Below are positions 1 through 64,000 of a DNA stretch of 64,000 nucleotides, piece after piece (within the stretch, counting starts at the first letter, position 1; each line of letters opens with the position of its first letter). The stretch is from Promethearchaeota archaeon (lineage in GTDB: Archaea; Asgardarchaeota; Thorarchaeia; Thorarchaeales; Thorarchaeaceae). A program made the translations under genes and the position numbers. The stretch is from contig WJMJ01000071.1 in assembly GCA_014728035.1 (NCBI GenBank), forward strand, positions 133,253 to 197,252, given 5' to 3'. The notes below the pieces were generated by a model. That model saw nothing but the letters and a program-made list of their open reading frames with translations. It made no database searches and was not told the DNA's origin.

Positions 1-81
1 CTGGAACTTTTTCGGGCTCTTCTGGCTCAGGTTCTTTTGGAGTTGGCTCAGGCTCTTTCTCTGGAACTTTTTCGGGCTCTT
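1..81. repeat. 21-bp direct repeat with 60-bp period, encoding EPEKVP in the low-complexity linker
   Basis: ctggaactttttcgggctctt occurs at 1-21 and 61-81. Confidence 0.8.
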
Positions 82-409
82 TTGGAACTGGCTCGGATTC
101 TACTTTCGGAGTGATTTCCGGCTTTTTCTTGGGTTCAGAAACCGAAGTGGTGTCTCCAGTATCAGGTGCAACTTGCACTGATTCCATCTGTTCCATGTTT
201 TTTCTAAGCTCCTCAATTTGATCCGCGATTTCTGCAAATGATTTATTGATAGTCTGAGTTATTTCAGACTTCATTCTTGCAAAGTTCTCGGCTAATGTGT
301 CAGCTAATCGTTTTGTTTCTGCCACTTTTTCTGCAAAAGCTTTTATCGCCTGGAGTTTACCATTGAGTTCCTCCATCTGTCGCTGTATCTCTGAAAAATC
401 AAAAGACAT
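1..409 (-). CDS. Partial CDS running off the window start: N-terminal coiled coil followed by a Pro/Glu/Lys-rich low-complexity linker
   Basis: Not in the ORF track. Read manually from ATG at 409 with SD GGTGA at 416-420: MSFDFSEIQRQMEELNGKLQAIKAFAEKVAETKRLADTLAENFARMKSEITQ...EPVPKEPEKVPEEEPEPTPKEPEPEEPEKVP. No stop before position 1. Confidence 0.8.
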   Translation of the reverse strand, partial: MSFDFSEIQRQMEELNGKLQAIKAFAEKVAETKRLADTLAENFARMKSEITQTINKSFAEIADQIEELRKNMEQMESVQVAPDTGDTTSVSEPKKKPEITPKVESEPVPKEPEKVPEKEPEPTPKEPEPEEPEKVP

Positions 410-698
410 GAATTGTCACCTAATATTATCTTAGCCCTGTATACTAGATACATTATGCTGCAAGTTCTTAACCTTTGTCCTGTTATTGTATTTTTGCATA
501 CAGTGCTGCATTGTATTTCTTTGAATATTTCTCATACAATATGATTTGAATGTAGCTCTTTCATTATCATACTGCTGTGCAGAAATTGGATAAAGTTGAA
601 CAAGAGTTCAATCCGTTGTCTGCTTCCTGCGCCATCGAAATTGCAGCACTGTTCATAGAGGACCTCTCATTCAGATAATTGACTAGCAAAACCACTTA

Positions 699-1541
699 TC
701 ATTTTTCAGAAGTTTTTCCTTCGAGGATTGCTTTTCGAATTAGCTGAACAAGGCGTTCTCGATACGAAATATCAATTGCAACAAGCTCGTAGGTTGGCAC
801 TCCTAATATTTGACCAACTCTCTCTGGAGTCAAGGCAGTAGGAAGGTCTTGTTTGTTTGCAATTCCAATCACTTGTGCATTTGGTACTTCTTCTTTTACA
901 AGTGAAACCAACTTCTTGCTCCGTAATACATTCTCCAATGTGCTATCTGTGACTAATATCACGACTTGCGCATTGGCAATCATTTTAGACCAGAGAATAC
1001 TAAATCTTGCTTGACCTGCAAGATCCCAAAGTACTATGTTTGCAGATTGTACTTCCTCTGGTAGTTTTTTAATTGAAACACCAATTGTAGGATCATGAAC
1101 CAGTGGAAGGGTTTCCCCTCGAAGCAAGTGCAATGTTGTTGTTTTTCCAACTCCTGCAAATCCCAAGATTGCAACTTTAACCATGGTAACAGCAATTTGG
1201 TCAACAGTTTCACCAAAATCATCGAGTGGCTGTCCAGCCATAGCCAGATTTGCGAAATCCTTCATGAATATGTCTATTAATTGATCTGTTTTTTCTTCGA
1301 TCTGTGCGGGTTCATCAGCTTTATCTGCCAGGGATATAAATGTAAAACTTCCTCGTTTAGCATAGAACACTCTTGATACTGATAAGTTCATGTACTCGGT
1401 CTTCTCAAGATCTACTGATTTCAGAAACTGGGTTAGATTGACTAGGAATTCAATTAGATTAGCTCTGGAATCACTCTTTGCGTATTCTTTTGAAAAGAGA
1501 ATGTTATTTTGTTCTCCGAGTATATAGATACCTCGAATCAT
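699..1541 (-). CDS. Arf-related small GTPase with an N-terminal longin-like domain (Asgard eukaryotic-signature protein)
   Basis: G1 GFAGVGKT, G2 PTIG, G3 WDLAGQ, G4 ANKQDLP, all Arf-like. The first ~115 aa (MIRGIYILGEQNNILFSKEY...) fit the longin/AP-sigma pattern. Confidence 0.85.
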   Translation of the reverse strand: MIRGIYILGEQNNILFSKEYAKSDSRANLIEFLVNLTQFLKSVDLEKTEYMNLSVSRVFYAKRGSFTFISLADKADEPAQIEEKTDQLIDIFMKDFANLAMAGQPLDDFGETVDQIAVTMVKVAILGFAGVGKTTTLHLLRGETLPLVHDPTIGVSIKKLPEEVQSANIVLWDLAGQARFSILWSKMIANAQVVILVTDSTLENVLRSKKLVSLVKEEVPNAQVIGIANKQDLPTALTPERVGQILGVPTYELVAIDISYRERLVQLIRKAILEGKTSEK

Positions 1542-2644
1542 GATTTTGTTCTCCAGCTATTGATAAGGTGTTCAAGGTATGACACTACAACTTTAGCATC
1601 AAGATTTTCTTCATTCCATTTATTCGCTATTATGGGAGCGACATATTCTGGCATGAAGCAATCAAAGATAGGATTCGTCAATAGTGCCCATATTGTTTCA
1701 TCATCAAAAGATGTAACTATACTATTTGACTGTAATGCCCACAAAGCTTTGGTTACAATTGATTTTGGAAATGCAGTTTCAATCACAATTTCCTCGATGG
1801 AAAGTGGACCTTTTCGTAGTACAGAAATGATATTATAATGAATTGTATTAGCAACATTTTCTGCTATCTTCTCTCGGTCTTCAATTATGGGTTGAGATTC
1901 TTCCCCGCTGACTATTGTCGGATTGTATCCTCTTCCCGATTCATCAGGACTGAAGAAACTATCTACACGAGAAACATACTCCTTGTGAATTTCAGGATAA
2001 GTCATTTCAGTCAACTTCATACTTTGTGTAGGTGGAGCCCGATATCCGAATAAATCTTTAACCAGAAACACATATTGTTTTGTTCTTGTGATCATTTCAA
2101 TTTCGAGTATACCAGCACTAGTTAGGGGTGTGATGGCCTCCACGATATCAATACCGTCATCACCCACTTCGTTTTTTAGCCACATTGACAATTCAACAGC
2201 GCCTGTCACTATTCGTTTTTGCATTCTTTCCAATATAAGAGGGGCTGATGGAGTAAGAAAGACTCTAGCATATTTCTGCTCTTGACTTTCTTGTGACAAG
2301 CTGCTCCCGGATTTCATTATATCTTCGAGATTTATATCCTCAACTGATGTTTCAGCTAACTCCAAAAGTAGTCTTGCAGTTCCCTCTAGATGGGTACTTT
2401 CATAGCTGATATCATCATCTGTTTCCATTTCGAAACAAATTACCCATTCTGGCATCTTCTTCTTAGAATATGATAATATTTTCCTCCCATCTAGATTGAT
2501 AACATGAAGTCCAAATTTATCCGCATGGGGGACGTAAATGTTATTGAGGTCTGCCTCTGTTACTTTCAATGATGTGGGATATCTCTTCTTTAGGATAAAC
2601 CCGTGATTTTCATCCAACTGAATTAGAAAGACTGCACTCGGCAT
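1538..2644 (-). CDS. Longin/uDENN-like domain protein with a C-terminal winged helix; candidate GTPase regulator
   Basis: N-terminus AVFLIQLDENHGFILKKRYP fits the uDENN/NPR2-type longin start. C-terminal wHTH pattern IISVLRKGPLSIEEIVIETAFPKSIVTKALWALQSNSIV. ATGA overlap with the GTPase gene. Confidence 0.6.
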   Translation of the reverse strand: MPSAVFLIQLDENHGFILKKRYPTSLKVTEADLNNIYVPHADKFGLHVINLDGRKILSYSKKKMPEWVICFEMETDDDISYESTHLEGTARLLLELAETSVEDINLEDIMKSGSSLSQESQEQKYARVFLTPSAPLILERMQKRIVTGAVELSMWLKNEVGDDGIDIVEAITPLTSAGILEIEMITRTKQYVFLVKDLFGYRAPPTQSMKLTEMTYPEIHKEYVSRVDSFFSPDESGRGYNPTIVSGEESQPIIEDREKIAENVANTIHYNIISVLRKGPLSIEEIVIETAFPKSIVTKALWALQSNSIVTSFDDETIWALLTNPIFDCFMPEYVAPIIANKWNEENLDAKVVVSYLEHLINSWRTKS

Positions 2645-2774
2645 TGAAAAGCCCCTGTGGTTCGATTAACATCGTTGCATAAATGTTTGACTCTTATCTA
2701 CCTATTGACATACCAAAGAAAAAGATAATGTTTCTTATACGAAAAGTCATCAAATTAATGCACTCCTAGAAAAT

Positions 2775-5120
2775 ATGAAAAGCGTTCCTCTATATCTCAT
2801 GATAGGCATTCATATGGAATCTAAAACAATCGACTCAATTGTTCCCGCATCTGCTGCAAAAGGCTTACAGCTGGCAGGTGGTTCTATGATGGAACAAGCA
2901 ATCCCAGAAGACTATGTGATGGCATCGATTCTCTTGAATGCTCTAGAAGAAAGAAATGGCATGGATCTGGAATTCTTTCTCAAAGCGTATCTGCCTATCC
3001 ACGTCATTAAGTCACCTACTACTAACTGGTTTGCGTTAATTGAACGACTTGGACTTGCGTCATCAACAATTCCTACATATTCTGATATCGATTTCAAGTC
3101 ATTCAAAACAGCTCTGAATAGTGCGCTAACAATCGAATCTCTTGGAACTGTCACTAGTGATTTAGACTCCGAATTAAACAAGATAATAGAAAGCAACTCT
3201 TTGGAAGTTCCTGGTTTAATGTCAGGAGCAATAGCTGATGCGGTTTCAATTCAACTTGATTGGCCCTATCATACCAATCTCGAAAGCTATGCATTTTCAT
3301 TCCCCTCTATGATCGAAGACAGCGAACTTGCAGAACACTCTGAGAAAATTAAAAGAACCCTCTCATTGTTAGACTCTGCAAGTACCCATATACGAGATAT
3401 ATTGCAAACACTTGAAGAACGTTCTCATATCTTACTAACTCGGATGGAACAAGGGCATCTACCAAAAATTGAGCGTCTGGACCAGCGAATTCGTGTTCTT
3501 GAAGTAGAAATCGAAAATATTGAGCATAAGATTAGTTCTGGTATCGGTCTAAAGGAGGAATTAAAACAGATCTCTACTGCACGAAAAAAGGCTTTGAAAC
3601 GAGATATATCTCGTCGGAAGGCACTGATTGCAGAGATGACAGAGAAATCCAGTAAGATTTCGTCAGACATTGATAGTCTTACAAATAAAGCACAGACTGT
3701 TCTCACTTCTATCAATTCTGCACGTGAAAGCCTTGATTCTTTGTTGGTTGGTGTACGTAGTGCTAACATTCCTAAAGAAGGAGTTTGTCTTCTTTTTCCG
3801 TTCTTCGTTGTAGGATATTCAAAAAAGGGTCAATTGCGATTGAATTACTATCCCCCTTCAAGACTAAAGGACAATGATGAGAGAGTTGGAATTCGGCGTG
3901 ACTTTGTGTATCCATTCTTTTTCGCTTCAGAATCTTATTCTGAATTAATATCTTTGTTAGAGAAGCGTATTTCTAGTGATATTTCATTGAGAAAATCTAT
4001 CCGTTCTCATGCCAAAGATAATAATCTTCTCGCTTTGGCACATACGAGGAAAATGATTATTGAGGGAACAAAATCTCTTCTTGCGGATGGGCTTGTTAAA
4101 GAATCGAAGATTGAAGATATTGTGAATCTTCTGGATGTTTTCCCTGAGAAATCACCGGTAGAACGCTTTCTTACTGATGGGGCGTTTGTGGCTGATTCTG
4201 AAGAGTTATGCTCAGTAAAATTCCATATCTGTGATGAATCTGGTAGGGCCATTGAAAATGCTACCTTAGAATTAGGAGTACTCTCAATGGAATCTGACGA
4301 ACGTGGAGGAATAAGAATTTCATTGCCCATGAGCCATTATGATGGCATTGTTAGTGCTGCAGGATTTCATGAGAAAACTCTGGAATTCAGTATAAAGTCA
4401 ACAAACGATATCGTCATTCCAGTAGTATTAGCTGAACTCAGTCGAGAAGACCGTCTTGATCGGTCACTCGATAGCCTTGTTGCAAAAGCAGAGCGAATTG
4501 AAGGAATTAGGCGAAAATTACTGGAGATTTTTGAAAAACAAGGTGAGATGCTTTTATCAGTGCCTGCTTATCGAAGTGCTTTGGTTGAGTTATTGTCAGA
4601 ACTTGGTTATGACCCAGAATCTTGGATTTCTGAAGCATTGAGTAAGAAGGGTATGGTCCAGAGACTCCTGAAACGAAATGATCGGATTGATGGGATGCAA
4701 CGTGATATTTTACGACTTGCAAGCGAGTCCAGAAACTTTGGGGGGATTATGCTTTTTTCCGAATTGCTGATTAGCCTTGATGAATTAGGTTGGAACACAA
4801 ACCCTGATGAAGTGGAGGACATTCTTTCTTCCATGATTAAGGAGGGGCTTGTTGATGGATTAACCACACTCAAGGACGGCATAAGAGTTGTCCAATTTAT
4901 CCCAGTTGCGCTTACTCACGACCCTCGTGATTTGCTTGGACTAGCTGCAAAGAAGGATGGTAAACTAACCATTGAGGATGTTGTTGTCAATCTTGAGTGG
5001 ACCGAGGAACGAGCTCGTAACGCATTCGATTTGCTTGTTTCAAAAGGTGTAGCAAAGCTACAAAAGAGCTATGCAAGGTCAACAATCTATTGGTTTCCAG
5101 GCCTTCGGGGAAAGAAATAA
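2775..5120 (+). CDS. Multidomain protein: coiled coil, Ig/prealbumin-like domain, C-terminal EAP30/Vps22 (ESCRT-II)-like double winged helix
   Basis: The last ~200 aa (LGYDP...GGIMLFSEL...VQFIPVALTHD...LEWTEERARNAFDLLVSKG...YWFPGL) follow the Vps22/Snf8 pattern. The true start may be ATG 2814. Confidence 0.75.
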   Translation: MKSVPLYLMIGIHMESKTIDSIVPASAAKGLQLAGGSMMEQAIPEDYVMASILLNALEERNGMDLEFFLKAYLPIHVIKSPTTNWFALIERLGLASSTIPTYSDIDFKSFKTALNSALTIESLGTVTSDLDSELNKIIESNSLEVPGLMSGAIADAVSIQLDWPYHTNLESYAFSFPSMIEDSELAEHSEKIKRTLSLLDSASTHIRDILQTLEERSHILLTRMEQGHLPKIERLDQRIRVLEVEIENIEHKISSGIGLKEELKQISTARKKALKRDISRRKALIAEMTEKSSKISSDIDSLTNKAQTVLTSINSARESLDSLLVGVRSANIPKEGVCLLFPFFVVGYSKKGQLRLNYYPPSRLKDNDERVGIRRDFVYPFFFASESYSELISLLEKRISSDISLRKSIRSHAKDNNLLALAHTRKMIIEGTKSLLADGLVKESKIEDIVNLLDVFPEKSPVERFLTDGAFVADSEELCSVKFHICDESGRAIENATLELGVLSMESDERGGIRISLPMSHYDGIVSAAGFHEKTLEFSIKSTNDIVIPVVLAELSREDRLDRSLDSLVAKAERIEGIRRKLLEIFEKQGEMLLSVPAYRSALVELLSELGYDPESWISEALSKKGMVQRLLKRNDRIDGMQRDILRLASESRNFGGIMLFSELLISLDELGWNTNPDEVEDILSSMIKEGLVDGLTTLKDGIRVVQFIPVALTHDPRDLLGLAAKKDGKLTIEDVVVNLEWTEERARNAFDLLVSKGVAKLQKSYARSTIYWFPGLRGKK

Positions 5121-5179
5121 AGTGAAGCTTTACAAGTACTCGTATAGTTTGATACAATACAGCATCGGAGATTGATACC

Positions 5180-5959
5180 ATGAACAAGCTCTCTCACATG
5201 TTATTTGCATTCTCGTTATTTTTCGCAATTTATTCACTAATCTATGCATTCAGTGTTTGGCAATCTGACCTTGGAACACTGATGGATATGCTTTCCTATT
5301 TCTTAGTTGGTGGTATTGCAGCCACTTTTCTGGTACCAGTTCTCTATTACAAAGCCCCTCACAAAGGTATGCGTTCTCGAACAACCAGTAATCGGGGAGC
5401 TGTTGGCGCAATGACCTTCATTGCATTTTGTTTCGGCTCTTTAGGTGGTACAATTGTTTATCAATGGATTTCAGGTGTTCCAATTGTAGGTAACATTTCC
5501 ATCTTTATGGGTGCTTTGATGACTGTGGTTGGAGCTCTCATGCCAGATTGGGACATTCCCTTGATGGGTATATCTCGTCACAGAAATGTGATATTTCACT
5601 CCTTTTTACTGCCTTTCGTGGTAGTGATGGGTACTTTATTCAACACTGCTGCTAAAATTGCATCCTCTGCGACATTTAGTGTAGGTGTTCACATTGAGTA
5701 CTATATCACTGCTCTTTTCCTAATTGGATATGCCTCTCATCTGTATCTTGATATATTTCCAAGTGATGCAAGTCCACTGGAAATCATCTGGCGAGCTGCT
5801 AATCCAACGGATCAAGCACCAACAGGACTAAAACGCCTTGGACCAATCTATATCTCAAAGAAAAGAGCTAGAGGTTGGCTAGTATCTAATGCCACAATAT
5901 TAGTAATAATAGCTTTAGCTCTACTTGGTTTGTATTTCTATAATTTGCCGACCTCGTAA
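5180..5959 (+). CDS. Membrane-bound metal-dependent hydrolase (YdjM/DUF457-like)
   Basis: Multiple TM segments with motifs SH, PDWD, HRNVIFHS and GYASHLYLD. Confidence 0.7.
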   Translation: MNKLSHMLFAFSLFFAIYSLIYAFSVWQSDLGTLMDMLSYFLVGGIAATFLVPVLYYKAPHKGMRSRTTSNRGAVGAMTFIAFCFGSLGGTIVYQWISGVPIVGNISIFMGALMTVVGALMPDWDIPLMGISRHRNVIFHSFLLPFVVVMGTLFNTAAKIASSATFSVGVHIEYYITALFLIGYASHLYLDIFPSDASPLEIIWRAANPTDQAPTGLKRLGPIYISKKRARGWLVSNATILVIIALALLGLYFYNLPTS

Positions 5960-6038
5960 TTTGGAGTGGTTCTAATAACGCAGAGATTTGTATCATGATT
6001 ACACATCTCTGCTGGAACTTCAACAGGTATGAATGAGT

Positions 6039-6341
6039 TTACCAGTCTTCATCATCTAATTCGAAGATATCATCTTCTTCGTCCTCTTCATCATCAAAGA
6101 AGTCCTCTTCTTCCTCATCTAAATCATCATCTTCAAAAAGAAAGGTATCAGGATCTACTTCTTCCTCGAACTCAAACTCATCGTCCTCTTCAGAGCTTTC
6201 AACTTTCTTGACCTTCTTCCGGTGAACTGCAAGGCACGTTCTATCGATTGGGTCAAAATATTGACATTCTATACAACATTCGCCTTTATGATTACAGGTC
6301 TGATATGCACCACATTTTTTACAACATTTTAGCTCTGACAT
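6039..6341 (-). CDS. Small protein with a Cys-rich N-terminus (probable metal binding) and a long Asp/Glu-rich tail
   Basis: Likely start MSELKCC at 6341; the longer ORF overlaps gltX upstream. Eight Cys in ~35 aa, then an acidic tail ending DDEDW. Confidence 0.65.
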   Translation of the reverse strand: MSELKCCKKCGAYQTCNHKGECCIECQYFDPIDRTCLAVHRKKVKKVESSEEDDEFEFEEEVDPDTFLFEDDDLDEEEEDFFDDEEDEEDDIFELDDEDW

Positions 6342-6495
6342 GCTTCTACACCTTTCTTTAGTGATAGCTTCGAGGCGTTTGTTAACGGTAAATAAGCGTC
6401 TCCCTACCGTAAAATATCTTTGTACTTCGAATATATGCACATCTAGCAATTGTTATATTCTCTCCCTAAGTTACTCCTTTGGAGCTGAAGTCAGA

Positions 6496-8235
6496 TTGAG
6501 TGATCTCGAATTTGAAATTAGAAAAGTAGTTCTAGAGAACGCTTTCAAATATGAAGGCAAACCCTCAGTTAAGTCAGTTATGGCCGCACTACTGGGAGCT
6601 AGAGCAGACCTACGCCCTCGTGCTAAAGAGGTAAAAGATATTGTCCAACGGCTTGTTGTAGAGATAGAAAAAATGGGTCTAGAAGCTCAAATACGTGAAC
6701 TAAAGGAGATTGCTCCGGAACTTCTTGAAGTGGAAGATGACTCAGAACCGAAAGAGAAAGAGATGCCTCCTTTACCCAATGCTGATAAATGGGATAAGAT
6801 AGTCATGCGATTAGCTCCATTTCCCTCAGGGCCTCTACATGTGGGAAATGCTCGAATGGTTGTATTGAATGACTATTATGTCAAAAGATATGATGGTGAA
6901 CTTATTCTTGTTTTTGACGATACTATTGGGTCTGCGGAAAAACAAGTAGAACCTGAAGCTTTTGATTTGATTCCTGAGGGTCTTGACTACCTTGGTGTGA
7001 AATATCATAAGACAGTTTACAAATCCGATAGATTAGACTTATTCTATAAATATGCGGTTGACCTCATTAATCGTGAAGAAGCTTATGTATGTGATTGCGA
7101 CGCAGCTCTTTGGAGAAATGAACACAAGATCAAAATGATTCCTTGTTCTTGTCGTACTCTGAAAGTTGAAGAGAATCTTGCTAGATGGGAAAAGATGCTT
7201 GATGGAACATACGAAGAGAAAGAAGCGGCTGTTCGATTGAAAACTGGAATGGACGACCCTGATCCAGCTATGCGCGATCATGTTATTCTTAGAATATCTG
7301 AAACCGACCATCCACGAGTAGGTTCAAAATATCGTGTTTGGCCACTTCTTGAATATTCCTGGGGTATTGATGATCATGAATTAGGTATTAGTCATATTAT
7401 TCGGGGAAAGGATTTGGTCAAGGAGGGCAAGATTGAACAACATATCTGGAATATATATGGCTGGCATCATCCTGAACTGATTTACTATGGGCGTCTAAAA
7501 TTCCAAGATGCAACCCTGAGCAAAAGCAAATCTCGAAAAGAAGTCCAAGAAGGCACATATACTGGATGGAACGACCCACGTACTTGGAGTCTGCAATCTC
7601 TTGAAAGAAGAGGAATCCATCCTGATGCAGTGAGAAAGGCCATGCTTGACCTAGGTCTCAGTCTGGTGGACATTGCAATTTCTATGAAAGCAGTTTATTC
7701 AGAGAATCGAAGTCTAAGAGATGCTGATGCACCTCGTTTATTTTTCGTACAAAATCCAGTTTGGGCTACTTTGGAAAAACTCCCCGCTGATATCACTTAT
7801 GGAGAAGCTCCAGTACATCCTGACTTTCCTAAACGTGGAGTACGAAAAATTCAGCTTGTCCCTAATCCGGCAAATAATCTCATCGAGGTAGGTATTGCTC
7901 AAAAAGATTATGAGAAGAGCGAAAATCAAGAACTTCTTCGATTGAAAGACCTTGCTAACTTTGCAATTAATAAAGGTAAGAATCCAGTATTGGAATTTAG
8001 AAGCAAATCTGTAGATGATGTTCGGGATGTAGGTGGAAGAATGATCCACTGGATACCAAAGTATGATAGTGTTCCTGTGGAGATGACCATGATTGATGGT
8101 GATGTAGTGACTGGTCTTGCTGAAGTCGGAATTAAAAAAATGAAACCAGGTACTTTTCTTCAATTTGAACGGGTAGGTTTTGCAAAAATCTATGATACTG
8201 AAGATGTTATTAAACTAGCATTTTCACACAAGTGA
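6496..8235 (+). CDS. gltX: Glutamyl-tRNA synthetase, archaeal type
   Basis: RLAPFPSGPLHVGN (HIGH), LSKS (KMSKS), GWNDPR, QFERVGF. Likely TTG start at 6496 after GGAG at 6481. Confidence 0.95.
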   Translation: MSDLEFEIRKVVLENAFKYEGKPSVKSVMAALLGARADLRPRAKEVKDIVQRLVVEIEKMGLEAQIRELKEIAPELLEVEDDSEPKEKEMPPLPNADKWDKIVMRLAPFPSGPLHVGNARMVVLNDYYVKRYDGELILVFDDTIGSAEKQVEPEAFDLIPEGLDYLGVKYHKTVYKSDRLDLFYKYAVDLINREEAYVCDCDAALWRNEHKIKMIPCSCRTLKVEENLARWEKMLDGTYEEKEAAVRLKTGMDDPDPAMRDHVILRISETDHPRVGSKYRVWPLLEYSWGIDDHELGISHIIRGKDLVKEGKIEQHIWNIYGWHHPELIYYGRLKFQDATLSKSKSRKEVQEGTYTGWNDPRTWSLQSLERRGIHPDAVRKAMLDLGLSLVDIAISMKAVYSENRSLRDADAPRLFFVQNPVWATLEKLPADITYGEAPVHPDFPKRGVRKIQLVPNPANNLIEVGIAQKDYEKSENQELLRLKDLANFAINKGKNPVLEFRSKSVDDVRDVGGRMIHWIPKYDSVPVEMTMIDGDVVTGLAEVGIKKMKPGTFLQFERVGFAKIYDTEDVIKLAFSHK

Positions 8236-8307
8236 GATTCTTGAAGCAATATCTAAGGAAATAGAACATATAAGGAAAAAATTCAGAGGATTTTATGGTG
8301 TGCCAAA

Positions 8308-9054
8308 ATGGCAAGAAAGTCCAAGAAAAAAACTCTTACTGCTTCGTCGTTCAAAACAACTGGCGGACACGCTAAATTGGAAGTAGATGATAAGAAGCAG
8401 AAGATGTATTACTTTAAGGAAAAAGTAAAACTTGAAGAAGCAAGAGAAATTGCTGAAAAAGAAGGTGCTGACATATTCGGTGTATCCAAGGATGACCTAA
8501 GTGTAAGCAAACCTAAAATCAAGTACGAATTCTATTGCATCTATGAGGCTAAATTGGAAATCAAGTATCTCAGTATTAAAAAAGAGGAGATAAGTGTCAA
8601 CGACCAGGTAAAGGCAGCTCTTGTAGGTGGTGAGGTTCTAAAACCGAAAACGGGGAAAACAGTACCTGGAAAAGCTCTCAAGTTTCCTATCGTTGAATTG
8701 TATGAGATCGATCGTTCAGATAGTATGATTGTTGATGGCCGAACTGGTGGCCTTGCTAATCAGATGGAAGATTTACTTACAGGTCCTGGAAAGAAAAAAG
8801 CTACGACTGCATGGGTTAAGAAAGCAAGAGTCGCATCTGGAAAAGCGAAATCCATTGATAAAGTGATACGGCTAGTTTCAAAAACTGCTAAAAAGAGACC
8901 TACTGGAGCTAAACGTGTTCTTGAACACAGACTAATTTTCAAAAAGCTAATTGGATACTATGTCCCTGTTTGGTATGTTCGAATTGCAGTTGGAGATGAT
9001 ACTAAGACTCTACGAATTAACGCAATTAATGAAGAAGTTGGTCTTGATATTTAA
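8308..9054 (+). CDS. Lys-rich hypothetical protein
   Basis: 248-aa ORF with SD GGTG and an upstream TATA-like element. Family not recognised. Confidence 0.75.
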   Translation: MARKSKKKTLTASSFKTTGGHAKLEVDDKKQKMYYFKEKVKLEEAREIAEKEGADIFGVSKDDLSVSKPKIKYEFYCIYEAKLEIKYLSIKKEEISVNDQVKAALVGGEVLKPKTGKTVPGKALKFPIVELYEIDRSDSMIVDGRTGGLANQMEDLLTGPGKKKATTAWVKKARVASGKAKSIDKVIRLVSKTAKKRPTGAKRVLEHRLIFKKLIGYYVPVWYVRIAVGDDTKTLRINAINEEVGLDI

Positions 9055-9055
9055 T

Positions 9056-10636
9056 TTAATACTTGGATGGGGTTCCCCATCCCCCCCCTCCTGGGGTTTC
9101 GATTCTTATTTTTGTTCCTTTTAACGTTTTTATGCTTGTTTTTGCTTCTAATCGAAAGTGCTTTTCATCAAGACTCATTTGGTTGATTCCCGATTGTCCA
9201 GACATTCCTCCTTGCAATCCCCAAGGTTCTGAATGTCGTCTTTCTGATTGGATTGATACTTCACAATCATTTGCAAGAATCTCAATCTCTCTGATTACTC
9301 CATCACCGCCTCTCCAACGTCCATCTCCTCCACTATTTTGTCGAATTTTGTATGTTATTACTCGTAATGGATATGCAATCTCTAAAGCTTCTATTGGAGT
9401 ATTTAGCGTATTCGTCATATGAACTTGAATTCCATTGGCCCCATGAGACCCTTTACACGCTCCTGAACCGCCCCCAATTGTTTCATAAAATGAAAAGGAC
9501 CTACCAGTTCGATGGTCTATCCCACCGATTGTTAGATTATTCATTGTGCCCTGACTGGCAGCTGGTATCCTGTCTGGCATAATACTCGATAATGCTCCAA
9601 GGGTTACATCTGCTATTCGTTGGGATGTTTCTACATTTCCTGCTGATACTGGGGCTGGATAACGAGGATTAAGTAGACAACCTTCAGGAACTCTGATGTC
9701 AAGTACACTCCAGCATCCTTCATTTGTGGGAATGTCTTTTCCTAAGATTGAGATGAACACGTAGTAAACTGAAGACAAAGTGGAAGCGAGAGGGCAGTTG
9801 ATATTTCCAATAACCTGTTTCGAGGTGCCAGCAAAATCAATTACAGCTGCTTGTTTTTCAAATTGTATTCCAATTTTTATTGGAATGTGCCAATGTCCTG
9901 TTCCATCACTGTCCATGAAATCAATGAATTGTGAAGTTTGCCCTTCAAAATTCGAGATTGCAATTTGCATCTTTTGTGTGGAATAATCTCTCAGTTCAGT
10001 GAATGTTCTTGTTATGGTTTCCCACTTGTGCCTTTGAGATATCTCATTAAGACGTCGAATTCCTACGTTGTTTGCTGCTACTTGCGCTGACAAGTCGCCC
10101 AATCTTTCATTTGGAGTCCGTGTAGCAGATAGTAGGTCTTCAATCGCTGACTGTCTTAGTTCTCCATTTTGAACAACAATCCTGGGTCTTATCAAAACAC
10201 CTTCTTCTTCTATAGATATTGCCATACCAGGCATTGATCCCGGGCTTACTCCTCCAACATCCGCGTGATGGGCTCTATTAGCTGTAAAAGCAACTCTTTC
10301 GCCTTTGTGAAATACAGGAGCTACCAGTGTTAAATCTGGCAAATGTGACCCTCCACTATAGGGGTCATTAAGAAGGGCCATTGAATTCTCCTGCATCTCG
10401 TCCTCGATCTGCTCAATGCATGATTTCACAGACATGGGCATAGCTCCAAGATGAACTGGGATATCTTTTGATTGAGCAACAAGCCTTCCTTGTGAATCAA
10501 AAAGCGCACAGCTACAATCTCGCCTCTCCTTGATGTTTGGGCTAAAGGCAGTTCGCCTGAGAGCTTGACTCATCTCTCTGGAACAAGAAATCAACGAATT
10601 CTTAATCACTTCAAAAAGGATAGGGTCTTCTATCAT
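9056..10636 (-). CDS. hyuB: Hydantoinase B / 5-oxoprolinase family subunit
   Basis: SPNIKERRDCSCALF, PVHLGAM, NDPYSGGSHLPD, HHADVGG, HMTNTLNTPIE, TPGGGGWG. Confidence 0.92.
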   Translation of the reverse strand: MIEDPILFEVIKNSLISCSREMSQALRRTAFSPNIKERRDCSCALFDSQGRLVAQSKDIPVHLGAMPMSVKSCIEQIEDEMQENSMALLNDPYSGGSHLPDLTLVAPVFHKGERVAFTANRAHHADVGGVSPGSMPGMAISIEEEGVLIRPRIVVQNGELRQSAIEDLLSATRTPNERLGDLSAQVAANNVGIRRLNEISQRHKWETITRTFTELRDYSTQKMQIAISNFEGQTSQFIDFMDSDGTGHWHIPIKIGIQFEKQAAVIDFAGTSKQVIGNINCPLASTLSSVYYVFISILGKDIPTNEGCWSVLDIRVPEGCLLNPRYPAPVSAGNVETSQRIADVTLGALSSIMPDRIPAASQGTMNNLTIGGIDHRTGRSFSFYETIGGGSGACKGSHGANGIQVHMTNTLNTPIEALEIAYPLRVITYKIRQNSGGDGRWRGGDGVIREIEILANDCEVSIQSERRHSEPWGLQGGMSGQSGINQMSLDEKHFRLEAKTSIKTLKGTKIRIETPGGGGWGTPSKY

Positions 10637-12672
10637 TTGGTTACCCTCCTAAGAAGTAGGATGTCATTTTCTTTTTGTATACCTTGCCAATCTGGTGGTA
10701 TTGTAATTGTTGTGTCTAATTGCTCTATGATCGATGGTCCATGTACTATCTGGTCTAATCCCAAATTGTTCCTGAGATATATCTTAGTTATATGCTTCTG
10801 CCCATCTGGCATAATCACAGGTCTTTCAGAAACATGTTCAGATATTTGTTTCTGCCTTTTGATTATTTTGTGCAAATCTGATTGCGGTGCATGTCCTACA
10901 ACTCTTGCAGTAACCCACTCAACATCTCGGTTGGGCATCGTATATCCAAATTCAGCTTTGTGGAGATTCTCGAATGCAATCCGTGATTTCTTGATTAAAT
11001 CAATACGTTTCTTTTGAACTTCAATAGAAAGTTCATGGGATTGACCAGCATATCTCATATCAATGCTAAATTCATATACTATAGTCTCAGGTGGGACGCC
11101 CTGTTGTACTAGTCGTTTCCTCGTTTCCTCTTGTAGGGCATCAAGTGTTTTCTGAAGTATTTTTTCACTATCTTGATTTCCAGTCAGCACTATTGATTTC
11201 ATTGTATCAACACGAAAATCTGCAACTATCAAACCATATGCTGATGTGATTCCCGGATGTGGCGGTATGAGAATTTGATTGATTCCTAGTGATTCTGCAA
11301 TCTCACAAGCCTGTGTGGGGCCGGCGCCCCCGAAAGGGATGAGTATAAATTTTCTGGGATCATGTCCTCTTTCAACTGTTACTTCTCGAATTGCCTGAAC
11401 CATATTTGAAGTTGAAATCTTGATGATTCCCAAGGCTGTTTCTTCTAGACTCATTGATAATGAATTGGCCAATTTTTCAATAGCTCTTCTGGAAGCTGCA
11501 ACATCTAATGGAAATGTTCCTCCTAGAAAGTTATCTGGATTGAGTCTTCCTAAAATTAGATTGGCATCGGTTACAGTTGCATTTTGCCCTCCATATCCAT
11601 ATGCTGCTGGACCTGGCTCTGCACCCGCACTTTGTGGTCCTACATGAAGTACACCAACCTCATCAATCCATGCAATACTTCCACCTCCTGCACCAATTGT
11701 TTTGACATCTACTGCTGGCACTCGTATTGGAAGTCCGTCTACATCATTATCGGGACGAACGATTATTTTTTCCACAACTGCACTAATGTCACAGGATGTC
11801 CCTCCCATGTCTAAAGTGATTGCTTTTGATAATTCTCTCTCTCTTGCTATTTCCCAACCCCCTATCACTCCTCCAGCAAGACCTGAAATTGCCAGACCTA
11901 TTGTTCTACCTTCAGTTTCAGAACATAATATTGTTCCTCCATTAGACTGCATGAGAGTTAATTTTGCATTTGGACAAAGTTGCTTTATCGATTTGTCTAG
12001 TCTTTGTAAGTATGTTAAAACAAGTGGACCTAGATATGCTTCAAGTACTGTTGTAGAGCTTCTTTCATACTCTCGAAATTCTGGCAAGACCTTGGAAGAT
12101 GCAACGGTATATTTGCCTGTTCGCTTAGAAATTGCTTCAAAAAGTCGGTTTTCATGGTCTGCATTCTTATATGAGAAGAGTAAAGAAATTGCAATAGAGT
12201 CTGAATCGATATGTTGAATTTTAGAAATTGTTTTGTCTATCTCTTCATCAGTTAGAACTTCTATTGGATTTCCTTCAGCATCAATTCGTTCGCTAATCCC
12301 AATTCTCCAGTTTCTTTTTACAAGTGGTGTTGGTCGACTTGCCGTGATATCATAGATGTCTTGTCGATTTTGACGTCCGATTTCTAATACATCTTCTAAT
12401 CCCTTTGTAGTAACAAGACACACTTTTGCTCCATTTCTCTCAAGCATTGCGTTAGTAGCTACTGTGGTTCCATGTACAACAAGATCCACATTTTCTGGCT
12501 TGATATCTTGCTGTTTCAATATCTCCTTAATTCCCTCGATAACAGCAATGTCTTGAGAATCTGGTGTTGATGGTGTTTTGTGTACTGTAATTATTTTGTT
12601 TTCAGAGTCAAAGAGGATGATATCTGTGAAAGTTCCACCTACGTCTACACCAATTGTTATCATAGCTACCAA
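10633..12672 (-). CDS. hyuA: Hydantoinase A / 5-oxoprolinase family subunit
   Basis: DVGGTFTD, HGTTVATN, DMGGTSCD, GAGGGS, GPQSAGAEPGP. ATGA overlap with the B subunit. Confidence 0.92.
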   Translation of the reverse strand: MVAMITIGVDVGGTFTDIILFDSENKIITVHKTPSTPDSQDIAVIEGIKEILKQQDIKPENVDLVVHGTTVATNAMLERNGAKVCLVTTKGLEDVLEIGRQNRQDIYDITASRPTPLVKRNWRIGISERIDAEGNPIEVLTDEEIDKTISKIQHIDSDSIAISLLFSYKNADHENRLFEAISKRTGKYTVASSKVLPEFREYERSSTTVLEAYLGPLVLTYLQRLDKSIKQLCPNAKLTLMQSNGGTILCSETEGRTIGLAISGLAGGVIGGWEIARERELSKAITLDMGGTSCDISAVVEKIIVRPDNDVDGLPIRVPAVDVKTIGAGGGSIAWIDEVGVLHVGPQSAGAEPGPAAYGYGGQNATVTDANLILGRLNPDNFLGGTFPLDVAASRRAIEKLANSLSMSLEETALGIIKISTSNMVQAIREVTVERGHDPRKFILIPFGGAGPTQACEIAESLGINQILIPPHPGITSAYGLIVADFRVDTMKSIVLTGNQDSEKILQKTLDALQEETRKRLVQQGVPPETIVYEFSIDMRYAGQSHELSIEVQKKRIDLIKKSRIAFENLHKAEFGYTMPNRDVEWVTARVVGHAPQSDLHKIIKRQKQISEHVSERPVIMPDGQKHITKIYLRNNLGLDQIVHGPSIIEQLDTTITIPPDWQGIQKENDILLLRRVTK

Positions 12673-12713
12673 TTCTAAGATTTGATAGTGCCATATGAAA
12701 ACTTTCTCTTATA

Positions 12714-13613
12714 TTAGACAGAAAATTCAAGTTTTGTTCCCACACGTACTTGTTCGTATTCTTCACTGAAACGATTTAGAAGTAAACATTTTCCTTTTAT
12801 CCCAGTGCAATGAGCCGGAGCAATGGTTTTAATTTTCGCTTCTTTGAGTCTATAGCAGGTCTTATCCAGACGCTCTTGAGAAGCCCCTCTAAGATGTAAT
12901 CCTCCAACAACTGCTCTAATATCCGAAATACCAGTCAATTGAACTGTGTGATTTATTGTATTAACCAGTCCTGCATGACAACATCCTGTGAGTAGTACTA
13001 ATGAATCATCACTCATTCGGAATACAAGGGATAAATCATCAAGGATTTCATCCACTACCTCTTCTCCATCAACTATAGTTATTGCCTTTTTTAGTTTGCC
13101 AACTTTCTTCTCGAATGATGTTTGAAGGGGGATCTCGCCAGTTGTGGAAACCGCATTGGATATCTTGAATGGATCCTTTGTTGTAATAACTGAATACAAA
13201 CTCTCAATCATTTCAGTTGAAAAATAAGATTGAATGCCTATATCTTGGGTTCTTTTCTTTGTTCTAAGCAACTTTGGTGCTAGTGCATGTGGATGGCATA
13301 TCAATGGCACTTTTCTCTCGATTTGTTCAGCAACATAAGGTAATCCTGCAACATGGTCCCAGTGACCATGACTAATGACAACATAATCAACATCATCAAG
13401 ATCGACTTTTAGAGCTTCAATGTTATTTGCAAGTCCTTCTGGGTCACTGGAGCAGTCAAACAGAATTTGTATTTCCTCATCGCTGGAATGAAGAGCTTTC
13501 ACAAAAACAGAAAAACCTGGTAGACCAACTAACCTATCACTGTCTACGACATTATCTGATAGGATTCTGAACTCAAGTTCTTTTACTGCATTCATTTTCT
13601 TCACATTTCCCAA
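12714..13613 (-). CDS. MBL-fold metallo-hydrolase
   Basis: SHGHWDH, GCCHAG, GGLHL, HCTG. Confidence 0.88.
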   Translation of the reverse strand: MGNVKKMNAVKELEFRILSDNVVDSDRLVGLPGFSVFVKALHSSDEEIQILFDCSSDPEGLANNIEALKVDLDDVDYVVISHGHWDHVAGLPYVAEQIERKVPLICHPHALAPKLLRTKKRTQDIGIQSYFSTEMIESLYSVITTKDPFKISNAVSTTGEIPLQTSFEKKVGKLKKAITIVDGEEVVDEILDDLSLVFRMSDDSLVLLTGCCHAGLVNTINHTVQLTGISDIRAVVGGLHLRGASQERLDKTCYRLKEAKIKTIAPAHCTGIKGKCLLLNRFSEEYEQVRVGTKLEFSV

Positions 13614-14584
13614 CTTTCGTTAGTTTTCCAGTAGTAATAGAGTTGAGGGTTTTGTAACAAGAAACCTACTTTTTCATAGAGATTTCTTGCCATTGTGTTA
13701 TCTCGATCTAACTCAAGAGAAACTTTGTAGATTTCTTCTTTAGACAATGCTTGGAGTGTTTGTAAGAGAAGTAATTTTCCTAATCCTCTGCCTTGTTCTT
13801 TGGGAGCAATTCCAAAAGGACCAATTTCAGCTTGACCATCTTCCATACGTACGACAGAATATCCAATTATTTCGTTATCTTTTGTCATAATTAGAGATGC
13901 TTCTTCAATGAAATCTCTCTCTTTACTTATCCAATAATTGATACATGTTTTCTGCTGTTTGTCGCTAAGACTAAGAAATAGTCGATCTGGACTAGTTTGG
14001 AATGAGATTTCTACACATTTTCTAATCTTATCTTCTGATACATCTGTATACTTTTGAATATCTATTTCATCAGGGAGATTTATTTTTTCAAGAGAAATCT
14101 TTTTGATATCAAGCATCATTTTAATCTCCTCAGATGCCAATTTGAAGCCAGAATTTGAATAGATACCTATTAACTCCTCAAGAAGTGGTTTTTTTTCTTC
14201 AGTGATACCTGAGAACATGACTTCTAATCTTTCAATATTTCTCTTTCTTGCCAATTCCTTTGCATTCTCAATCAAGCTCATTGCAATCTCTAACTTATCA
14301 TCTGTATCTTTTACGATAGGATGCCAGGGAGAGATAAAAGCCATTGATTCAAAACCTGTAAACATTGACATGAATCCCACCACGTTTCCATCTTTTCCAC
14401 GTGCGATTATTTGTACATATTCTTCATTTTCTACAGAGGCTCTTAGTTGTTCCACTATATCCTTGTAGTCAATTTCCGACTCATAGTACCCCCTTTGATA
14501 TTTCACAATAAAATTGGCTATTTTTGGTATCTCTTCTTCCAAGATACTTCCTGTTTGAAAGTATACATGTTGGGGGCCTAACAT
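13601..14584 (-). CDS. Tandem GNAT acetyltransferase
   Basis: Acetyl-CoA motif EQGRGLGK and NTMARNLYEKVGF. Likely start MLGPQ at 14584 with SD GGGAG. Confidence 0.8.
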   Translation of the reverse strand: MLGPQHVYFQTGSILEEEIPKIANFIVKYQRGYYESEIDYKDIVEQLRASVENEEYVQIIARGKDGNVVGFMSMFTGFESMAFISPWHPIVKDTDDKLEIAMSLIENAKELARKRNIERLEVMFSGITEEKKPLLEELIGIYSNSGFKLASEEIKMMLDIKKISLEKINLPDEIDIQKYTDVSEDKIRKCVEISFQTSPDRLFLSLSDKQQKTCINYWISKERDFIEEASLIMTKDNEIIGYSVVRMEDGQAEIGPFGIAPKEQGRGLGKLLLLQTLQALSKEEIYKVSLELDRDNTMARNLYEKVGFLLQNPQLYYYWKTNESWEM

Positions 14585-14716
14585 TCTTGATTTCTCCCAG
14601 ATAATACGAAACATGTTCTTTGAAAAGTATATTGTCGAAAGTAACATATTGGCAATAACTAGTGCAATGAATTGCCTTATTACTCCTATATCTACGTTTC
14701 AGTGAGATGTTTCATC

Positions 14717-15910
14717 ATGAAACCTGGATATTCAGCTGTATTGGTTCGCTACGGTGAGATTGGAATCAAATCAAAACAGACTCGCAAACGAATGACGGCT
14801 CTTCTTGCTCGGAATATTTCTTCTGCTATCAATGAACAGAAATTACCTCTTGAAAAAGTAAGACGAACATGGGGTAGAATCTTTATTGAAACATCTGAAC
14901 CAGAAAAAGTAGCTGAGTTGGTTTCTAGAGTATTTGGTGTGGTTTCATGTTCTCCAGTGGTAGTGGTTACCTCCGAATTAGAAACTATGATTAAAACAGG
15001 ATTCGAGCTGGCGAAACACGAATTCGATAAAGGCAAGTCATTCGCCGTTGGTGCACGTCGAGTAGGTGAACATACATTCTCAAGCCAAGATATTCGAGAA
15101 CAACTTGGAGCGAAAATTCTGCATGAACTTCCTGAGCTTGATTTGAATGTAAATCTATCAGAACCAGAACAGTCTGTATACGTTGAAGTTCGAAATGACA
15201 CTGCATATATATTCTTGAGAACTATTGATGGTGTTGGTGGAATGCCCACTGGCACACAGGGAAAGGTTGTCTGTACTGTTTCTACTGGACTCGATTCTCC
15301 CATAGCGGCGTTTAAAGTTATGAAACGTGGTTGTGTACCTGTATTCGTATATTTTGATAACACTCCCTATGCTCAGGATGGATGTACTGCTTTAGCGATA
15401 AGACAAGCACAGTTACTTGCAGACTATATCTATGGATTTGAAGTGAAATTGTATATAATTCCCCACGGTCCAGATCTTGATATGATTAAGAGCTGTGGTA
15501 TTGAGAGGGCAACATGTATCCATTGTAAAAGAAACATGTTACGATTAGCCCGTGAAGTTGCGATTCTTGAAAATGCAGATGCTATTGTTACTGGAGAAAT
15601 CCTTGGTGAGCAAGCATCTCAGACATCACAAAACCTTAGAGTGATAAGCTCCGTGGTCTGTGATTTTCCTATACTACGTCCTTGTGTTGGTGATGATAAG
15701 GTAGAAATACAAGAGATGGCGATAAAGATAGGAACCTATCAGTTTGCAAAAGAAGGACTCTCGTGTTGTTCTCTAGCACCAAGTTACCCTCTGCTGCATG
15801 CACAACAAAATAAGATTGAATCATCGGAAAAAGAAATGGATTTCTCAGTGATTGAAGAAGAAGTTAAAGCTGCACGTGTCGAGGTACTCAGACGGGGTCG
15901 TATTATATGA
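14717..15910 (+). CDS. thiI: tRNA 4-thiouridine synthase ThiI (THUMP plus PP-loop)
   Basis: VRYGEIGIKS, GVGGMPTG, STGLDSP, CIHCKR, TGEILGEQASQT. Start at ATG 14717. Confidence 0.92.
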   Translation: MKPGYSAVLVRYGEIGIKSKQTRKRMTALLARNISSAINEQKLPLEKVRRTWGRIFIETSEPEKVAELVSRVFGVVSCSPVVVVTSELETMIKTGFELAKHEFDKGKSFAVGARRVGEHTFSSQDIREQLGAKILHELPELDLNVNLSEPEQSVYVEVRNDTAYIFLRTIDGVGGMPTGTQGKVVCTVSTGLDSPIAAFKVMKRGCVPVFVYFDNTPYAQDGCTALAIRQAQLLADYIYGFEVKLYIIPHGPDLDMIKSCGIERATCIHCKRNMLRLAREVAILENADAIVTGEILGEQASQTSQNLRVISSVVCDFPILRPCVGDDKVEIQEMAIKIGTYQFAKEGLSCCSLAPSYPLLHAQQNKIESSEKEMDFSVIEEEVKAARVEVLRRGRII

Positions 15911-15977
15911 CTTGTATTTCACTATTATGGGTTTTGACTAGTACTCATTGGTTAAAAATGATATTTATTGATTTACA

Positions 15978-15990
15978 AGCCTTTAAATAG
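15978..15990 (+). promoter_or_regulatory. Archaeal TATA box upstream of the histone gene
   Basis: TTTAAATA at 15982-15989, 60 nt before the ATG. SD GAGGAG at 16036-16041. Confidence 0.55.
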
Positions 15991-16049
15991 AAGAACTATA
16001 AAAATAAGGCTTATACGTACTCTAATAGATTAACGAGGAGAAATGCATT

Positions 16050-16286
16050 ATGCCACGTTCAAGAAAAGACAGAATTCTTCCTGTTGCCCCAGTAGACCGT
16101 TTAATTAGAAGTGCTGGTGCAGGACGAGTTAGCGATAAAGGTGCAGAACGACTAGCACAGATTTTGGAAGAGGTTGGACAATATTTAGCAAAGCGGGCCT
16201 ATGAGCTTACAACACACGCTGATAGAAAAACCATAACCGATAAGGATATTGAGCTTGCATATAAACAGTGGAGTAAATCCCTCTAA
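16050..16286 (+). CDS. Archaeal histone (HMf-like fold) with a short basic N-terminal extension
   Basis: LPVAPVDRLIRSAGAGRVS...HADRKTITDKDIELA. Confidence 0.93.
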   Translation: MPRSRKDRILPVAPVDRLIRSAGAGRVSDKGAERLAQILEEVGQYLAKRAYELTTHADRKTITDKDIELAYKQWSKSL

Positions 16287-16353
16287 TCAAACATGGCGGC
16301 TGTACTCATCTTCCTAAGATGCGTATATATACCTCATCAGGTGTTGGAAGAAT

Positions 16354-17043
16354 ATGGTTAAGACAGTGAATAGTGTATCCAATTATAATATTCTGCTGTC
16401 TATCCATGACGTTTCTCCAATCTATGAGGATGCGATTATATCACTATATGATAGCTTATCAGATATTGGGATTTCCAGCTTTACTCTGTTGATCCCTCCA
16501 TTCTATCAGCTAAAAGGCTCTAATGTATTTGAAGAAAAGGACATCTTTGTAGATTATTTACGATCACTTGACTTGGAAATCTCTTTACATGGATATTCTC
16601 ACACAACAAAGTCTGGTGGATTAGATGAGTTCAAGAAGCTCACTGCTAAAAGGTCTGCTTCTCGTCTGAAATCTGGCATCGCCATGATTCGGAGAGCTTT
16701 TGGCATTAGACCCTTCGGATTCATACCTCCAGCTTGGCAAGCAACTAAAACCGTATTGAACCAAGTAAAAGATGTTGGACTCAAATATTGTGTTATTGGA
16801 AACAATATCCATGATTTTAAAAGTATGAAGGTCTTCTCAACAGCAGACTATGTCATAAGCCAAGGTGATGGGAATACATCCTTTTCAGATATTATGCTAG
16901 AATTAGAGCTTGGAGGGCCTCTTCAGATATCAATTCACCCTCTTGACTTCAAGTCTAGCTATATTTTTGTAGCTCTCAGAGATGCGCTTGATAGATTAGA
17001 TTACACTATTTGTGGATATCGCGACTATTTGCGAAAAATATAA
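16354..17043 (+). CDS. Polysaccharide deacetylase family protein (DUF2334-like)
   Basis: SIHDVSP, LHGYSH, GFIPPAW, ISIHP. Confidence 0.8.
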   Translation: MVKTVNSVSNYNILLSIHDVSPIYEDAIISLYDSLSDIGISSFTLLIPPFYQLKGSNVFEEKDIFVDYLRSLDLEISLHGYSHTTKSGGLDEFKKLTAKRSASRLKSGIAMIRRAFGIRPFGFIPPAWQATKTVLNQVKDVGLKYCVIGNNIHDFKSMKVFSTADYVISQGDGNTSFSDIMLELELGGPLQISIHPLDFKSSYIFVALRDALDRLDYTICGYRDYLRKI

Positions 17044-17388
17044 CCTTTTTTCCTCTCTAGTAGATTCATTCGCTTATTCATCCAACGTAAGTATATGAAT
17101 AAGTTTGTAAGCACATTATGACAGCAAACATAGAGACAATTTGATACTCTGAAAGACCTATCAATCCGGCTTGAGGGGATTGTTGGAAATTGAATGGATG
17201 TGAATGATGTAGTTATTCATAATAACCTTCGTGCGAAAAATCGAAATGATTGACTAGCTATCGAATCGATTCATCAGCCAATCATTGTTATGGGTCGGGA
17301 GAATTGTTCTCACAGAATAGATGAAATGAATTTAGGTTCATTCTATTCCTTGACGAGTATCAATCTTAGATTCGGAGGAAAACGAAAC

Positions 17389-20300
17389 ATGAGGAGAGCA
17401 AGTCTTGTTGGACTTCTTATTATGCTGATATTTGTAATTCCAGTTCCTAGTATTACTACTCCAGCTGGCACTAATTATTCCGAGTCAAAAACCATTCAAG
17501 GTACTGACTCATGGTCTGTTGCAGATACAACCTTTACAACTGGCACAGGTATGCCACTTTCATATTCAATGATTGGGACCGCTACAAACACGTATGACGG
17601 TTCTATGATCATTGATTCTACAAGTCCTAGTACTACCACCGTATCATTGGATGATGGCTGGACTGGTTCTGGTCTTGAAACAACCGTTGATACTATGGTG
17701 ATTACAGATAGTGATCAGCTCCTCAATGGTGATATGAATTCCTACCACACCGAGAAATTCCTTGGTACCAGCTTTAATTCTGAAGATGTTCTCATCCCCG
17801 ATAATTGGGCACTCACTAAAACAGATAATTCAGGAACTGGTCATCCTCATCATGGTGTATTTGAGTTCAATAGCTTTTCTAGTTCAGGATATGAAAGCAC
17901 TCAAGGATTCCGGTTCGATGCGAATTGGGGTGCAAGTACAAGTCTCTCCTCGACTGATAGTATCTACATCGGTCAGATGATATCTGCACCTTATCGTGAA
18001 CTTGTTTCTGCTGAAGTTCAATTCTACTATAGAGTTGACTCCGTTTCTGACTTGAATGACCAAGTTTACCTTGTCCTACGTTTTGGTAATTATGAATATG
18101 AGCTTCATGCTTTTGCTTCAGGTTCAACAACCGATACTTGGTTATCAGCTACAGTACCAATTCCAATTTCAACAATAGATGCAATTTCTCTCCCTGATTC
18201 TATTCTATTGGAAATTGGACTTGCGACAGATCTTTCAGGCTCTCAAGCATCTGCTCGAGATGCTTATGTATATGTTGATAGTATCTCCGTTGATTTGGAT
18301 GTTCGTCCGTTCCCAGAACAAGTAGGTCTTACTGTAAATGGCACTGATGTTGTTGGTTCCGAGATGTATAGTATCTCACCTTTCTTACCAGACGGTGAGA
18401 ATCGTGATGGTTACGATCCTGATGGTTCAGGATTCGATTTAGACGGTTATAACAATGATGCAGTCTTATCTGTTGGAACTTGGGGAACCTCATGGAGCGA
18501 CACTAGTCCGTACCAGATTGGCTTACAGTTTCCATTGAATATACCTTCAGGTGCAGCAATTACCCAAGCCTATATTGAAGTGGAATCTGCTGGAGTTGGT
18601 ACAATGAGCGATATGCGGCTTTATCTTGCAAGTCGTGATAGTTCATTAAATGATATATCCGCTTTTACGAATGGTGGTGCCCAACTTGAGGATAGGCTGA
18701 CCTTTATCGATACTAGCGTAGACTGGTCTCCTTCAGCTTGGAGTTATGGAGAAAGGTATTACTCTCCTGATTTTTCTGCTCTTCTTCAAAAGGGTATCAA
18801 TGAGAATGGTTGGAATGCTGGAGACCATGTCGCAATTATGCTAGATTTCATGTATGCATCATCATATCAGTCATACAACGACATCAAGGGCTCATATGGA
18901 TCATTCTTTGATGCTCATGAACTGGCAAGGATATACGTAGAGTATATCATTCCAAATGCTGAGGATACCGTTGCAAATCTTGCTTACAAAAAAGACATTA
19001 CAATTAATTCAGCTCGAGTAGCTGCGACTCTAACTGACTTCCCAGTCCTAGTTGATATTTACGACTCGGACCTGAAAACCGATGCACAGAAGGATGGCGA
19101 TGATATTGCCTTCGTTCAAAATGGTGTTCAACTAGCTCACGAAATCGAATATTATGATCACTACTACAATTCAACCCATGCTCATCTTATCGCTTGGGTT
19201 AATGTTCCAACTCTATCTGGCTCATCTGATACTATTATTGAGATGCATTATGGAGACTCCGAGGTTGGAAATCTTCAGAATGCTGCAGGGGTTTGGAATA
19301 CAGGATACGAGTCCGTCTGGCATATGAACAATAACTTGACTGCTGGACAACTTATCGATAGTACTGAGAACAACTATGATGGTGTATCATTTGACATGGC
19401 TGCAAGAAACGTGACAGATGGGCAGATTGATGGTGCTTACGAATTTGCTGGTAGCAGTGAACGTGCAATCGTTGGTCAAATGGATACTGATTCATGGGGT
19501 GCGATTACCCTGGAGAGTTGGTTTTATCTTGATACGGATGGCGATTACAGAATTATATCAAAAGAGGTTGGCACAGGTGGAGGACCTCACATCTTTATGA
19601 TTGGTGTGGATAACACTCAAACACTTAAAGTCAGAATCTATACGGATGGAGGCAATACCGACTGGAACTCGCCTGATGATGCTATTAGTCTGAGCACATG
19701 GCATCATTTGGTAGTAACATTTGACCAATCCCTTTCTTCAAATGAAGTTCGAGTCTATCTTGATGGTTCTTACTACTACGGGGAAGGAAACAGCGGTTCA
19801 ACTTTTGATGACTCAAATACAGAAGTAACAATTGGGGACAATAGTGAGGGTACTCGGAGTTTTGATGGAATAATTGACGAAGTAAGGATATCAAATACCG
19901 CAAGGTCATCCAATTGGATTCTCACCCAATTCCGAAATCAAGACAGCCCTAATTCATTTCTCTCTGTTGGCTCGGAACAGACCAACAAGGATAGCTATGG
20001 AAGTACTGAGACTGCATCTCTGGAATTTGCTACATCTTCTACAGACCCGGTTTCACTGGAAACTACTGCTTCTCTAACTATTTCTGGGAGCGGACAGAGT
20101 CTAGATGAAAATATGAACACCGGAACCACTTTTGTTGTGGACAATGGTACAGAATATGTGAATTGGACTGCTAATGTCCTGATTTCTCCCCCACCAAATG
20201 CAGCTTCTATGAACGCCTACATAGACTATCCTCAGACTGAATGGAAACCTACTTCGGTCACTAACCCCGTAGGGCAATCCAAGACGTACGGAACCGATTG

Positions 20301-23300
20301 GACTTATACTGGTGGCAAACTTACGATATTTGCTGATGCAGTGGATATATGGGGAGTTTGGGTGATTGAATTCGAAAGTATGAATTATATTCTCGATGCA
20401 AAAATTGGGCATCAAAGTCAGACGCTTGGCAATACTGATATCTTCGATATCAATGATGTTTTCGAGATGCAAGCAACCACTCCTTGGATAACTGACTCAC
20501 GAGTTGGTCTAGTGTTGACAGATCCAACTGGTTCTCAGTGGCATACTGATTATGCAACTACTACTGGCACTCCCACTCATCAGATTCCCTCATTCCAGTA
20601 CCGTAAATCAATTACAGTTTCTTCATCCGAAGTAGATGCTGACCTTACTAATTACCCAATGCTTGTAGATATACTCGACTCAGATTTGTACGACACTTCA
20701 AAAGTCCAATCAGATGGTGATGATATTGTTTTTGTATCTGCAAATGGTGATATCCTTCCTCATGAGATTGAATTTTGGAATCAAGATGTTGGAGGTAGTC
20801 AAGCCCAACTTGTAGCATGGGTTAAGACCAATCTATCCAGTACCTCGGACACGACGATATACATGTACTATGGCAATCCATTTGTTGGGCCGCAAGAACA
20901 ACCTGATGATGTATGGACTGAAGGTCACGCTGCTGTTTGGCATTTAGGTGAGAATACGATAGATGAGGAAACAACGGCAATTCATTACGACTCTACTACT
21001 GGAGGTTATGACGGTAATCAAATTGGTAACGTAAGAGCAGATGGTATATCTGGTTACTCTCAGTCATTTGCCACAGATGATTGGATTGAGATCAATGATA
21101 CTGAAAACTTAGACCCATCTGATGATGTGACAATCTCTGGTTGGTTCTATTTGAGTAGTTCTTTCAGCTCTACTTCACCAACGACTCAGGTAATTATGGA
21201 GAAGTACATCTCTAATGATGACGATATGCTAATTGCACTTGTGGGAACCGATTATGGCAATAGTGTGCCTGATGGTAGTCTTGTATTCAAAGTAGAAAAT
21301 TCTGATGGCGGCTATATGTACAAATACAGTCAGAGAACTGCTTGGTCTCCAGGTTGGTATCATTTTGCTTGTATTTTGGACTCTGATAATCCTGTAAACA
21401 ATAAGATTTTCGTCAATGGTGCTGATAACACAAATGCCGGATATCTTGGTAGTAGCTCATATAATTCTCTCTCATTCTCAGGACACTGGGGTATTGGTGG
21501 GAGATATTCCGACACCCAGATTCCAGGTGGAGAGGGTTTCTTCAATGGACGAATTGACCAAGTTGAAGTTTCAAATGGTATTCGTTCAGATGCTTGGATT
21601 GCTGCTCAGTATAGTAATCTCTATACATCCAGTACTTTTCGAACTATTGGAAGTGAACAGAGTAGGACTTCTCCCGATTTGACCCTTACAAAAACTATAG
21701 ACTCTACTGCTCCTGCTGGTGTATGGACAGCTTCTGTTTACTACAATGATACTGGTGTGTCTGTGACTAATGCTACCGGTTTAATAGAGAGAGAATTCAT
21801 CGTCCAGCATGATACAACTCTCACTATAGTTGACCCATACGATGCTGTATCAGATAGAACTTCACTACGATTAGCTGGGGATTTACTTGAAGTAGAGCTC
21901 AATCTCACTGATGATATTACTTCGGGGAGTGTCACTGGAGCTACAGTCACTATGAATTGGACTCAGAGTAGCTCTCCTATTGAGATTACTCTTGACGATT
22001 ATGGCGATGGTTCATACGGAGTTGTCCTGAATACATCCGATTTAGGAACTGCTCAACGTTGGAGGATTAATATTGCTTCATACCATCCCTATTACAATAA
22101 TGCGACAGAATACTTTGATTTAGATTTATACCATGAGACGAAATTGACTTATCTAAATGTGACATCAACACCAATTGGTTTTGATTCAACAGCTACCCTT
22201 GTCTATTGGGATGTCTATGATGATGCACCTATCACAGGAGCGACAATTGCCTTTGAAAACGGAACTACAATCACAACAGATGCAGAAGGGAATGGATACT
22301 ATAACATCTCTCTCGATTTGAATTATCTCGGACTTGGCAATCACTGGTTCGTATTTGACGCTTCTAAATCTGATTCTTTTATGGCTGATGCTGATACAAA
22401 TGTCACATTTACTGTCAGGAAACACTATACTTCTGTTTCAGTACAGGGTGATTTTGTTACTCCGTTTGGGTTCAATACGAACGTGACTGTTGTCTTGATT
22501 GATATGGACACTGGAACCTCTTTATCAACAAGTGATGTTGCATCACTCAGTTTTAATTCAGTAAGTTATTCAGCACAAATTATTAATTTACCCGGATCTT
22601 TCGACCAGACCCTCACTACAAACACATGGGGTTTGGGCGATGAAACGGTTACCTTGTCGGTTTCTCTAGTAGATTCGATTTACTTCACTCCAGATGATTA
22701 TGCTTTTACAGTAACCATACGCAAGCACTACACAACCGTGTCTGTTGTGGGAGATTTTCTTTCACCTTATGGATTCAATACATCAGTAACTATCATCCTA
22801 ACTGATAGTGATACTGGGACTGCTGTAGCTTCCACAAACGTAAATTCCTTCACATTTACTCCTGCAGCAAATGACCCAGAAAGCGAATCAAATCCCTCTG
22901 ATTACATATATGAGATGGATACAGACGGATGGGTTGTGGGTATAGATACAGTCACTCTTACCGTAGATATGACTGGGTCAGACTACTTTGATCCAAATTC
23001 ATTTGATTTTGATATTGAGATTCGGAAGCATTACACTTCTGTTACAATTAGTGGTGATTTATCAACACCTTGGGGTCAAAATACAACTCTAACAATTTCA
23101 TTGATTGATACTGATCTGGGTACTTCTGTTACTGTTGGAAATGTGGCATCGTTTACATTCGATTCTGCTATCCCTTCATCTGAGGGTGAATCAAATCCAT
23201 CAGACTATATCTATGAGTTGGATACAGATGGTTGGTCAGTAGGTATAGAAACTGTAACACTTACTGTCGATATGACAGGTTCAGATTACTTTGATCCTGA

Positions 23301-26300
23301 TTCTTACAACTTCGATATCCAGATTAGAAACCATTACACTGCTGTGACTGTAAAAGGTAACATGACTACACCAGCTGGAATGGATACAGACCTTATTGTT
23401 GAAGTTGTAGACCTTGATACTGGTACGGTTGTTTCCGTTCTGGATGTTAATTCATTCTCCATGTCTTGGACTGGAGACTCTCAGAACTTTGATGGTACAA
23501 GTTATAGTGTAACTTTACTCACTAACACATGGGCATTAGGCACTGAAACTGTAACAATCACAGTAGATATGACAGGTTCGGATTACTTTGATCCCGATAC
23601 ATATGATTTTGATATCACCATTAGAAAACACTTTACGTCAGTAAGTGTTTCTGGAGATTATATTACTCCCTATGGTGAAACAACTGATGTCACCATAATC
23701 ATCTATGATTCTGATACTGGCACTCAGCTTGCTGCAGGGGCTGCTTCTTGGTTCAATTTCACATGGACTGGTGGATTCTACGAACAGAATCCTGCATCGT
23801 CATTAACTGATACATTGCCAACCGATTCATGGTCGGTGAGTACTGTTACTGTTACATTGGAGGTCTCAATGAGCGGATCCAACTATATGGACCCTGATTT
23901 CTTCTCATTTGATGTGACCATTAGAAAACACTATACTTCAGTAACTGTCACTGGTGATTTGACTTCTCCCTACGGGAATACAACTGACCTCACTGTCAAG
24001 ATTACCGACTTGGATACTGGTACCCTTGTAACATACAATAATGTTGATTGGCTCAATTTCACTTGGGCTACAAGTTTCCATGAAATAACAACAGTAAGTA
24101 CTTTTGATATTACAATCGCTACAGATTCTTGGGTTGTAGGAGCTACTTCAGTAACGCTGAGTGTATCAATGGGTTCTTCGGATTATTTCAATCCAACTGA
24201 TTATACATTTGACATTACAATACACAGTATTGAAACTGATTTATCAAACGAATTCAATGATATGATTTTTCCAAATGGTGATGATTTCAATATCATTCTC
24301 CGTTTGAATATTACTGAACAAGGACAATACTATGGGAATCCCCTTACAGGACTAACTGCAACCAATTTCACAGTTAAGAATTCCACTGGGTCTTATGTAT
24401 TCACATTGGAGCATCTCAATGATGGTAGATATAATTTGACCATAGCAGGAGGGTATTTCCCCGAGGGCCAGTACACGATTTATGTCGCTTTTGTATCAAC
24501 TGATTCAAGATATAGATCTTCAAGTATCACCATCGTTTTCGAATATCGTCCTGCAAGAAGTGAGCTTTCATCTGGAGACCGCACTGTTACAACTCCTTAT
24601 CAAACTGACTACACTGTCACACTCACATTCACAGATATTGATCGTGATGAAGGTATCCTGGATGCTACAATTACCGCTGAAGGTGTAGAAATATACGGCC
24701 AGCAAAATCTTGGAAATGGACTTTATAGAATCACGGTGAACATCACTAGTCTAAGCAAAGGGACACACTACTATAATTTGACTGCTGATGCTGATGGTTA
24801 TGAAAATCAGACTCTCAGCTTCACTGTCGTTATTAGAATTGCATATACCTACGCAATTCCATCTACTGGAGCATTAGATATTCCTGTGGGCAATTCTCCA
24901 GTTTTCTATGTTGAATACTGGGATATAGACCGTGACATGGCAATTACAGGAGCAACAGTTGACCATAATTGGACAGAAACAATATCTGTCACTATGGTTG
25001 GTGAAGAGTATAAAATAACATTTACAACCTCTGACTCAGTAGATCTTGGTACTTATCTTGTGATGTTCAATTTCTCAAAAGGAGAGAACTACCAATTCGG
25101 GCTATTCAATCTTACAGTTGTTGTCCGAACTCACAATACAGACTTTCGTTTGGTTAGCGCCGTGGAGCCAACCGCATATAATGGGGAGATTGAAATCTCA
25201 GTATTTTATGGGGACTTGGATACTGCTGGTGCTGGAATTGTATCCAATCTGATTAGTTACGAAGTTTGGAATGCTAGCATGCAGGTATCTGCAACGATGG
25301 TTAACGATACAACATTGGGTGCGGGGTATTACTTGATTACCATATCCGCATCACAATTTAATGGATTAGGCATTCAAGACTTCACAGTATATTTCAATTG
25401 GACTGGATCTGTGTATAAATTCCAAAATAAGACAGTAGGAGCTTCTGCAAATATCGTAGGAGAAGATTCACGGTACACATTGATTCTCTCATCAGAACCT
25501 ACACCTTATCTCACTAATATGAGCTACACATTCTTCTATTCAAGGAGTAATGGTGATGGAATCATTAATGATACAGGTGATGTTCATATCAATGTAGTAT
25601 TTACAGGGGAGTCAGTAGACCTATCCAAAGTTGATATCTGGGAAGTTGACCAAACAAATAGCCCTGGAAATTACTCTGTTCGATTTAATACATCAATTTT
25701 CTCTCATACTGGACTAATCTACATGCGAGTATACATCAATTGGTCATATGGAGTTGCACCATTCTATACTAATCGAACTGACACAATTTCTGTAAGAGTA
25801 TTAGCACGAGATACATTGGTATCATTAGTACCAGCTTCAGCAACTCCATACTCTGAAATTGCTTCATTTACATTCAATTATGAGGATGCACTGATTGACG
25901 AATCGATAGAAAACTCGACATCATTGAACATCTCTCTAAGTCTAAGTGAATACACTTTATCATATGAATTGACAACTCGAACCTTTACTGTTGAGTTCAA
26001 TACAACTCAATTTGGAGGTCTCGGTCAGCAATCTTTCACACTTGATATTGTGTGGTATGGCTCTCCATTCTATCAGAATAAAACTGGTAGAACCGTATTC
26101 GTAACCGTCACGACACGTGACACGGTGTTGGATTATCAATCTCCTGCACCTACACCTTACATGGACAATGTAACATTTACTGTTACTTGGACTGATGTAA
26201 CGGGTAGTTCTACAAGTGGTATCACTGGAGCTAATGTAACCCTGTATTATCTTGGAGCTGAGATTTCAAGTAGTTATTACAAGGTGACGGAGGGAACTAA

Positions 26301-29300
26301 TGGCGAATATACTATTGAACTAAATACAACATATTTCCTCACACCTGGCTCATATGTAATTACAGCTAACATGACATCATTAGAAATATACTATGATTCA
26401 GAAGATGCTGATAGAAGTTTGACGATAACAAAAAGAGTTACATCTCTGACTTCAGATCCGTTCGACGCAGTCCCCTACAACTCATCTTTCACGGTTATCC
26501 TCTACTATCAAGACACACTTACCCTATCAGATATTGCAAACAATTCTGATGTCTTCTTTACTATCGAAACTGCAGGATCTTGGCTCTACACAATCAACTG
26601 GATTGAAAGTAAAGGGTACTATGAACTTATTATCGAAACATATAATCAACCTTCATTGGAGATTGGTGTTGAATATTCACTTCAATTAAATATGAGCTTC
26701 TCTTACGAGAGCCCATTCTATAATTGGGATGATACGACCATCACCTTTGAGCTGAGGTATCGTGAATCCTCTCTAGAACGAGAAACTTCTCCTGTTCAGA
26801 CATCATATCTCGATTGGATTGATTTCATAGTATACTATGGTGATGCAGATGGGGCAACTGGAATTCCAGGTGCAACCATAACAGTGGAGGTTGGAGGCAG
26901 CCCGTTAACTCTAGTAACTGAATATACATATACAGATGATGCTGACGGATACTATTCTATATCAGTTGCATCTGATGCATTGGGCGGGATTGGAAGTTTT
27001 GGAATAGATGTTTGGGCTAACTGGAGCATGATCGCTCCATTCCATGATAATGCTTCTCTAAGTCTCAGCTTAACTGTTATCAGAAGGCCAACTGACGTGA
27101 CAATCGTATCTACACCAAGTCGTACTAGTTACCTTGAGAACATTACATTTGTAATCGAGCTAACAGATCTTGGATATGGAACAACTATATCCTCTGTTAC
27201 TAAGAATTTACTCCATATCTACAATGGTGTTTCTGAGTTGGCCTCTTCAGATTTTGATTTCACCGATATCGGCTCTAATCAGTTCGAGATTAGTATTGAT
27301 TCAACAGTCATTACTTCGGTCTTGGTTTCAAATCTTCAATTGAATATATCAATTGATTGGCCAGACTCCCCCAACTATTATCGTGATGATTCGACATTAG
27401 TTCGAGTAACAATAATAGCACGAACAACTGCTCTATCGATAGAACCTCCAACAAACACTGCTTATGGAGAAAATGCATCACTTCAATTAGGTTACATCGA
27501 CACAACCACTGTTGACACATTGATTGAGAATGCAAATAATCTATCAATATCAACCAATCTGACCGAAATTCCTCAAATCACGTACAATGCAGGCACAAAG
27601 CTATTCTCGATTTCATTAGACACATCCCAGTTTGGAAGCATTGGCAAATTTGTATTTCATATCAATGTTACTTGGGTCGGATCACCATACTATGCAAATC
27701 GAACATTTCAACAAATTACGGTGACCATTACCTTGCGACAAAGTCAGCTTGATTATCAGGCTCCTGCACCTACTCCTTATGGTGATAATGTTTCCTTTAG
27801 TATCACTTACGAGGACATTGCCGGCTCAGTAGATATTGGAATTGATGATGCAGAGATTACATTGTATAATGGAACAACTCAGATTCCATTAAACTACTAC
27901 CAAGTAGAATTACAAGGCAATGGACTCTTTAACTTCGAATTCTATTCTGGATTCTTTGAGACTCCTGGTTACTATAACATAAATGCATCATTTGTCTACA
28001 ACGGAACCAATTATGTGGCAGATGCATCAGCGATTAGAATTCTTAATGTCAGATATCGCACCACTTTGGTTTCATCAGAACCTGTGGGAAGTATTGGTTA
28101 TGGAACCACCATGGAGATAATTCTCTATTACCAGGATATGCTTACTCTGGATAACATCGGAAATCTAACACCTCAGACAACTCTAACTGTTTTGAATGGT
28201 ACTGATTGGGACTTTACGATTACTTGGCAAGAAGTAACAGGAACATACCGTCTTCTGGTTGAAACTGCTGATAAAGTTCTACCTGTGGGAGAAACACAGG
28301 TATTGTATCTAAACATGTCATACCAGTTTGATTCACCATACTATTACTGGGATACAATCTATGTGTCTTTCACAGTTCGTAATCGTGTTTCGAGCCTTGA
28401 TGTTCAGGATGCACCTGTTCCAGCTGCTTATCTGGAATATGCGGAGTTCACCATGTATTATTGGGATGTTGATGTGACTCAGGGTATTGCAGGCGCTACA
28501 ATAAGCATTGAAACAACGACCACATTCTCAGAAGGGTCTGATTTCTTTGTAAGTGAGGGTTCCCCTGGTGTTTACAATATCCAATTGAATACTACAGCTC
28601 TACCTTCTTTGGGTGTATTCCAAGTTAAGATAACTGCAATTTGGAATGGGTCTGCTCCTTATCACAATAATGCTTCTCGGAACGTAACTGTTTCAGTAAC
28701 GCAGCGAGATGCCGAGGTTGAAATTATATCTCCTCCATCACAAACGAGATTCCTTGATAATCTCACTTTCACCTTTACATATACTGATATCCTCTCTAGC
28801 AGTTCGATTTCAGTAAGCAGTTCTGATGTTTTGATATATTCAGAAGGACTTCTCTTAGGTGCAAATGAATATGTGATAACACCATCTGGGTCTAACTTTT
28901 TCGTTTCAATCAATTCGACAGTGTTAGGAAGCACTTTAGTTAGCAACTTGAATTTGACAATCCTTATTGACTGGAATGATAGCACATCTCCATATTATAC
29001 AGATGATCAGACTTCACTGAGAGTATCCACAGTTGGAAGAACGATGTCAGTTACATTTGGCCAAATTGAATCCGTTCCAATTTTTGATAATCTTACAATT
29101 GGTTTCTATTTGGAGGATAGTGCAAAGGAAACACCAATATCCAATGCGATAATTTACTTTGATTGCCAGACAGTATCTCTTCTTGAAGGAGTATCTTATG
29201 TTCTTACAGAAGGTACAGGGTCTCTTGAGGGATACTATAACCTAACTGTACTTACTTCCTATCTTCCAGATGTGGGTGATTATAATTTCGATCTCACAAT

Positions 29301-32300
29301 TCATTGGAATGCGACAAATCAACCGTTCTATGCCAATTTGAGTACTATTACTCTTACAGGTTCGATTGATCTGATTTGGACAAGTTTACAATCTGATTTA
29401 CCCTCTCCTTCCTCAGTTGAAATCACTGATAGTGTAAATGTGACGGTATACTTCAGAGATTTGGACCATGGACAGATTGGGATTAACGCTGCTACTATTT
29501 TTGTATCCTATCTCGATACTGGCCTTGTACCTAGTAATCTCGCAATAACCTCCTTGCCCAATGGTGTTTACAATATATCATTCAGCACAATTGACTTGGA
29601 TTCTACTGGAAGTTATGCTTTGAACATTACTGCACAACGAACTTACTACCGAACTTCAGTAGTTCAGCCCAGTTTTACAGTTACAGTCATCCGTACGATT
29701 TTAACACCTCTTGAAGATACTATCCAACTTAGTTGGACGGAAAATGCAAATATCACTGTGGAATATGAGAATCTACTTAATGGGAATCTAACCGCAGGTG
29801 CAACACTTACTTTCGAATGGGCTGGGGGAACTGGATTTCTAACTGAAATCGGTTCTACTGGAGTGTACTCTGCAAATATTGACACCTCACTCGCAAACTC
29901 AGGTACACGTGTCATCAAAGTGTATGCTCAAAAGGACAAATTCGCGAATGCAGTTACAACTATCACGTTGATTGTCCTTACTCTACCATCAGATATGATT
30001 CCTATCATTCCAGATGTGGCATCCTTGAATCTTCCACGTGGTGCTTCGGTTCCAATCACAGTATATCTGAATGACACCTTCAATGGAGTACCCATTAATG
30101 ACACATACGTGCAGAATATCTACGTTTCATTTCAGGGTGTAGATTATCCAATGACATTCAATACCAGTCTTGGATATTATACTGCAACGATACCTGGTTC
30201 AGCGACTGAATTGCCTATTACTTTCTACAGTGTGAATATTTTAGCTGAATTCATCAACTACAATCCAGCTCCCTACCAGTTCAAGATTAATCTTCAACAA
30301 AGTAGAACTGAATTGAAGCTATCCGGAGAAACAACAAAGACCATCAATGCCTATTATTCCGACCTTGTAACTTTTGAGGTGAATTTCACTGCTACTGATC
30401 TCGGTTTCCAGATTACAGAAGCTAATGGAACAGCTGTTATCTGGGACCTTTCTGAGGTAGGTATCCAAGGGAATTTCACACATGTTGCTGATGGTATTTG
30501 GCAGGCTGTATTCAATACAACTCTTGCTAATTATGGGAGTTGGGGTATTACCATTCTGGGACAACCAGGTGACCCAGTCCTTAGTGATTCGATTACAACT
30601 TTGACACTTACTATCAAGTTGATTCCCACACAAGCAACATCTTCTCTAGCTCCTACTGTAGTATGGGGTTGGGAAGGAAATGTTTCATTCTACTACGAAG
30701 ACACATGGAATGGAGGCGGAATTCCTGCAGCGAGTGCTATTGTTTCATGGGGTCCATATTCAGGTATAAATGCTACAGACATTGGAAATGGATTTTATTC
30801 CGTTTTTATCAACACAACAATTCTTACACCTGGTGCAAGATATCCAGTATCTATTTCCTTTACTAAACCAAATTATGTAGTTGGAACATCATCTTTGAAC
30901 GTAGAAGTTACTGAAGTACCCACTGAGCTAATTATTGATTCACCTGTGCAAAACAGGGTCGCAGAGGATAATCCTCAGAATCTCATTGTGCCCATGGGTG
31001 ATACAATAGAAGTAATGATTCTGTATAATGATACTGATACTACTGAAGGTTATATAGGTGGTATATCCGGTGCAAGTCTTCTTGATGCAAGTGTATTCCG
31101 AGGAGTTACCTTCGATGGAGGCCGTGACTTCTCACTAATCCCAATGGAGGACGGTTGGTACAAATTGGTGTTTGACACTCTAGATGAGTCAATTTACCAG
31201 ATTTCAAATGGCACTCCAGTCATAGAAGATGGATATTACCGTTATACGATAGTCTTGAAGCTAACGAATTACCAGACATCTGAGGTAACTATACGTTTCA
31301 GAATTATCGAGGTACCAACTTCAGTATCATCCGAACCTGAAGAAACTTCATTCAGTCTTATTCATGGCGTTTCCAGAGTGGTACGAGTGCAGTTCAATGA
31401 TACCTGGCATGGTATTGGAATCACTGACGCATCTCTTACAATTTCCAGTGATACTCCATCAGTAACCATTGTAGGATGGATTGAAGAAGGTGATGGATGG
31501 TATTCAATAGAGCTCTATGCAGAGTCTGTAGGAGTTCCATCAGCCATCCAGATAGTTCTGAGTAGCCCCTATCACACAAATGGAACGGCCCAGTTCAGAG
31601 TGTCAGTATTGATGAACGAATTCGATGTATTGGTTGATAATAGTCTTAGAATCGGGTTCCCAATCAGTCTATTCGTCATCCTGATATTGGGCATGTATGT
31701 GAAAGTCTGGAGTGTTCCAAAACGTATTAGACAGATAAACGGACAAATCAAAGCAATGGAGAAAGGAAAGCTACCTAAACCAATCTCTGAAGTTCGTGAA
31801 CGTCGTGGTGTGATTGCGGATCTTTGGACTGATACGCTCAAAGGACTTGAGTTAACTAGGTCGATTAGTGATATACCAGAACATTCAGTACCTGTTGAAG
31901 TGCCAGAAATGGGCACACTTCTTATTCAATTACAACTTCTCACTCATTTGAACCAAGAAGAACTTGACGAATTCAAGTCTGATATCTCTAAGATGAGAAT
32001 GAGTGAACAAGCTGCATTTGTGAAAGAAGTGATTCATCAAGAAGCTATAAGGGCCGCACGTCGTGAACACACTACAGTTGAGGATATCCTCGATAAAATC
32101 GCAAGGAAGGCACAAGAAATAGCTCCTGGTGGCACGCCTGTTACCGAACCAGAGAAAGTCATAGACACTGTCTTTCCTATTACAGAAAAAACTGAAGAAA
32201 TAGATGAATTAACACCGGATGAAACCAAAACCCCTGATGAAACTCCACCAGTTGTGGACGATAGCAGATGGGATATAGGATCGGGTGATAAACTCAGTGA

Positions 32301-32445
32301 TTTCGAATTGGACGAGCTTCGAAAGGAGCTGAAACGAAGGGGTGTCGAAGACCATGAAATCGATAACCTAATCGATCAAGCGAAGGAATTACCACGAGAG
32401 GCTATAGATGCCTTGCTTGATAGTATTGGTAACGGAAGCGAATAG
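17389..32445 (+). CDS. Giant (~5,018 aa) single-pass surface protein: signal peptide, two DUF2341-like/LamG lectin modules, many Ig-like repeats, TM helix, ~240-aa cytoplasmic tail
   Basis: Start MRRASLVGLLIMLIF at 17389 with SD GGAGG. LamG motifs (WHHLVVTFD, FDGIIDEVRIS, FNGRIDQVEVS). Abundant N-x-S/T sequons. TM IGFPISLFVILILGMYVKVW at about 31651-31710. Confidence 0.9.
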   Translation: MRRASLVGLLIMLIFVIPVPSITTPAGTNYSESKTIQGTDSWSVADTTFTTGTGMPLSYSMIGTATNTYDGSMIIDSTSPSTTTVSLDDGWTGSGLETTVDTMVITDSDQLLNGDMNSYHTEKFLGTSFNSEDVLIPDNWALTKTDNSGTGHPHHGVFEFNSFSSSGYESTQGFRFDANWGASTSLSSTDSIYIGQMISAPYRELVSAEVQFYYRVDSVSDLNDQVYLVLRFGNYEYELHAFASGSTTDTWLSATVPIPISTIDAISLPDSILLEIGLATDLSGSQASARDAYVYVDSISVDLDVRPFPEQVGLTVNGTDVVGSEMYSISPFLPDGENRDGYDPDGSGFDLDGYNNDAVLSVGTWGTSWSDTSPYQIGLQFPLNIPSGAAITQAYIEVESAGVGTMSDMRLYLASRDSSLNDISAFTNGGAQLEDRLTFIDTSVDWSPSAWSYGERYYSPDFSALLQKGINENGWNAGDHVAIMLDFMYASSYQSYNDIKGSYGSFFDAHELARIYVEYIIPNAEDTVANLAYKKDITINSARVAATLTDFPVLVDIYDSDLKTDAQKDGDDIAFVQNGVQLAHEIEYYDHYYNSTHAHLIAWVNVPTLSGSSDTIIEMHYGDSEVGNLQNAAGVWNTGYESVWHMNNNLTAGQLIDSTENNYDGVSFDMAARNVTDGQIDGAYEFAGSSERAIVGQMDTDSWGAITLESWFYLDTDGDYRIISKEVGTGGGPHIFMIGVDNTQTLKVRIYTDGGNTDWNSPDDAISLSTWHHLVVTFDQSLSSNEVRVYLDGSYYYGEGNSGSTFDDSNTEVTIGDNSEGTRSFDGIIDEVRISNTARSSNWILTQFRNQDSPNSFLSVGSEQTNKDSYGSTETASLEFATSSTDPVSLETTASLTISGSGQSLDENMNTGTTFVVDNGTEYVNWTANVLISPPPNAASMNAYIDYPQTEWKPTSVTNPVGQSKTYGTDWTYTGGKLTIFADAVDIWGVWVIEFESMNYILDAKIGHQSQTLGNTDIFDINDVFEMQATTPWITDSRVGLVLTDPTGSQWHTDYATTTGTPTHQIPSFQYRKSITVSSSEVDADLTNYPMLVDILDSDLYDTSKVQSDGDDIVFVSANGDILPHEIEFWNQDVGGSQAQLVAWVKTNLSSTSDTTIYMYYGNPFVGPQEQPDDVWTEGHAAVWHLGENTIDEETTAIHYDSTTGGYDGNQIGNVRADGISGYSQSFATDDWIEINDTENLDPSDDVTISGWFYLSSSFSSTSPTTQVIMEKYISNDDDMLIALVGTDYGNSVPDGSLVFKVENSDGGYMYKYSQRTAWSPGWYHFACILDSDNPVNNKIFVNGADNTNAGYLGSSSYNSLSFSGHWGIGGRYSDTQIPGGEGFFNGRIDQVEVSNGIRSDAWIAAQYSNLYTSSTFRTIGSEQSRTSPDLTLTKTIDSTAPAGVWTASVYYNDTGVSVTNATGLIEREFIVQHDTTLTIVDPYDAVSDRTSLRLAGDLLEVELNLTDDITSGSVTGATVTMNWTQSSSPIEITLDDYGDGSYGVVLNTSDLGTAQRWRINIASYHPYYNNATEYFDLDLYHETKLTYLNVTSTPIGFDSTATLVYWDVYDDAPITGATIAFENGTTITTDAEGNGYYNISLDLNYLGLGNHWFVFDASKSDSFMADADTNVTFTVRKHYTSVSVQGDFVTPFGFNTNVTVVLIDMDTGTSLSTSDVASLSFNSVSYSAQIINLPGSFDQTLTTNTWGLGDETVTLSVSLVDSIYFTPDDYAFTVTIRKHYTTVSVVGDFLSPYGFNTSVTIILTDSDTGTAVASTNVNSFTFTPAANDPESESNPSDYIYEMDTDGWVVGIDTVTLTVDMTGSDYFDPNSFDFDIEIRKHYTSVTISGDLSTPWGQNTTLTISLIDTDLGTSVTVGNVASFTFDSAIPSSEGESNPSDYIYELDTDGWSVGIETVTLTVDMTGSDYFDPDSYNFDIQIRNHYTAVTVKGNMTTPAGMDTDLIVEVVDLDTGTVVSVLDVNSFSMSWTGDSQNFDGTSYSVTLLTNTWALGTETVTITVDMTGSDYFDPDTYDFDITIRKHFTSVSVSGDYITPYGETTDVTIIIYDSDTGTQLAAGAASWFNFTWTGGFYEQNPASSLTDTLPTDSWSVSTVTVTLEVSMSGSNYMDPDFFSFDVTIRKHYTSVTVTGDLTSPYGNTTDLTVKITDLDTGTLVTYNNVDWLNFTWATSFHEITTVSTFDITIATDSWVVGATSVTLSVSMGSSDYFNPTDYTFDITIHSIETDLSNEFNDMIFPNGDDFNIILRLNITEQGQYYGNPLTGLTATNFTVKNSTGSYVFTLEHLNDGRYNLTIAGGYFPEGQYTIYVAFVSTDSRYRSSSITIVFEYRPARSELSSGDRTVTTPYQTDYTVTLTFTDIDRDEGILDATITAEGVEIYGQQNLGNGLYRITVNITSLSKGTHYYNLTADADGYENQTLSFTVVIRIAYTYAIPSTGALDIPVGNSPVFYVEYWDIDRDMAITGATVDHNWTETISVTMVGEEYKITFTTSDSVDLGTYLVMFNFSKGENYQFGLFNLTVVVRTHNTDFRLVSAVEPTAYNGEIEISVFYGDLDTAGAGIVSNLISYEVWNASMQVSATMVNDTTLGAGYYLITISASQFNGLGIQDFTVYFNWTGSVYKFQNKTVGASANIVGEDSRYTLILSSEPTPYLTNMSYTFFYSRSNGDGIINDTGDVHINVVFTGESVDLSKVDIWEVDQTNSPGNYSVRFNTSIFSHTGLIYMRVYINWSYGVAPFYTNRTDTISVRVLARDTLVSLVPASATPYSEIASFTFNYEDALIDESIENSTSLNISLSLSEYTLSYELTTRTFTVEFNTTQFGGLGQQSFTLDIVWYGSPFYQNKTGRTVFVTVTTRDTVLDYQSPAPTPYMDNVTFTVTWTDVTGSSTSGITGANVTLYYLGAEISSSYYKVTEGTNGEYTIELNTTYFLTPGSYVITANMTSLEIYYDSEDADRSLTITKRVTSLTSDPFDAVPYNSSFTVILYYQDTLTLSDIANNSDVFFTIETAGSWLYTINWIESKGYYELIIETYNQPSLEIGVEYSLQLNMSFSYESPFYNWDDTTITFELRYRESSLERETSPVQTSYLDWIDFIVYYGDADGATGIPGATITVEVGGSPLTLVTEYTYTDDADGYYSISVASDALGGIGSFGIDVWANWSMIAPFHDNASLSLSLTVIRRPTDVTIVSTPSRTSYLENITFVIELTDLGYGTTISSVTKNLLHIYNGVSELASSDFDFTDIGSNQFEISIDSTVITSVLVSNLQLNISIDWPDSPNYYRDDSTLVRVTIIARTTALSIEPPTNTAYGENASLQLGYIDTTTVDTLIENANNLSISTNLTEIPQITYNAGTKLFSISLDTSQFGSIGKFVFHINVTWVGSPYYANRTFQQITVTITLRQSQLDYQAPAPTPYGDNVSFSITYEDIAGSVDIGIDDAEITLYNGTTQIPLNYYQVELQGNGLFNFEFYSGFFETPGYYNINASFVYNGTNYVADASAIRILNVRYRTTLVSSEPVGSIGYGTTMEIILYYQDMLTLDNIGNLTPQTTLTVLNGTDWDFTITWQEVTGTYRLLVETADKVLPVGETQVLYLNMSYQFDSPYYYWDTIYVSFTVRNRVSSLDVQDAPVPAAYLEYAEFTMYYWDVDVTQGIAGATISIETTTTFSEGSDFFVSEGSPGVYNIQLNTTALPSLGVFQVKITAIWNGSAPYHNNASRNVTVSVTQRDAEVEIISPPSQTRFLDNLTFTFTYTDILSSSSISVSSSDVLIYSEGLLLGANEYVITPSGSNFFVSINSTVLGSTLVSNLNLTILIDWNDSTSPYYTDDQTSLRVSTVGRTMSVTFGQIESVPIFDNLTIGFYLEDSAKETPISNAIIYFDCQTVSLLEGVSYVLTEGTGSLEGYYNLTVLTSYLPDVGDYNFDLTIHWNATNQPFYANLSTITLTGSIDLIWTSLQSDLPSPSSVEITDSVNVTVYFRDLDHGQIGINAATIFVSYLDTGLVPSNLAITSLPNGVYNISFSTIDLDSTGSYALNITAQRTYYRTSVVQPSFTVTVIRTILTPLEDTIQLSWTENANITVEYENLLNGNLTAGATLTFEWAGGTGFLTEIGSTGVYSANIDTSLANSGTRVIKVYAQKDKFANAVTTITLIVLTLPSDMIPIIPDVASLNLPRGASVPITVYLNDTFNGVPINDTYVQNIYVSFQGVDYPMTFNTSLGYYTATIPGSATELPITFYSVNILAEFINYNPAPYQFKINLQQSRTELKLSGETTKTINAYYSDLVTFEVNFTATDLGFQITEANGTAVIWDLSEVGIQGNFTHVADGIWQAVFNTTLANYGSWGITILGQPGDPVLSDSITTLTLTIKLIPTQATSSLAPTVVWGWEGNVSFYYEDTWNGGGIPAASAIVSWGPYSGINATDIGNGFYSVFINTTILTPGARYPVSISFTKPNYVVGTSSLNVEVTEVPTELIIDSPVQNRVAEDNPQNLIVPMGDTIEVMILYNDTDTTEGYIGGISGASLLDASVFRGVTFDGGRDFSLIPMEDGWYKLVFDTLDESIYQISNGTPVIEDGYYRYTIVLKLTNYQTSEVTIRFRIIEVPTSVSSEPEETSFSLIHGVSRVVRVQFNDTWHGIGITDASLTISSDTPSVTIVGWIEEGDGWYSIELYAESVGVPSAIQIVLSSPYHTNGTAQFRVSVLMNEFDVLVDNSLRIGFPISLFVILILGMYVKVWSVPKRIRQINGQIKAMEKGKLPKPISEVRERRGVIADLWTDTLKGLELTRSISDIPEHSVPVEVPEMGTLLIQLQLLTHLNQEELDEFKSDISKMRMSEQAAFVKEVIHQEAIRAARREHTTVEDILDKIARKAQEIAPGGTPVTEPEKVIDTVFPITEKTEEIDELTPDETKTPDETPPVVDDSRWDIGSGDKLSDFELDELRKELKRRGVEDHEIDNLIDQAKELPREAIDALLDSIGNGSE
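22417..24225 (+). repeat. Six tandem ~100-aa Ig-like repeats inside the giant gene
   Basis: R(K/N)H(Y/F)T anchors at 22417, 22720, 23023, 23326, 23623 and 23923 (spacings 303, 303, 303, 297, 300 nt). Shared VDMTGSDYFDP motif. Confidence 0.85.
25807..29040 (+). repeat. Higher-order duplication of a ~540-aa, five-domain block inside the giant gene
   Basis: LDYQSPAPTPY (~26130) vs LDYQAPAPTPY (~27750); LYYQD...LNMS...SP.Y.WD occurs twice; SRTSYLENITF vs SQTRFLDNLTF. Offset about 1,620 nt. Confidence 0.75.
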
Positions 32446-32449
32446 TTTC

Positions 32450-33211
32450 CTACTCTTCCTCTCTCAAAAAATATGAGAGGGGAAGGGTTCTGCTATATCT
32501 GGTAGGTTTCATACGGGATGTTGTATGTTCTGGAAATTGTGGATGTTTACTGAGAAAATACTTTACATACGAGGAGGACTGATCAACTCTAACATGTATC
32601 TGTGTACTACTTGCCAGTGTTTGCCCTCCTGCAGGTATATTCTTAGTCTGTTCCACTTTTGGTGCAGTAACTACAGTTGCTAATTCCCTTCTTAGCGTAA
32701 ATGTCGTAATTTTTGTTATCATATGACTGATTTCTTGGAGCTTCTCTCCGGTCAATCCTTCTTCAAGATATAAATTTGGCAATCCTGTGATGATTAGTAA
32801 TTTAGCTGATATGCGTGCAAAGAAACTATCCAATTGGTTCATAATCAAATCGTAAGTCTGTGAAGCATTGAAAGCACGAGAGATATAGATTCGGTCCATT
32901 ACTTCTTCTGGTTCAAGCCCTAGTTCATATGCAACATCAGAGATCTGATCGACTTTGAGAATGTTGGCACTGTCTACAATAATTGCCGGACTATTAAGAC
33001 CCCCTTGTTTCTGTGGAAGCTGGATATGTACCGCCAATCTAAGAATATCTTCATGGAGATCTCGATTTCCAAAAAATAGATGTGTGAGACCTAGTTCCAA
33101 CCCACCTCTCAACAGATCATCAATTTCTTTTGTACCTGTACTCACAATTCGGCGTATTACTTGGTCTGCTGTAGTAAAACCAATTTTCAGTTGTGGTTCC
33201 GATGATTTCAT
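32450..33211 (-). CDS. RadA/Rad51-like paralog with a degenerate Walker A
   Basis: STGTKEIDDLLRGGLE, QLPQKQGGL, IYISRAFN and AGGQTLA are Rad51-core motifs. The P-loop position reads FGNRDLHE with no GKT. Confidence 0.8.
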   Translation of the reverse strand: MKSSEPQLKIGFTTADQVIRRIVSTGTKEIDDLLRGGLELGLTHLFFGNRDLHEDILRLAVHIQLPQKQGGLNSPAIIVDSANILKVDQISDVAYELGLEPEEVMDRIYISRAFNASQTYDLIMNQLDSFFARISAKLLIITGLPNLYLEEGLTGEKLQEISHMITKITTFTLRRELATVVTAPKVEQTKNIPAGGQTLASSTQIHVRVDQSSSYVKYFLSKHPQFPEHTTSRMKPTRYSRTLPLSYFLREEE

Positions 33212-33348
33212 TTCATATTGTTGTCTGTGTGTGGGTAAATAATGACCACGATTTTTCTCAATACCATCTGGATATTCTTTTCCTAACAGTCAGTCGAGAG
33301 GCTTAATAGTAAGAATTGCATTGTCGTATATTACCGGGAGAATTTAGA

Positions 33349-33552
33349 TTGAGTGAGAAAATTAGAATATGCCCTTGTTGTGGAAGTACACATGTTCAGG
33401 TGATCAAAAACGTAAGGAAAAAATCATCTGGTCCAATTAATTATCGTTGTAGTTCGAAAGACTGTGGATACTATGGTTCTGTTTGTGTAGAGATTGACTC
33501 AGAAGATGTGGAGCATTTTCAATCCGCAATAAAACAGGCAAGTATCCAGTAA
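33349..33552 (+). CDS. Small zinc-ribbon protein
   Basis: CPCCGS...YRCSSKDCGY. TTG start at 33349 after GGGAG. Confidence 0.65.
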   Translation: MSEKIRICPCCGSTHVQVIKNVRKKSSGPINYRCSSKDCGYYGSVCVEIDSEDVEHFQSAIKQASIQ

Positions 33553-33621
33553 TCAAAAAACCTTCCTGATAATCCGAAATCCACTTAAGGCTGGCTTCAC
33601 AGGGATTTCTTGGTGAATAAT

Positions 33622-34062
33622 TTGGTTAAGGTCGACGAATTTGAATTTCCTGATGACCTATACTACTATGCTGGCGAAACTGATTCGCTTTGGATGAAAA
33701 ATGAAGATGGAAAAGTCCGTCTTGGTTTAACTTCTCTTGGTGCTTACGCAGCAGGGAAAATCAAATTCATTCGAATGCGACCGCCCGGCAAAAAGGTGAA
33801 AGAAGGTCGAAGTATCGGCACTCTTGAGTCTGGAAAATGGACAGGTGCGGTTAAGAGTCCAGTTGGCGGGACGATAGTAGAGGTCAATGAAGATATCAAA
33901 GATAATCCTAGCAAATTGAATGACGATCCATACGGGGATGGATGGTTAGTTCTTATCGAACCTGAAGATATTGGTGATTTGGACAAGTACCAACACACAG
34001 ATGGCCTTGAAGCTTGGGCAAAAGATGAAGTTGCCGCTAAAAAGGCTATGAAAGGTGAATAG
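33622..34062 (+). CDS. gcvH: Glycine cleavage H-like lipoate-carrier protein (GcvH/LbpA family)
   Basis: FPDDLYY, ESGKWTG (lipoyl Lys), SPVGGTIVEVN, NDDPYGDGW. TTG start at 33622 after GGTGA. Confidence 0.85.
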   Translation: MVKVDEFEFPDDLYYYAGETDSLWMKNEDGKVRLGLTSLGAYAAGKIKFIRMRPPGKKVKEGRSIGTLESGKWTGAVKSPVGGTIVEVNEDIKDNPSKLNDDPYGDGWLVLIEPEDIGDLDKYQHTDGLEAWAKDEVAAKKAMKGE

Positions 34063-34067
34063 TAGAA

Positions 34068-34092
34068 GTGATGCCGGTATACACCGGCTCAC
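34068..34092. terminator. Hairpin between convergent genes
   Basis: gtga-t-gccggt/atac/accggc-tcac followed by a T-rich run. Confidence 0.55.
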
Positions 34093-34096
34093 ATTT

Positions 34097-35242
34097 TCAT
34101 TTCCTTCTTGCAAGCTGTCTTCTTAGATTCATAGATGCGTCATATAGTACCTCTGGCGGAGTTAGGACATAAAGTAGGTTTCGAGAATACCCGGATTCGA
34201 AGAGGATACTTTGAAAAATTAAAGTCTGTAGACTTTTTTCAATATCATGAGGATCATAACGTATTCCTAATTCTTCACATTTTACTGCTATATTGTCATT
34301 GACAGTGTGTTTATCGATATAGGTTTCAGTTGGATATCTTGTCAGATGTTCAGCTATACTCTCCAAAACTAAAAGGGTCATGAAGTCATTTAATGCGATA
34401 GTATCGATAATATCCATGTAATCTTGGTCATTCCCAACAATCGTTATATTAGAAGTAGCTGCTCTTACTGCTTCAGAATCAATCTCCTGTCCCTGAGAAG
34501 ATAGTGGCCATAATGCTTTCAGGGCTTCAATAGATGTTTTGGGTTTGGACGCATCAAATTCGCAAACTATGTCGGTAATATATCTGATAATCTCATCAGT
34601 CAATGACATAGGAAATGTATCTTCAACACGCATACGGACTATCTCATACAATTGAGATTGAGTATAGGTGTCTAGAGGTACTTCAAAATCGTATGCCATT
34701 TGAGTTGCTGGTTTTTTTGTAAGCAGTCTATAATCATGACTGTTAAGGACTCCAATTGTACTAGCTTTGATCTCCTTGGAGAGTCGAGCAAGCTTTGCAT
34801 AAACTTCTTCATTTCTTTCATCAATGTTATCAATGACAAATATGGTCTTCTTACTTGCTGAAGTTGCAGTTCTTTTGAATTGCATCCATAATACATCAAG
34901 ATCAAATGCCACTGTAATAGGTTTCTTTGTTTCTTGATGTATCTTATCATTTAGCTCAGAAACTATCTCCAAAACATCTTTGCTTCTTGCATCAACATAG
35001 ACTGTATACGCATCGAACTGTTGAGGTATCAATTTGGTTAGAAAATACCGTGAAAATACTGTCATACCTACGCCTGTTATCCCATGAACCAAACAGTTGA
35101 CTCCGTATTCTGATTCATAGGAATCTCTGTAGACTCCAGTTAGACTGTGCATCTCCCTATCGCGATGAAGCAACATCTCTGGCACATAGTAAGGATCGAA
35201 TAACCCTCTTGGGCTACCTATTTTCTTTCTCATCCTTATCAT
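34097..35242 (-). CDS. Cdc6/Orc1-family AAA+ paralog with degenerate ATPase motifs
   Basis: FDPYYVPEMLLHRDRE, HGITGVGMT (Walker A Lys replaced by Met), VIDNID (Walker B Glu replaced by Asn), YTQSQLYEIVRMRV, C-terminal WH. Confidence 0.82.
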   Translation of the reverse strand: MIRMRKKIGSPRGLFDPYYVPEMLLHRDREMHSLTGVYRDSYESEYGVNCLVHGITGVGMTVFSRYFLTKLIPQQFDAYTVYVDARSKDVLEIVSELNDKIHQETKKPITVAFDLDVLWMQFKRTATSASKKTIFVIDNIDERNEEVYAKLARLSKEIKASTIGVLNSHDYRLLTKKPATQMAYDFEVPLDTYTQSQLYEIVRMRVEDTFPMSLTDEIIRYITDIVCEFDASKPKTSIEALKALWPLSSQGQEIDSEAVRAATSNITIVGNDQDYMDIIDTIALNDFMTLLVLESIAEHLTRYPTETYIDKHTVNDNIAVKCEELGIRYDPHDIEKSLQTLIFQSILFESGYSRNLLYVLTPPEVLYDASMNLRRQLARRK

Positions 35243-35301
35243 AAGTTAGTAAGGATGTGCATATATAAACACCTAGAGACCCTAAGCCGAAAGTATTCTC
35301 A

Positions 35302-36645
35302 TTAGACCATAGAACTCAGCACATCATCACAATGCGGGTCAAATAGAAAATCGTTGAAATGACCTCCAATTATTTCTCTTAGTTCTATCATTCGTTTCAA
35401 TTTGGACTTGTCACTAAATGGCCATTTATGTTCAGGTTTAGGTGTTATTTCCAGTTTCTCGGTTAATTTGACTATATTTAGAACTGTATCAAAGAGGTCT
35501 CTTCCAGTTGCATCGTCAGGTCGAATTTCTCTGGAATGCATAACAATCCCATATGCTGGAGTATTATCTCCTAGGTACCACTTACTTGGTGCATGACCGT
35601 ACTTTGCAAAAGGTTCCAACCCGTGTTCTCTCAGAAGATTATCAATGCTATCAATTCCATCTTGCATTTTTCGAAGACTATTTTCATAGAATCCATACCC
35701 TTCAAAGAGTGCAATCTGGTTACCCTGTTTTGGATTTCGTTTTGGTAATTTGATTCTGATGTCTTTCATTCGTTCAATCTCGTCATTATCAAGCTCTTCC
35801 AAATCAACTATATCGCATATTTCATCTTTAACGTAGTCTGGAAATTGTAGAATTAGCAATGGCGGTTTTAGTGAGCCTCTCACATCCTCATGTGCAGCTA
35901 CTATGGATTCTCCATAACGTATCTTACTTTTTTTCTCAATCATTTCAGTAAGAGCTGTACCAAGATCAGTAGCATCGTCGAAATGTGCCAGTCCGCCAAC
36001 AAGGGATTCCTTAGGAAATGGTTTGATTGCTAGACGTAATTCAGTAATGAATCCTAGAGTTCCATGTGATGCAGCAATATCATGAATATTCATCTCAGCT
36101 TTGTTGAGTCGTTCTGCTAAAGACTTGTTCTCGCTTGTGACTCCTTCATTATCTATAACTAATTTGGAACCATCATGAAGAATCACTGTAACACGTAATG
36201 TATTATCTCTCATTGTTCCATTAACCCAAGTATCATTTCCCCCTCCATCCGTCGAGAGAATTCCTCCAACCGTTGCAATATCCCTACTACTTGGTGCAAC
36301 CCATAGTTTCATTCCATGAGGTTCAAGGAAGGCGTTAATCTCATCGGGTGTAGCTCCTGGTTGTACATCAATATATGGTTGCTCAGAGTCTTTTGAAATA
36401 GTTAGTAAATCTGTCATACCAAGGCTGCTTAGCATTATTCTCTCATCATTTCCACCAGTACATGCTCCACTTAGTCCGGACCCACCACCCTTGGGAGTTA
36501 TGCTAACATCCATCTTTCGAGCAGTGGATATTGCTTGGATTACTTCTTGTTCGTTCTTTGGATAAAAGACTCCTTTAATCATCTTGAAATTTAGTCTGTA
36601 GTACATCGAAGCATTTGCGCCTATTGCAATATCTCGTAACTTCAT
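35302..36645 (-). CDS. FAD-linked oxidoreductase (GlcD/Dld-like)
   Basis: PKGGGSGLSGA, ATVGG, SHGTLGFITE, C-terminal EH. Start MKLRD at 36645 with SD GAGGAG. Confidence 0.85.
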   Translation of the reverse strand: MKLRDIAIGANASMYYRLNFKMIKGVFYPKNEQEVIQAISTARKMDVSITPKGGGSGLSGACTGGNDERIMLSSLGMTDLLTISKDSEQPYIDVQPGATPDEINAFLEPHGMKLWVAPSSRDIATVGGILSTDGGGNDTWVNGTMRDNTLRVTVILHDGSKLVIDNEGVTSENKSLAERLNKAEMNIHDIAASHGTLGFITELRLAIKPFPKESLVGGLAHFDDATDLGTALTEMIEKKSKIRYGESIVAAHEDVRGSLKPPLLILQFPDYVKDEICDIVDLEELDNDEIERMKDIRIKLPKRNPKQGNQIALFEGYGFYENSLRKMQDGIDSIDNLLREHGLEPFAKYGHAPSKWYLGDNTPAYGIVMHSREIRPDDATGRDLFDTVLNIVKLTEKLEITPKPEHKWPFSDKSKLKRMIELREIIGGHFNDFLFDPHCDDVLSSMV

Positions 36646-36646
36646 T

Positions 36647-37747
36647 TCATTCTCCTCTGAAAGACTGATCAATTAGTTCAACGATGTCCTTTGTTTTCAA
36701 ATTTGTACCAAGTAGTTGTTCTCTACACGCAGGACAACACGTTATCACCGTAGTGTTTTCCAAATTTTCTTTCTGTGCACGTAGTTGGATTATTTTATCA
36801 CTTAAATTAGGGTCAGTTAATCTTAACAGACCTCCGCCTCCACAGCAAGATAATTCCATCTCTCTGTAGTCAATATCCATTTTCCTAAGTAAAGACCTTG
36901 GTTCCACTTTTACTTCGCACAATCGGTGCAACTCGCATGGATCATGATATGCGAATGATTCGGTTTGATTGTAACTGGGAATTTCATCGAGCAGTCTATC
37001 AAAGAATTGTGTGTGATGCAGTACTTCCGCATCCAATTGATGATGATTTCTAAGCTGCATCAGACATCCTGGACAACATGTTATCACCTGTTTGGCTTTT
37101 GCTGATTTGATAACTTGACGGTTATGTTTTTGCAGGTCTTTCGCTCCTTCTTCGTCTCCTGCTAAATCAAGTGGATGCCCACAACAGAATTCTTCAGCTC
37201 CCATGACAAGATATTTGATATCCAATTCTTCTAGCATTGTGATAAATGACTTTAGAACATCAATTTGTGATCCCCTGAATGACATAAGACATCCCAGAAA
37301 TACCATCACATCTGCAGTTTTTCCTTTTTCATAGAGTCGGTCTTCTATATTTGGGAAGCTCATTTCGATTTCATCAACCCAATAGATTGCCCTGTCATCC
37401 ATTGGGAGTCCATAGATATTCCTTACATTTGCTAAAGCATTCTTTAATGCATCTAGATATTCGAACTCTTCAGGAGCAGTTTCATAGGCTTTAGCTCTTT
37501 GTTTGTGCCAGATCTGAAGCAAATCAACATCAGAAGAGCATATCTCCGCACATTTTCCACACATAGAGCATTGGAATAGAAGTCTGCGAAATTCTTTTGC
37601 CAGTTCTGCATCATCTTCAATTTCGTCCATAACTTGTAATAGGTAATTTTTTCCTCGGGGAGAGAATTGTTCTTCTCCAATTGCATCAAACATGGGACAG
37701 AATTTTACACAGGATCCACATCTAACACATTTATCATATGACATCAA
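36647..37747 (-). CDS. Fe-S protein with two 4Fe-4S motifs and CCG domains (GlcF/HdrD-like)
   Basis: CVRCGSCVKFCP, CSMCGKCAEIC, CCG, YHDPC, CCGGGG, CPAC. Confidence 0.88.
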   Translation of the reverse strand: MMSYDKCVRCGSCVKFCPMFDAIGEEQFSPRGKNYLLQVMDEIEDDAELAKEFRRLLFQCSMCGKCAEICSSDVDLLQIWHKQRAKAYETAPEEFEYLDALKNALANVRNIYGLPMDDRAIYWVDEIEMSFPNIEDRLYEKGKTADVMVFLGCLMSFRGSQIDVLKSFITMLEELDIKYLVMGAEEFCCGHPLDLAGDEEGAKDLQKHNRQVIKSAKAKQVITCCPGCLMQLRNHHQLDAEVLHHTQFFDRLLDEIPSYNQTESFAYHDPCELHRLCEVKVEPRSLLRKMDIDYREMELSCCGGGGLLRLTDPNLSDKIIQLRAQKENLENTTVITCCPACREQLLGTNLKTKDIVELIDQSFRGE

Positions 37748-37995
37748 ATGAACTCCAGATATTCTATTTGTAAATATTCATTTTGCACTAAAGAGACTTG
37801 CCTTCTGATAGTTTTTCATTTTTAATGCATAGTGTTCTTACTTCCTTAGTGGTAGGATATTGATTAATATGAAAGATTGATATCCAATTTGGATACTGAA
37901 TTTGGTTGAAAAAGCCTGCTTATTTCGACGCATATTTATTATGATTGTATTTGTTTTTCATTGTAGACGATATCCAGCTTAGGAAATGATTTGCC

Positions 37996-39966
37996 ATGAA
38001 TCGCAAAAAAGTAGGTGCAGTAGCATTATTGATATTATTTGCTACTAGTGCTCTCGTGATATTTTATCTGCTCAATACTGACCCTATTGGACCAAATTCT
38101 AATGATGAAACTGAAATTCAACCTCATGAATTCAATGAGCTGAATTGGTGGGATGTCGCATATGAGTTGGATTCATCATCTGCTTATCTTACCGTTGTAG
38201 GAGTACTAGGGAATTCATACCGAAATCGAGTCATGGAAAGCACAAGATACTACGATGCAGCAGAATACATGATTGACAAATTTGAGGATTTAGAAGTAGA
38301 GGTTTCATATTGGGGTGAACATGATAGTGTTGTAGCTCATCAGGAAGGTTATGGTTCTGATAATCGTGCAATTGTCTTCATGGCTCATCTTGACACCTAT
38401 CCTTCTGTAGCTGGAGTGAATGATAATGCTGGCGGTGTTGCTACAGTATACCAAGTTGCTTCCACATTAACGCAATATCGTTTACCCGTTGATATCTACT
38501 ATTGTTTGACAAATGGAAATATGCAATGGCATGATGACCAAGAGAAAAATAGAGCTCTGTGGGGATCAAATGAGATTTCTGCGCGATTAGTAGATGAAGG
38601 TGTGGATGTTATCGCCTTTTTCAATTTGTATCATCTGTTATTCTATTCAGAGGTTCAAGATGAGGGCCGACGATTAATAGCGGAACATCGTTCTCCTGAC
38701 CTTTATGGATACCATAATACAACTCAATTGGTTGATATCTTCTCTCAATTTATGAGGCGATCCGGTATTGATATTGTATACCCCTTAGTGAAAATGAATA
38801 ACGACAATGATCAAACACCTTTTTGGGATGCTGGTTTTCCCGGATTCAGTATATATGGAGGCCATAACATAGACCCAGATTTTCCTCCAAGTGACATTGT
38901 CACTTCTCCATATTATAATCATACTCAAGCACAACTTGCAGGAAAAGCTGTAGCAGCTACTGCTGTATATATTGCATCTCAAGGCAACGGTGAAAATGTC
39001 AAGTTCAAGTTCGAATCAACGCTGAGCCCTCGAAAATCTGGATTTCTCCGTACAGTACTCAATATACCTCAGAGTCTTCAAGTGAATTGTACTGCAAATG
39101 AAGCAAGCTCTATTGAAATTACAGCTCTTGCTGAAGATACCATTGTATTCCAAGAAACATATGATAATGAAACATCCTTTCAATTTAGTATAGATGAGAT
39201 CCCAATTGGTCAATTTAGTATTAAAGTTCGAAATCGAGATGATAATTCAACTTGGGTTGGTGTATATATCGAATACGAGTCCGATATCGATGGTGATGGA
39301 ATCCTTGACGCAGATGAGTTTTCCTGGCCTGATCCGACTCCTCCTTTAGACTGGGACTATGATGGGCTTCCAGATTCTGAAGAAAAAAAGGCTGGGACTG
39401 ATATCTTTGTTTGGGATACCGACCAAGATGGTATCAAAGATGGTATCGAAGTTAAATATGGTATGGACCCACTTTTAGATGACACGAAAGACGACCTTGA
39501 TGGAGATGGCATCCCAAATTATAGAGAGATAGAACTTGGCTCATTTCCAAATAATCCCGATAGCGACAATGATACTATCCCTGATACCTGGGAGTATGAA
39601 TTTGGAACCGATTTAATGTCAGATGACCGCAACTTGGATTATGATAATGACTCTTTAACCAATCTCGAAGAATATCAATACGGGTCTGATCCGTTTCGCG
39701 TTGATGGAGATTTTGATGGGATATCTGATGTACATGAAATAGAATTAGGAACGAACCCTCTGAGTGATGACACAGACAAGGATGGGATAAATGACCGTAT
39801 CGAGGTCATTGATGGTCTAAATCCACTTGTTCCTGATAGAGATGTTGACTTTCAATTAGACGGAAATGACCAAAATCCACGTCTGAATGCCATTCTTGTT
39901 ATTGGAATACTGACACTGATACCCGTTGGTATTGGTACTTTTGTCTTCTGGCGCAGACTTGAATAA
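37996..39966 (+). CDS. Membrane-anchored M28-peptidase-like protein with DxDxDG calcium-binding (TSP3-like) repeats
   Basis: N-terminal signal/TM, AHLDT, GVNDNAGG, about nine DxDxDG...E...G.DP units, C-terminal TM ending WRRLE. Confidence 0.8.
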   Translation: MNRKKVGAVALLILFATSALVIFYLLNTDPIGPNSNDETEIQPHEFNELNWWDVAYELDSSSAYLTVVGVLGNSYRNRVMESTRYYDAAEYMIDKFEDLEVEVSYWGEHDSVVAHQEGYGSDNRAIVFMAHLDTYPSVAGVNDNAGGVATVYQVASTLTQYRLPVDIYYCLTNGNMQWHDDQEKNRALWGSNEISARLVDEGVDVIAFFNLYHLLFYSEVQDEGRRLIAEHRSPDLYGYHNTTQLVDIFSQFMRRSGIDIVYPLVKMNNDNDQTPFWDAGFPGFSIYGGHNIDPDFPPSDIVTSPYYNHTQAQLAGKAVAATAVYIASQGNGENVKFKFESTLSPRKSGFLRTVLNIPQSLQVNCTANEASSIEITALAEDTIVFQETYDNETSFQFSIDEIPIGQFSIKVRNRDDNSTWVGVYIEYESDIDGDGILDADEFSWPDPTPPLDWDYDGLPDSEEKKAGTDIFVWDTDQDGIKDGIEVKYGMDPLLDDTKDDLDGDGIPNYREIELGSFPNNPDSDNDTIPDTWEYEFGTDLMSDDRNLDYDNDSLTNLEEYQYGSDPFRVDGDFDGISDVHEIELGTNPLSDDTDKDGINDRIEVIDGLNPLVPDRDVDFQLDGNDQNPRLNAILVIGILTLIPVGIGTFVFWRRLE

Positions 39967-39975
39967 AATAATGAA

Positions 39976-40010
39976 AAGGACACAACTGGCGAGTTTTCGC
40001 CAGTGTCCTT
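39976..40010. terminator. Strong hairpin between convergent genes
   Basis: aaggaca..ctggcga-gttt-tcgccag-tgtcctt. Confidence 0.65.
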
Positions 40011-40023
40011 CTAGTCTTTGAAA

Positions 40024-41391
40024 CTATGTTTTTGGTGCCTTTGGAATGTGGCCTTTTTCGTAGAGAATCTCAGATGATGCACGAGCTGCTCTAATAATTT
40101 CCTCTGCATGTTTGTAGAGGTCCTTTTCGTCCCACTCCTTTCTTGCAATTCCCTGTTCAATAGCTTTCATTCCAACTGCAGTAGCTTCAGCGGGATAGAG
40201 TTCCCACTGATCCATGGTTGGGATGACCTTCTTTTCGGTAGCTTCTTTTGCTCCAAGGTCTGCAAGTGCTTTTGCTGCTGCAACACACATCTCATCTGTA
40301 ATGGTAGTAGCTCTTACGTCAAGAGTTCCACGGAATATTCCTGGGAATCCTAATGAGTTGTTAATCTGATTATCAAAATCACTTCTACCAGTTCCTACAA
40401 TTCTTGCACCAGCTTCTTTGGCATCCCATGGCCATATCTCAGGTAGTGGATTAGCACAGGCATACACAATCGCATCATTTGCCATCTTACTTACCCATTC
40501 CTTTTTCACAGTACCTGGTTTTGGTCTGGATGCGGTAATAAGCACATCAACGCCTTCTATAACCTCTCCAAGGTCTCCGGTCATTCTATCTGGGTTGGTC
40601 TTTTGAGCCAAGTCATACTTGAACGTATCATAGTCCTTTTCTTCGACAATATCTTCACGGTCTGAGTAGATTGCACCTTTGCTGTCGACCATTACAACAT
40701 TCTTGGGATCCACACCAGCAGCAAAAAGTAAGTATGCAGTTCGCGTATTAGCAGCACCAACACCAAGCATAGCTACACGAATGTTCTCCATATCCTTTTT
40801 GACTACATTCAGACCTCCCATGACTCCTGCGAGTACTACTGTTGCTGTACCTTGAGCATCATCATGCCACACTGGAATTGTCACTTCTGGGTCATTTCGG
40901 AGTTCTTCAAGGACTTTGTAACATTTTGGCTTTGAGATGTCTTCTAAGTTAACACCACCAAAGGATGGTTGGAGCAATTTCACAGTCTTGATTATCTCGT
41001 CAGCATCTTTTGTATCAAGACATACTGGCCAAGCATCAACGCCACCCAGATACTTGAAGAGGATTGCTTTCCCCTCCATAACTGGACCAGCTGCTTCAGG
41101 ACCAATATCTCCAAGTCCTAGTACACGAGTTCCATCACTGACCACTGCTACCATGTTCCCTTTGTTCGTCATTTCGTAGACCTTTGCTGGGTCTTCCTTG
41201 ATAGCGGTGCATGCTTTGGCAACACCTGGTGTGTACCATATTGCAAAATCATCAAAGCTACGTACCGGAGCCTTACCAATAGACTGTATCTTCCCCTTGT
41301 AGAAAGGGTGTAAGATCATCGCGTCTTTGCCAGGCTTTTCGGCTTTCTTCTTAAGTTCTTCAACTGATAGTTTCTCTTCAGGCATAATCAA
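40024..41391 (-). CDS. mae: NAD(P)-dependent malic enzyme
   Basis: YTPGVA, DGTRVLGLGDIG, VMEGKA, NLEDI, HDDAQGT, ANPLPEI, GRSDFDNQINN. Confidence 0.93.
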   Translation of the reverse strand: MIMPEEKLSVEELKKKAEKPGKDAMILHPFYKGKIQSIGKAPVRSFDDFAIWYTPGVAKACTAIKEDPAKVYEMTNKGNMVAVVSDGTRVLGLGDIGPEAAGPVMEGKAILFKYLGGVDAWPVCLDTKDADEIIKTVKLLQPSFGGVNLEDISKPKCYKVLEELRNDPEVTIPVWHDDAQGTATVVLAGVMGGLNVVKKDMENIRVAMLGVGAANTRTAYLLFAAGVDPKNVVMVDSKGAIYSDREDIVEEKDYDTFKYDLAQKTNPDRMTGDLGEVIEGVDVLITASRPKPGTVKKEWVSKMANDAIVYACANPLPEIWPWDAKEAGARIVGTGRSDFDNQINNSLGFPGIFRGTLDVRATTITDEMCVAAAKALADLGAKEATEKKVIPTMDQWELYPAEATAVGMKAIEQGIARKEWDEKDLYKHAEEIIRAARASSEILYEKGHIPKAPKT

Positions 41392-41580
41392 GCCTCTAAC
41401 TGGTCATCGGATAGGCCGAAAAACGTCCTATCTTGCATGCTTGACCCCAACGTATCCCTGATTTTAATCTATGCTTTGCGTCACTCTAGGAACCTTCAGA
41501 TTATGCTCGTTGTCGAGAAAAATTATTACTACATAGATATATTATATATACTGATAGTATGTTTTGGTTGAAATAGGAGA

Positions 41581-42560
41581 ATGAAGAAAGAGCCCCTTAT
41601 TTATCATGATATTCATCGAATTTATAATCGTTTTATTCTCGTCAGACTCCCTGCAATATTAACTGTGGTTTGTCTGTTCGAGTTATTCGCTAACTCTGGA
41701 ATACGATGTATTGAATGCTATATTCGTTGACTTCAACGCTTAGCTAATGAATTTTGATAGTAGAAAACCAATCAGTTTTCAACTGGATTAAAATGTGTTG
41801 GTAATATTTGGTAAGTGCATTGGTGTGGAATTAGGAACTATCGTCTGTATCTATTTCACCAGTTTCATCATTTCTCATTATTTCCTTCCCTCATACAGTT
41901 ATTCTTCTAGACTCTTCGACATTTGTTGCTTATCGCTCACTTTAATCAATATCCGCGAAGTGATTGGACAATCAAAATCCAAGACTGATTTGAAAGATGG
42001 TATCATATCAGTTGTAACTATCTTCATTTTTGTGGAATCTATTCTATTATCACGCGGATTCTACGAATTTGATCTAAGCGATATGGTGAAGTATGAAATC
42101 TGGGTAGAAGCAAGAAACGATTCCAACGGATATCTGATTCTTTTTCTAGATGTATCAAGTTATCCTTGTAATTGCATCTATTGGTATTGAAGTCTTAATT
42201 TTGGACTTGTGATCAAGGATGAGGTAAGATTTGGAATCATCTAATGAAACTAAGATACTGCTTGACCGCTTGATACTCATTCGAAGAAGGTAGCCTTATT
42301 TCAAAGTCATAAATGCATCTCAAAATGTTAGTCACTCAGTTTGTTTTGGGAATTAAATGGAATACTGACTTCATCCTTTGTGCTTCAATTCTAGTAAAGA
42401 TTGTAACTGAATGGTACGGACTCGGTAACCTGCTTTTTTGAGGTCTTAATTTATATGATCCTCCATGATGCAAGGAGTACTGAACTCCATTATTCTATCT
42501 GTAGCATTCTACTATCTTTTAGTAGAAATCATATCTTATTCGGGCTGAAATATAAAAAAA
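41581..42560 (+). pseudogene. Decayed membrane-protein gene(s)
   Basis: SD AGGAG plus ATG at 41581 opens only 49 codons. The frame of ORF 41795-42190 continues upstream through in-frame stops at 41789 (TAA) and 41741 (TAG). A second SD GAGGT plus TTG at 42221 hits TAG after 20 codons, with hydrophobic fragments in other frames. Confidence 0.5.
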
Positions 42561-42704
42561 TCGTAATCATGATATGCTATACAAATTAACTTCTAAATTA
42601 TAAAATCATTTTAGAATGGTCAAGAAATTTGTGAGATGTGCAATAACATTGCTCAAAATAGGCTTATATGATTATCTTGAAGGTTGAACATGGTGATAAT
42701 ATGA

Positions 42705-43130
42705 TTGATGAATCAGCTTGGACCCCCCTGTATTTTTGAATTTGCATCTGAATCCGACAAAATTATTGGCAGCCCATATGAAGCTTCACTTGTAGAGAAT
42801 GCATCAGGTGTCGTGTTAGCCTATGTCCTTCCAATTCCATCAAAAGTTGGAAATCGTAGATTAAATATATTGGGTCTTCGGATTGGTCTGTCTTATGCAG
42901 ATGGATCTAATAAAGTGATAAGACAGCAAATCCGTGGAATAAAGGACCGTGGAGCGAAAGCGGTTTGGGAACATGAAGCAGATATTACAGAACATAAACG
43001 ACTTGAACATAGTTTCAATCCAATTGATATGAGTGGTTTTCATGCAGTGAAAGCTTTAGTATATCTCGAAGGAGTGAAGAAACACGCAGTACGAATCGGT
43101 TATGTATCCATTCTCACTGATTATAGATGA
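42705..43130 (+). CDS. Hypothetical protein, beta-rich
   Basis: 141-aa ORF with SD GGTGA and an upstream TATA-like cttatat. Confidence 0.6.
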   Translation: MMNQLGPPCIFEFASESDKIIGSPYEASLVENASGVVLAYVLPIPSKVGNRRLNILGLRIGLSYADGSNKVIRQQIRGIKDRGAKAVWEHEADITEHKRLEHSFNPIDMSGFHAVKALVYLEGVKKHAVRIGYVSILTDYR

Positions 43131-43315
43131 TTTGACATTGCAATCAATCCGGAGAGGTTATTTTAAATAATCTCTTTCTCTTTTTTTCCTTAATTCAAAA
43201 ATCACGTTTTTCAAAATCGGTTTTAGGATATCACTTCATTATAATCTAAATATCTAATCAATCTTTGTTTTGAACACTCCCTGTCTTGATTTCCATCATC
43301 AAATAAAGAGTTTAT

Positions 43316-43789
43316 CTAGAGTTTGAGTCCCCAGTAACTAGTAATTTGTTCAGCATGTTGACTAGATTTAACTTTTTCAATTCCTTCAGATCCACCAAAA
43401 ATTGCCTCAATCTTCCCCTCTTCATCGATCAGATACGTAATTCTTTTCACACCTAATCCAAGAATACTCAATCTACTTTTCGCTCCATACAGTTCTGCAA
43501 TCTCCAAGTTTTCATCCATCAGAAGCGGAAATGGCAGATTGTATTTTTCCTTGAACTTGATATGAGATTTCGCATCTCCCCCAGAAACCCCAAAGATAGG
43601 AATATCTGAATCCTGAAATATAGTGTAACTATCTCTTATTGAACAAGCTTCTGCTGTACAACCAGGGGTTTCATCTTTTGGATAAAAGTAGAGAACTATT
43701 TTCTGCCCTCTATAATCGCTAAGTTTGAATTTCTCTCCCGACTCGTCAACTGTTTCAAAATCTGGTGCTTGATCTCCAATACTTGGCAT
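43316..43789 (-). CDS. bcp: Peroxiredoxin, BCP/PrxQ family (copy 1)
   Basis: YFYPKDETPGCTAEAC. Start MPSIG at 43789. Confidence 0.92.
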   Translation of the reverse strand: MPSIGDQAPDFETVDESGEKFKLSDYRGQKIVLYFYPKDETPGCTAEACSIRDSYTIFQDSDIPIFGVSGGDAKSHIKFKEKYNLPFPLLMDENLEIAELYGAKSRLSILGLGVKRITYLIDEEGKIEAIFGGSEGIEKVKSSQHAEQITSYWGLKL

Positions 43790-43800
43790 AATATCCCCCT

Positions 43801-44283
43801 CTAAAGCTTTAGACCCCAAAAGTTAATGACCTGATCTGCATGTTCTTTAGTCTTAACTTTCTCAATTCCTTCAGGTCCTCCGAAAATACCTTCTATCTTT
43901 CCATCTTCATCTATTAGGAATGTGGTTCGTACAATACCCATATACTCTTTTCCATACATTTTCTTCTTCTTATACACATCATATAATTTTGCTATCTGAA
44001 AATCTTCATCCATTAAAAGAGGAAATGGCAACTCGTATTTTTCTTTGAATTTCCTATGGGACTTCTCAGCTCCACCTGAGATTCCTAAAACTGGTATCTC
44101 ATTTCCATGAAATACATCAAATTGATCTCTGATTGAACAGGCTTCAGCAGTACATCCCTTTGTGTTGTCTTTAGGATAGAAATATACCATGACTTTTTTA
44201 CCTCGAAAATCTTCTAACCGTATTTGGTTTCCTGATTCATCTTTTGTTTCGAATTCTGGAGCTTTGTCTCCGACCTTCAGCAT
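43801..44283 (-). CDS. bcp: Peroxiredoxin, BCP/PrxQ family (copy 2)
   Basis: YFYPKDNTKGCTAEAC and RTTFLIDEDG. Shares the GG.EGIEKVK insert and WGLKL end with copy 1. Confidence 0.92.
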   Translation of the reverse strand: MLKVGDKAPEFETKDESGNQIRLEDFRGKKVMVYFYPKDNTKGCTAEACSIRDQFDVFHGNEIPVLGISGGAEKSHRKFKEKYELPFPLLMDEDFQIAKLYDVYKKKKMYGKEYMGIVRTTFLIDEDGKIEGIFGGPEGIEKVKTKEHADQVINFWGLKL

Positions 44284-44385
44284 CTTTTTCCACTCCTAAT
44301 ATAACAATAGTTAATTATCTCCTTATTAAGTTTTTCAATGATATAAATTCAGAAGACAATCCGGCAACCTTAAAGAGAAAACATA

Positions 44386-45420
44386 ATGGCTAACAGTGAG
44401 GTTCAAGAATTGCCAGAGAAATCTGTAAAAATTCAATCAAATACACGGTTCTGGATCGCTATCATAGTCGGAGCAATTCTCTCAATGATTATTGGTTGGT
44501 GGTCCGGGTTTGTATTAGTTGAAGTGGGATCTATTGATTTGGTTGCAATGTTTCTCTATTCTTTTCTAGTGCCTCTTAGCATTTCATCAATAGGCTTTTA
44601 TCTTGGCTGGTTATTTAAGAAAAAAGCTGTGAAGTATAGACATCCAACAGATGTCCGAGAGGAAATTATTCAGCTTGATTTCGAGGACTGGAAACAATTT
44701 GTAAAGGCGCATAATAGTCGATACTTCAATTTAGTATCCGTTGGTAAAATATGGTATTATTTTGTGCCTATCATTCAGATATGCATCACAATTGGAATTC
44801 CACTATACATTTTTCGCATATCTCCAATCATTAGCGATTTTGTTGCTCTAATCATTGCGATGAATATCTCGATTCTATGGGTAATTAGTATCTACGGTGG
44901 TTTTAGATCCACATCAAATGCCGCATCAGAAGACTTCACGCTTCCATTAATTCGGGAAGCTGCTCAGTTAGCAAAGATACAGGCCAAAATTTCTGGAGTT
45001 TCAAAAGCACAGATAGTGATGGATTGTTCTGTATTCGATGATTACAAGATCTATCAAAACCCTCGTGTGGTTCTAAGAATTGAATCTATTGAAAAAGAAG
45101 GATATATTGAATCAATAAGTGAAGAGATGAATTCGATTTCAAGAATGCTTGTGGTTCTTTATGAAACTGAGGATTTACCTCAGGTTGTATGGTGGTGGTT
45201 ATCCAGAGACCGTAACTTCAGAAAATATGTGGGTAATGACGAAAGTGGATACTATGTCAAATATCCTGTTCCAAGCAATATTACAAGTATTGGAGTTAAA
45301 GATGTGTCTCTACTAACTAAGAATGCGGTTTCCATTATAATTCGTGAATACATTAGAGAGAGACAGAGTTCTGAATCACTAGAAACCATTTTGGGAGAAT
45401 TAGGTGCTAAAAAACCATAG
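44386..45420 (+). CDS. Hypothetical 4-TM membrane protein with a soluble C-terminal domain (paralog 1)
   Basis: Hydrophobicity pattern and motif similarity to the next two ORFs. Confidence 0.75.
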   Translation: MANSEVQELPEKSVKIQSNTRFWIAIIVGAILSMIIGWWSGFVLVEVGSIDLVAMFLYSFLVPLSISSIGFYLGWLFKKKAVKYRHPTDVREEIIQLDFEDWKQFVKAHNSRYFNLVSVGKIWYYFVPIIQICITIGIPLYIFRISPIISDFVALIIAMNISILWVISIYGGFRSTSNAASEDFTLPLIREAAQLAKIQAKISGVSKAQIVMDCSVFDDYKIYQNPRVVLRIESIEKEGYIESISEEMNSISRMLVVLYETEDLPQVVWWWLSRDRNFRKYVGNDESGYYVKYPVPSNITSIGVKDVSLLTKNAVSIIIREYIRERQSSESLETILGELGAKKP

Positions 45421-45452
45421 ACACTTCTATATGGCCTTACATCTATACACAC

Positions 45453-46370
45453 GTGGACAAAAAAATGGAAGACTCGCCACTTGTTATGCCATCTTCGGGA
45501 ATATACAACTTTGCTCTTGTTGTAACTATTGTTATTTGGTCATTTCTTTCTAGCTACGTTGCACAATATGCTCTGGTAGAACTATCTCTGGAATTATGGT
45601 TGCTTCAAGCTTCTGGATTTGTTTTATTTCTTATCCCCTGCGTTTTTGCAATACTCTGGATTCAGAAGAATCGGATAGCTTTGCTAGATGTTGAATGGGA
45701 GTTTCGTGAAAAAGAAATTGCATTTTCAGAGTACGAAAAAATAGCTATGGATTATGCACAGACTTATTCTGGAATAATTCAGACTGTAGACTTATGGTGG
45801 TTAGTAGCTTCATTATTGACTGGTATTTCGTCTTTATCTCTTCCGTTCGTCTTTGCTTTTTCCCATCCTATTCTCATTCAAGTAGCTCCTTTTGTTTTTG
45901 GTTTCACTATGGTCCTCTATGGCATTTCGGTATCCGTATTTCTTAGATCGTTTATTTCTGCCCCGATTAGTTCAGAGTTTCCCTTTGTGCCGCCAAAATA
46001 CATTCGCAATGCGATTTCACTTTTCATTTCAACCCCCTCACTATCTTGGACTGGAGTAAGTATTGATATTGGGCGATTTGGTGATTATTATGTTCTGGAA
46101 GATTTGAAAGTAGTTGGTAGAATCGATAGTATTGAGAGTGTTGCACGTATTGTTGCAGAGTTGGACGAATCCGGTGAGATTAAGCGAATTGTACCAGAGT
46201 TGAATTTTAAGGATGCTCCAAAAATAGAATCGATCAAATCGAATATCTCCCCCGCAAGCATTCAACTTCTTATTGTGGAAATAATCAAAATTTATGTTAA
46301 ATTACGTGGGAGTAATGAGTTACTTGATGAAGTATTGGAAGAGCTTTCTATAGATATTACAATAGAATAA
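45453..46370 (+). CDS. Hypothetical 4-TM membrane protein (paralog 2)
   Basis: FGDYYVLEDLKVVGRIDSIE matches FDDYKIYQNPRVVLRIESIE of paralog 1. Confidence 0.75.
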   Translation: MDKKMEDSPLVMPSSGIYNFALVVTIVIWSFLSSYVAQYALVELSLELWLLQASGFVLFLIPCVFAILWIQKNRIALLDVEWEFREKEIAFSEYEKIAMDYAQTYSGIIQTVDLWWLVASLLTGISSLSLPFVFAFSHPILIQVAPFVFGFTMVLYGISVSVFLRSFISAPISSEFPFVPPKYIRNAISLFISTPSLSWTGVSIDIGRFGDYYVLEDLKVVGRIDSIESVARIVAELDESGEIKRIVPELNFKDAPKIESIKSNISPASIQLLIVEIIKIYVKLRGSNELLDEVLEELSIDITIE

Positions 46371-46434
46371 CAGAAAAAACATCGGTGAGCTTATCTTGTA
46401 TGAGTTCTAAAATAGACAAGTTGAAGGTGATTAT

Positions 46435-47409
46435 GTGACAGAAGAAGTGATTGATTATGGCCGCCATAAGATAGTTAACCGACTATCCATCATTATTTTT
46501 GGTGTAGTTATCGCCATCGCAGTATATTTCCGAATGACTACTGATAACTTCTGGACAATATTCTCCCTCTATCTTTTCGTACCAGTTCCATTGGTACTTT
46601 TGTCTCTTGCTCTAGGTGTTTTATCAAAGAGGGGAATTGACTACAATAAGGGTGAATGGAAATCTCAGAAGAGATGGGAAACATTCCAAAATCTACTAAA
46701 AATTGAGGAAGAGTACAAAGATGCTTATGGGCATCTTACTGAAAGTAGTGATAGCTATTGTTCTGTCTGTTGTTGTGTTTTTCCGGTAATCACTTTACTT
46801 TTTGGTCTCTTCGGTGTATTTTATACTGCTCTGATTTATCCCCTTTTCGACTCACTTTATGACACGGTCTTCATTTTGATTATCCAATATATTTTAACAG
46901 CTTTAGCTGGGTTCATTTCAGGATTTAAGAGTGTACAAATTGATGGTGAAGAATTTTTCAAAGATCCATTCAGCAGTGACGAAGTAGAATATGCTTATGC
47001 TCTCTCTACCGTTCCTGGCCTCAGAGCTGGTGTTGAGGTTGAATATGGCATCCGTGGTGACACAAAAACTGTGTTATCTGCAGAAGCTAAAGCACATTTG
47101 ACCGATGTTCCAGAAACTGTAACCGTTAAGGTACAAGTGTCTCACTCTGGATTTGCATATCCCTATCTAGTTGGTACAGTATACAAAGGTAGTCCCGTAA
47201 GTGAAGATGAATTCTCTTATGATATTGACACCCGTTACCCTGCTATCATTGAAACCCAGATGGATGATAATGTTGCAGTATTTGTAGCTAGATTCAAAAT
47301 TCCTAAGAAGTCACGATCTGTGCCTAATGTTTCAAAAGATGACTTCAAGAAATTAGCAGCGTTATTGGAGCGTTTACTAAGAGAAAACTATGAGAACAGT
47401 GGTCAATGA
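46435..47409 (+). CDS. Hypothetical 4-TM membrane protein (paralog 3)
   Basis: Same topology and GF(K/R)S after TM4. GTG start with SD GGTGA. Confidence 0.75.
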   Translation: MTEEVIDYGRHKIVNRLSIIIFGVVIAIAVYFRMTTDNFWTIFSLYLFVPVPLVLLSLALGVLSKRGIDYNKGEWKSQKRWETFQNLLKIEEEYKDAYGHLTESSDSYCSVCCCVFPVITLLFGLFGVFYTALIYPLFDSLYDTVFILIIQYILTALAGFISGFKSVQIDGEEFFKDPFSSDEVEYAYALSTVPGLRAGVEVEYGIRGDTKTVLSAEAKAHLTDVPETVTVKVQVSHSGFAYPYLVGTVYKGSPVSEDEFSYDIDTRYPAIIETQMDDNVAVFVARFKIPKKSRSVPNVSKDDFKKLAALLERLLRENYENSGQ

Positions 47410-47514
47410 TGTGAAGTATTTTGAGAAGAAAGATGTTCGACTAACAGACACCTTTAATTGTCGAGCCTTTCTCTCAAAATTCAGACACCTGTATTACTTA
47501 TGGAGACAATCAAT

Positions 47515-47817
47515 ATGGCGTCTAATTGGACTAACAAATGGGTCTTGATGCTACTAATTGGGATTATCATTCAGATGATTTTCTATCCTCTTATTGGTAT
47601 ATTGAAGCCTACTGGATTTGTAGAACATGACTATTTCTTTGATGTTGTTGTAATCGGTTTGGCATCTATTTCTGTGCAGTTCGTTGGATTTCTAATAATT
47701 ATGTCCAAAACAAAGAATGAAGATCCTGCTATATACGGACAAGGACGTCCATTCCAGCATAAGCTTCGTGAAGAAGATGAAGAGGTAGCTGATAGAAAAC
47801 CTACCCACGCAGAATAA
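47515..47817 (+). CDS. Small 2-TM hypothetical protein
   Basis: Start MASNW at 47515 after GGAG. Two hydrophobic helices. Confidence 0.6.
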   Translation: MASNWTNKWVLMLLIGIIIQMIFYPLIGILKPTGFVEHDYFFDVVVIGLASISVQFVGFLIIMSKTKNEDPAIYGQGRPFQHKLREEDEEVADRKPTHAE

Positions 47818-47867
47818 TCTCATTTAAAAATAAGAGCAAGTTGGATGGGGATATCCCCATCCATTAC

Positions 47868-48701
47868 TTACCATTGTATCCATATCGGAAAGTCTCTTGC
47901 TGGCAGTGGAGGTCTAAATCCTGGTATCCACATCTCTATCAGTGGAAGACTTGGCCCCATCAGAAATGCTACAATTACAAGTATCGAAAAAGTAAGAGTA
48001 TGTATTGCAGTCACATATGTGTAGTATGGTCTGATATAGGAGTAAAATGCAAATGCAGGAATCGATAGTGCTGCCATTGCAACAATCTCGATAGGACTGA
48101 AGAAGATTGGAATAACTACTGGAAAGAGGAAGTAGAATATCCATGTAATCTTCTCATTTGAAGTTTCGTGATGGGCAATCTTATGAATTCCATCGATACT
48201 CTGACTAAGGAAGAATACTGGAATTAATAGCCACATCTGTAGACCTGCAAAGAACATTGGACCTGCATAGAAAAGTAGATCACCAAGACTCTCTACTCGC
48301 TCCCAGAATGGGTTTCTTGAAATGAATTCTGTCATTTCAGTCATATAATATCCAACCATTTGGAAGAAAACCAAAACTGGAAGAAAAGCGAAAGATATTG
48401 CAATCATAATCACAGCTGCTTTTGGAAGATCTGGTATTTTACCCTCATGATAGTTATCTAAGGGGTATATTCCATGTAGTGTAAACGCGGTTAAGAACAC
48501 CAGCCACCCTGTAGGTACAAAGAAGAGTGGTTGACATATGTACATGAGTGGGCCAAGAAATTCATAGACATTGGAAGAAAGCGATTCTGGTAGCAAGTAC
48601 CAGACACCAAATACAACCAATAGCTCGGGAATGAGCATTTTGAAACGATAGTCCTGAACGAATTTCATGACCATTCCTGGTTCATTAGTTTCCTCAGACA
48701 T
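47868..48701 (-). CDS. Polytopic membrane hypothetical protein
   Basis: About seven hydrophobic segments. Likely start MSEET at 48701. Confidence 0.7.
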   Translation of the reverse strand: MSEETNEPGMVMKFVQDYRFKMLIPELLVVFGVWYLLPESLSSNVYEFLGPLMYICQPLFFVPTGWLVFLTAFTLHGIYPLDNYHEGKIPDLPKAAVIMIAISFAFLPVLVFFQMVGYYMTEMTEFISRNPFWERVESLGDLLFYAGPMFFAGLQMWLLIPVFFLSQSIDGIHKIAHHETSNEKITWIFYFLFPVVIPIFFSPIEIVAMAALSIPAFAFYSYIRPYYTYVTAIHTLTFSILVIVAFLMGPSLPLIEMWIPGFRPPLPARDFPIWIQW

Positions 48702-48772
48702 GACGTAAAACCTGCCTTTGACAAGGCTAGAGCAATGAGTCTGACCTTTAAGCATATCTCTCCTACGACATT

Positions 48773-50488
48773 CTATGCCTTCTGTTTCTCTTCTTTCCTT
48801 CTACGTAGTACTCTATTGCAGGAATTAACAGCAGGACAACCTAGACAAGCTTCTGGCACTGTTGTATCAGTTGAGTCTCCATAGAGAAGAATTTTCTCAG
48901 CAATACTAGAATCTTGACTTGTAGATATATGAGTTTCTTCTCTGCCAGTGATTTTTATCTTGCATTTGTGTTCTTTCATAGTTTCACTTAGTTCTTCCAT
49001 ATCTCCAGATACAATTGCCGCAGTAGGACCCACTTGTCTGATGAAATACTTCTTGAAATCTTTCAACAGTAATAGGTCTTCGAGCTCGCGTTCCGTTTCC
49101 GTTTCAAATAATGTCACATCGGATATTTTTGCAAAAGTTGTTTGGGAAGTCCAGTCTTTGATTGACCTCAATACATTTCCTGGAACGGGCTTACTACTTT
49201 CCTTTTCCAGAAACTCGATAATCTCATTTTCACGGAGTCCAGCTTCAATTGCCTGGAAAATCGACTGATCTGTGATTCTAAATGTACTGACTACATCAGT
49301 CTTAACTGGTTCCGTTAGAAGAAGAAGCTTGTAGAGTTTACTATAATCCATTTCGGTTGTGAACACTGTAAGCTCAAAATTAGGCTGAACTATGAATGTA
49401 TCTCTTCCTTGTATCTTTTCTGATTTCTTCTTGGCAAGTACTTCCTCTCCAATATCTGTCAATTTAACAGCTACTAACTTCTTTTTCTTGTATGCTCCTT
49501 CAACCAAACCTAACAGTATCGGAGTTTCCAGTGCAATTGCGACTCGATCATCATCTACTTGAATCCATTTGAGTGGTTGACTGTCTTGAAAGAGTTCACT
49601 TCTTATCCAACCCTTCATCTCATCAACTCTAATCCATTCATCTTTCAGACATTCTCGCAATCTGCAAATCACTAGATTGAGAGTATATTCAGTTGGCTGG
49701 TCTGGAGTTGCCCATATTGCCCTAGTTCTTCCAAGCGCTGATAAAAGAAGCTTCTTTGTGACCTCTTTCTGATCTCCACCAAAGAGTTTCACAATGTTGC
49801 CAGGTATAACACGGTCTTCATCGACTATTTGATATGCCCCTGCTTTTCTAGCAATTTTCTGGACCGTTTCAAAGCGTTCCTCGCTTGGATCAGACATCGG
49901 TTCTTTGATGTGTTCTATCTCTCTTTTTGGAAACTCCCAACTAGTGGTCATTCGGACTTCATGTTTCTCTAGATAGGAGATTAGAAGAAGTATATCAATA
50001 AGCAGAGAATCCCTTTCGTTTTTCATATCCCGAATGTTTTTGGGTTTCTCTGGGTTCGGTTCTGGTTTCTTAGAGAAATATTCCGTAAGATGTGGTATGA
50101 AAAAGTCCATTATTTTGAATTCTGCAACTTCTCTTCCGTATTCGGTTAGTCTAGACATCATTCTTCTGATAATGATACCTTTCTTTCGGAGGTCTCGTTC
50201 GGTCTGATTTAACTGACCATAACTGTAAATCTTACGATATGGCTTCAAGCGGTCATAGCTCATTGCGCCTCCATTCAAAGTGAGCATACCTAGCAGATCA
50301 TATTCCAACTGCGTGAAAGTTGCAAAAATTCTCAATCTGTTTTCTTTATCTCTCATTCTCTCAGCTAATAATTCGGTTAGTTGAGTACCAGATCTAGTTC
50401 CACTAACGTCAATGCCCCAATATTGACATGCTACCATTAAATCTTCTCTAAACATATGTTCGAGGTCTTTTTCTAGTGAATCAGGCAT
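48773..50488 (-). CDS. XPB-associated helicase-binding domain protein (Helicase_C_3 / Tfb2-p52-like)
   Basis: IVQPNFEL...TFRITDQSIFQAIEAG...IIEFLEKES..PVPGNVLRSIKDW. Likely start MPDSLE at 50488. Confidence 0.75.
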   Translation of the reverse strand: MPDSLEKDLEHMFREDLMVACQYWGIDVSGTRSGTQLTELLAERMRDKENRLRIFATFTQLEYDLLGMLTLNGGAMSYDRLKPYRKIYSYGQLNQTERDLRKKGIIIRRMMSRLTEYGREVAEFKIMDFFIPHLTEYFSKKPEPNPEKPKNIRDMKNERDSLLIDILLLISYLEKHEVRMTTSWEFPKREIEHIKEPMSDPSEERFETVQKIARKAGAYQIVDEDRVIPGNIVKLFGGDQKEVTKKLLLSALGRTRAIWATPDQPTEYTLNLVICRLRECLKDEWIRVDEMKGWIRSELFQDSQPLKWIQVDDDRVAIALETPILLGLVEGAYKKKKLVAVKLTDIGEEVLAKKKSEKIQGRDTFIVQPNFELTVFTTEMDYSKLYKLLLLTEPVKTDVVSTFRITDQSIFQAIEAGLRENEIIEFLEKESSKPVPGNVLRSIKDWTSQTTFAKISDVTLFETETERELEDLLLLKDFKKYFIRQVGPTAAIVSGDMEELSETMKEHKCKIKITGREETHISTSQDSSIAEKILLYGDSTDTTVPEACLGCPAVNSCNRVLRRRKEEKQKA

Positions 50489-50639
50489 TTCGTGTACAGG
50501 TCTCCCATTAGTGCAAATTGCAAACAAGGCCCCTGAGATTCGTCGTTTAAGAGATTTACGCTTGCGGTTGTTATTTTCAAAAATCCAAAAACGAACAAGG
50601 TTATAATGTTTCATCAACGAGAAAACGTAGGTGTAGCTT

Positions 50640-51755
50640 GTGGAACCAGTTCTTTGGAGTATCAAATATCGGCCAAAACAATGGGATGATTTTTTTGGTA
50701 TTGAATTGACACTACAACATCTCAAGAATTTAGCGGAATCTTCAACTTGTCCAAACATCATTCTATATGGGTCTGAAGGAACCGGTAAGACTGCTGCTTC
50801 AAAAGTGTTTGTGAAATCCTTTCTCGGAGATGACGTAAGCACAAATTATTTGCGATTAAACATCCGAGATATTACAAGCTACAATATTTCAGATGCAAAA
50901 CGGGATGTCAAGGCTCTTGCAAAACTTGACCGTTCTGACCGGATGCCGCTAGATGAATACATGTCAATAATTTACAAACAGGCCAAAGCATCTTTGAAGA
51001 CTAGGGGAATTTCTCGTCGCCCGTCTAAAAAGCAACTTCTACAGGAAGCAATCAGTTATTTTGCTTCTACATACACAGTGACAGATACAAAAGTTAAGAT
51101 TCTGGTTCTTGATGAGGCTGATGCTCTGAGTTATAGCATGCAACAAGCACTTCGGAGAACTATGGAAATCTATAACGAGGTTTGCCGTTTTATCCTTATC
51201 ACTCCCACTCTTGCAGGATGGTCTCCAGCTATTATCTCTCGTTGTGTCACAATACATTTTCCTTCAGCTTCTGATGCTGTTGCGAAATCACTTATTCATC
51301 ATATAGCTAATAATGAAGGATTAGAAATAGAAAACCCCGCTCTGGAAGCTTTAGTTCGCCAAGCAGATGGCAATCTTAGGAAAGCAATTCATATCTTGCA
51401 AATTGCAGCAACTGGATCAAAAAAGATAACGGAAGATACAATCTATTCTGCATCGGAAACTCATCTACAGAAACGTATTCATGAAATGGTTTCTTTCGCG
51501 ATTGATGGTCAACATGTTAAGGCTCGGAAGATTATGATGCGTCTTCTTGGTTATGAGCAATATTCTACTGATGAGGTAGTATCTGAGATGAAAGAGGATC
51601 TTCTTAAACGTCCATTATCTCATTCAATGCTAATCGAGATGATTGAACGTTTGGCGGAGATTGATTCAAGAATTGGTCATGGAAAGAATGATTTTATTCA
51701 TCTGTCTGCGTGTTTTGCATCCTTTGCAAGGATTGCAAAGGCACACGAGTCTTAG
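50640..51755 (+). CDS. rfcS: Replication factor C small-subunit paralog with a ~50-aa insertion
   Basis: WSIKYRP, GSEGTGKT, LDEADAL, QQALRRTME, SRC, GNLRKAI. Confidence 0.88.
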   Translation: MEPVLWSIKYRPKQWDDFFGIELTLQHLKNLAESSTCPNIILYGSEGTGKTAASKVFVKSFLGDDVSTNYLRLNIRDITSYNISDAKRDVKALAKLDRSDRMPLDEYMSIIYKQAKASLKTRGISRRPSKKQLLQEAISYFASTYTVTDTKVKILVLDEADALSYSMQQALRRTMEIYNEVCRFILITPTLAGWSPAIISRCVTIHFPSASDAVAKSLIHHIANNEGLEIENPALEALVRQADGNLRKAIHILQIAATGSKKITEDTIYSASETHLQKRIHEMVSFAIDGQHVKARKIMMRLLGYEQYSTDEVVSEMKEDLLKRPLSHSMLIEMIERLAEIDSRIGHGKNDFIHLSACFASFARIAKAHES

Positions 51756-52039
51756 TGCATCTCGTTGTTAGTGGATGTTATCACTACTTGATTTCGCAGA
51801 ATAGCAGTTTGATTTGGTGATAATCTCTGAACACCATACTCAAATTTTGCAGAGATAGAATCCTCCATCCTAGAAATCATATCTTTTTCTAATGCTACAG
51901 ATAGAAGTTTTCTTATATTGCTTGGAGTCCCATATCTACATGTGAAGGATAGATACTCTACAGCTTTGTGAATTTTTACCTCTTCCCCTCTTTTTCTGAA
52001 TAAGTGTACCAAAATTAGTAAAATATCTCGTCCGTTCAT
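51752..52039 (-). CDS. Small archaeal winged-helix-like protein (DUF2240-like)
   Basis: 95 aa with SD GAGGT. Pattern LF.K.G...LSF...TP....LL..A. Confidence 0.55.
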   Translation of the reverse strand: MNGRDILLILVHLFRKRGEEVKIHKAVEYLSFTCRYGTPSNIRKLLSVALEKDMISRMEDSISAKFEYGVQRLSPNQTAILRNQVVITSTNNEMH

Positions 52040-52092
52040 ATTTACCTCTCATATTGCTACTCTTTAAGTAGTTTAGTAAAACTTAGTCGTGT

Positions 52093-53061
52093 TTGATAAT
52101 GAATCCATTACAATATCATGGGCATACTCTTAGAAAACTGAGTAACCTTCTAAATGAATCATTAGAAGATCAATTTGAGATTCAATCAATTGATTCAACT
52201 AGACTAGGTGGTTGGTCCAATATCAATTTGATAGCTGAGTCTTCACTAGGTTCTGTTGTTTTGAAGCTTCCAGCATACAATATTATTTACGAACATAATC
52301 CATATACAGCAGAATTCAGAAATGCTGGAGTATTACACAAAGAAGATCTATCCCCTCAACCTCTTGCATACGGCAATCTTGATGATAGTAGTCAAACACC
52401 ATTTTTCATACGAAAACATATTGATGGTATTGTATATCATGATGTTGAAAACATTCCGCTAAAATTCTTGTCTACACTACAAAAATCCCATAAGAAGTTG
52501 AGCAGTCTCAAAATAAATCTCTCCAGAACATATTCCTCATCATTAGAATTCATTCAATGTCAATATCACTCTTTTAAGAAAACATGGGAAACACATTCAA
52601 ATCAACCGTCAGAATTAGCAGTATTAACTGACAGGTATCTTTTACTTCATCACGAATTAGTTCAAGCATATTCTGACTGTTCTGGATGGAAAACCCAAGT
52701 TATTCATGGAGATTTCCAAGAAACCAATATTATTTTCCATAATCAACAGGTGTCTTTCATAGATGTTGGGTCTCTATGCAAAGGTTCACCTTTGTTTGAT
52801 ATTGCATACCTCTATTCGCAATCTCTAGGTCCTATCAGAGATTATTCAAGATCCTTACTTCTTTCTACAGAACAGCTCAAAAAATTCAGACTCATAGTCC
52901 CAATTGCATTATTTTCAGCTATAACTTGGACTCTAATACGGTTACTCGATATCGAAAGTAAGCGAATAGTGCCTGTCTTCGCTCAATCCATGGACAAAAT
53001 TGCCTTGAAACACTATCTCATTGAGAAGATTTCACAAGTAGAATATCTTATTCGAAGCTAA
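52093..53061 (+). CDS. Aminoglycoside phosphotransferase / choline kinase-like protein
   Basis: GGWSN, VLK, HGDFQETNI, FIDVG, GSPLFDIA. Confidence 0.8.
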   Translation: MIMNPLQYHGHTLRKLSNLLNESLEDQFEIQSIDSTRLGGWSNINLIAESSLGSVVLKLPAYNIIYEHNPYTAEFRNAGVLHKEDLSPQPLAYGNLDDSSQTPFFIRKHIDGIVYHDVENIPLKFLSTLQKSHKKLSSLKINLSRTYSSSLEFIQCQYHSFKKTWETHSNQPSELAVLTDRYLLLHHELVQAYSDCSGWKTQVIHGDFQETNIIFHNQQVSFIDVGSLCKGSPLFDIAYLYSQSLGPIRDYSRSLLLSTEQLKKFRLIVPIALFSAITWTLIRLLDIESKRIVPVFAQSMDKIALKHYLIEKISQVEYLIRS

Positions 53062-53113
53062 CAACTCTTATGAAGAATACTTGAGTTATTAGATTAAGTA
53101 CTGAGGGATTCAA

Positions 53114-53935
53114 TTGACCAAGTTAAAGGATTTGCTTGAACAGGGACGAACTCTATACAAGACCAATATTGATGCTATAGACGATGAAGTTCCCAAGGGA
53201 TTTCCATCAAATGCATTTGGTGTAATTCGGGGTCCTGGTGGTGGAGGAAAATCCGTATTGCTCAATGAAATGTCTCGTAGATTAATGGATTCGGGAAAAA
53301 AAGTCATCTATGTATGTTTTGAAGACACTCCTGTATCGGTTCTTCAAAATTTATGTTCATTGGGTTGGGATTACGAGTCGATGCTTGATAACAAATCCAT
53401 CCATCTAATAGATTGCTTTTCTAATCGAATACTTAGCAAGCATCCAAAATTAGAGCAAACTACCTTAGTCAGAAATCCTACTGAGCCCAACGAAATAAGT
53501 GACGCAATTCACTCAGTTCTTCAAGAAAATAAAGCTGACATTGGGGGTGTCTTCGCAGATAGCATTACTGAAATATTCTTACAGTCCCATCCATTCAAAG
53601 CAGTTAACGCATTAAAAGCTTGGAGAGCTACTTTCTGTAAAGAATATGGGATTCCGTTTTGGGCAACATACCATACTGGTCTCCAGCAATTTAGTGCATA
53701 TGATGATATGATTACATATTCAAGTGATATCATTGTCGACACCCGGCATGAACCAGCTTTCATGAAAGCAGGTATACTGATCAAGCAATTCAGAGTCACC
53801 AAGGTGAAAGGAGCTCCTCATACTCCTATATGGGTCACTTTCGAGGTTGGAAAAAATGGTATCGAAAGATTATCCCTAGATGACATCAAAGAGCTTGCTC
53901 GAAAGATAACACGTATCGAATCTCCTGATTCCTAA
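53114..53935 (+). CDS. KaiC/RAD55-family ATPase
   Basis: GPGGGGKS, CFED, LGWD, IDCF, DSIT, KVKG. Confidence 0.85.
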   Translation: MTKLKDLLEQGRTLYKTNIDAIDDEVPKGFPSNAFGVIRGPGGGGKSVLLNEMSRRLMDSGKKVIYVCFEDTPVSVLQNLCSLGWDYESMLDNKSIHLIDCFSNRILSKHPKLEQTTLVRNPTEPNEISDAIHSVLQENKADIGGVFADSITEIFLQSHPFKAVNALKAWRATFCKEYGIPFWATYHTGLQQFSAYDDMITYSSDIIVDTRHEPAFMKAGILIKQFRVTKVKGAPHTPIWVTFEVGKNGIERLSLDDIKELARKITRIESPDS

Positions 53936-55644
53936 GTCTGTTGGAAGAAGGACTCAGGGGGCTTTAGCCAGATTTCTTCATCACCTGAGGCAATAACATA
54001 TTGATAACCTTGTTCAGTTAGGAACAACTGACGTTTTGCAGCAAAGTCCATATCTCTTGTGTCTTTTGTGATTATGGAATAAAATCTTGCAAAGCTTCCA
54101 TCTGTCTTCGGTCGCAATATTCTTCCAAGTCTTTGGGCTTCCTCTTGTCGAGATCCAAAAGTTCCAGAAACCTGGATGGCAACATTTGCATCTGGTAAGT
54201 CAATAGCAAAATTTGCAACCTTTGACACTACCAATACTTTTTCTTTTCCTTCCCTGAATGCTTTGTAAAGCCTCTCTCTTTCATCGTTAGGAGTTTTTCC
54301 GGTTATCAGAGGTGCATCAATTGCTTCAGATATCTGATTCAACTGTCTAAGATACATTCCAATCACAAGAATGTTGTCTTCTTTATGATGCTCTACCAAT
54401 TTTTTAATTATGTCAATTTTAATGGGGTTTTCTGCTGCAATCCGATATTTTCGACGATCATCTGCTAAGGCATACTTTCTTCGGAGACTGTCATCCAAGT
54501 CTATTCGAATTTCATAACACACAGCTGTTGCAATCCAACCTTGGTCCTCCAATTGTTTCCAAGGCATGTCAAATCGTTTAGGCCCAATTAAACTGAATAC
54601 ATCTTCTTCTTTTCCATCTTCGCGAACCAGAGTCGCTGTTAGTCCAAGTCTTCTAGTTGCTTGAATTGTAGCGGTTACTCTGAATACTGGTGCAGGTAGC
54701 AAATGAACCTCGTCATAGATAATCAATCCCCAGTTTCTCGCTTCAAAAATACCAAAGTGTTCGAATTCAGCTTTTCTGGATTCTCTCCAAGTTAGTATTT
54801 GATAGGTAGCTACAGTCACTGGTCTTATTTCTTTATTTGCTCCAGTATACTCTCCAATTTGATCTGGTGTTAATGTGGTCTTATCAAGAAGTTCTGTTAT
54901 CCATTGTCTAACTGCAACAACATTCGGACAAAGAATTATAGTTGAAGTTTGGAGTTTTTCCATTGCTCCTATGCCGACCATAGTCTTTCCAGCACCACAT
55001 GGTAGAACTACAACACCTGATCCACCTCGTTCTCCACCTCCTGCATGAAATATAGCTACAGCATCCTTCTGATAGCTTCTTAAATCAAAATCTTTGCCGC
55101 TCAACGTTTTTTCTCTAAGTTCAAAATGAAGTGCTTCGCCCTCAATATATCCTGCAAGATCTTCAACAGGATGCCCAATCTCAATTAACGCGTACTTTAG
55201 AAATCCTCTTTGTTTTGCATCCACTCTGAATGTAGTCGCATCCACTCGGTCAATTATAAACTCTCTTACTTTCTTACTTGCTCCTATTTCCTCCGCTAAG
55301 TCCTGATTATCACAAAGAAGTAGTAAATCAGGCCCTTCTTTGTAGAGAGAGAGCATGCCATATCTACTCATGTAATCAATTATTTCACGGGAGATGTTTC
55401 CTGGAATTGGATACTTTGCATATTCCTCAAGAGCGCTAATTACATCACTAGGTGTCATTCCCATAGCTGCAGCATTCCATAAACTAAGTGGGGTAACTCT
55501 GTAGGTGTGGACATATTCTGGACTCTTGACCAACTCTGCAAAACGTGCAAGAGAGTCCCTTGCATCCTCATAGAGTGGGTTGTCTACTTCTAGGAGCACT
55601 GATTTATCTGACTGCACGATAAGTGGATTTCTTGGATCTGGCAT
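53932..55644 (-). CDS. xpb: DNA repair helicase/translocase XPB with an N-terminal Helicase_C_3 domain
   Basis: LRSYQ, LPCGAGKT, DEVH, GLTATLVRED, SRQEEAQRLGRILRPK, KRQLFLTEQGY. N-terminal PLIVQSD...HTYRVTPLSLWNA. Confidence 0.93.
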   Translation of the reverse strand: MPDPRNPLIVQSDKSVLLEVDNPLYEDARDSLARFAELVKSPEYVHTYRVTPLSLWNAAAMGMTPSDVISALEEYAKYPIPGNISREIIDYMSRYGMLSLYKEGPDLLLLCDNQDLAEEIGASKKVREFIIDRVDATTFRVDAKQRGFLKYALIEIGHPVEDLAGYIEGEALHFELREKTLSGKDFDLRSYQKDAVAIFHAGGGERGGSGVVVLPCGAGKTMVGIGAMEKLQTSTIILCPNVVAVRQWITELLDKTTLTPDQIGEYTGANKEIRPVTVATYQILTWRESRKAEFEHFGIFEARNWGLIIYDEVHLLPAPVFRVTATIQATRRLGLTATLVREDGKEEDVFSLIGPKRFDMPWKQLEDQGWIATAVCYEIRIDLDDSLRRKYALADDRRKYRIAAENPIKIDIIKKLVEHHKEDNILVIGMYLRQLNQISEAIDAPLITGKTPNDERERLYKAFREGKEKVLVVSKVANFAIDLPDANVAIQVSGTFGSRQEEAQRLGRILRPKTDGSFARFYSIITKDTRDMDFAAKRQLFLTEQGYQYVIASGDEEIWLKPPESFFQQT

Positions 55645-55824
55645 GGTTCTATTCCCTTGCATTTCCCTTTTGGTTTCCGAATTCTTTGAGACCCTTTCTC
55701 AAACGGAAAACGTAAGACCGCGCGAGATTTAGAAAATAAATGCTTCCCTGTTGACATTCAATTTTGGCGTTAACGAACAATTATATTTGCATGATTTTGG
55801 TCATCGCATTACACGGGAGTATCA

Positions 55825-57243
55825 ATGGCCGATATTGTTTCTGTTGCAAAGACGGAAAAATTATACACGAATCCCAAAGTATTGATTATTGCTATAGACG
55901 CGATGCTTATTATGCTCGGATTTGGCATCATTGCGCCTTCCATGTCGTTCTATCTTTTTGCTTTAGAGGGCCAATTAACCCAACCTCCCGGTCCTGATTA
56001 TATCATTCCTCCAGAAATAGTTGCAGAATTTTCGTTGATTCTCGGAATAATGATGGCATCATTCATGGGCACTCGTACTCTTCTCGCGCGGTATTGGGGT
56101 GGAGTTAGTGATATGCGTGGGAGAAAACCAATTTTGAATACTGGCCTTTTAGGATATGTTGTCCTACTAGTTCTTTTTGGATTTGCACAGAATTGGATTC
56201 ATCTCTTGATTATTAGGGCTTTGCAAGGTGTCGTATCTGCAATGACGTGGCCTGTTGCTGAAGCAGCTTTGATGGATATTGTGGGTATTGAAAGAAGAGG
56301 TGAAGGACTGGGTCTCTACATGGTAGTTTCAAACATTGGCTTCATAACGGGTCCCGGAGTTGGAGGTCTCCTTTATAATTTCTGTAGAGATTTCTTGCTA
56401 CTTCCTGTACCTGATGTCTTCAGAGTCCCGTATTTTATTGCTGCACTCATCACCTTACCAGCTGCGATTTTTACTGCTGTCTTATTAAAAGAAACTGCTC
56501 CTGGCAAAGTTGAACATCACGAGTCGGATCAGCAAAAGCTGGAGTCTGATATGGGAACTACATCACACCAATCTATTATTGAATCTGATGGACCTGAAAC
56601 CGAACAAATGGATGACAAAACGAGAAAAATGGTTCATGCTCTTTATGTAATGGCTGTGATGAATGGAATTGCTATGGGCCTTGGGCAACCAATATTTCAG
56701 CTATTTCTTATGAGTAAAATCACGACCGATATAGGCCTAATCGGTCTTGTAATCTCTGGAGCAGGTGCAATTGGTATGCTATTTTCAATTCCTGCAGGGA
56801 GATATGCTGATAAGAAAGGTCGGAAAGGATTAGCTGTATGGGGTGCAGCTGGTGCAAGAGTTAGCTATTTCGCACTACCTTTGACTACCAACCTAGCTCA
56901 GACCAGTATTTTTTGGATTGCTCAAAATGCATCATTCTCAGTTTCTCAACCTGCAATGCGAGCAATTCAAGCTGATGTAGTCCCATGGAATCTAAGAGGA
57001 AAATTGTTTGGAACTATTCAAGCTTGCTTTAATGCTGGGGCAACAATCGGTCCTCTTGCAGGAGGATGGTTGTTTGGTTATTTTTCACTCCTTCTTTTTC
57101 CCATTGGCCCATTCATTATAGAAGGTCTTGTAGTCCCATTTTGGTTGGCTTCGATATTAGGAATGATTGGTGTATTTCTGTTATGGAAATATGTTGAAGA
57201 AACACATCCAAGTCAAGAAACAACTCCTGAAGGTCAAGAGTAA
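55825..57243 (+). CDS. MFS transporter (DHA1-like)
   Basis: GGVSDMRGRK, RALQG, GRYADKKGRK, GATIGPLAGG. About 12 TMs. Confidence 0.9.
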   Translation: MADIVSVAKTEKLYTNPKVLIIAIDAMLIMLGFGIIAPSMSFYLFALEGQLTQPPGPDYIIPPEIVAEFSLILGIMMASFMGTRTLLARYWGGVSDMRGRKPILNTGLLGYVVLLVLFGFAQNWIHLLIIRALQGVVSAMTWPVAEAALMDIVGIERRGEGLGLYMVVSNIGFITGPGVGGLLYNFCRDFLLLPVPDVFRVPYFIAALITLPAAIFTAVLLKETAPGKVEHHESDQQKLESDMGTTSHQSIIESDGPETEQMDDKTRKMVHALYVMAVMNGIAMGLGQPIFQLFLMSKITTDIGLIGLVISGAGAIGMLFSIPAGRYADKKGRKGLAVWGAAGARVSYFALPLTTNLAQTSIFWIAQNASFSVSQPAMRAIQADVVPWNLRGKLFGTIQACFNAGATIGPLAGGWLFGYFSLLLFPIGPFIIEGLVVPFWLASILGMIGVFLLWKYVEETHPSQETTPEGQE

Positions 57244-57274
57244 TGATTTGAAACTCAGCAAGCTATTGCGTGCC

Positions 57275-57291
57275 GGGAAAAACATATATAC
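57275..57291 (+). promoter_or_regulatory. BRE/TATA promoter of the RIO kinase operon
   Basis: gggaaaaa-catatata-c. Predicted transcription start near 57314. Confidence 0.6.
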
Positions 57292-57343
57292 TAACCTTCG
57301 TAGAATGGACTTAATGCTTCGATAAATGGAGGTGTAGGTCAAA

Positions 57344-57406
57344 ATGACAGTCAAATTTCAAATAACTAATGTAGTAGGTACCTGCACTCTCGTTGTGAGA
57401 GTCTAA
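57344..57406 (+). CDS. Putative 20-aa leader peptide MTVKFQITNVVGTCTLVVRV
   Basis: Strong SD GGAGGTG at 57328-57334, ATG at 57344, TAA at 57404. Its 3' half overlaps the 5' arm of the RNA structure. Confidence 0.6.
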   Translation: MTVKFQITNVVGTCTLVVRV

Positions 57407-57626
57407 GGACTCCGCTACTTCTCAGTTTTCAACTCTCTATTACGCGTCGGACTGTTGATTCTAGAGGTCCAGCTTGTTGTTCAGGTATTTACTGTTTTTC
57501 AGAGATATTGTGCTATGAATACAGACGCGTGCAGGCTCAGCAATGAGAGTGAACAAAAAGTTGCAAACACACACTAAGAAACATTGTCCGAGCTATGGTT
57601 ACAGGCAGTGATCATGGTGGGCGGAC
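57381..57626 (+). promoter_or_regulatory. Structured 5' leader with mutually exclusive helices (putative translational attenuator)
   Basis: Helices read by eye: 57385-95/57541-51; 57442-48/57524-30; 57485-91/57516-22; start-codon hairpin 57586-602/57608-26; alternatives 57447-56/57580-91 and 57470-83/57550-63. Confidence 0.6.
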
Positions 57627-58417
57627 CAGTAGAGAAATTCAACCCGCTAAAACCAAGTGCTATCTCCCAGAAACGGGAACGACAAACTGATGGCAAATGG
57701 GCAAAACAGGTTGCAATAAAAGAAATCACGTTAGAAGATGTTAGGCATGATGCCATTGAATTCGGTCTTGCGACAGAAGTATTGGCTCAAGTCAAAGCAG
57801 GAAAAGAAGCATCGATTTTCATCGCAAAGTGGAAGGAGCATCCGATCATGTTGAAAGCATATCGCCTCTGGAGGTCTGCTCAAGCCAGTAATGAACGAGG
57901 TGTGTTTACTCTTGCTAAGATGCAGATGCTAGCTGCTAAAGAATATGATGTGCTTAAGGAATCATTTCAAGCAGGTGTTACAGTTCCCACTCCAATTGGT
58001 CGTGTTGGAAATTACATCACAATGCGATTCATTGGCGACGGTCTTGACCCAGCACCTCAATTGAAAGATGTACATCTTGAAAACCCTAATCAAGCATTGG
58101 ATGCGATTCTTGAAGAATATCTAAAGATGTATCGAGATGCAAATTATGTTCATGGAGACCTAAGCAAGTACAATATTTTGTGGTGGCAGAATCGTCCTTG
58201 GATTATAGATGTACCTCAAGCCTATACGGTTGGACCGTGGGCGAATATGAAAGAAGTAGTATTCCTACTTCGTAGAGATATCAAGAATCTGCTTTCCTAC
58301 TTCAAGCGTTACGGAATCAAAAGAAATCTCGATGAGATTGTAGATGTATTTCTCAGTGAGTATGTTCCTGAGAATCTTCGTCATTATGATGAGGTAGTAC
58401 CCTTCAGAGGTGTCTAG
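57614..58417 (+). CDS. RIO1-family atypical kinase/ATPase (copy A)
   Basis: AGKEASIF, LKAYR, VPTP, HGDLSKYNIL, IIDVPQA, LRRDIKN. Likely start ATG 57614. Confidence 0.9.
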   Translation: MVGGPVEKFNPLKPSAISQKRERQTDGKWAKQVAIKEITLEDVRHDAIEFGLATEVLAQVKAGKEASIFIAKWKEHPIMLKAYRLWRSAQASNERGVFTLAKMQMLAAKEYDVLKESFQAGVTVPTPIGRVGNYITMRFIGDGLDPAPQLKDVHLENPNQALDAILEEYLKMYRDANYVHGDLSKYNILWWQNRPWIIDVPQAYTVGPWANMKEVVFLLRRDIKNLLSYFKRYGIKRNLDEIVDVFLSEYVPENLRHYDEVVPFRGV

Positions 58418-58418
58418 T

Positions 58419-59234
58419 TTGGTTGTAGAGAAACATAATCCTTTGAAGAAGAGTATCCTACAATCGGAGCTCCTTGGCGAAGGCAAGACACAGATAGAAG
58501 AGATTTCTTTTGATCTGGTCAAACGATTAGCATTGAAATATGGACTAGCTACTGACGTACTCTATCAGATGAGTGCAGGAAAAGAAGCTTCTATTTTCTT
58601 AGCTCTCTGGAAAGAACATCCAATCATCTTGAAGGCATATCGTCTATGGCATTCGTCTCATACACTCTCAAAGAAGAAGGGCTATGTACCTCCTGGCACA
58701 TCTAAACGTTCTCATGTTATTACTGACATGATGGAATCTTTGGCTGTCCTCGAATATGACCTTCTATCAAAACTGTTCAAAGCTGGAGTTCATGTTCCTA
58801 CTCCAATTGGTCGCATTGGCAATTTTGTATCAATGCGTTTTATTGGTGACGGAGAAACACCGGCTTCTCAACTGCGAGAGATTACCTTAGAGAACCCTGA
58901 GAGAGTGATGAATCAGATCTTTGATGACTATCTCATCATGTATCGAGATGTTCACTACGTCCATGGAGACCTCAGTCAATACAATATACTGTATTGGCAA
59001 GATCGTCCTTGGATTATTGATGTTCCTCAAGCCGAGAAGGTTGACAAACACTGTAACATGCTCAAGATTGAGAAGATGCTACTACGTGATATTCAGAATG
59101 TGCTCTCGTACTTTGAACAGTACGATATCTATCGTGACCCTGAGAGTATCTTGGAAGTGTTCTTGAACTCATACATTCCTGACAACAAGCGACACTATAG
59201 GGAGCTCGTTCCAGAGGGTCTTGAATTACTATAG
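58419..59234 (+). CDS. RIO1-family atypical kinase/ATPase (copy B)
   Basis: AGKEASIF, LKAYR, HGDLSQYNIL, IIDVPQA. TTG 58419 follows SD GAGGTG, which lies inside the end of copy A. Confidence 0.9.
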   Translation: MVVEKHNPLKKSILQSELLGEGKTQIEEISFDLVKRLALKYGLATDVLYQMSAGKEASIFLALWKEHPIILKAYRLWHSSHTLSKKKGYVPPGTSKRSHVITDMMESLAVLEYDLLSKLFKAGVHVPTPIGRIGNFVSMRFIGDGETPASQLREITLENPERVMNQIFDDYLIMYRDVHYVHGDLSQYNILYWQDRPWIIDVPQAEKVDKHCNMLKIEKMLLRDIQNVLSYFEQYDIYRDPESILEVFLNSYIPDNKRHYRELVPEGLELL

Positions 59235-59246
59235 GAGGTAATAACC

Positions 59247-59534
59247 CTGACAAAAGCCTTACCAAGAAGTGCCGTTATTGTTCTAAGACACCTATCCACA
59301 AAAGGACCAATGTGTCCTCAGGATATCAGTGAGTGTTCTAGTTTAGCTCCTCGTACAGTAAGTTTTGCATTACGTCGTCTTGTTAAAGCAAAACTTGCAA
59401 AGAAGATTCCCAATCTTTCTGATATGCGAAGGCCACTTTACACTCCAAACAATGATGGCATCTACGAAGTTGTCCAGAAGAATGGACAAGATTCCATTAT
59501 TGGTACACAGTTATCCATGATTACACGGAGATGA
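59247..59534 (+). CDS. Archaeal MarR/ArsR-like winged-helix regulator, probable CTG start
   Basis: SD GGAGGT at 59234-39, then CTG at 59247 in frame with ORF 59310. This adds helix LPRSAVIVLRHLSTKGP before M.PQDI...RTVSFALRRL...DMRRPLY. Confidence 0.75.
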   Translation: MTKALPRSAVIVLRHLSTKGPMCPQDISECSSLAPRTVSFALRRLVKAKLAKKIPNLSDMRRPLYTPNNDGIYEVVQKNGQDSIIGTQLSMITRR

Positions 59535-59538
59535 AATC

Positions 59539-59682
59539 ATGAAGTCTAATTGTGAAACCAGTAAACCTAGTACAAAACGAGATTGTGGTGAGTCTTTGGA
59601 CCACAATGGTTCACATATCACTCGATATATCGTTGAGGAACAAAAGTTGAATACTGAAATCGAGAGCGAGTTAGTTTACTGA
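59539..59682 (+). CDS. Putative 47-aa small protein ending the RIO operon
   Basis: SD GGAG at 59527-30. MKSNCETSKPSTKRDCGESLDHNGSHITRYIVEEQKLNTEIESELVY. The stop lies inside the terminator hairpin. Confidence 0.4.
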   Translation: MKSNCETSKPSTKRDCGESLDHNGSHITRYIVEEQKLNTEIESELVY

Positions 59683-59699
59683 CTTGCTCTTTCTTTTTT
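59663..59699 (+). terminator. Hairpin plus U-tract terminator closing the RIO operon
   Basis: agagcgagttag-ttta-ctgacttgctct followed by ttctttttt. Confidence 0.75.
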
Positions 59700-59842
59700 G
59701 ATTTTCTTCGTTTCATTCTAATAATATTTCAAATAGAAATCTTATACCTATTATCCACTGGATAGATTAAGTGACCCGTCTGGAAAGCACCACACGGGTG
59801 AAAATTATTCTGTTCCCCTTCACATTTGGTATTGCCGTAAGA

Positions 59843-60259
59843 TTATTCTACCTTTTTCAAAACAACTCGTGATACACCGGGTATTGTAGACAAACTCTCT
59901 TCGAGTTCTTTCAGTGAGACCACTAGTTGGTCTGGGACGAAGTAGCATTCGTAGAAGCATTTTTCGCCTCTCAGGCATACACCAGTTGTGAAGATGATGT
60001 CGCTTAGTTTAGCATCGTTGAAGGCAAAATTCAGTTGCTTCAAGAAGTTCCTAGATAAATCGGATATTTCAATGCGCAGAAGATAGATATCATCAGACGC
60101 AACAGGAAACACCTTCAATACTCGGTCTTTATGATGCAGCACTGACAGAGCTGCCTTCTCCCCGATGTCAGCGACGAATTCCGCTGGAAATTCTACGGGT
60201 TTTCCAGGTGAAAAGTGTAGGATTATAGCCGATGTGGCTCCCTCACGATCAATTACCAT
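59843..60259 (-). CDS. Hypothetical protein with a probable C-terminal ACT-like domain
   Basis: Beta-alpha-beta pattern ending LEESLSTIPGVSRVVL. Confidence 0.65.
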   Translation of the reverse strand: MVIDREGATSAIILHFSPGKPVEFPAEFVADIGEKAALSVLHHKDRVLKVFPVASDDIYLLRIEISDLSRNFLKQLNFAFNDAKLSDIIFTTGVCLRGEKCFYECYFVPDQLVVSLKELEESLSTIPGVSRVVLKKVE

Positions 60260-60407
60260 TTTTGAATCACAACGTCCTTCAGGGTGTTTGAAACGAAATA
60301 ATGAAAGATACTAGATAAATACTTCGCCTCTGTATAGCTTCTGTAATACTTAGATATTGATGTTTTGGTTGGACAGATGAATAAAGATTAAGTGGTGAAA
60401 ATGAAGC

Positions 60408-60448
60408 TGTGTGGTCTCATTTTGAGAAAAATCTCCATCGACCACACA
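60408..60448 (-). terminator. Hairpin downstream of CDS 60476-60988
   Basis: tgtgtggtc (60408-16) pairs with gaccacaca (60440-48). Confidence 0.45.
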
Positions 60449-60475
60449 TTTGTTACTGATTCAACTACTAGATGT

Positions 60476-60988
60476 CTAGAAATCATCAACTTCAGATTGA
60501 GGTGGCTTGACATCCATGCAGAATGAGCTATACTCGGTTAGTTTCCACTGCCCGTGTTTGTTCTTTTTTAGCTGGCATGGCACTGGATTATCTCTTCCTC
60601 CACTATGAATGAAGAATTTCAGTCCCCCCTGATGATCAAGTTTTCGAACAACTGTTAGAGCAAGATTATTCCAATCGATTTCGTAATTATTTTCGTTGGT
60701 TCCTCCAACATAAGACCGAGCGTTATTTTTACTCTCTAAAAACTGTCCAACAAAATAACTAGCTCGATTTCCCAGTTTAAAACCTGTTGGAGAACTTCCG
60801 TCTTCCCTTAAGTCGTTCTTCGTCAAAACGACTGTCATCATGTCTTCTGCAGTATCCTTATCCTTCTCCAAATTTAGAGCCGCTATTAGGTAATAGAGGA
60901 TGGTGTTTTCTGGCTTTCCAGCATCTTTTTCCCATGACTTTTTGAACTCATCAAAGTCTGTTATCATCGATTTCGTGACTTTTCCCAA
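60476..60988 (-). CDS. Conserved hypothetical protein (DUF6935-like, tentative)
   Basis: TTG start with SD GGTGA. Motifs SYVGGTNENNY, SGGRDNP, GQWKL. Confidence 0.65.
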   Translation of the reverse strand: MGKVTKSMITDFDEFKKSWEKDAGKPENTILYYLIAALNLEKDKDTAEDMMTVVLTKNDLREDGSSPTGFKLGNRASYFVGQFLESKNNARSYVGGTNENNYEIDWNNLALTVVRKLDHQGGLKFFIHSGGRDNPVPCQLKKNKHGQWKLTEYSSFCMDVKPPQSEVDDF

Positions 60989-61116
60989 AAGGAATCACCA
61001 GTTTATGCTGGGCTTCATTCAACAAAAACTATTCGTAGATTGATATCTTCATATATTTTGAATGAAAACACAATGTATAACTTGAATCGTGCTATTGCAT
61101 TGTTGGAGCGATTAGG

Positions 61117-61827
61117 ATGAAGGGAAGAATATCTCAAATATTCGGATTTGTTTTAATATTAGTAGGATTTGCTCTACTACCTATTACATATCAAAGTGCG
61201 ACATTATTTGTTACTGGTTCGGATGTACTGCTCTATACGTTGACATCATGGGGGGTTATTGGTTTTCCAGGAGTTCTACTTGGTCTATTTCTTCTAGTTA
61301 AAGGGACTCGTGAAGCTAAAGTTGGTGACATTACTGGAAGTATCATTAAGATAGTTCAAAGTGAAGGGCGAATTGGAGTGGAAGCATTGTCACGTGAACT
61401 TGATGTAGAAGAACAGCTAGTTGTCGAAGCTGCAGAGAAACTCTCTAAGAAACGTCTTCCATTAGTCTATCTTGATTCGCAATCTAGTGAACTTGTCAGT
61501 CCTAATGCGGTGAGTTTGAAGGAGAGTGTTCTTCATCTATTATTTGCCCAAAGACGGATGAGCTTTCATCAGATTTCACAAGTGACTAATGCAACTGAAC
61601 CACAAATCATAGAAGCATTGAAAGAACTCTCCGAGGAGGGAAAATTCCGTGGAGTAATTGATGAAAACTCGGGGATAGTGTATACATCAGAAGCTGTTTC
61701 GGAAATGGCGAGAGCAGTAACGGTATGTCCCAATTGTGCTGGCAAGCTACCAAACCCGATTCTATCCGGCGAGGAAGAAACTTGTCCCTACTGTGGTCAT
61801 GTGATAACTAATCGTCTTCTTCAATAG
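61117..61827 (+). CDS. Membrane protein: 2 TM, two PCI-like winged helices, C-terminal zinc ribbon
   Basis: GRIGVEALSRELDV and LSEEGKFRGVIDENSGIV (PCI-like). CPNC...CPYCG. Confidence 0.7.
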   Translation: MKGRISQIFGFVLILVGFALLPITYQSATLFVTGSDVLLYTLTSWGVIGFPGVLLGLFLLVKGTREAKVGDITGSIIKIVQSEGRIGVEALSRELDVEEQLVVEAAEKLSKKRLPLVYLDSQSSELVSPNAVSLKESVLHLLFAQRRMSFHQISQVTNATEPQIIEALKELSEEGKFRGVIDENSGIVYTSEAVSEMARAVTVCPNCAGKLPNPILSGEEETCPYCGHVITNRLLQ

Positions 61828-62953
61828 GTATTGTGAAGTGACCGCGTTCTATTTTCCAGCGGTCTATTATTTTTTCTTTTTCAATTACATAGTAGAAATC
61901 GAATAGGTTTGCAGTTAGGCATGAATGATTGGGTAAGATTCTCAACACATCTCCTGCTTCTGGTGTGTCATCGTATCTTATTAGTAAGCATTTTCCGTGT
62001 TCTTGAGACAGTGAAGTAATTTGGATACTATCGCTGAAAGTCATTGAATCGTAGTCGGTAATAATTTTCCCATAGTATTGGCCTTGACTGATTTGAGTTG
62101 GACCAAGATCTTTTGATAATGCTGTTGCTCCTGCATCAAGCACTAATCTTGTAGGGAAACTGCTCAAAACTGAAGTTGCAACTGTTAGGGCACAGTCTAC
62201 GTATTGACATGTTCCAAGATCTCCTTGAGTATAATCGTAGAAGACGTAATTCCCAGGACGGATTTCTGTAATTTCTTCAGGAATCTCTTCTGTTACCGAT
62301 ATTGTTGGTGTAGAACCAATACTAATCACATCGGGATATAGTTCTGCTCTTTCTTGCTTGAGACGATTCGCGAAATCAACCATTATTTTTTGTTCATCAT
62401 CAGCTATTCGTTGGATTTCTTGAATTGAAGTTGCATGATACGCATGACCTGCATGAGTTAAAATGCCTTTGAATGTCAATTTATCTGAATCAAAAATCTT
62501 CTTTACAAGATGTATTGCTTCAGGTGATTTAGGGTCAACTCCACTTCTATGATAACCGCAATCGATTTTCACTAGAACTGGCACTTTTTCAGAATAGTCC
62601 TGATTATCAAGATCATCTACTACCACTGGATTATCAACAAGAACAGTTAGCTTGGTATCATTTCTAATCTGATTTACATATTGTATTTTATTTCGAGTCA
62701 ACGGAACAGCATAAGATATATCATCAAATCCTGCATCTGCAAACTTTTTGGCCTCGAAAAGACTGGATACAGTAATTCCCTGAGATCCATTTTCACGCTG
62801 CATCTTTGCTATAATGATACTTTTATGGCTCTTGATGTGTGGACGCAGTTCCACTCCGAGTTTCTTACTTTTCTTTCCCATTTTTTGGATATTGTTTTTG
62901 AGACGTTGTCTATCAAGGAGTAAAGCTGGGGTAGGAAGGTCTGTAATTTGCAT
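61808..62953 (-). CDS. PLP-dependent fold-III enzyme (D-serine dehydratase / D-threonine aldolase family)
   Basis: LPTPALL, RPHIKSHK, HAGHAY, GSTPT, EIRPGNYVFYD, SQEHG, PNHSC. Confidence 0.9.
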   Translation of the reverse strand: MQITDLPTPALLLDRQRLKNNIQKMGKKSKKLGVELRPHIKSHKSIIIAKMQRENGSQGITVSSLFEAKKFADAGFDDISYAVPLTRNKIQYVNQIRNDTKLTVLVDNPVVVDDLDNQDYSEKVPVLVKIDCGYHRSGVDPKSPEAIHLVKKIFDSDKLTFKGILTHAGHAYHATSIQEIQRIADDEQKIMVDFANRLKQERAELYPDVISIGSTPTISVTEEIPEEITEIRPGNYVFYDYTQGDLGTCQYVDCALTVATSVLSSFPTRLVLDAGATALSKDLGPTQISQGQYYGKIITDYDSMTFSDSIQITSLSQEHGKCLLIRYDDTPEAGDVLRILPNHSCLTANLFDFYYVIEKEKIIDRWKIERGHFTIPIEEDD

Positions 62954-63004
62954 ATGATGTATACTGTTTCATACTTCAATAACCTTATGGAATAAAGAAA
63001 TTGA

Positions 63005-63026
63005 AGCCCCCACTGATGTGAGGGCT
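63005..63026 (-). terminator. Short hairpin after the last CDS
   Basis: agccc-c-ca/ctgatg/tg-a-gggct with a U-rich run on the minus strand. Confidence 0.45.
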
Positions 63027-63034
63027 ATTTATTG

Positions 63035-63874
63035 TTAACCTAATTGTTTCTCAATCTCGCTAATGATAGCTTCCATTTCCGCTTTGGAGAGACCCTTTGC
63101 TTGCGCTACCATGACATCAATATCCTCCTCAGCCAATCCAAGGGATTTCAATCGAGTACGCATATCTTCAAGATCCTCAGGTGTCGCTTCTACCTGCTCC
63201 TCTTCTGAAACTCCTTTCTCCTTCTCCTCAAGGTCTTTCGCTCTACGTGCACGTTCTTGCTTGATGACTTCCATGACAAACCCTGGCCTCTCACTTGGTT
63301 TCATGGTGAACAAATCCTGACGGAACACATCAACATCTTCCTCTGTGAGTCCGGTAATTTCAGCTAATTCGTCTAGTAGCGAATCGAGTTCGGGTATCTT
63401 CAGGTCAATCGTATGAGTTGGAATCTCATCAATCGGTTTAGCTACTCCCATTGGGAGTAATTCAGTATTGATGATTTCCTGCAATATCTCATCTCTACCT
63501 TGAACTGGAGCGGGTTCTGGAACATTCCCTTTTCCAACAGATTTTATCATCTTATTGAGCCATCGCACCATTTTTGGTACACTGTATATCCTTACATAGT
63601 ACAATGCTCCAAGTAACAGGGCAATTATCCCGATACTAAATCCGTACGTCATGGTTGTCAAAACTGGGTCTCCAGCTACTTGTTGTACAATGACTGTCAG
63701 AATTATCTCTTGGTCATCATAGTTGTTACCGAGAGATGCACTGATAATAATATCAAACTCTCCCTCTATCGTTGGGGTGAATGAAACTATGTATTGACCT
63801 GGTTCTGAAGATTCTACGATGGTATAGTCTTCATCACCGATTATTCCCTCTTCTTGGGTAAGGGTAGCAATCAG
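63035..63874 (-). CDS. C-terminal part of a second single-pass surface protein (Ig-like domain, TM, conserved cytoplasmic tail); frame interrupted upstream
   Basis: The frame is open from 63874 (LIATLTQEEG...PGQYIVSFTP...YDDQEIILTV) through TM YGFSIGIIALLLGALYY. The tail is homologous to that of the 17389-32445 protein. In-frame TAG at 63875-77. Confidence 0.75.
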   Translation of the reverse strand: MIATLTQEEGIIGDEDYTIVESSEPGQYIVSFTPTIEGEFDIIISASLGNNYDDQEIILTVIVQQVAGDPVLTTMTYGFSIGIIALLLGALYYVRIYSVPKMVRWLNKMIKSVGKGNVPEPAPVQGRDEILQEIINTELLPMGVAKPIDEIPTHTIDLKIPELDSLLDELAEITGLTEEDVDVFRQDLFTMKPSERPGFVMEVIKQERARRAKDLEEKEKGVSEEEQVEATPEDLEDMRTRLKSLGLAEEDIDVMVAQAKGLSKAEMEAIISEIEKQLG

Positions 63875-64000
63875 CTACTGAAAACTTGGACATTGTTGGA
63901 CAAGATCTGATAGGAGTTTATATGGAGTGATCTGGAATAGAGATTTGGTCTACAGACACAGGATCCCTGACCAGGACCGAGCCAGTTCCAGTACCGTTTC

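Follow-up and report, generated by a model that had tools for sequence, protein, structure and literature searches.

A conserved cytoplasmic tail on paralogous giant surface proteins of Asgard archaea

Two genes in the window, the 64-kb stretch of Thorarchaeaceae DNA analysed here, end in similar sequences, which raises the question of whether surface proteins of this archaeon share a tail inside the cell and what such a tail may do there. Gene A lies in a 5,051-codon open reading frame (17290-32445, from an ORF scan of the window) and, with its likely start at Met34, encodes a type-I surface protein of 5,018 amino acids (17389-32445, forward strand). Its ectodomain (17389-31650) consists of a signal peptide, a tip of two DUF2341+LamG modules (Pfam Laminin_G_3, E 2e-29; DUF2341, E 1.5e-11) and a long stalk of repeats, putatively Ig-like from weak Pfam matches and the repeat pattern. 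The hydropathy profile shows a signal-like hydrophobic segment at the N-terminus and then a single transmembrane helix near the C-terminus (31651-31701), past which there are 7 Lys/Arg versus 1 Asp/Glu; the ectodomain contains 105 N-glycosylation sequons versus 1 in the tail. By standard topology rules these features (signal-like N-terminus, one transmembrane helix, basic excess past it, sequons before it) place the tail of A in the cytoplasm, as the sequence-only reading of this locus had proposed. An ortholog of A is present in G128, a Thorarchaeota genome of the same genus (matching record SHMX01), with 80% identity over 5,028 columns. The gene that directly precedes A, likewise on the forward strand, is DUF2334/polysaccharide-deacetylase-like (16354-17043).

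Gene B (63035-63861, reverse strand) was taken to be a second surface protein of the same kind, but it is a remnant of 274 codons, cut at about 63861 at the contig end. The remnant encodes the last Ig-like segment, the transmembrane helix (63593-63646) and a tail with a juxtamembrane module (63446-63586) and two three-helix modules, M (63242-63394) and C (63041-63184). It is 80% identical to residues 3119-3397 of an ortholog of at least 3,397 amino acids in G128, and this similarity extends right up to the interrupting sequence, which consists of the initial 139 bp of a multicopy element of 190 bp recognised by BLAST against the genome (63862-64000, forward strand). The upstream portion of B, approximately 3,100 codons, is absent from the assembly (contig ends and tblastn searched). 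Compared with the G128 ortholog (pN 0.12, pS 0.79) the remnant is as conserved as A; thus, either the element was inserted recently or the interruption arose in the assembly. The 190-bp element has 45 BLAST matches in the genome (31 at 95% identity or more, 32 at contig ends), 14 of them full length (e.g. G000:C121:79511-79700 and C95:23198-23388); it is non-coding, with no obvious terminal inverted repeats or target duplication and no match in Rfam. It lies behind many contig breaks in the genome, and a relative with 71% identity is present in G128. On the A side of the remnant, 61117-61827 encodes a 236-aa protein with weak PCI and winged-helix scores, below the cut-offs.

The C-termini of A and B align by BLASTP with 26% identity and 50% positives over 266 columns (E 2e-27), and all three pairs of conserved blocks quoted in the sequence-only reading were found, establishing that the tail is common to both proteins. 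The claim that it joins different ectodomains is overstated, because the stalks are homologous and the genes paralogous (the intact B ortholog is 25% identical to the stalk of A over 2,331 aa); it is the tips that differ. The genome has four such tails, those of A, B and a tandem pair on contig C169; all members share the stalk, but the tip of A consists of DUF2341+LamG modules, that of one C169 protein is an NHL propeller, and in the other no tip was detected. In a tree of the tails, A and B belong to separate subfamilies divided by a long, fully supported branch, so that their duplication must be old. A and B come from an old family of Asgard surface proteins that are N-glycosylated, cross the membrane once and share one chassis of variable tip, Ig-like stalk, transmembrane helix and conserved tail. 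Archaeal S-layer and adhesin proteins had been said mostly to have little or no cytoplasmic part; among 47 large single-pass proteins of this genome, long tails are indeed a minority, but not rare (13 with a tail of at least 100 aa, 33 with fewer than 50 aa). In a further member (G000:C77:1-4023, L207), the juxtamembrane module leads into a long, acidic tail of low complexity that lacks the three-helix module. The genome also contains an open reading frame of 9,987 codons (G000:C28:148-30111) and another of 2,125 codons with about 44 predicted transmembrane segments (G000:C130:21007-27384).

The tail of B was modelled by AlphaFold (pLDDT 94, pTM 0.52) as the transmembrane helix, two helices (residues 30-43 and 56-71) with a 12-residue connector between them, an extended segment, three-helix module M, a linker and three-helix module C. 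In A, based on this model of its paralog and on column conservation, the juxtamembrane module (31708-31848) is a helix-loop-helix with the motif P..R..KG..R, comprising a proline, a basic amphipathic helix, Lys-Gly, the 12-aa connector, an arginine and the second helix. It is followed by the extended segment and module M (31873-32049), an extra helix that occurs only in the long class together with a variable acidic linker rich in proline and threonine (32050-32292), and the C-terminal module C, homologous to M (32293-32430). A single 48-aa module is thus present twice, as M and as C: the two match in a profile-profile comparison (E 1e-4), their cross-scores exceed those of reversed controls, and a joint model finds both. 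Identity to the G128 ortholog of A is 94% in the juxtamembrane module, 88% in M, 85% in C, 80% in the ectodomain and 45% in the linker, which bears out the earlier description of conserved blocks separated by a variable acidic linker. Values of dN follow the same order (0.08-0.11 in the modules, 0.14 in the ectodomain, 0.46 in the linker) and reflect purifying selection. Ranked by identity, the juxtamembrane module falls within the top tenth of windows, a level that 9 of the 94 ectodomain windows also reach. Among approximately 298 sequences from different lineages its near-invariant columns are the proline (293), two arginines (275 and 287) and the glycine (237) with the lysine before it, and its helix 1 has a basic, amphipathic character (moment 0.65, net charge +4). 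In a coevolution analysis of 292 modules (Meff approximately 206), no pair exceeded z 3.4 and neither a parallel nor an antiparallel diagonal emerged, and a two-copy structure prediction of the transmembrane helix plus tail (residues 1-156) scored 0.00, which is no answer either way.

No characterised domain was found behind the tail, in agreement with the sequence-only reading: none of the Pfam and NCBIfam families attains its cut-off, a PDB sequence search gave nothing meaningful, the ESM Atlas gave no usable match, and Foldseek against the PDB found no match at E 0.001 for the whole tail or the juxtamembrane module. In VIA comparisons the whole tail matches generic bundles only (best Z 7.1), and the three-helix module matches small bundles in tied rows (Z 5-7, rmsd 2-3 Å over about 50-60 residues). 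As a bundle of approximately 50 aa it resembles known three-helix binding modules (the RecX helix-turn-helix, the Pex14 N-terminal domain, the X domain of paramyxovirus P, KIX and the protein A/GA domains), all matches being within the range expected of common helical bundles; Pfam scores for these and for UBA, SAM and MIT are weak and scattered, none at cut-off.

Among known domains, HAMP (PF00672; e.g. EnvZ and Af1503) resembles the juxtamembrane module in layout. If the module were a divergent HAMP, dimeric receptors would relay a signal from the stalk through the transmembrane helix and a four-helix bundle to a three-helix output. Like HAMP, it follows the membrane span directly, with proline, helix, a glycine (237 of approximately 298 sequences) that begins a connector of about 12-14 aa, and a second helix, and the hydrophobic spacing of helix 1 matches; the B module hits Pfam HAMP weakly (E 0.025-0.09) and the transmembrane-HAMP region of EnvZ at E 0.0085, and the profile-profile score of 14.6 exceeds those of 200 column shuffles. 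Against these similarities, the HHalign probability is 9-12%, the best PF00672 score is 15.3 bits versus a cut-off of 25, and Pfam HAMP matches 2 of 67 members even at E 0.5. The DExG motif of HAMP is replaced by the near-invariant arginine (287 sequences) and a hydrophobic residue, and glycine is not one of the five most frequent residues where the motif has its G. Helix 1 is strongly basic, and past helix 2 there are three-helix modules instead of a kinase, a chemoreceptor coiled coil or any enzymatic output. The module alone reaches a best VIA Z of 2.8 with HAMP not listed, a result that leaves HAMP possible. On account of the HHalign probability, the few matching members and the absent DExG, the module was not classified as HAMP, and signal relay of this kind seems rather improbable.

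Distribution across genomes distinguishes the whole tail from its membrane-side part. A model of the full tail built from four sequences finds it in 74 of 76 genomes of the Thorarchaeaceae-level family, and in 136 proteins among 1.84 billion representatives. An iterated model of the transmembrane helix plus juxtamembrane module finds matches in 213 of 301 Asgard genomes, usually several copies in each, and all named database matches to the module are Asgard. By families with partly inferred lineage names, the module is present in 68 of 68 and 7 of 7 genomes of two Loki-type families, 4 of 4 Odin, 6 of 6 Freya and 18 of 19 genomes of a probable Hermod family. It is scarce in Heimdallarchaeaceae (1 of 28) and in three more families read as Heimdallarchaeia, one so labelled and two assigned by inference (1 of 11, 1 of 21 and 0 of 11), and was found in none of 5 Borrarchaeum/Sif genomes. 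These near-zero counts in the large genomes of the Heimdall/Sif side indicate that the transmembrane helix, although part of the model, does not score by itself. The three lone Heimdall-side matches look Loki-type, lie on short contigs of 31-33% GC and are possibly misbinned. The scarcity in Heimdallarchaeia makes it probable that the juxtamembrane motif is not ancestral to eukaryotic adhesion receptors, which limits any evolutionary claim.

The modules of the tail also occur apart from the ectodomain. A 173-aa member encoded 3.5 kb before the window (G000:C37:129238-129756; L206:7239-7757) consists of the transmembrane helix, the juxtamembrane module and a helical domain and lacks an ectodomain; 68 of 77 Thorarchaeaceae-level genomes encode it, nearly always as a single copy, with a conserved start. 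It is often on the same contig as an A-type gene, some tens of kilobases upstream. Copies of the three-helix module number zero in most Loki members, one or two in Odin, two in most Thor and up to five in some, and the absence from most Loki members implies that this module cannot be essential throughout the family. It is reused in Loki membrane proteins that do not have the juxtamembrane motif. One of them is an Ig-stalk receptor (L228:1048-3120) whose tail combines a longin-like region (recognised by eye, with no Pfam match), a single three-helix module and TPR/MIT-like helices; another crosses the membrane once and has a Cys-rich finger, and a further one is a polytopic Zn-ribbon protein. 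Genes with the tail are often in tandem pairs or arrays in which the members of a pair belong to distinct subfamilies, and in several Loki genomes two units of transmembrane helix plus module are within one open frame.

The full-length paralogy of A and B accounts for part of the sharing, and with it the tail might be an inherited, reinforced membrane anchor that keeps giant stalks from being pulled out, having spread by duplication and needing no partner. Basic amphipathic helices bind acidic lipids on their own, and helix 1 may do so unaided. This passive role is nevertheless very unlikely, given the near-invariant proline, arginine, glycine and arginine across lineages, the member that has no ectodomain to hold, and the recurrence of three-helix modules in proteins otherwise unrelated to the family.

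A short motif shared by many otherwise variable proteins is also the pattern of sorting tags such as PGF-CTERM and PEP-CTERM. Accordingly, the juxtamembrane module could be a biogenesis or sorting signal, an inner-side counterpart of the CTERM tags that is read once by the machinery of insertion, glycosylation, trafficking or shedding; it is one short motif past the transmembrane helix on many paralogs with variable outer parts, and many Loki members have little else beyond it. Like PGF-CTERM/archaeosortase substrates and SlaB, these proteins have a sequon-rich ectodomain, a C-terminal transmembrane helix and basic residues past it. Known CTERM motifs precede the transmembrane helix and the tails are short, whereas here the conserved motif is past the helix in tails of 184-245 aa, Thor members having a folded tail of 185-400 aa; no NCBIfam CTERM family matches the tail proteins. 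A sorting tag would leave unexplained the ectodomain-less member and the folded, variably repeated three-helix modules, and is considered unlikely.

The reading preferred here, to which we give about an even chance, is that the tail is a putative common handle for assembly and docking, since its membrane-side part is present in most Asgard lineages, even in a protein without an outer part. Conservation of the near-invariant P, R, G and R and the low dN of the modules go far beyond the needs of a membrane anchor; against the handle, part of the sharing of the tail is plain paralogy. In the proposed mechanism, the near-invariant proline after the transmembrane helix would bend the chain and lay the basic amphipathic helix along the inner membrane face, and helix 1, the connector and helix 2 would join family members to one another or to a single common partner at the membrane. 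Through a flexible linker, one or more acidic three-helix modules may then recruit a cytoplasmic partner, with an avidity that would rise with copy number; the 173-aa protein could be an accessory subunit of such assemblies, and the outcome would be adhesin-like stalks clustered or positioned from inside the cell.

Concerning the partner, the cytoskeletal, trafficking or signalling connections suggested at first found no support, as no result of the analysis connects actin, ESCRT or GTPases with the tail. The neighbourhoods of the tail genes revealed no cytoplasmic gene that is conserved there. A STAND-like NTPase with HEAT repeats is encoded close to the C169 pair (G000:C169:68860-72126, L002) and lies near family genes in some other Thor genomes, though patchily; as a general partner it was rejected, since this query detected it in 5 of the 26 other family genomes. 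Cadherins and integrins, to which the two proteins had been likened, may serve as a working analogy: the type-I layout, repeat stalk, variable tip and conserved tail are similar, but there is no sequence match, Pfam assigns the ectodomains only LamG, DUF2341, NHL and weak Ig-like domains, no NPxY motif is present in the tail of A or B, and the family is hardly found in Heimdallarchaeia. A more specific form of the docking reading, that these are Asgard-specific adhesion receptors, independent of integrins and cadherins, in which giant-stalk hetero-oligomers with the accessory subunit assemble through the juxtamembrane module and the three-helix modules lead to Lokiactin, is at present improbable; if true, a Lokiactin-coupled tail system would provide the clutch that is missing for crawling and for the adhesion of protrusions.

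The tail is real, unannotated, widely conserved and cytoplasmic, and it is carried by a general kind of Asgard surface protein that is already known. Nerearchaeum marumarumayae LOKIASV2_19760 has a signal peptide, tens of beta-sandwich repeats and a membrane span in approximately 5,000 aa, and adhesin-like fibronectin-repeat proteins of this organism reach 5,416 aa (10.1101/2025.07.22.663070, accessible part). A shares with LOKIASV2_19760 the signal sequence, the Ig/fibronectin-like repeats and the membrane span, any role of A in adhesion being putative; unlike the present account, the description of that protein, in the accessible part of the report, covers the outside only and mentions no conserved cytoplasmic tail (10.1101/2025.07.22.663070). 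A literature search found no description of the tail reported here. L. ossiferum is described as having unordered, irregular surface proteins (PMC9834061, in part), and Asgard crawling as actin-dependent and requiring adhesion, with membrane proteins under-represented in a Lokiactin co-immunoprecipitation (10.1101/2025.11.30.690169, in part); the accessible parts of these reports identify no Asgard adhesion proteins (PMC9834061; 10.1101/2025.11.30.690169; 10.1101/2025.07.22.663070). Cultured Asgard archaea adhere and crawl with actin-filled protrusions, and the link from surface to cytoplasm is not named in the portions of the literature available. A tail that almost all Thor, Loki, Odin and Freya genomes encode on several of their surface proteins offers a definite bait with which to look for that link in cultured Lokiarchaeia, a class whose sampled genomes carry the motif, and the connection of Asgard surface proteins to the cell interior becomes a testable question.

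Several genes with unusual arrangements of these modules were also encountered. Two Loki frames of approximately 1,150 aa (L132 and L133; G222:C19 and G109:C84) encode two ectodomain-transmembrane-module units in series, an arrangement recurrent in many genomes of that family. Two soluble proteins of 185-191 aa (L262:88-663 and L263:792-1349; P0129 and P0119) end in a Thor-type M module; encoded on tiny contigs with small overlapping genes, they are possibly mobile-element or viral mimics. On a single contig (L261:44-1069, P0101), the tail lacks its transmembrane helix and is joined to a portion of a STAND/HEAT protein, through either rearrangement or misassembly.

Follow-up and report, generated by a model that had tools for sequence, protein, structure and literature searches.

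The locus described here raises the question of why two RIO kinase genes in an Asgard archaeon should lie behind a long mRNA leader that carries a strong SD sequence and a short upstream ORF (uORF) of its own. RIO factors mature the small ribosomal subunit, and Asgard archaea are the closest prokaryotic relatives of eukaryotes. To our knowledge, only a handful of cis-regulatory RNAs have been reported from archaea and none from Asgard members; the literature searched contained neither a mechanistic description of uORF or leader-peptide control in archaea nor a published account of a leader of this kind.

Organization of the RIO operon

As judged from sequence comparison, a leader of ~290 nt precedes a lineage-specific RIO operon (RIO-A, RIO-B and a small wHTH gene) in the window (the whole 64,000-nucleotide stretch of DNA analysed); the promoter, the strong SD, the uORF, the structured leader and a hairpin over the RIO-A start make up one conserved unit (Table 1). 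The succession of promoter, strong SD, uORF, spacer, RIO-A, RIO-B, wHTH gene and T-tract that an earlier note had read from this DNA was recovered with every element in its place. The spacer is structured, as that note had said, and measures 207 nt from the uORF stop codon to the RIO-A ATG. Transcription probably starts at the BRE/TATA promoter: a TATA-like box lies 39-54 nt 5' of SD1 in most orthologous loci, irrespective of the upstream gene, and no conserved TATA-like box was seen directly 5' of RIO-A in the leader alignment. A GC-rich motif, likewise conserved, borders the BRE on its 5' side. The T-rich run at the far end would serve as terminator, since archaeal RNA polymerase stops at oligo-T tracts.

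Table 1. Features of the leader and the RIO operon, with positions numbered along the window.
Feature	Position	Strand	Remarks
BRE-like purine run and TATA box (ATATATAC, 57284-57291)	57273-57291	+	Predicted promoter of the unit; read from sequence
SD1, GGAGGUG	57328-57334	+	Ribosome-binding site of the uORF; 7 nt, invariant in every aligned leader; also in f12 and f20
uORF, 20 codons (MTVKFQITNVVGTCTLVVRV)	57344-57406	+	Stop TAA at 57404-57406
Anti-SD-like element in the uORF (CCUGCACUCUC)	57381-57391	+	Helix P1 with SD1, 57328-57338
P7, 5' strand (CACUCUCGUUG)	57385-57395	+	uORF codons 14-18; long-range, pairs with CAAUGAGAGUG at 57541-57551
P2 hairpin, GAGUC/GACUC	57399-57412	+	uORF stop codon in loop; covariance-model alignment
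C/U-rich tract (CGCUACUUCUCAG)	57413-57425	+	Directly 3' of P2; conserved block CGCUGCUUCU in alignments
P3 domain	57441-57531	+	Helix UACGCGUC (57441-48) / GACGCGUG (57524-31); encloses ~75 nt of variable hairpins
Conserved 3' block	57535-57568	+	GCUCAG linker, GA box, GUUGCAAAC (57560-57568); conserved alignment columns
GA box, CAAUGAGAGUGAA	57545-57553	+	SD-like; its GUG is invariant
P5 hairpin, GUCCG.GCUAUGGUUAC / GUGAUCAUGGU...CGGAC	57586-57626	+	Buries SD2 and the RIO-A AUG (57614)
SD2 of RIO-A (GGCAGUGAUC)	57604-57613	+	Within the predicted P5 hairpin
RIO-A	57614-58417	+	RIO-domain kinase/ATPase, 267 aa; PF01163, E = 5.5e-35
RIO-B	58419-59234	+	Paralogous RIO kinase; PF01163, E = 1.8e-34
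wHTH (MarR/ArsR-like)	59247-59534	+	Small, 95 aa; apparent CTG start; ORF open from 59235
47-aa ORF	59539-59682	+	Doubtful status; no Pfam match
T-rich run (T6 at 59694-59699)	59690-59709	+	Likely archaeal termination signal; read from sequence

The start of RIO-A is fixed by the N-terminus kept among its orthologues (xxVEKFNPLK). RIO-B, which is 52% identical to RIO-A, starts at TTG 58419 with GAGGUG 6 nt ahead, the alternative being GTG 58410, which overlaps the RIO-A stop codon. The wHTH gene was taken to start at CTG 59247 because its orthologues start at the aligned codon (TTG, ATG or GTG) after a GGAGGT site; its weak Pfam MarR/HTH matches begin ahead of ATG 59310. Paralogues of the wHTH gene number 3-9 per genome, and it is linked to RIO in just 5 of the 15 genera. 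A fusion of RIO-B and wHTH by TAG read-through was considered and rejected: the two frames coincide here and in genome G001, but other orthologues have an ATG or GTG of their own and lie in other frames. The 47-aa ORF, which had been counted as a member of the operon, is a doubtful one, with a 47%-identical copy found only in a same-genus relative and none after the wHTH gene in genomes G009 and G002.

A conserved leader with a probably translated uORF

The leader is kept 5' of the same RIO subfamily in 54 genomes from 15 genera of one family, and it stays with the RIO gene whatever the upstream neighbour, be it an MFS gene or another and whichever strand that gene is on. Orthologous RIO genes of families f12 and f20 are likewise preceded by SD1, a uORF of 21-28 codons and an internal anti-SD, at 13 of 14 and 6 of 6 loci, respectively (19/20 loci); the element common to the three families is this module, rather than the spacer. 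Within the genome the leader is single copy, nhmmer finding no second one, and a search of Rfam 15 gave no match to the window at the gathering threshold, with only a chance match (E = 9) for 57100-57750.

SD1 is a perfect complement of the 16S 3' end of the same genome (...GGAUCACCUCCU, in a 16S fragment located by an Rfam SSU search). In each of the 54 family leaders it is followed, 8-12 nt on, by an ATG and an open frame of 18-26 codons, the other two frames being open in 0/54 and 4/54, well outside what chance would give. The codon phase at the anti-SD motif is held in 52 of the 54 (14 of 15 genera), the distance from ATG to motif shifting by multiples of 3, so that the uORF, which had been expected to be conserved, proves so down to its indels. 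Frame conservation and SD1 together suggest that it is translated. Its peptide is poorly conserved within the family, with non-conservative changes between close relatives, and unrelated between families; within f12 it is fairly conserved. We recognised no arrest motif in it, and no nascent-peptide motif is conserved within or between families. The sole motif that is shared (Cys-Thr; Ala-Thr-Ser in f12) arises because the same bases, those of the anti-SD, encode it. As for regulatory codon runs of the trp/his/ilv type, Val occurs 6 times in the window peptide, yet none of these runs is conserved across leaders.

Competing helices in the leader

Comparative analysis supports five helices (P1, P2, P3, P5 and P7), and the compensatory changes whose absence would have spoken against the earlier reading of the leader are found among orthologues. 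Both the MFE and the centroid fold of the window leader contain P1, P2, P3 and P5, and in the MFE fold the uORF module and the P5 module form independently; the stability of the leader alone is ordinary with respect to shuffled sequences (z = -0.7). Given plain MAFFT alignments, RNAalifold recovered no more than P1 and a 4-bp hairpin, and in some cases no helix at all, since the register of the hairpins shifts from genus to genus; for P2 a covariance model was used in place of plain MAFFT. Duplex z-scores against mononucleotide shuffles were uninformative.

P1 joins SD1 to the anti-SD-like element of the uORF. Its core pairs (57331-36/57383-88) are 98% paired over 27 leaders, and cognate strands form better duplexes than non-cognate ones (z = -3.8; reversed-partner control +0.3). 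An analogous P1 of 17 bp in f12 covers both SD1 and the uORF AUG. P2, which has the uORF stop codon in or at its loop in most of 55 leaders, shows changes on both sides at 7/7 pairs in the covariance-model alignment of 49 leaders; double changes fill 59 cells, whereas shuffling gives 26.5 on average and never as many in 500 shuffles, and the covariation score is 0.485, with slid controls at <= 0.20. The C/U-rich tract behind it has two potential partners, SD1 (7 pairs, 95%) and the GA box; both pairings are mostly G-U and show little covariation, and the one with the GA box (P0) was not adopted. In P3, 5 of 7 pairs have both-sided changes (GC/AU, CG/UA and others), and the cognate versus non-cognate comparison gives z = -11.

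The long-range helix P7 connects the uORF with the region of the GA box. It is identical to the 'OFF' helix (57385-95/57541-51) drawn in a companion note, which thereby gains comparative support: 72% of cells are paired as opposed to 23-42% in slid controls, six pairs change on both sides, and of 500 shuffles none matches the paired fraction and three reach the covariation score. P1 and P7 share CAC(U) and are therefore mutually exclusive.

A hairpin hiding the RIO-A start had also been proposed, and P5 is predicted there in the window and in most genera. The start codon has a computed pairing probability of 1.0 in the window, and start-region energies below -18 kcal/mol are predicted for 54% of leaders as against 5% of 300 SD-led control genes from the same genome. 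The first base of the start codon covaries with its partner (CG 6, UA 6, UG 4), and changes on both sides occur in 11 cells (9/500 shuffles). Genera g2 and g12 have neither P5 nor the GA box, and the read-out therefore differs between genera; genera g6 and g4 have a ~110-nt insertion ahead of the RIO start. A candidate ON-state helix would pair GCUCAG (57535-40) with CCGAGC (57588-93). Of the ON-state helices considered, P6 (GCUCAG/CUGAGC) and PK (CUCAUUGA/UCAAUGAG) are retained as candidates only: neither is significant against column shuffles, and their cognate versus non-cognate signal is moderate (z = -3.2; composition control -1.4). In the f12 consensus, the end of the uORF is joined by direct pairing to the GUG start of RIO, through only 4 bp in genus g48; this pairing is conserved but invariant, and thus without covariation. 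No direct pairing between uORF and RIO start was found in the window.

RIO-A and RIO-B as a distinct subfamily

The catalytic motifs of the RIO superfamily (HxDLSxxN, IDxxQ) are intact in RIO-A (HGDLSKYNIL/IDVPQA) and RIO-B (HGDLSQYNIL/IDVPQA). The housekeeping rio1 lies elsewhere, as had been supposed, between aIF1A and a KH-domain gene. The tandem kinases are no casual extras; they form a distinct RIO subfamily restricted to three families of the phylum. A quick ML tree places them in a clade separate from Rio1 and Rio2 (SH-aLRT 99), with the RIO-B types as a supported clade. The pair scores 105 and 94 bits with the NCBIfam model for Rio1 (NF041310, cut-off 480 bits), and 86 and 80 bits with the PA4780 RIO1-like model (NF041645, bacterial RioB-type, cut-off 350). 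The Rio2_N domain (PF09202) is absent from both proteins, and neither this genome nor any of 24 relatives from the family contains a significant match to it. A 'split Rio2' made of a RIO protein and a separate wHTH was rejected, given a wHTH that lacks a Rio2_N match, occurs in 3-9 copies per genome and is RIO-linked in 5 genera only. These observations point to a third RIO subfamily in a lineage without recognisable Rio2.

A putative translation-coupled switch and its alternatives

We suggest, with a probability of about 0.6, that the leader acts in cis to gate expression of the RIO operon through uORF translation and competing RNA helices. It would probably constitute a new translation-coupled gene switch of archaea, a view that draws on sequence evidence throughout. 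SD1 can be masked by the anti-SD-like sequence inside the uORF (P1), and the same anti-SD bases can alternatively pair with the downstream SD-like GA box (P7); the uORF ends in the loop of P2, a covarying hairpin, and P3 organises the spacer. A ribosome on the last six uORF codons would have to melt P1, P7 and P2, which may refold the spacer and thereby affect the closure of the RIO-A start by P5; RIO-B and wHTH would then follow by tight translational coupling. The OFF state would likely consist of P7, P3 and P5. As to the sign of the regulation, uORF translation could switch RIO on or off. In f12, where the GUG start of RIO pairs with the final codons of the uORF, uORF translation would therefore activate; in the window, with no such direct pairing, any link would therefore run through P7 and the spacer.

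A bolder extension, and in our judgement an unlikely one, is that the leader senses initiation-competent small ribosomal subunits, in a loop conserved in three Asgard families by which ribosome maturation would feed back on an assembly factor of its own. The mature 16S 3' end and the anti-SD copy internal to the mRNA would contend for SD1, and the GA box, as an SD mimic, would contend in turn for that anti-SD copy. How the spacer folds would then depend on 30S subunits occupying SD1 and on ribosomes traversing the uORF; the fold would govern how much is made of a RIO factor that is specific to the lineage and works on the small subunit.

Other readings of the same elements were weighed. There is a small chance that the P3 domain and the GA box bind a protein or small ligand, for instance in autoregulation by the RIO proteins, by wHTH or by a ribosomal protein, and that the uORF does no more than adjust the basal level of translation or the stability of the mRNA. 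Sites for ligands or proteins typically contain single-stranded blocks that are conserved, and the covarying closing helix P3 does come with conserved unpaired blocks (UGUGCUAUGAA, CAAUGAGAGUGAA, GUUGCA). However, the interior of P3 varies in length and sequence, Rfam has no match even at E = 10, and what the three families share is the SD1/uORF/anti-SD module and not the spacer; for the wHTH as ligand, its linkage to RIO in a third of the genera (5/15) is a further objection.

A stalling sensor of the ermC/cat type, as envisaged in the earlier note, in which a ribosome halted on the leader peptide, by an inducer or by a ribosome defect, would free the RIO start as a ribosome-stress response, seems to us quite unlikely. 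The layout would suit it, with an SD-led leader ORF, the P7 helix from leader ORF to spacer and the start-burying hairpin P5. Yet the peptide diverges within the family, is unrelated between families and has no recognisable arrest motif, its shared Cys-Thr (f12 Ala-Thr-Ser) being accounted for by the anti-SD nucleotides; moreover, the segments that pair with the leader and with the P5 arm are different bases, and the anti-sequestering helix is not significant.

Transcription attenuation or polarity, with P2 and the pyrimidine tract as a premature terminator or an aCPSF1/FttA entry site and a ribosome at the stop codon in the P2 loop suppressing termination in the manner of pyrBI/tna, is improbable. 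All three families have the stop codon in the loop of a hairpin with a C/U-rich tract behind it, f12 has a conserved U5-U7 run 8-15 nt past the stop codon, and T5-T6 occurs at that site in some family members; against this, the tract in most family leaders, that of the window included, is CUUCU-like and has T runs of just 2-4, a poor signal for intrinsic termination in archaea, the f12 U run sits inside a small hairpin loop, and P5 and P7 would be left unexplained. It is scarcely credible that the small ORF is a functional micropeptide gene within an otherwise ordinary long 5' UTR: the open frame is conserved and the f12 peptides are fairly alike, but similarity across families is absent, close relatives differ non-conservatively, strong RNA-level constraints (P1, P2, P7) overlap the ORF, and its position is fixed relative to the RIO gene.

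The translation-coupled switch remains our preferred reading. It would place a deeply conserved, mutable architecture (SD1, anti-SD, GA box, P2, P5) ahead of paralogues of small-subunit maturation factors, and provide a case, concrete and open to test, of gene control coupled to translation among the closest prokaryotic kin of eukaryotes.

Comparison with known systems

Archaeal Rio1 and Rio2 are non-essential ATPases in small-subunit maturation (Knuppel et al. 2018, PMC5815136). RIO-A and RIO-B resemble them in having a RIO domain with intact catalytic and metal-binding motifs, and differ as a separate clade that has no N-terminal wHTH and is confined to three families.

For the leader, the closest parallels lie in three groups of systems. 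With the bacterial erm/cat attenuators (ermCL-ermC, cat86, cmlA) it shares an SD-led short leader ORF, an SD and start of the regulated gene within a hairpin (here the predicted P5), and a helix that ties the leader ORF to downstream structure, such that the RNA has to refold when a ribosome occupies the leader. It differs in being archaeal (Asgard), in its length of ~290 nt with a 75-nt intervening domain, in the masking of the leader's own SD by an anti-SD within the leader ORF, and in having no conserved arrest peptide and no known inducer. Of the 1:2/2:3/3:4 scheme of those systems, the 1:2 equivalent P7 is supported, whereas the 2:3 candidate P6 is not significant in the column test, with a cognate z of -3.2. 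Compared with trp/his/ilv attenuators, there is no conserved codon run, and the C/U tract behind P2 contains T runs that are short.

Long-range translational coupling, in which ribosomes on an upstream ORF open a distant pairing, is known from RNA phages (the 'Min Jou' interaction between coat and replicase of MS2) and from bacterial operons. The f12 leaders, whose last uORF codons pair with the RIO start codon, resemble such coupling, except that the upstream ORF is a mini-gene and not a structural gene. Finally, the leader recalls SD-sequestering hairpins, among them the ROSE/fourU thermometers and the anti-SD/anti-anti-SD platforms of riboswitches, in that SD1 pairs with a CACC-type anti-SD (P1) and another purine box resembling an SD can take up that anti-SD instead (P7). 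Here the masked SD belongs to the uORF and not to the regulated gene, and the anti-SD lies in coding sequence, and the likeness drawn here concerns the pairing layout rather than temperature or ligand sensing.

Architecture of the RIO operon and its leader

An MFS transporter gene ending at 57243 is separated by a 370-nt gap from RIO-A, the first of two tandem RIO kinase paralogues, and this gap holds the predicted promoter elements and the leader, a region of about 290 nt with its own small ORF (uORF). At the RIO-A/RIO-B junction (58403-58421), GAGGUG lies 6 nt ahead of the TTG candidate start with the RIO-A stop codon (58415-17) in between, which by its sequence is typical tight translational coupling. 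Directly 5' of the BRE/TATA element, the alignment of the window (57250-57282) with orthologous loci contains a GC-rich motif in several genera (consensus approximately TGGCGCTGACC), a possible operator, perhaps for the winged-helix (wHTH) protein encoded downstream.

Features of the RIO operon and its leader (window coordinates)
Feature	Position	Strand	Remarks
BRE/TATA	57273-57291	+	inside the 370-nt gap
SD1 (GGAGGTG)	57328-34	+	inside the 370-nt gap
uORF	57344-57406	+	20 codons; ATG 9 nt past SD1
Spacer	between uORF and RIO-A ATG	+	207 nt
P7	57385-95/57541-51		helix
P3	57442-48/57524-30		helix
Candidate P5-opening helix	57535-40/57588-93		GCUCAG/CCGAGC
GA box	57545-57553		SD-like
RIO-A	start ATG 57614	+	start fixed via conserved N-terminus xxVEKFNPLK
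RIO-B	start TTG 58419 or GTG 58410	+	TTG follows GAGGTG, at most 2 nt from RIO-A; GTG overlaps RIO-A
wHTH gene	apparent start CTG 59247	+	preceded by a GGAGGT site

The wHTH ORF shares the frame of RIO-B, with a single TAG between them (59232-59310). The codon aligned to its apparent CTG start is TTG in a relative of the same genus and ATG or GTG elsewhere, and were translation to begin at ATG 59310, the earliest canonical start, the winged helix would lose its helix 1. The product is a generic winged helix of the MarR/ArsR-like kind, drawn from a multi-copy family and linked to RIO genes in five genera only. A 47-aa ORF, which the earlier note had counted as part of the transcription unit, found no support beyond close relatives.

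Conservation of the leader and the RIO subfamily

The RIO type of the window, as a single gene or a tandem pair, is present in every one of the 24 genomes sampled from the window's own family, the Thorarchaeaceae, and in 70 of the 86 genomes of the whole family, many of which are incomplete. Outside it, the subfamily occurs in two further Asgard families, f12 (19/19 genomes) and f20 (10/12), and is absent from every other family sampled in the phylum. In the window's family some 290-580 nt of gap sequence lie ahead of the first RIO gene regardless of the upstream neighbor, alignable between genera through TATA, GGAGGTG, ATGA, CTGCAC, the C/U tract, ACGCGTC...GACGCGTG, CAATGAGAGTGAA and GTTGCA; with further loci added, the set comprises 54 leaders, drawn from 15 genera. 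Neither the GA box nor P5 is present in genera g2 and g12. Genera g6 and g4 carry an insertion of about 110 nt, placed downstream of the GUUGCA box and ahead of the RIO start (L006, L010, L015, L028), with hairpins of its own that pair the RIO SD. At a locus from the window's own genus (L027, G001:C1), a single RIO gene encodes the first five codons of RIO-A (MVGGP) followed by a RIO-B-type protein (91% identical), which looks like a deletion through recombination of the tandem paralogues with the leader retained.

Comparative evidence for translation of the uORF

The uORF pointed out in the earlier note proved conserved both within and beyond the family. From the ATG onward, 54/54 leaders have an open frame of 18-26 codons, whereas the +1 and +2 frames across that stretch stay open in 0/54 and 4/54. 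The anti-SD motif keeps an identical codon phase in 52/54 leaders (14/15 genera), its distances from the ATG (33, 36, 39, 45, 48 and 54 nt) all being multiples of three. The same design recurs in 19 of 20 f12/f20 loci, where GGAGGTG followed at 5-10 nt by ATG opens a uORF of 21-28 codons, 50-370 nt upstream of the RIO start; these loci share an upstream TATA box, an anti-SD within the uORF and, at its stop codon or beyond, a hairpin. In one f12 locus (L088:350-590, genome G206), a segment of about 230 nt apparently splits the leader, separating the front part of the uORF from the end it normally has (GGCAGCUACUAG together with a U-rich hairpin), which lies 3' of the insert. SD1 is exactly complementary to the 16S rRNA 3' end of the window's genome, assembled only as a 3' fragment at a contig end (L104, G000:C92:1-140, minus strand; terminus GGAUCACCUCCU). 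This comparative signature argues strongly for uORF translation. Since the encoded peptides diverge, both among family leaders and in f12/f20 loci, selection apparently acts on the act of translation rather than on its product.

Helices of the leader and the sign of regulation

Compensatory changes, for which the earlier note proposed a test, are seen as both-sided or covarying pairs in P2, P3, P5 and P7. P3, which served as positive control when cognate and non-cognate duplexes were compared (z = -11), has both-sided changes in 5/7 pairs. P2, a 5-7-bp hairpin with the uORF stop codon in its loop, shows double changes in 7/7 pairs, with all controls far lower (49 leaders, covariance-model realignment). 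P1, formed by SD1 and the anti-SD of the uORF, is 98% paired and cognate-specific (z = -3.8; reversed-partner control +0.3), and in f12 it reaches 17 bp, burying the uORF AUG as well. P5, a hairpin of 11 + 5 bp, holds SD2 and the AUG of RIO-A and shows covariation between the start codon's first nucleotide and its partner; equivalent hairpins of differing sequence occur in most genera, and, set against 300 SD-led control genes from the window's genome, the RIO start regions are far more structured. P7, put forward in a companion note, is 72% paired as opposed to 23-42% in slid controls, its value being reached by 0/500 shuffles for paired fraction and 3/500 for covariation score. The minimum free energy and centroid folds of the window leader contain P1, P2, P3 and P5; its total folding energy is ordinary (z = -0.7).

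P1 and P7 draw on identical CAC(U) bases, so that SD1 and the downstream GA box would compete for the anti-SD. In the window's family this competition is compatible with either sign of regulation. The candidate for a P5-opening helix shows perfect complementarity in several genera and no significance against column shuffles. Base composition partly accounts for further co-varying pairs of regions, among them those joining the 3' half of the uORF, or the P2/CU region, to the inside of the P3 domain (z = -3 to -4). In f12, the consensus fold pairs the final codons of the uORF together with its stop (GGCACUAG) to the GUG at which RIO begins (AGUGCC), which would imply that uORF translation activates RIO there; both strands are, however, invariant, and genus g48 retains 4 bp only.

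The RIO proteins

RIO-A and RIO-B both match PF01163 with catalytic and metal-binding motifs intact, score under the NCBIfam Rio1 and PA4780 cut-offs, and form with the f12 orthologue a clade separate from Rio1 and Rio2 (SH-aLRT 99, quick tree only). As the earlier note had expected, the housekeeping Rio1 lies elsewhere, on contig C25, within a canonical cluster in the order aIF1A, Rio1, KH-domain protein and TopoVI-B-like gene (L001, G000:C25:163507-167061), upstream of which is a possible NMD3-like ORF. The Rio2 N-terminal domain (PF09202) was found in 0/25 genomes (the window's and 24 family relatives) but in 13/16 genomes drawn from the phylum's other families. The role of Rio2 may have passed to the special RIO subfamily.

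Comparison with known regulatory systems

Rfam holds no family matching the leader, and literature searches found no description of one like it. The leader, with a uORF that is very probably translated, is a real, deeply conserved and previously undescribed archaeal element. That uORF translation and competing helices together gate expression of the RIO operon is probable, at roughly 60%. Similar logic is known from erm/cat leader-peptide attenuation and from anti-SD/anti-anti-SD expression platforms. The stalling motif that defines erm/cat leaders is not recognisable here and their middle alternative helix has only a candidate counterpart, and for these reasons we liken the leader to erm/cat without classing it there. 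By analogy, it would work like erm/cat attenuators and anti-SD platforms while being a member of neither, and the f12 arrangement resembles long-range translational coupling of the phage type.

Follow-up and report, generated by a model that had tools for sequence, protein, structure and literature searches.

A Conserved, Structured RNA Element Upstream of a Divergent RIO-Kinase Gene Pair in Thorarchaeaceae

Introduction

Rio1 and Rio2 are RIO kinases that act on small ribosomal subunits. The genome of the Asgard archaeon studied here has four RIO-domain genes; canonical Rio1 is on another contig, and two divergent members stand in tandem in the window, by which we mean the whole 64,000-nt stretch of contig WJMJ01000071.1 that was analyzed:

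57614-58417, plus strand: RIO-A, divergent RIO-domain kinase gene in tandem with RIO-B; proposed to be regulated
58410-59234, plus strand: RIO-B, divergent RIO-domain kinase gene in tandem with RIO-A; proposed to be regulated

Both products match Pfam RIO1 (5.5e-35 for RIO-A and 1.8e-34 for RIO-B), and both score under the NCBIfam Rio1 equivalog cut-offs; the pair reaches 121 and 120 bits, as compared to 192 for canonical Rio1. Their nearest solved structures are archaeal Rio1 and Rio2. A small HTH protein of 74 aa is also encoded downstream (59310-59534). The transporter and kinase genes all lie on the plus strand, and a 370-nt gap separates RIO-A from the MFS transporter gene that precedes it (55825-57243). 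What does this gap hold, and could it control synthesis of the kinase pair? A sequence-only reading had proposed a leader with a short upstream reading frame and two mutually exclusive folds, of which an OFF-like fold would bury the start region of RIO-A and an ON-like fold would take away the base of the hairpin that pairs its AUG, with a ribosome paused in the frame melting the OFF-like fold. To our knowledge, very few cis-regulatory RNAs are known in archaea, and none from an Asgard archaeon was found in Rfam or in the literature searched.

Results

Distribution and Linkage of the Element

The gap holds an element that is unique within its own genome, and a repeat or mobile element is ruled out by this single occurrence. 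BLAST places the element upstream of RIO genes in five other genera. A covariance model (R1) built from seven sequences detects exactly one full-length copy in 66 of the 86 genomes of the family Thorarchaeaceae (13/16 genera), all of them metagenome-assembled and from relatives that are not independent. The E-values are rough, having come from a quickly calibrated model, but the scores of 100-266 bits place homology beyond doubt. Three genera missed by the filtered search (g13, g5, and g16) have divergent copies upstream of their RIO orthologue. The sole genus of the family without the element is g14, which, like the sister family, is also without the RIO orthologue. Among 125 genomes from 26 other families of the phylum, none has the element (0/125). 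Of the 49 loci retrieved, 47 have a same-strand RIO orthologue directly downstream, and the remaining two stop at contig ends. The spacing from the end of the model to RIO is tightly kept, at 31-37 nt, in eight genera (g1, g3, g7-g11, and g15).

When region 56000-59000 was scanned on both strands with cmscan against Rfam 15 (4227 families; E up to 10), three chance-level matches were returned, none of them within 57244-57626. No tRNA or tmRNA was detected at the locus, and no description of the element was found in the literature searched. What the comparative sequence evidence firmly supports is a structured RNA element that is new, conserved within Thorarchaeaceae, and tied to a single RIO-kinase subfamily. 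Its linkage to this divergent subfamily is strict and single-copy.

Promoter and Upstream Reading Frame

The 5′ part of the region contains the following features:

57276-57291, plus strand: archaeal promoter, a purine-rich BRE-like stretch and the TATA box ATATATAC (57284-91)
57328-57334, plus strand: SD1, GGAGGUG, the Shine-Dalgarno sequence of uORF1
57344-57406, plus strand: uORF1, 20 codons (MTVKFQITNVVGTCTLVVRV), stop TAA at 57404-06

The TATA box lies ~32-40 nt upstream of GGAGGUG, at the same distance in 48 homologues, and most relatives have a conserved, partly palindromic motif containing TGACC ~10 nt upstream of the TATA box. The transcript is predicted to start at ~57314-57318, and we infer that the leader is co-transcribed with RIO and that its uORFs are translated. 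SD1 is a perfect 7-nt complement of the 16S rRNA 3′ end GGAUCACCUCCU and is invariant in 48 of 49 homologues, the exception being 5′-truncated at a contig end. In 48/48 sequences, an ATG follows 9-11 nt past SD1 (12 nt in one case) and begins an open frame of 18-26 codons; the other two frames of this region reach their first stop after a median of 0 and 6 codons.

Within genera, the substitution rates of uORF1 at the three codon positions are 0.223, 0.232, and 0.231. No third-position excess, and no protein-level selection, is detected by this measure; the lack of codon-position bias therefore indicates that the peptide is not under such selection. Valine accounts for 19-21% of the in-frame residues versus 4% and <3% out of frame. 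All four GUN codons are in use, at scattered and varying positions, and no run of a single codon is conserved among the homologues apart from a frequent VV. The stop codon falls inside the columns of hairpin P2 in 47 of 48 sequences, at a fixed position ~7 nt ahead of a conserved pyrimidine linker. uORF1 is likely maintained for being translated rather than for its product.

The conserved promoter of the element's own could also serve a partner RNA, in which the folded molecule, either processed or as a 5′ UTR, forms a complex with the RIO-type kinases or with the small downstream HTH protein, the reading frames being secondary. Strict co-occurrence and joint loss with the RIO subfamily are consistent with this role, as are a size of ~260 nt and the many invariant unpaired nucleotides in the junction and loops, which recall protein-binding or catalytic RNAs. 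However, the stretch from the leader to RIO shows neither an oligo-U terminator nor a processing signal, and the conserved SD, ATG, and open frame of uORF1 would be needless in a purely structural RNA. The conserved structure also extends at its 3′ end into the ribosome-binding region of RIO, with the tightly kept spacing found in eight genera. We consider a partner RNA rather improbable.

Conserved Fold of the 5′ Domain and Three-Way Junction

Downstream of SD1, the fold is composed as follows:

57329-39 / 57380-91, plus strand: P1, family core GGUGYAG/CUGCACY
57399-57412, plus strand: P2 hairpin, GAGUC-UAAG-GACUC; its apical part holds the stop codon of uORF1
57413-57441, plus strand: J2/3 linker, consensus CGCUGCUUCUGUGUGC, window sequence CGCUACUUCUCAGU; pyrimidine-rich and predicted to be mostly unpaired
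57442-57530, plus strand: three-way junction of P3, P3a, and P3b
57442-48 / 57524-30, plus strand: P3, ACGCGUC/GACGCGU, the junction-closing helix
57449-53 / 57466-70, plus strand: P3a, in the MFE structure and the ensemble; by eye in other genera, in a shifted register
~57475-83 / 57516-23, plus strand: P3b, in the MFE structure and the ensemble; by eye in other genera, in a shifted register

The fold running from P1 and P2 through the linker and three-way junction to P4 is conserved with compensatory changes. In the alignment of 49 homologues to the covariance model, which leans toward the model structure, pairing is intact in 88.5% of cells, with two-sided changes in 18 of the 27 pairs. None of 500 shuffles of the whole model reaches the observed value on any of five measures, and pairing falls to 23-51% in controls in which the 3′ partner is slid.

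P1 pairs the SD region with uORF1 codons ~12-15 and encloses the 5′ half of uORF1 as a ~40-nt loop. It is predicted by RNAalifold and present in the MFE structure of the window, with 91% of cells paired and two pairs that change on both sides; further compensations occur in G044 (GGUGUGA/UCGCACC) and G016 (GGUGUGACC/GGUCACACC). Because SD1 lies inside P1, its unpaired probability in the window is 0.04. The uORF codons that the sequence-only reading had assigned to the 5′ arm of its OFF-like fold belong instead to the 3′ strand of P1, where they pair with the uORF's own Shine-Dalgarno sequence. In P2, two-sided changes occur at all five modeled pairs, and pairing is seen in 86% of cells. The J2/3 linker is strongly conserved in sequence and has no supported partner.

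P3 shows compensatory changes in 8/8 modeled pairs, with 95.6% of cells paired across the 49 homologues and an ensemble probability of 0.94 in the window. This helix had been proposed from the window alone as the closing helix of a junction, and the covariation bears that proposal out. One of the two arms proposed within the junction, GGAC/GUCC, has thermodynamic support (probability 0.95), and an equivalent arm is recognizable by eye in other genera. The other, GUAUUUA/UGAAUAC, is probably in the wrong register (probability 0.005); pairing of UGU.GUUCA (57475-83) with UGAAUACA (57516-23) is favored and agrees with the alignment. P3b carries the conserved motif AUUGUGCUAUGAA (57507-19). P3a and P3b were judged by eye in other genera, as MAFFT columns fail to hold their shifting registers.

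A column scan for further covarying pairs gave none above chance. A pseudoknot between J2/3 and the P4 loop, for which the scan offered five consistent pairs, was rejected: the pairs depend on wobbles and one-sided changes, and the duplex energies equal those of shuffles (mean z -0.04). For the most conserved unpaired motifs, no partner was found among the candidates examined.

The 3′ Domain and the Start-Codon Hairpin

The remainder of the leader, up to and into RIO-A, contains a second domain, a second frame, and a hairpin:

57534-57594, plus strand: 3′ domain, comprising P4, its near-invariant loop, UUGCAAAC, and candidate P5
57540-44 / 57560-64, plus strand: P4, GCAAU/GUUGC, with the near-invariant loop GAGAGUGAA (57545-53), followed by UUGCAAAC
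57534-38 / 57590-94, plus strand: candidate P5, GGCUC/GAGCU, pairing the segment just 5′ of P4 with the 5′ arm of the sequestering duplex
57543-57611, plus strand: uORF2, 22 codons, with its AUG inside P4 and its TGA stop 2 nt before the RIO-A ATG
57586-57626, plus strand: AUG hairpin, CUAUGGUUAC (57593-602) with GUGAUCAUGG (57608-17), closed by GUCCG/CGGAC; RIO-A ATG at 57614-16

P4 is paired in 88-91% of cells, and its changes are one-sided only. A 1-nt indel shifts the reading frame of the UUGCAAAC block between genera, which indicates that this block is conserved at the RNA level and rules out a coding explanation for P4 and the block. Genera g12 and g2 are without P4 and P5 altogether.

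The AUG hairpin, which the sequence-only reading had drawn with the same boundaries, is well supported. Folded alone, it has an energy of -19.3 kcal/mol (z -4.08), which none of 200 shuffles attains. Its probability is 0.91-0.99 under every constraint applied, with the inner stem at 0.91, and a same-genus relative differs at four positions of the stem with pairing kept at all four. Column-wise counts for the sequestering helix across genera are near those of controls because its register differs by genus, and only an alignment-free duplex test is informative. In this test, the RIO start codon falls within the strongest duplex that the post-P4 segment forms with the start region in every short-spacer homologue (21/21; median -17.2 kcal/mol, mean z -2.1, z < -2 in 12/21); the window duplex is at -21.9 kcal/mol (z -4.5). 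In g3, the lone AUG-start sequence (L047) has the partner GGCUCAU, as compared to GGCUCAC in its GUG-start relatives. The modeling shows the kinase start codon to be locked in a stable predicted local hairpin in the window and in most short-spacer genera.

Two features could bear on the opening of this hairpin. The first is P5, whose 3′ strand shares 3-9 nt with the sequestering arm in 16 of 21 short-spacer sequences. Compensations are visible by eye in g3, g9, g11, and g8 (CUCAG/CUGAG, CUCG/CGAG, and GACUCA/UGAGUC), but the statistics are weak: column counts match shuffles, and the mean duplex z is -0.9 family-wide and 0 in the window. Forcing P5 in the window removes only 2 or 3 bp from the AUG stem, and P5 is dispensable in the window fold. 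In g3, g9, g11, and part of g8, the models suggest that P5 and the sequestering hairpin would form a true either/or pair. The second is uORF2, which has no evident Shine-Dalgarno sequence. Its counterpart in the congener has the same length and end but an unconserved peptide. The equivalent frame of g6, with 58-62 codons, stops at the RIO start and carries a clear coding signature (0.217/0.207/0.352). Termination of uORF2 beside the RIO start is seen in g1, g4, g6, and part of g8 and g11; elsewhere it is short or absent, with 3-13 codons far from the RIO start in several genera, and short and distant in g6b, g3, and g15.

The g6 region downstream of P4 is thus partly truly coding, and short ORFs occur in the window, so a constraint on DNA or on coding (a degenerate gene or small protein genes) in place of RNA structure has to be weighed. 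The compensatory changes in P1, P2, and P3 are not explicable by coding or DNA motifs, uORF1 has no codon-position bias, and the UUGCAAAC block changes frame. The minus strand folds worse than shuffles (z +1.14), by which a minus-strand RNA is also rejected. The covariation counts refute this reading as far as computation allows, and we regard it as highly improbable.

Accessibility of the RIO-A Start Codon

The sequences quoted in the sequence-only reading all occur where it places them, and its general outline, a structured regulatory leader that contains a uORF and buries the downstream start codon in a hairpin, is upheld. Conservation does not extend to the ON/OFF switch as drawn, however: the helices of both folds are confined to the genus of the window or are at chance level. 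The outer helix of the OFF-like fold (57385-95/57541-51) can form in the window and in its congener, but it shows no covariation and has a probability of 0.08. Family-wide, only its ends are conserved: its three central pairs are unpaired in 29-42 of ~45 sequences, uncompensated mismatches affect the middle of its lower part in 19 of 45, and 126 of 500 shuffles match the observed pairing. For the ON-like fold, helix 57470-83/57550-63 reaches 47-57% paired cells, a level equal to that of slid controls, and helix UCGGAC/GUCCGA (probability 0.007) would break the covariation-supported P3 and P3a. The ensemble probabilities of the two ON helices are 0.007 and 0.025, and that of a third suggested pairing, 57381-87/57529-35, is 0.002.

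Two outcomes had been named in advance as counting against the switch, stability at the level of dinucleotide-shuffled sequence and unchanged AUG accessibility, and both occurred. Segment 57314-57650 (337 nt) folds at -86.6 kcal/mol as compared to a shuffle mean of -86.2 kcal/mol (z -0.08; 45 of 100 shuffles). Judged by this z-score alone, a real structured RNA would have been discarded. For the AUG, the probability of being unpaired is 0.03 in the free fold, 0.01 when 57370-57410 is kept single-stranded, and 0.00 when the whole uORF footprint is. Forcing the ON-like fold, which had been drawn as removing the base of the AUG hairpin, costs only +1.2 kcal/mol, but the 10-bp inner AUG stem stays. 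Among 46 homologues, the mean accessibility of the RIO start region is 0.41 versus 0.42, and three shift by >0.15. By nearest-neighbor folding, occupancy of uORF1 is predicted to be uncoupled from accessibility of the RIO start both in the window and in the 46 homologues.

These results bear on a ribosome- or amino-acid-sensing attenuator, a model that stands near the sequence-only one, in which the rate of uORF1 translation, or stalling at Val/Ile/Thr codons, would refold the RIO start region by a path that escapes current folding rules and alignments, such as a pseudoknot or a co-transcriptional effect. Several properties of uORF1 are as expected for such a device: all homologues keep it together with a perfect SD, it encodes an unconserved peptide with a threefold enrichment of Val, and its stop codon is fixed in P2 shortly before the pyrimidine linker. 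The uORF's own codons mask SD1, so translation would promote further translation, and feedback from ribosome supply would make biological sense since RIO kinases act on small subunits. Against it stand the unchanged accessibility in the window and family, the lack of conservation of the candidate alternative helices, and the shuffle-level energies of the J2/3-to-P4-loop pseudoknot. In addition, there is no conserved terminator or single-codon run beyond the frequent VV, the regulated genes are not for amino-acid biosynthesis, and a simple attenuator would have no use for the ~130 nt of junction, conserved in its own right, that separates the uORF from the RIO start. On balance, we view an attenuator as unlikely.

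Discussion

Proposed Function of the Leader

The reading that we favor, and hold to be probable, is that 57276-57626 comprises a promoter and the ~300-nt 5′ leader of the RIO-pair mRNA, with a conserved multidomain fold that acts in cis, most likely on translation. It is the best reading because the element has its own promoter, no terminator precedes RIO, and its 3′ end directly adjoins the ribosome-binding region of RIO at a constant spacing. Translation of uORF1 would melt P1 and P2, so that translating the frame would matter rather than its peptide. The many invariant unpaired bases of the linker, junction, and P4 loop suggest recognition by a factor, and the junction and P4 domain may bind a protein, possibly one encoded in the operon, or a small ligand. 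Synthesis of RIO-A would require that the start-codon hairpin be opened. In the genus of the window, ribosomes translating uORF2 most plausibly open it, stopping 2 nt before the ATG in a form of translational coupling, and such coupling is the most economical opener of the window's AUG hairpin that the models suggest. In some other genera, the hairpin may open through competition with P5, which uses the same strand. Coupling through uORF2 cannot be a family-wide rule because uORF2 is short or distant in some genera and P4 is absent in g12 and g2; since these two genera are also without P5, no single downstream mechanism fits all genera.

A bolder version, which we think improbable and offer as speculation, casts the leader as a sensor of translational capacity, specific to Asgard archaea, by which the level of the RIO pair is set. 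A self-masked site perfectly complementary to the anti-SD, two CUGCUUCU-like pyrimidine tracts, and an SD-like GAGAGUGA loop would allow the RNA to compete for, or report on, free small subunits or a maturation factor that binds the 16S 3′ end. If true, the sensor would couple the supply of small subunits to synthesis of kinases from a subunit-maturing family; no mRNA leader that senses ribosomes would have been described in archaea before it, and its host is closely related to eukaryotes. When two leaders were aligned locally with the 16S rRNA of their own genomes, in sense and antisense, the scores were 20-22 against a shuffle mean of ~20, and 54-120 of 200 shuffles score as high. Mimicry of 16S rRNA or extended complementarity to it was rejected; neither the 8-mer CUGCUUCU, which also occurs in the h28/h44 region, nor a 13-nt stretch nearly complementary to helix 45 exceeds chance expectation.

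In either version, a ~260-300-nt element with covariation support has a sharply defined association with a divergent RIO-kinase pair, and it combines a conserved, predicted-translated uORF with a complex junction. It is a testable entry point to translation control in Asgard archaea, to whether uORF-based control exists there, and to the role of this RIO subfamily.

Comparison with Known Systems

The leader shares features with several classes of regulatory RNA. Like leader-peptide attenuators of the trp, ilv, thr, and his type, it has a short, SD-bearing, branched-chain-rich uORF set among conserved helices, and, as in them, translating the frame would count rather than the peptide. We know of no demonstration of leader-peptide attenuation in archaea; the attenuators cited are bacterial, whereas the host of the RIO leader is an Asgard archaeon. 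A short leader uORF with a ribosome-binding site is present in all 48 sequences (GGAGGUG, 9-12 nt, ATG, 18-26 codons). A codon run for the operon's own amino acid is not found, with Val scattered and the genes encoding RIO-domain kinases, and neither are exclusive antiterminator and terminator helices, there being no U-tract or terminator and no conserved alternatives. Bacterial attenuators have a terminator hairpin with a U-tract and overlapping 1:2, 2:3, and 3:4 helices, which the RIO leader is without, and they regulate biosynthetic enzymes, whereas the RIO leader precedes protein kinases. Moreover, a 130-nt three-way junction and a further hairpin separate its uORF from the gene. The Corynebacterium ilvB uORF motif is a comparable system with a short upstream frame (PMC10272879).

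Translational attenuation of ermC and cat is similar in having a buried downstream start and an upstream frame on the same mRNA, and in the window uORF2 resembles these leaders in reading through the hairpin to a stop just before the start. In erm and cat, however, a conserved stalling peptide is encoded, and the uORF overlaps the sequestering helix directly; in the RIO leader, uORF1 is ~200 nt from the start with an unconserved peptide, and uORF2 is not conserved across genera. Sequestration is predicted in the RIO leader, with uORF1 leaving the sequestering helix untouched and uORF2 reaching it in the window and some genera.

With riboswitches and ribosomal-protein leaders, the element shares a multihelix domain in the 5′ UTR that is supported by covariation, has invariant nucleotides in its junction and loops, and directly precedes the ribosome-binding region of a single gene family. 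It differs from them in having no Rfam match to E 10 and a predicted frame inside the structure. An aptamer-like 5′ UTR fold is supported by covariation in P1-P3 (0/500 shuffles). For an expression platform, the candidate feature would be the overlap of P5 with the sequestering arm in 16/21 sequences, P5 itself being weakly supported.

The OLE RNA, encoded beside its partner protein OapA, is a large bacterial noncoding RNA. RNAs of this type resemble the RIO element in size, complex fold, narrow taxonomic range, and strict linkage to one gene. They are separate or stable transcripts without conserved reading frames, whereas the RIO leader is not separated from its gene and its uORF is conserved.

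Sequences behind the Leader

The sister species of the same genus (genome G001, homologous loci L009 / L025) has a leader 87% identical to that of the window. Because the RIO gene behind it shares only 51% identity with RIO-A and has a RIO-B-like N-terminus, this species seems to have lost one member of the tandem kinase pair, either by deletion or by recombination.

The region between P4, the downstream hairpin containing an AUG, and the RIO start differs among genera of Thorarchaeaceae. In genus g6 (L021, L023-L034), an open reading frame (ORF) of 58-62 codons extends from the P4 AUG to the RIO start, with the peptide pattern MRVKQK...RKAPLL..IPGI.HGCRLS..EVA. Substitutions are in excess at third positions, so this ORF probably encodes a genuine small protein; covarying hairpins are formed by this stretch as well. 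At L044 (G086, genus g3), the P4 AUG and RIO share a frame without an intervening stop, which predicts that this genome could encode an N-terminally extended kinase. Genera g12 and g2 (L056, L059, L061, L062) lack the P4/P5 domain, and their RIO start follows P3, the helix closing the three-way junction, by about 25 nt and sits within A-rich sequence that has no Shine-Dalgarno (SD) sequence.

Candidate Signals for RIO Expression

The RIO-A start codon is directly preceded by the following element:

window 57608-57613, GUGAUC directly 5' of the RIO-A ATG

This hexamer matches the full anti-SD complement (GGAGGUGAUC) in its 3' part, and AGGCAGUGAUC agrees at 9/11 positions. An off-register SD may thus serve RIO-A, and it would lie within the sequestering stem that buries the ATG.

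Farther upstream, a TGACC-containing DNA motif, which frequently forms a short GCGGTGACCGC-type palindrome, is conserved in relatives (e.g., L023, L038) approximately 10 nt 5' of the TATA box and approximately 45-60 nt upstream of GGAGGTG, the SD of uORF1. It resembles a transcription-factor site. The window genus carries a diverged version:

window 57268-57283, GCGTGCCGGG

An ORF downstream of RIO-B had been labeled an HTH protein in the sequence-only reading:

window 59310-59534, 74-aa ORF after RIO-B

Searches of Pfam and NCBIfam returned no match for it. Its product is a candidate for binding either the leader or the promoter motif.

16S rRNA Genes

Full-length 16S rRNA matches in four genomes extend 2.1-2.4 kb, as compared to about 1.5 kb:

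G001, C2:589938-592348, long 16S rRNA match
G080, C82:4569-6699, long 16S rRNA match
G094, C10:124412-126689, long 16S rRNA match
G021, C73:13812-16104, long 16S rRNA match

These spans suggest that large insertions or introns interrupt the 16S gene in several members of the family.
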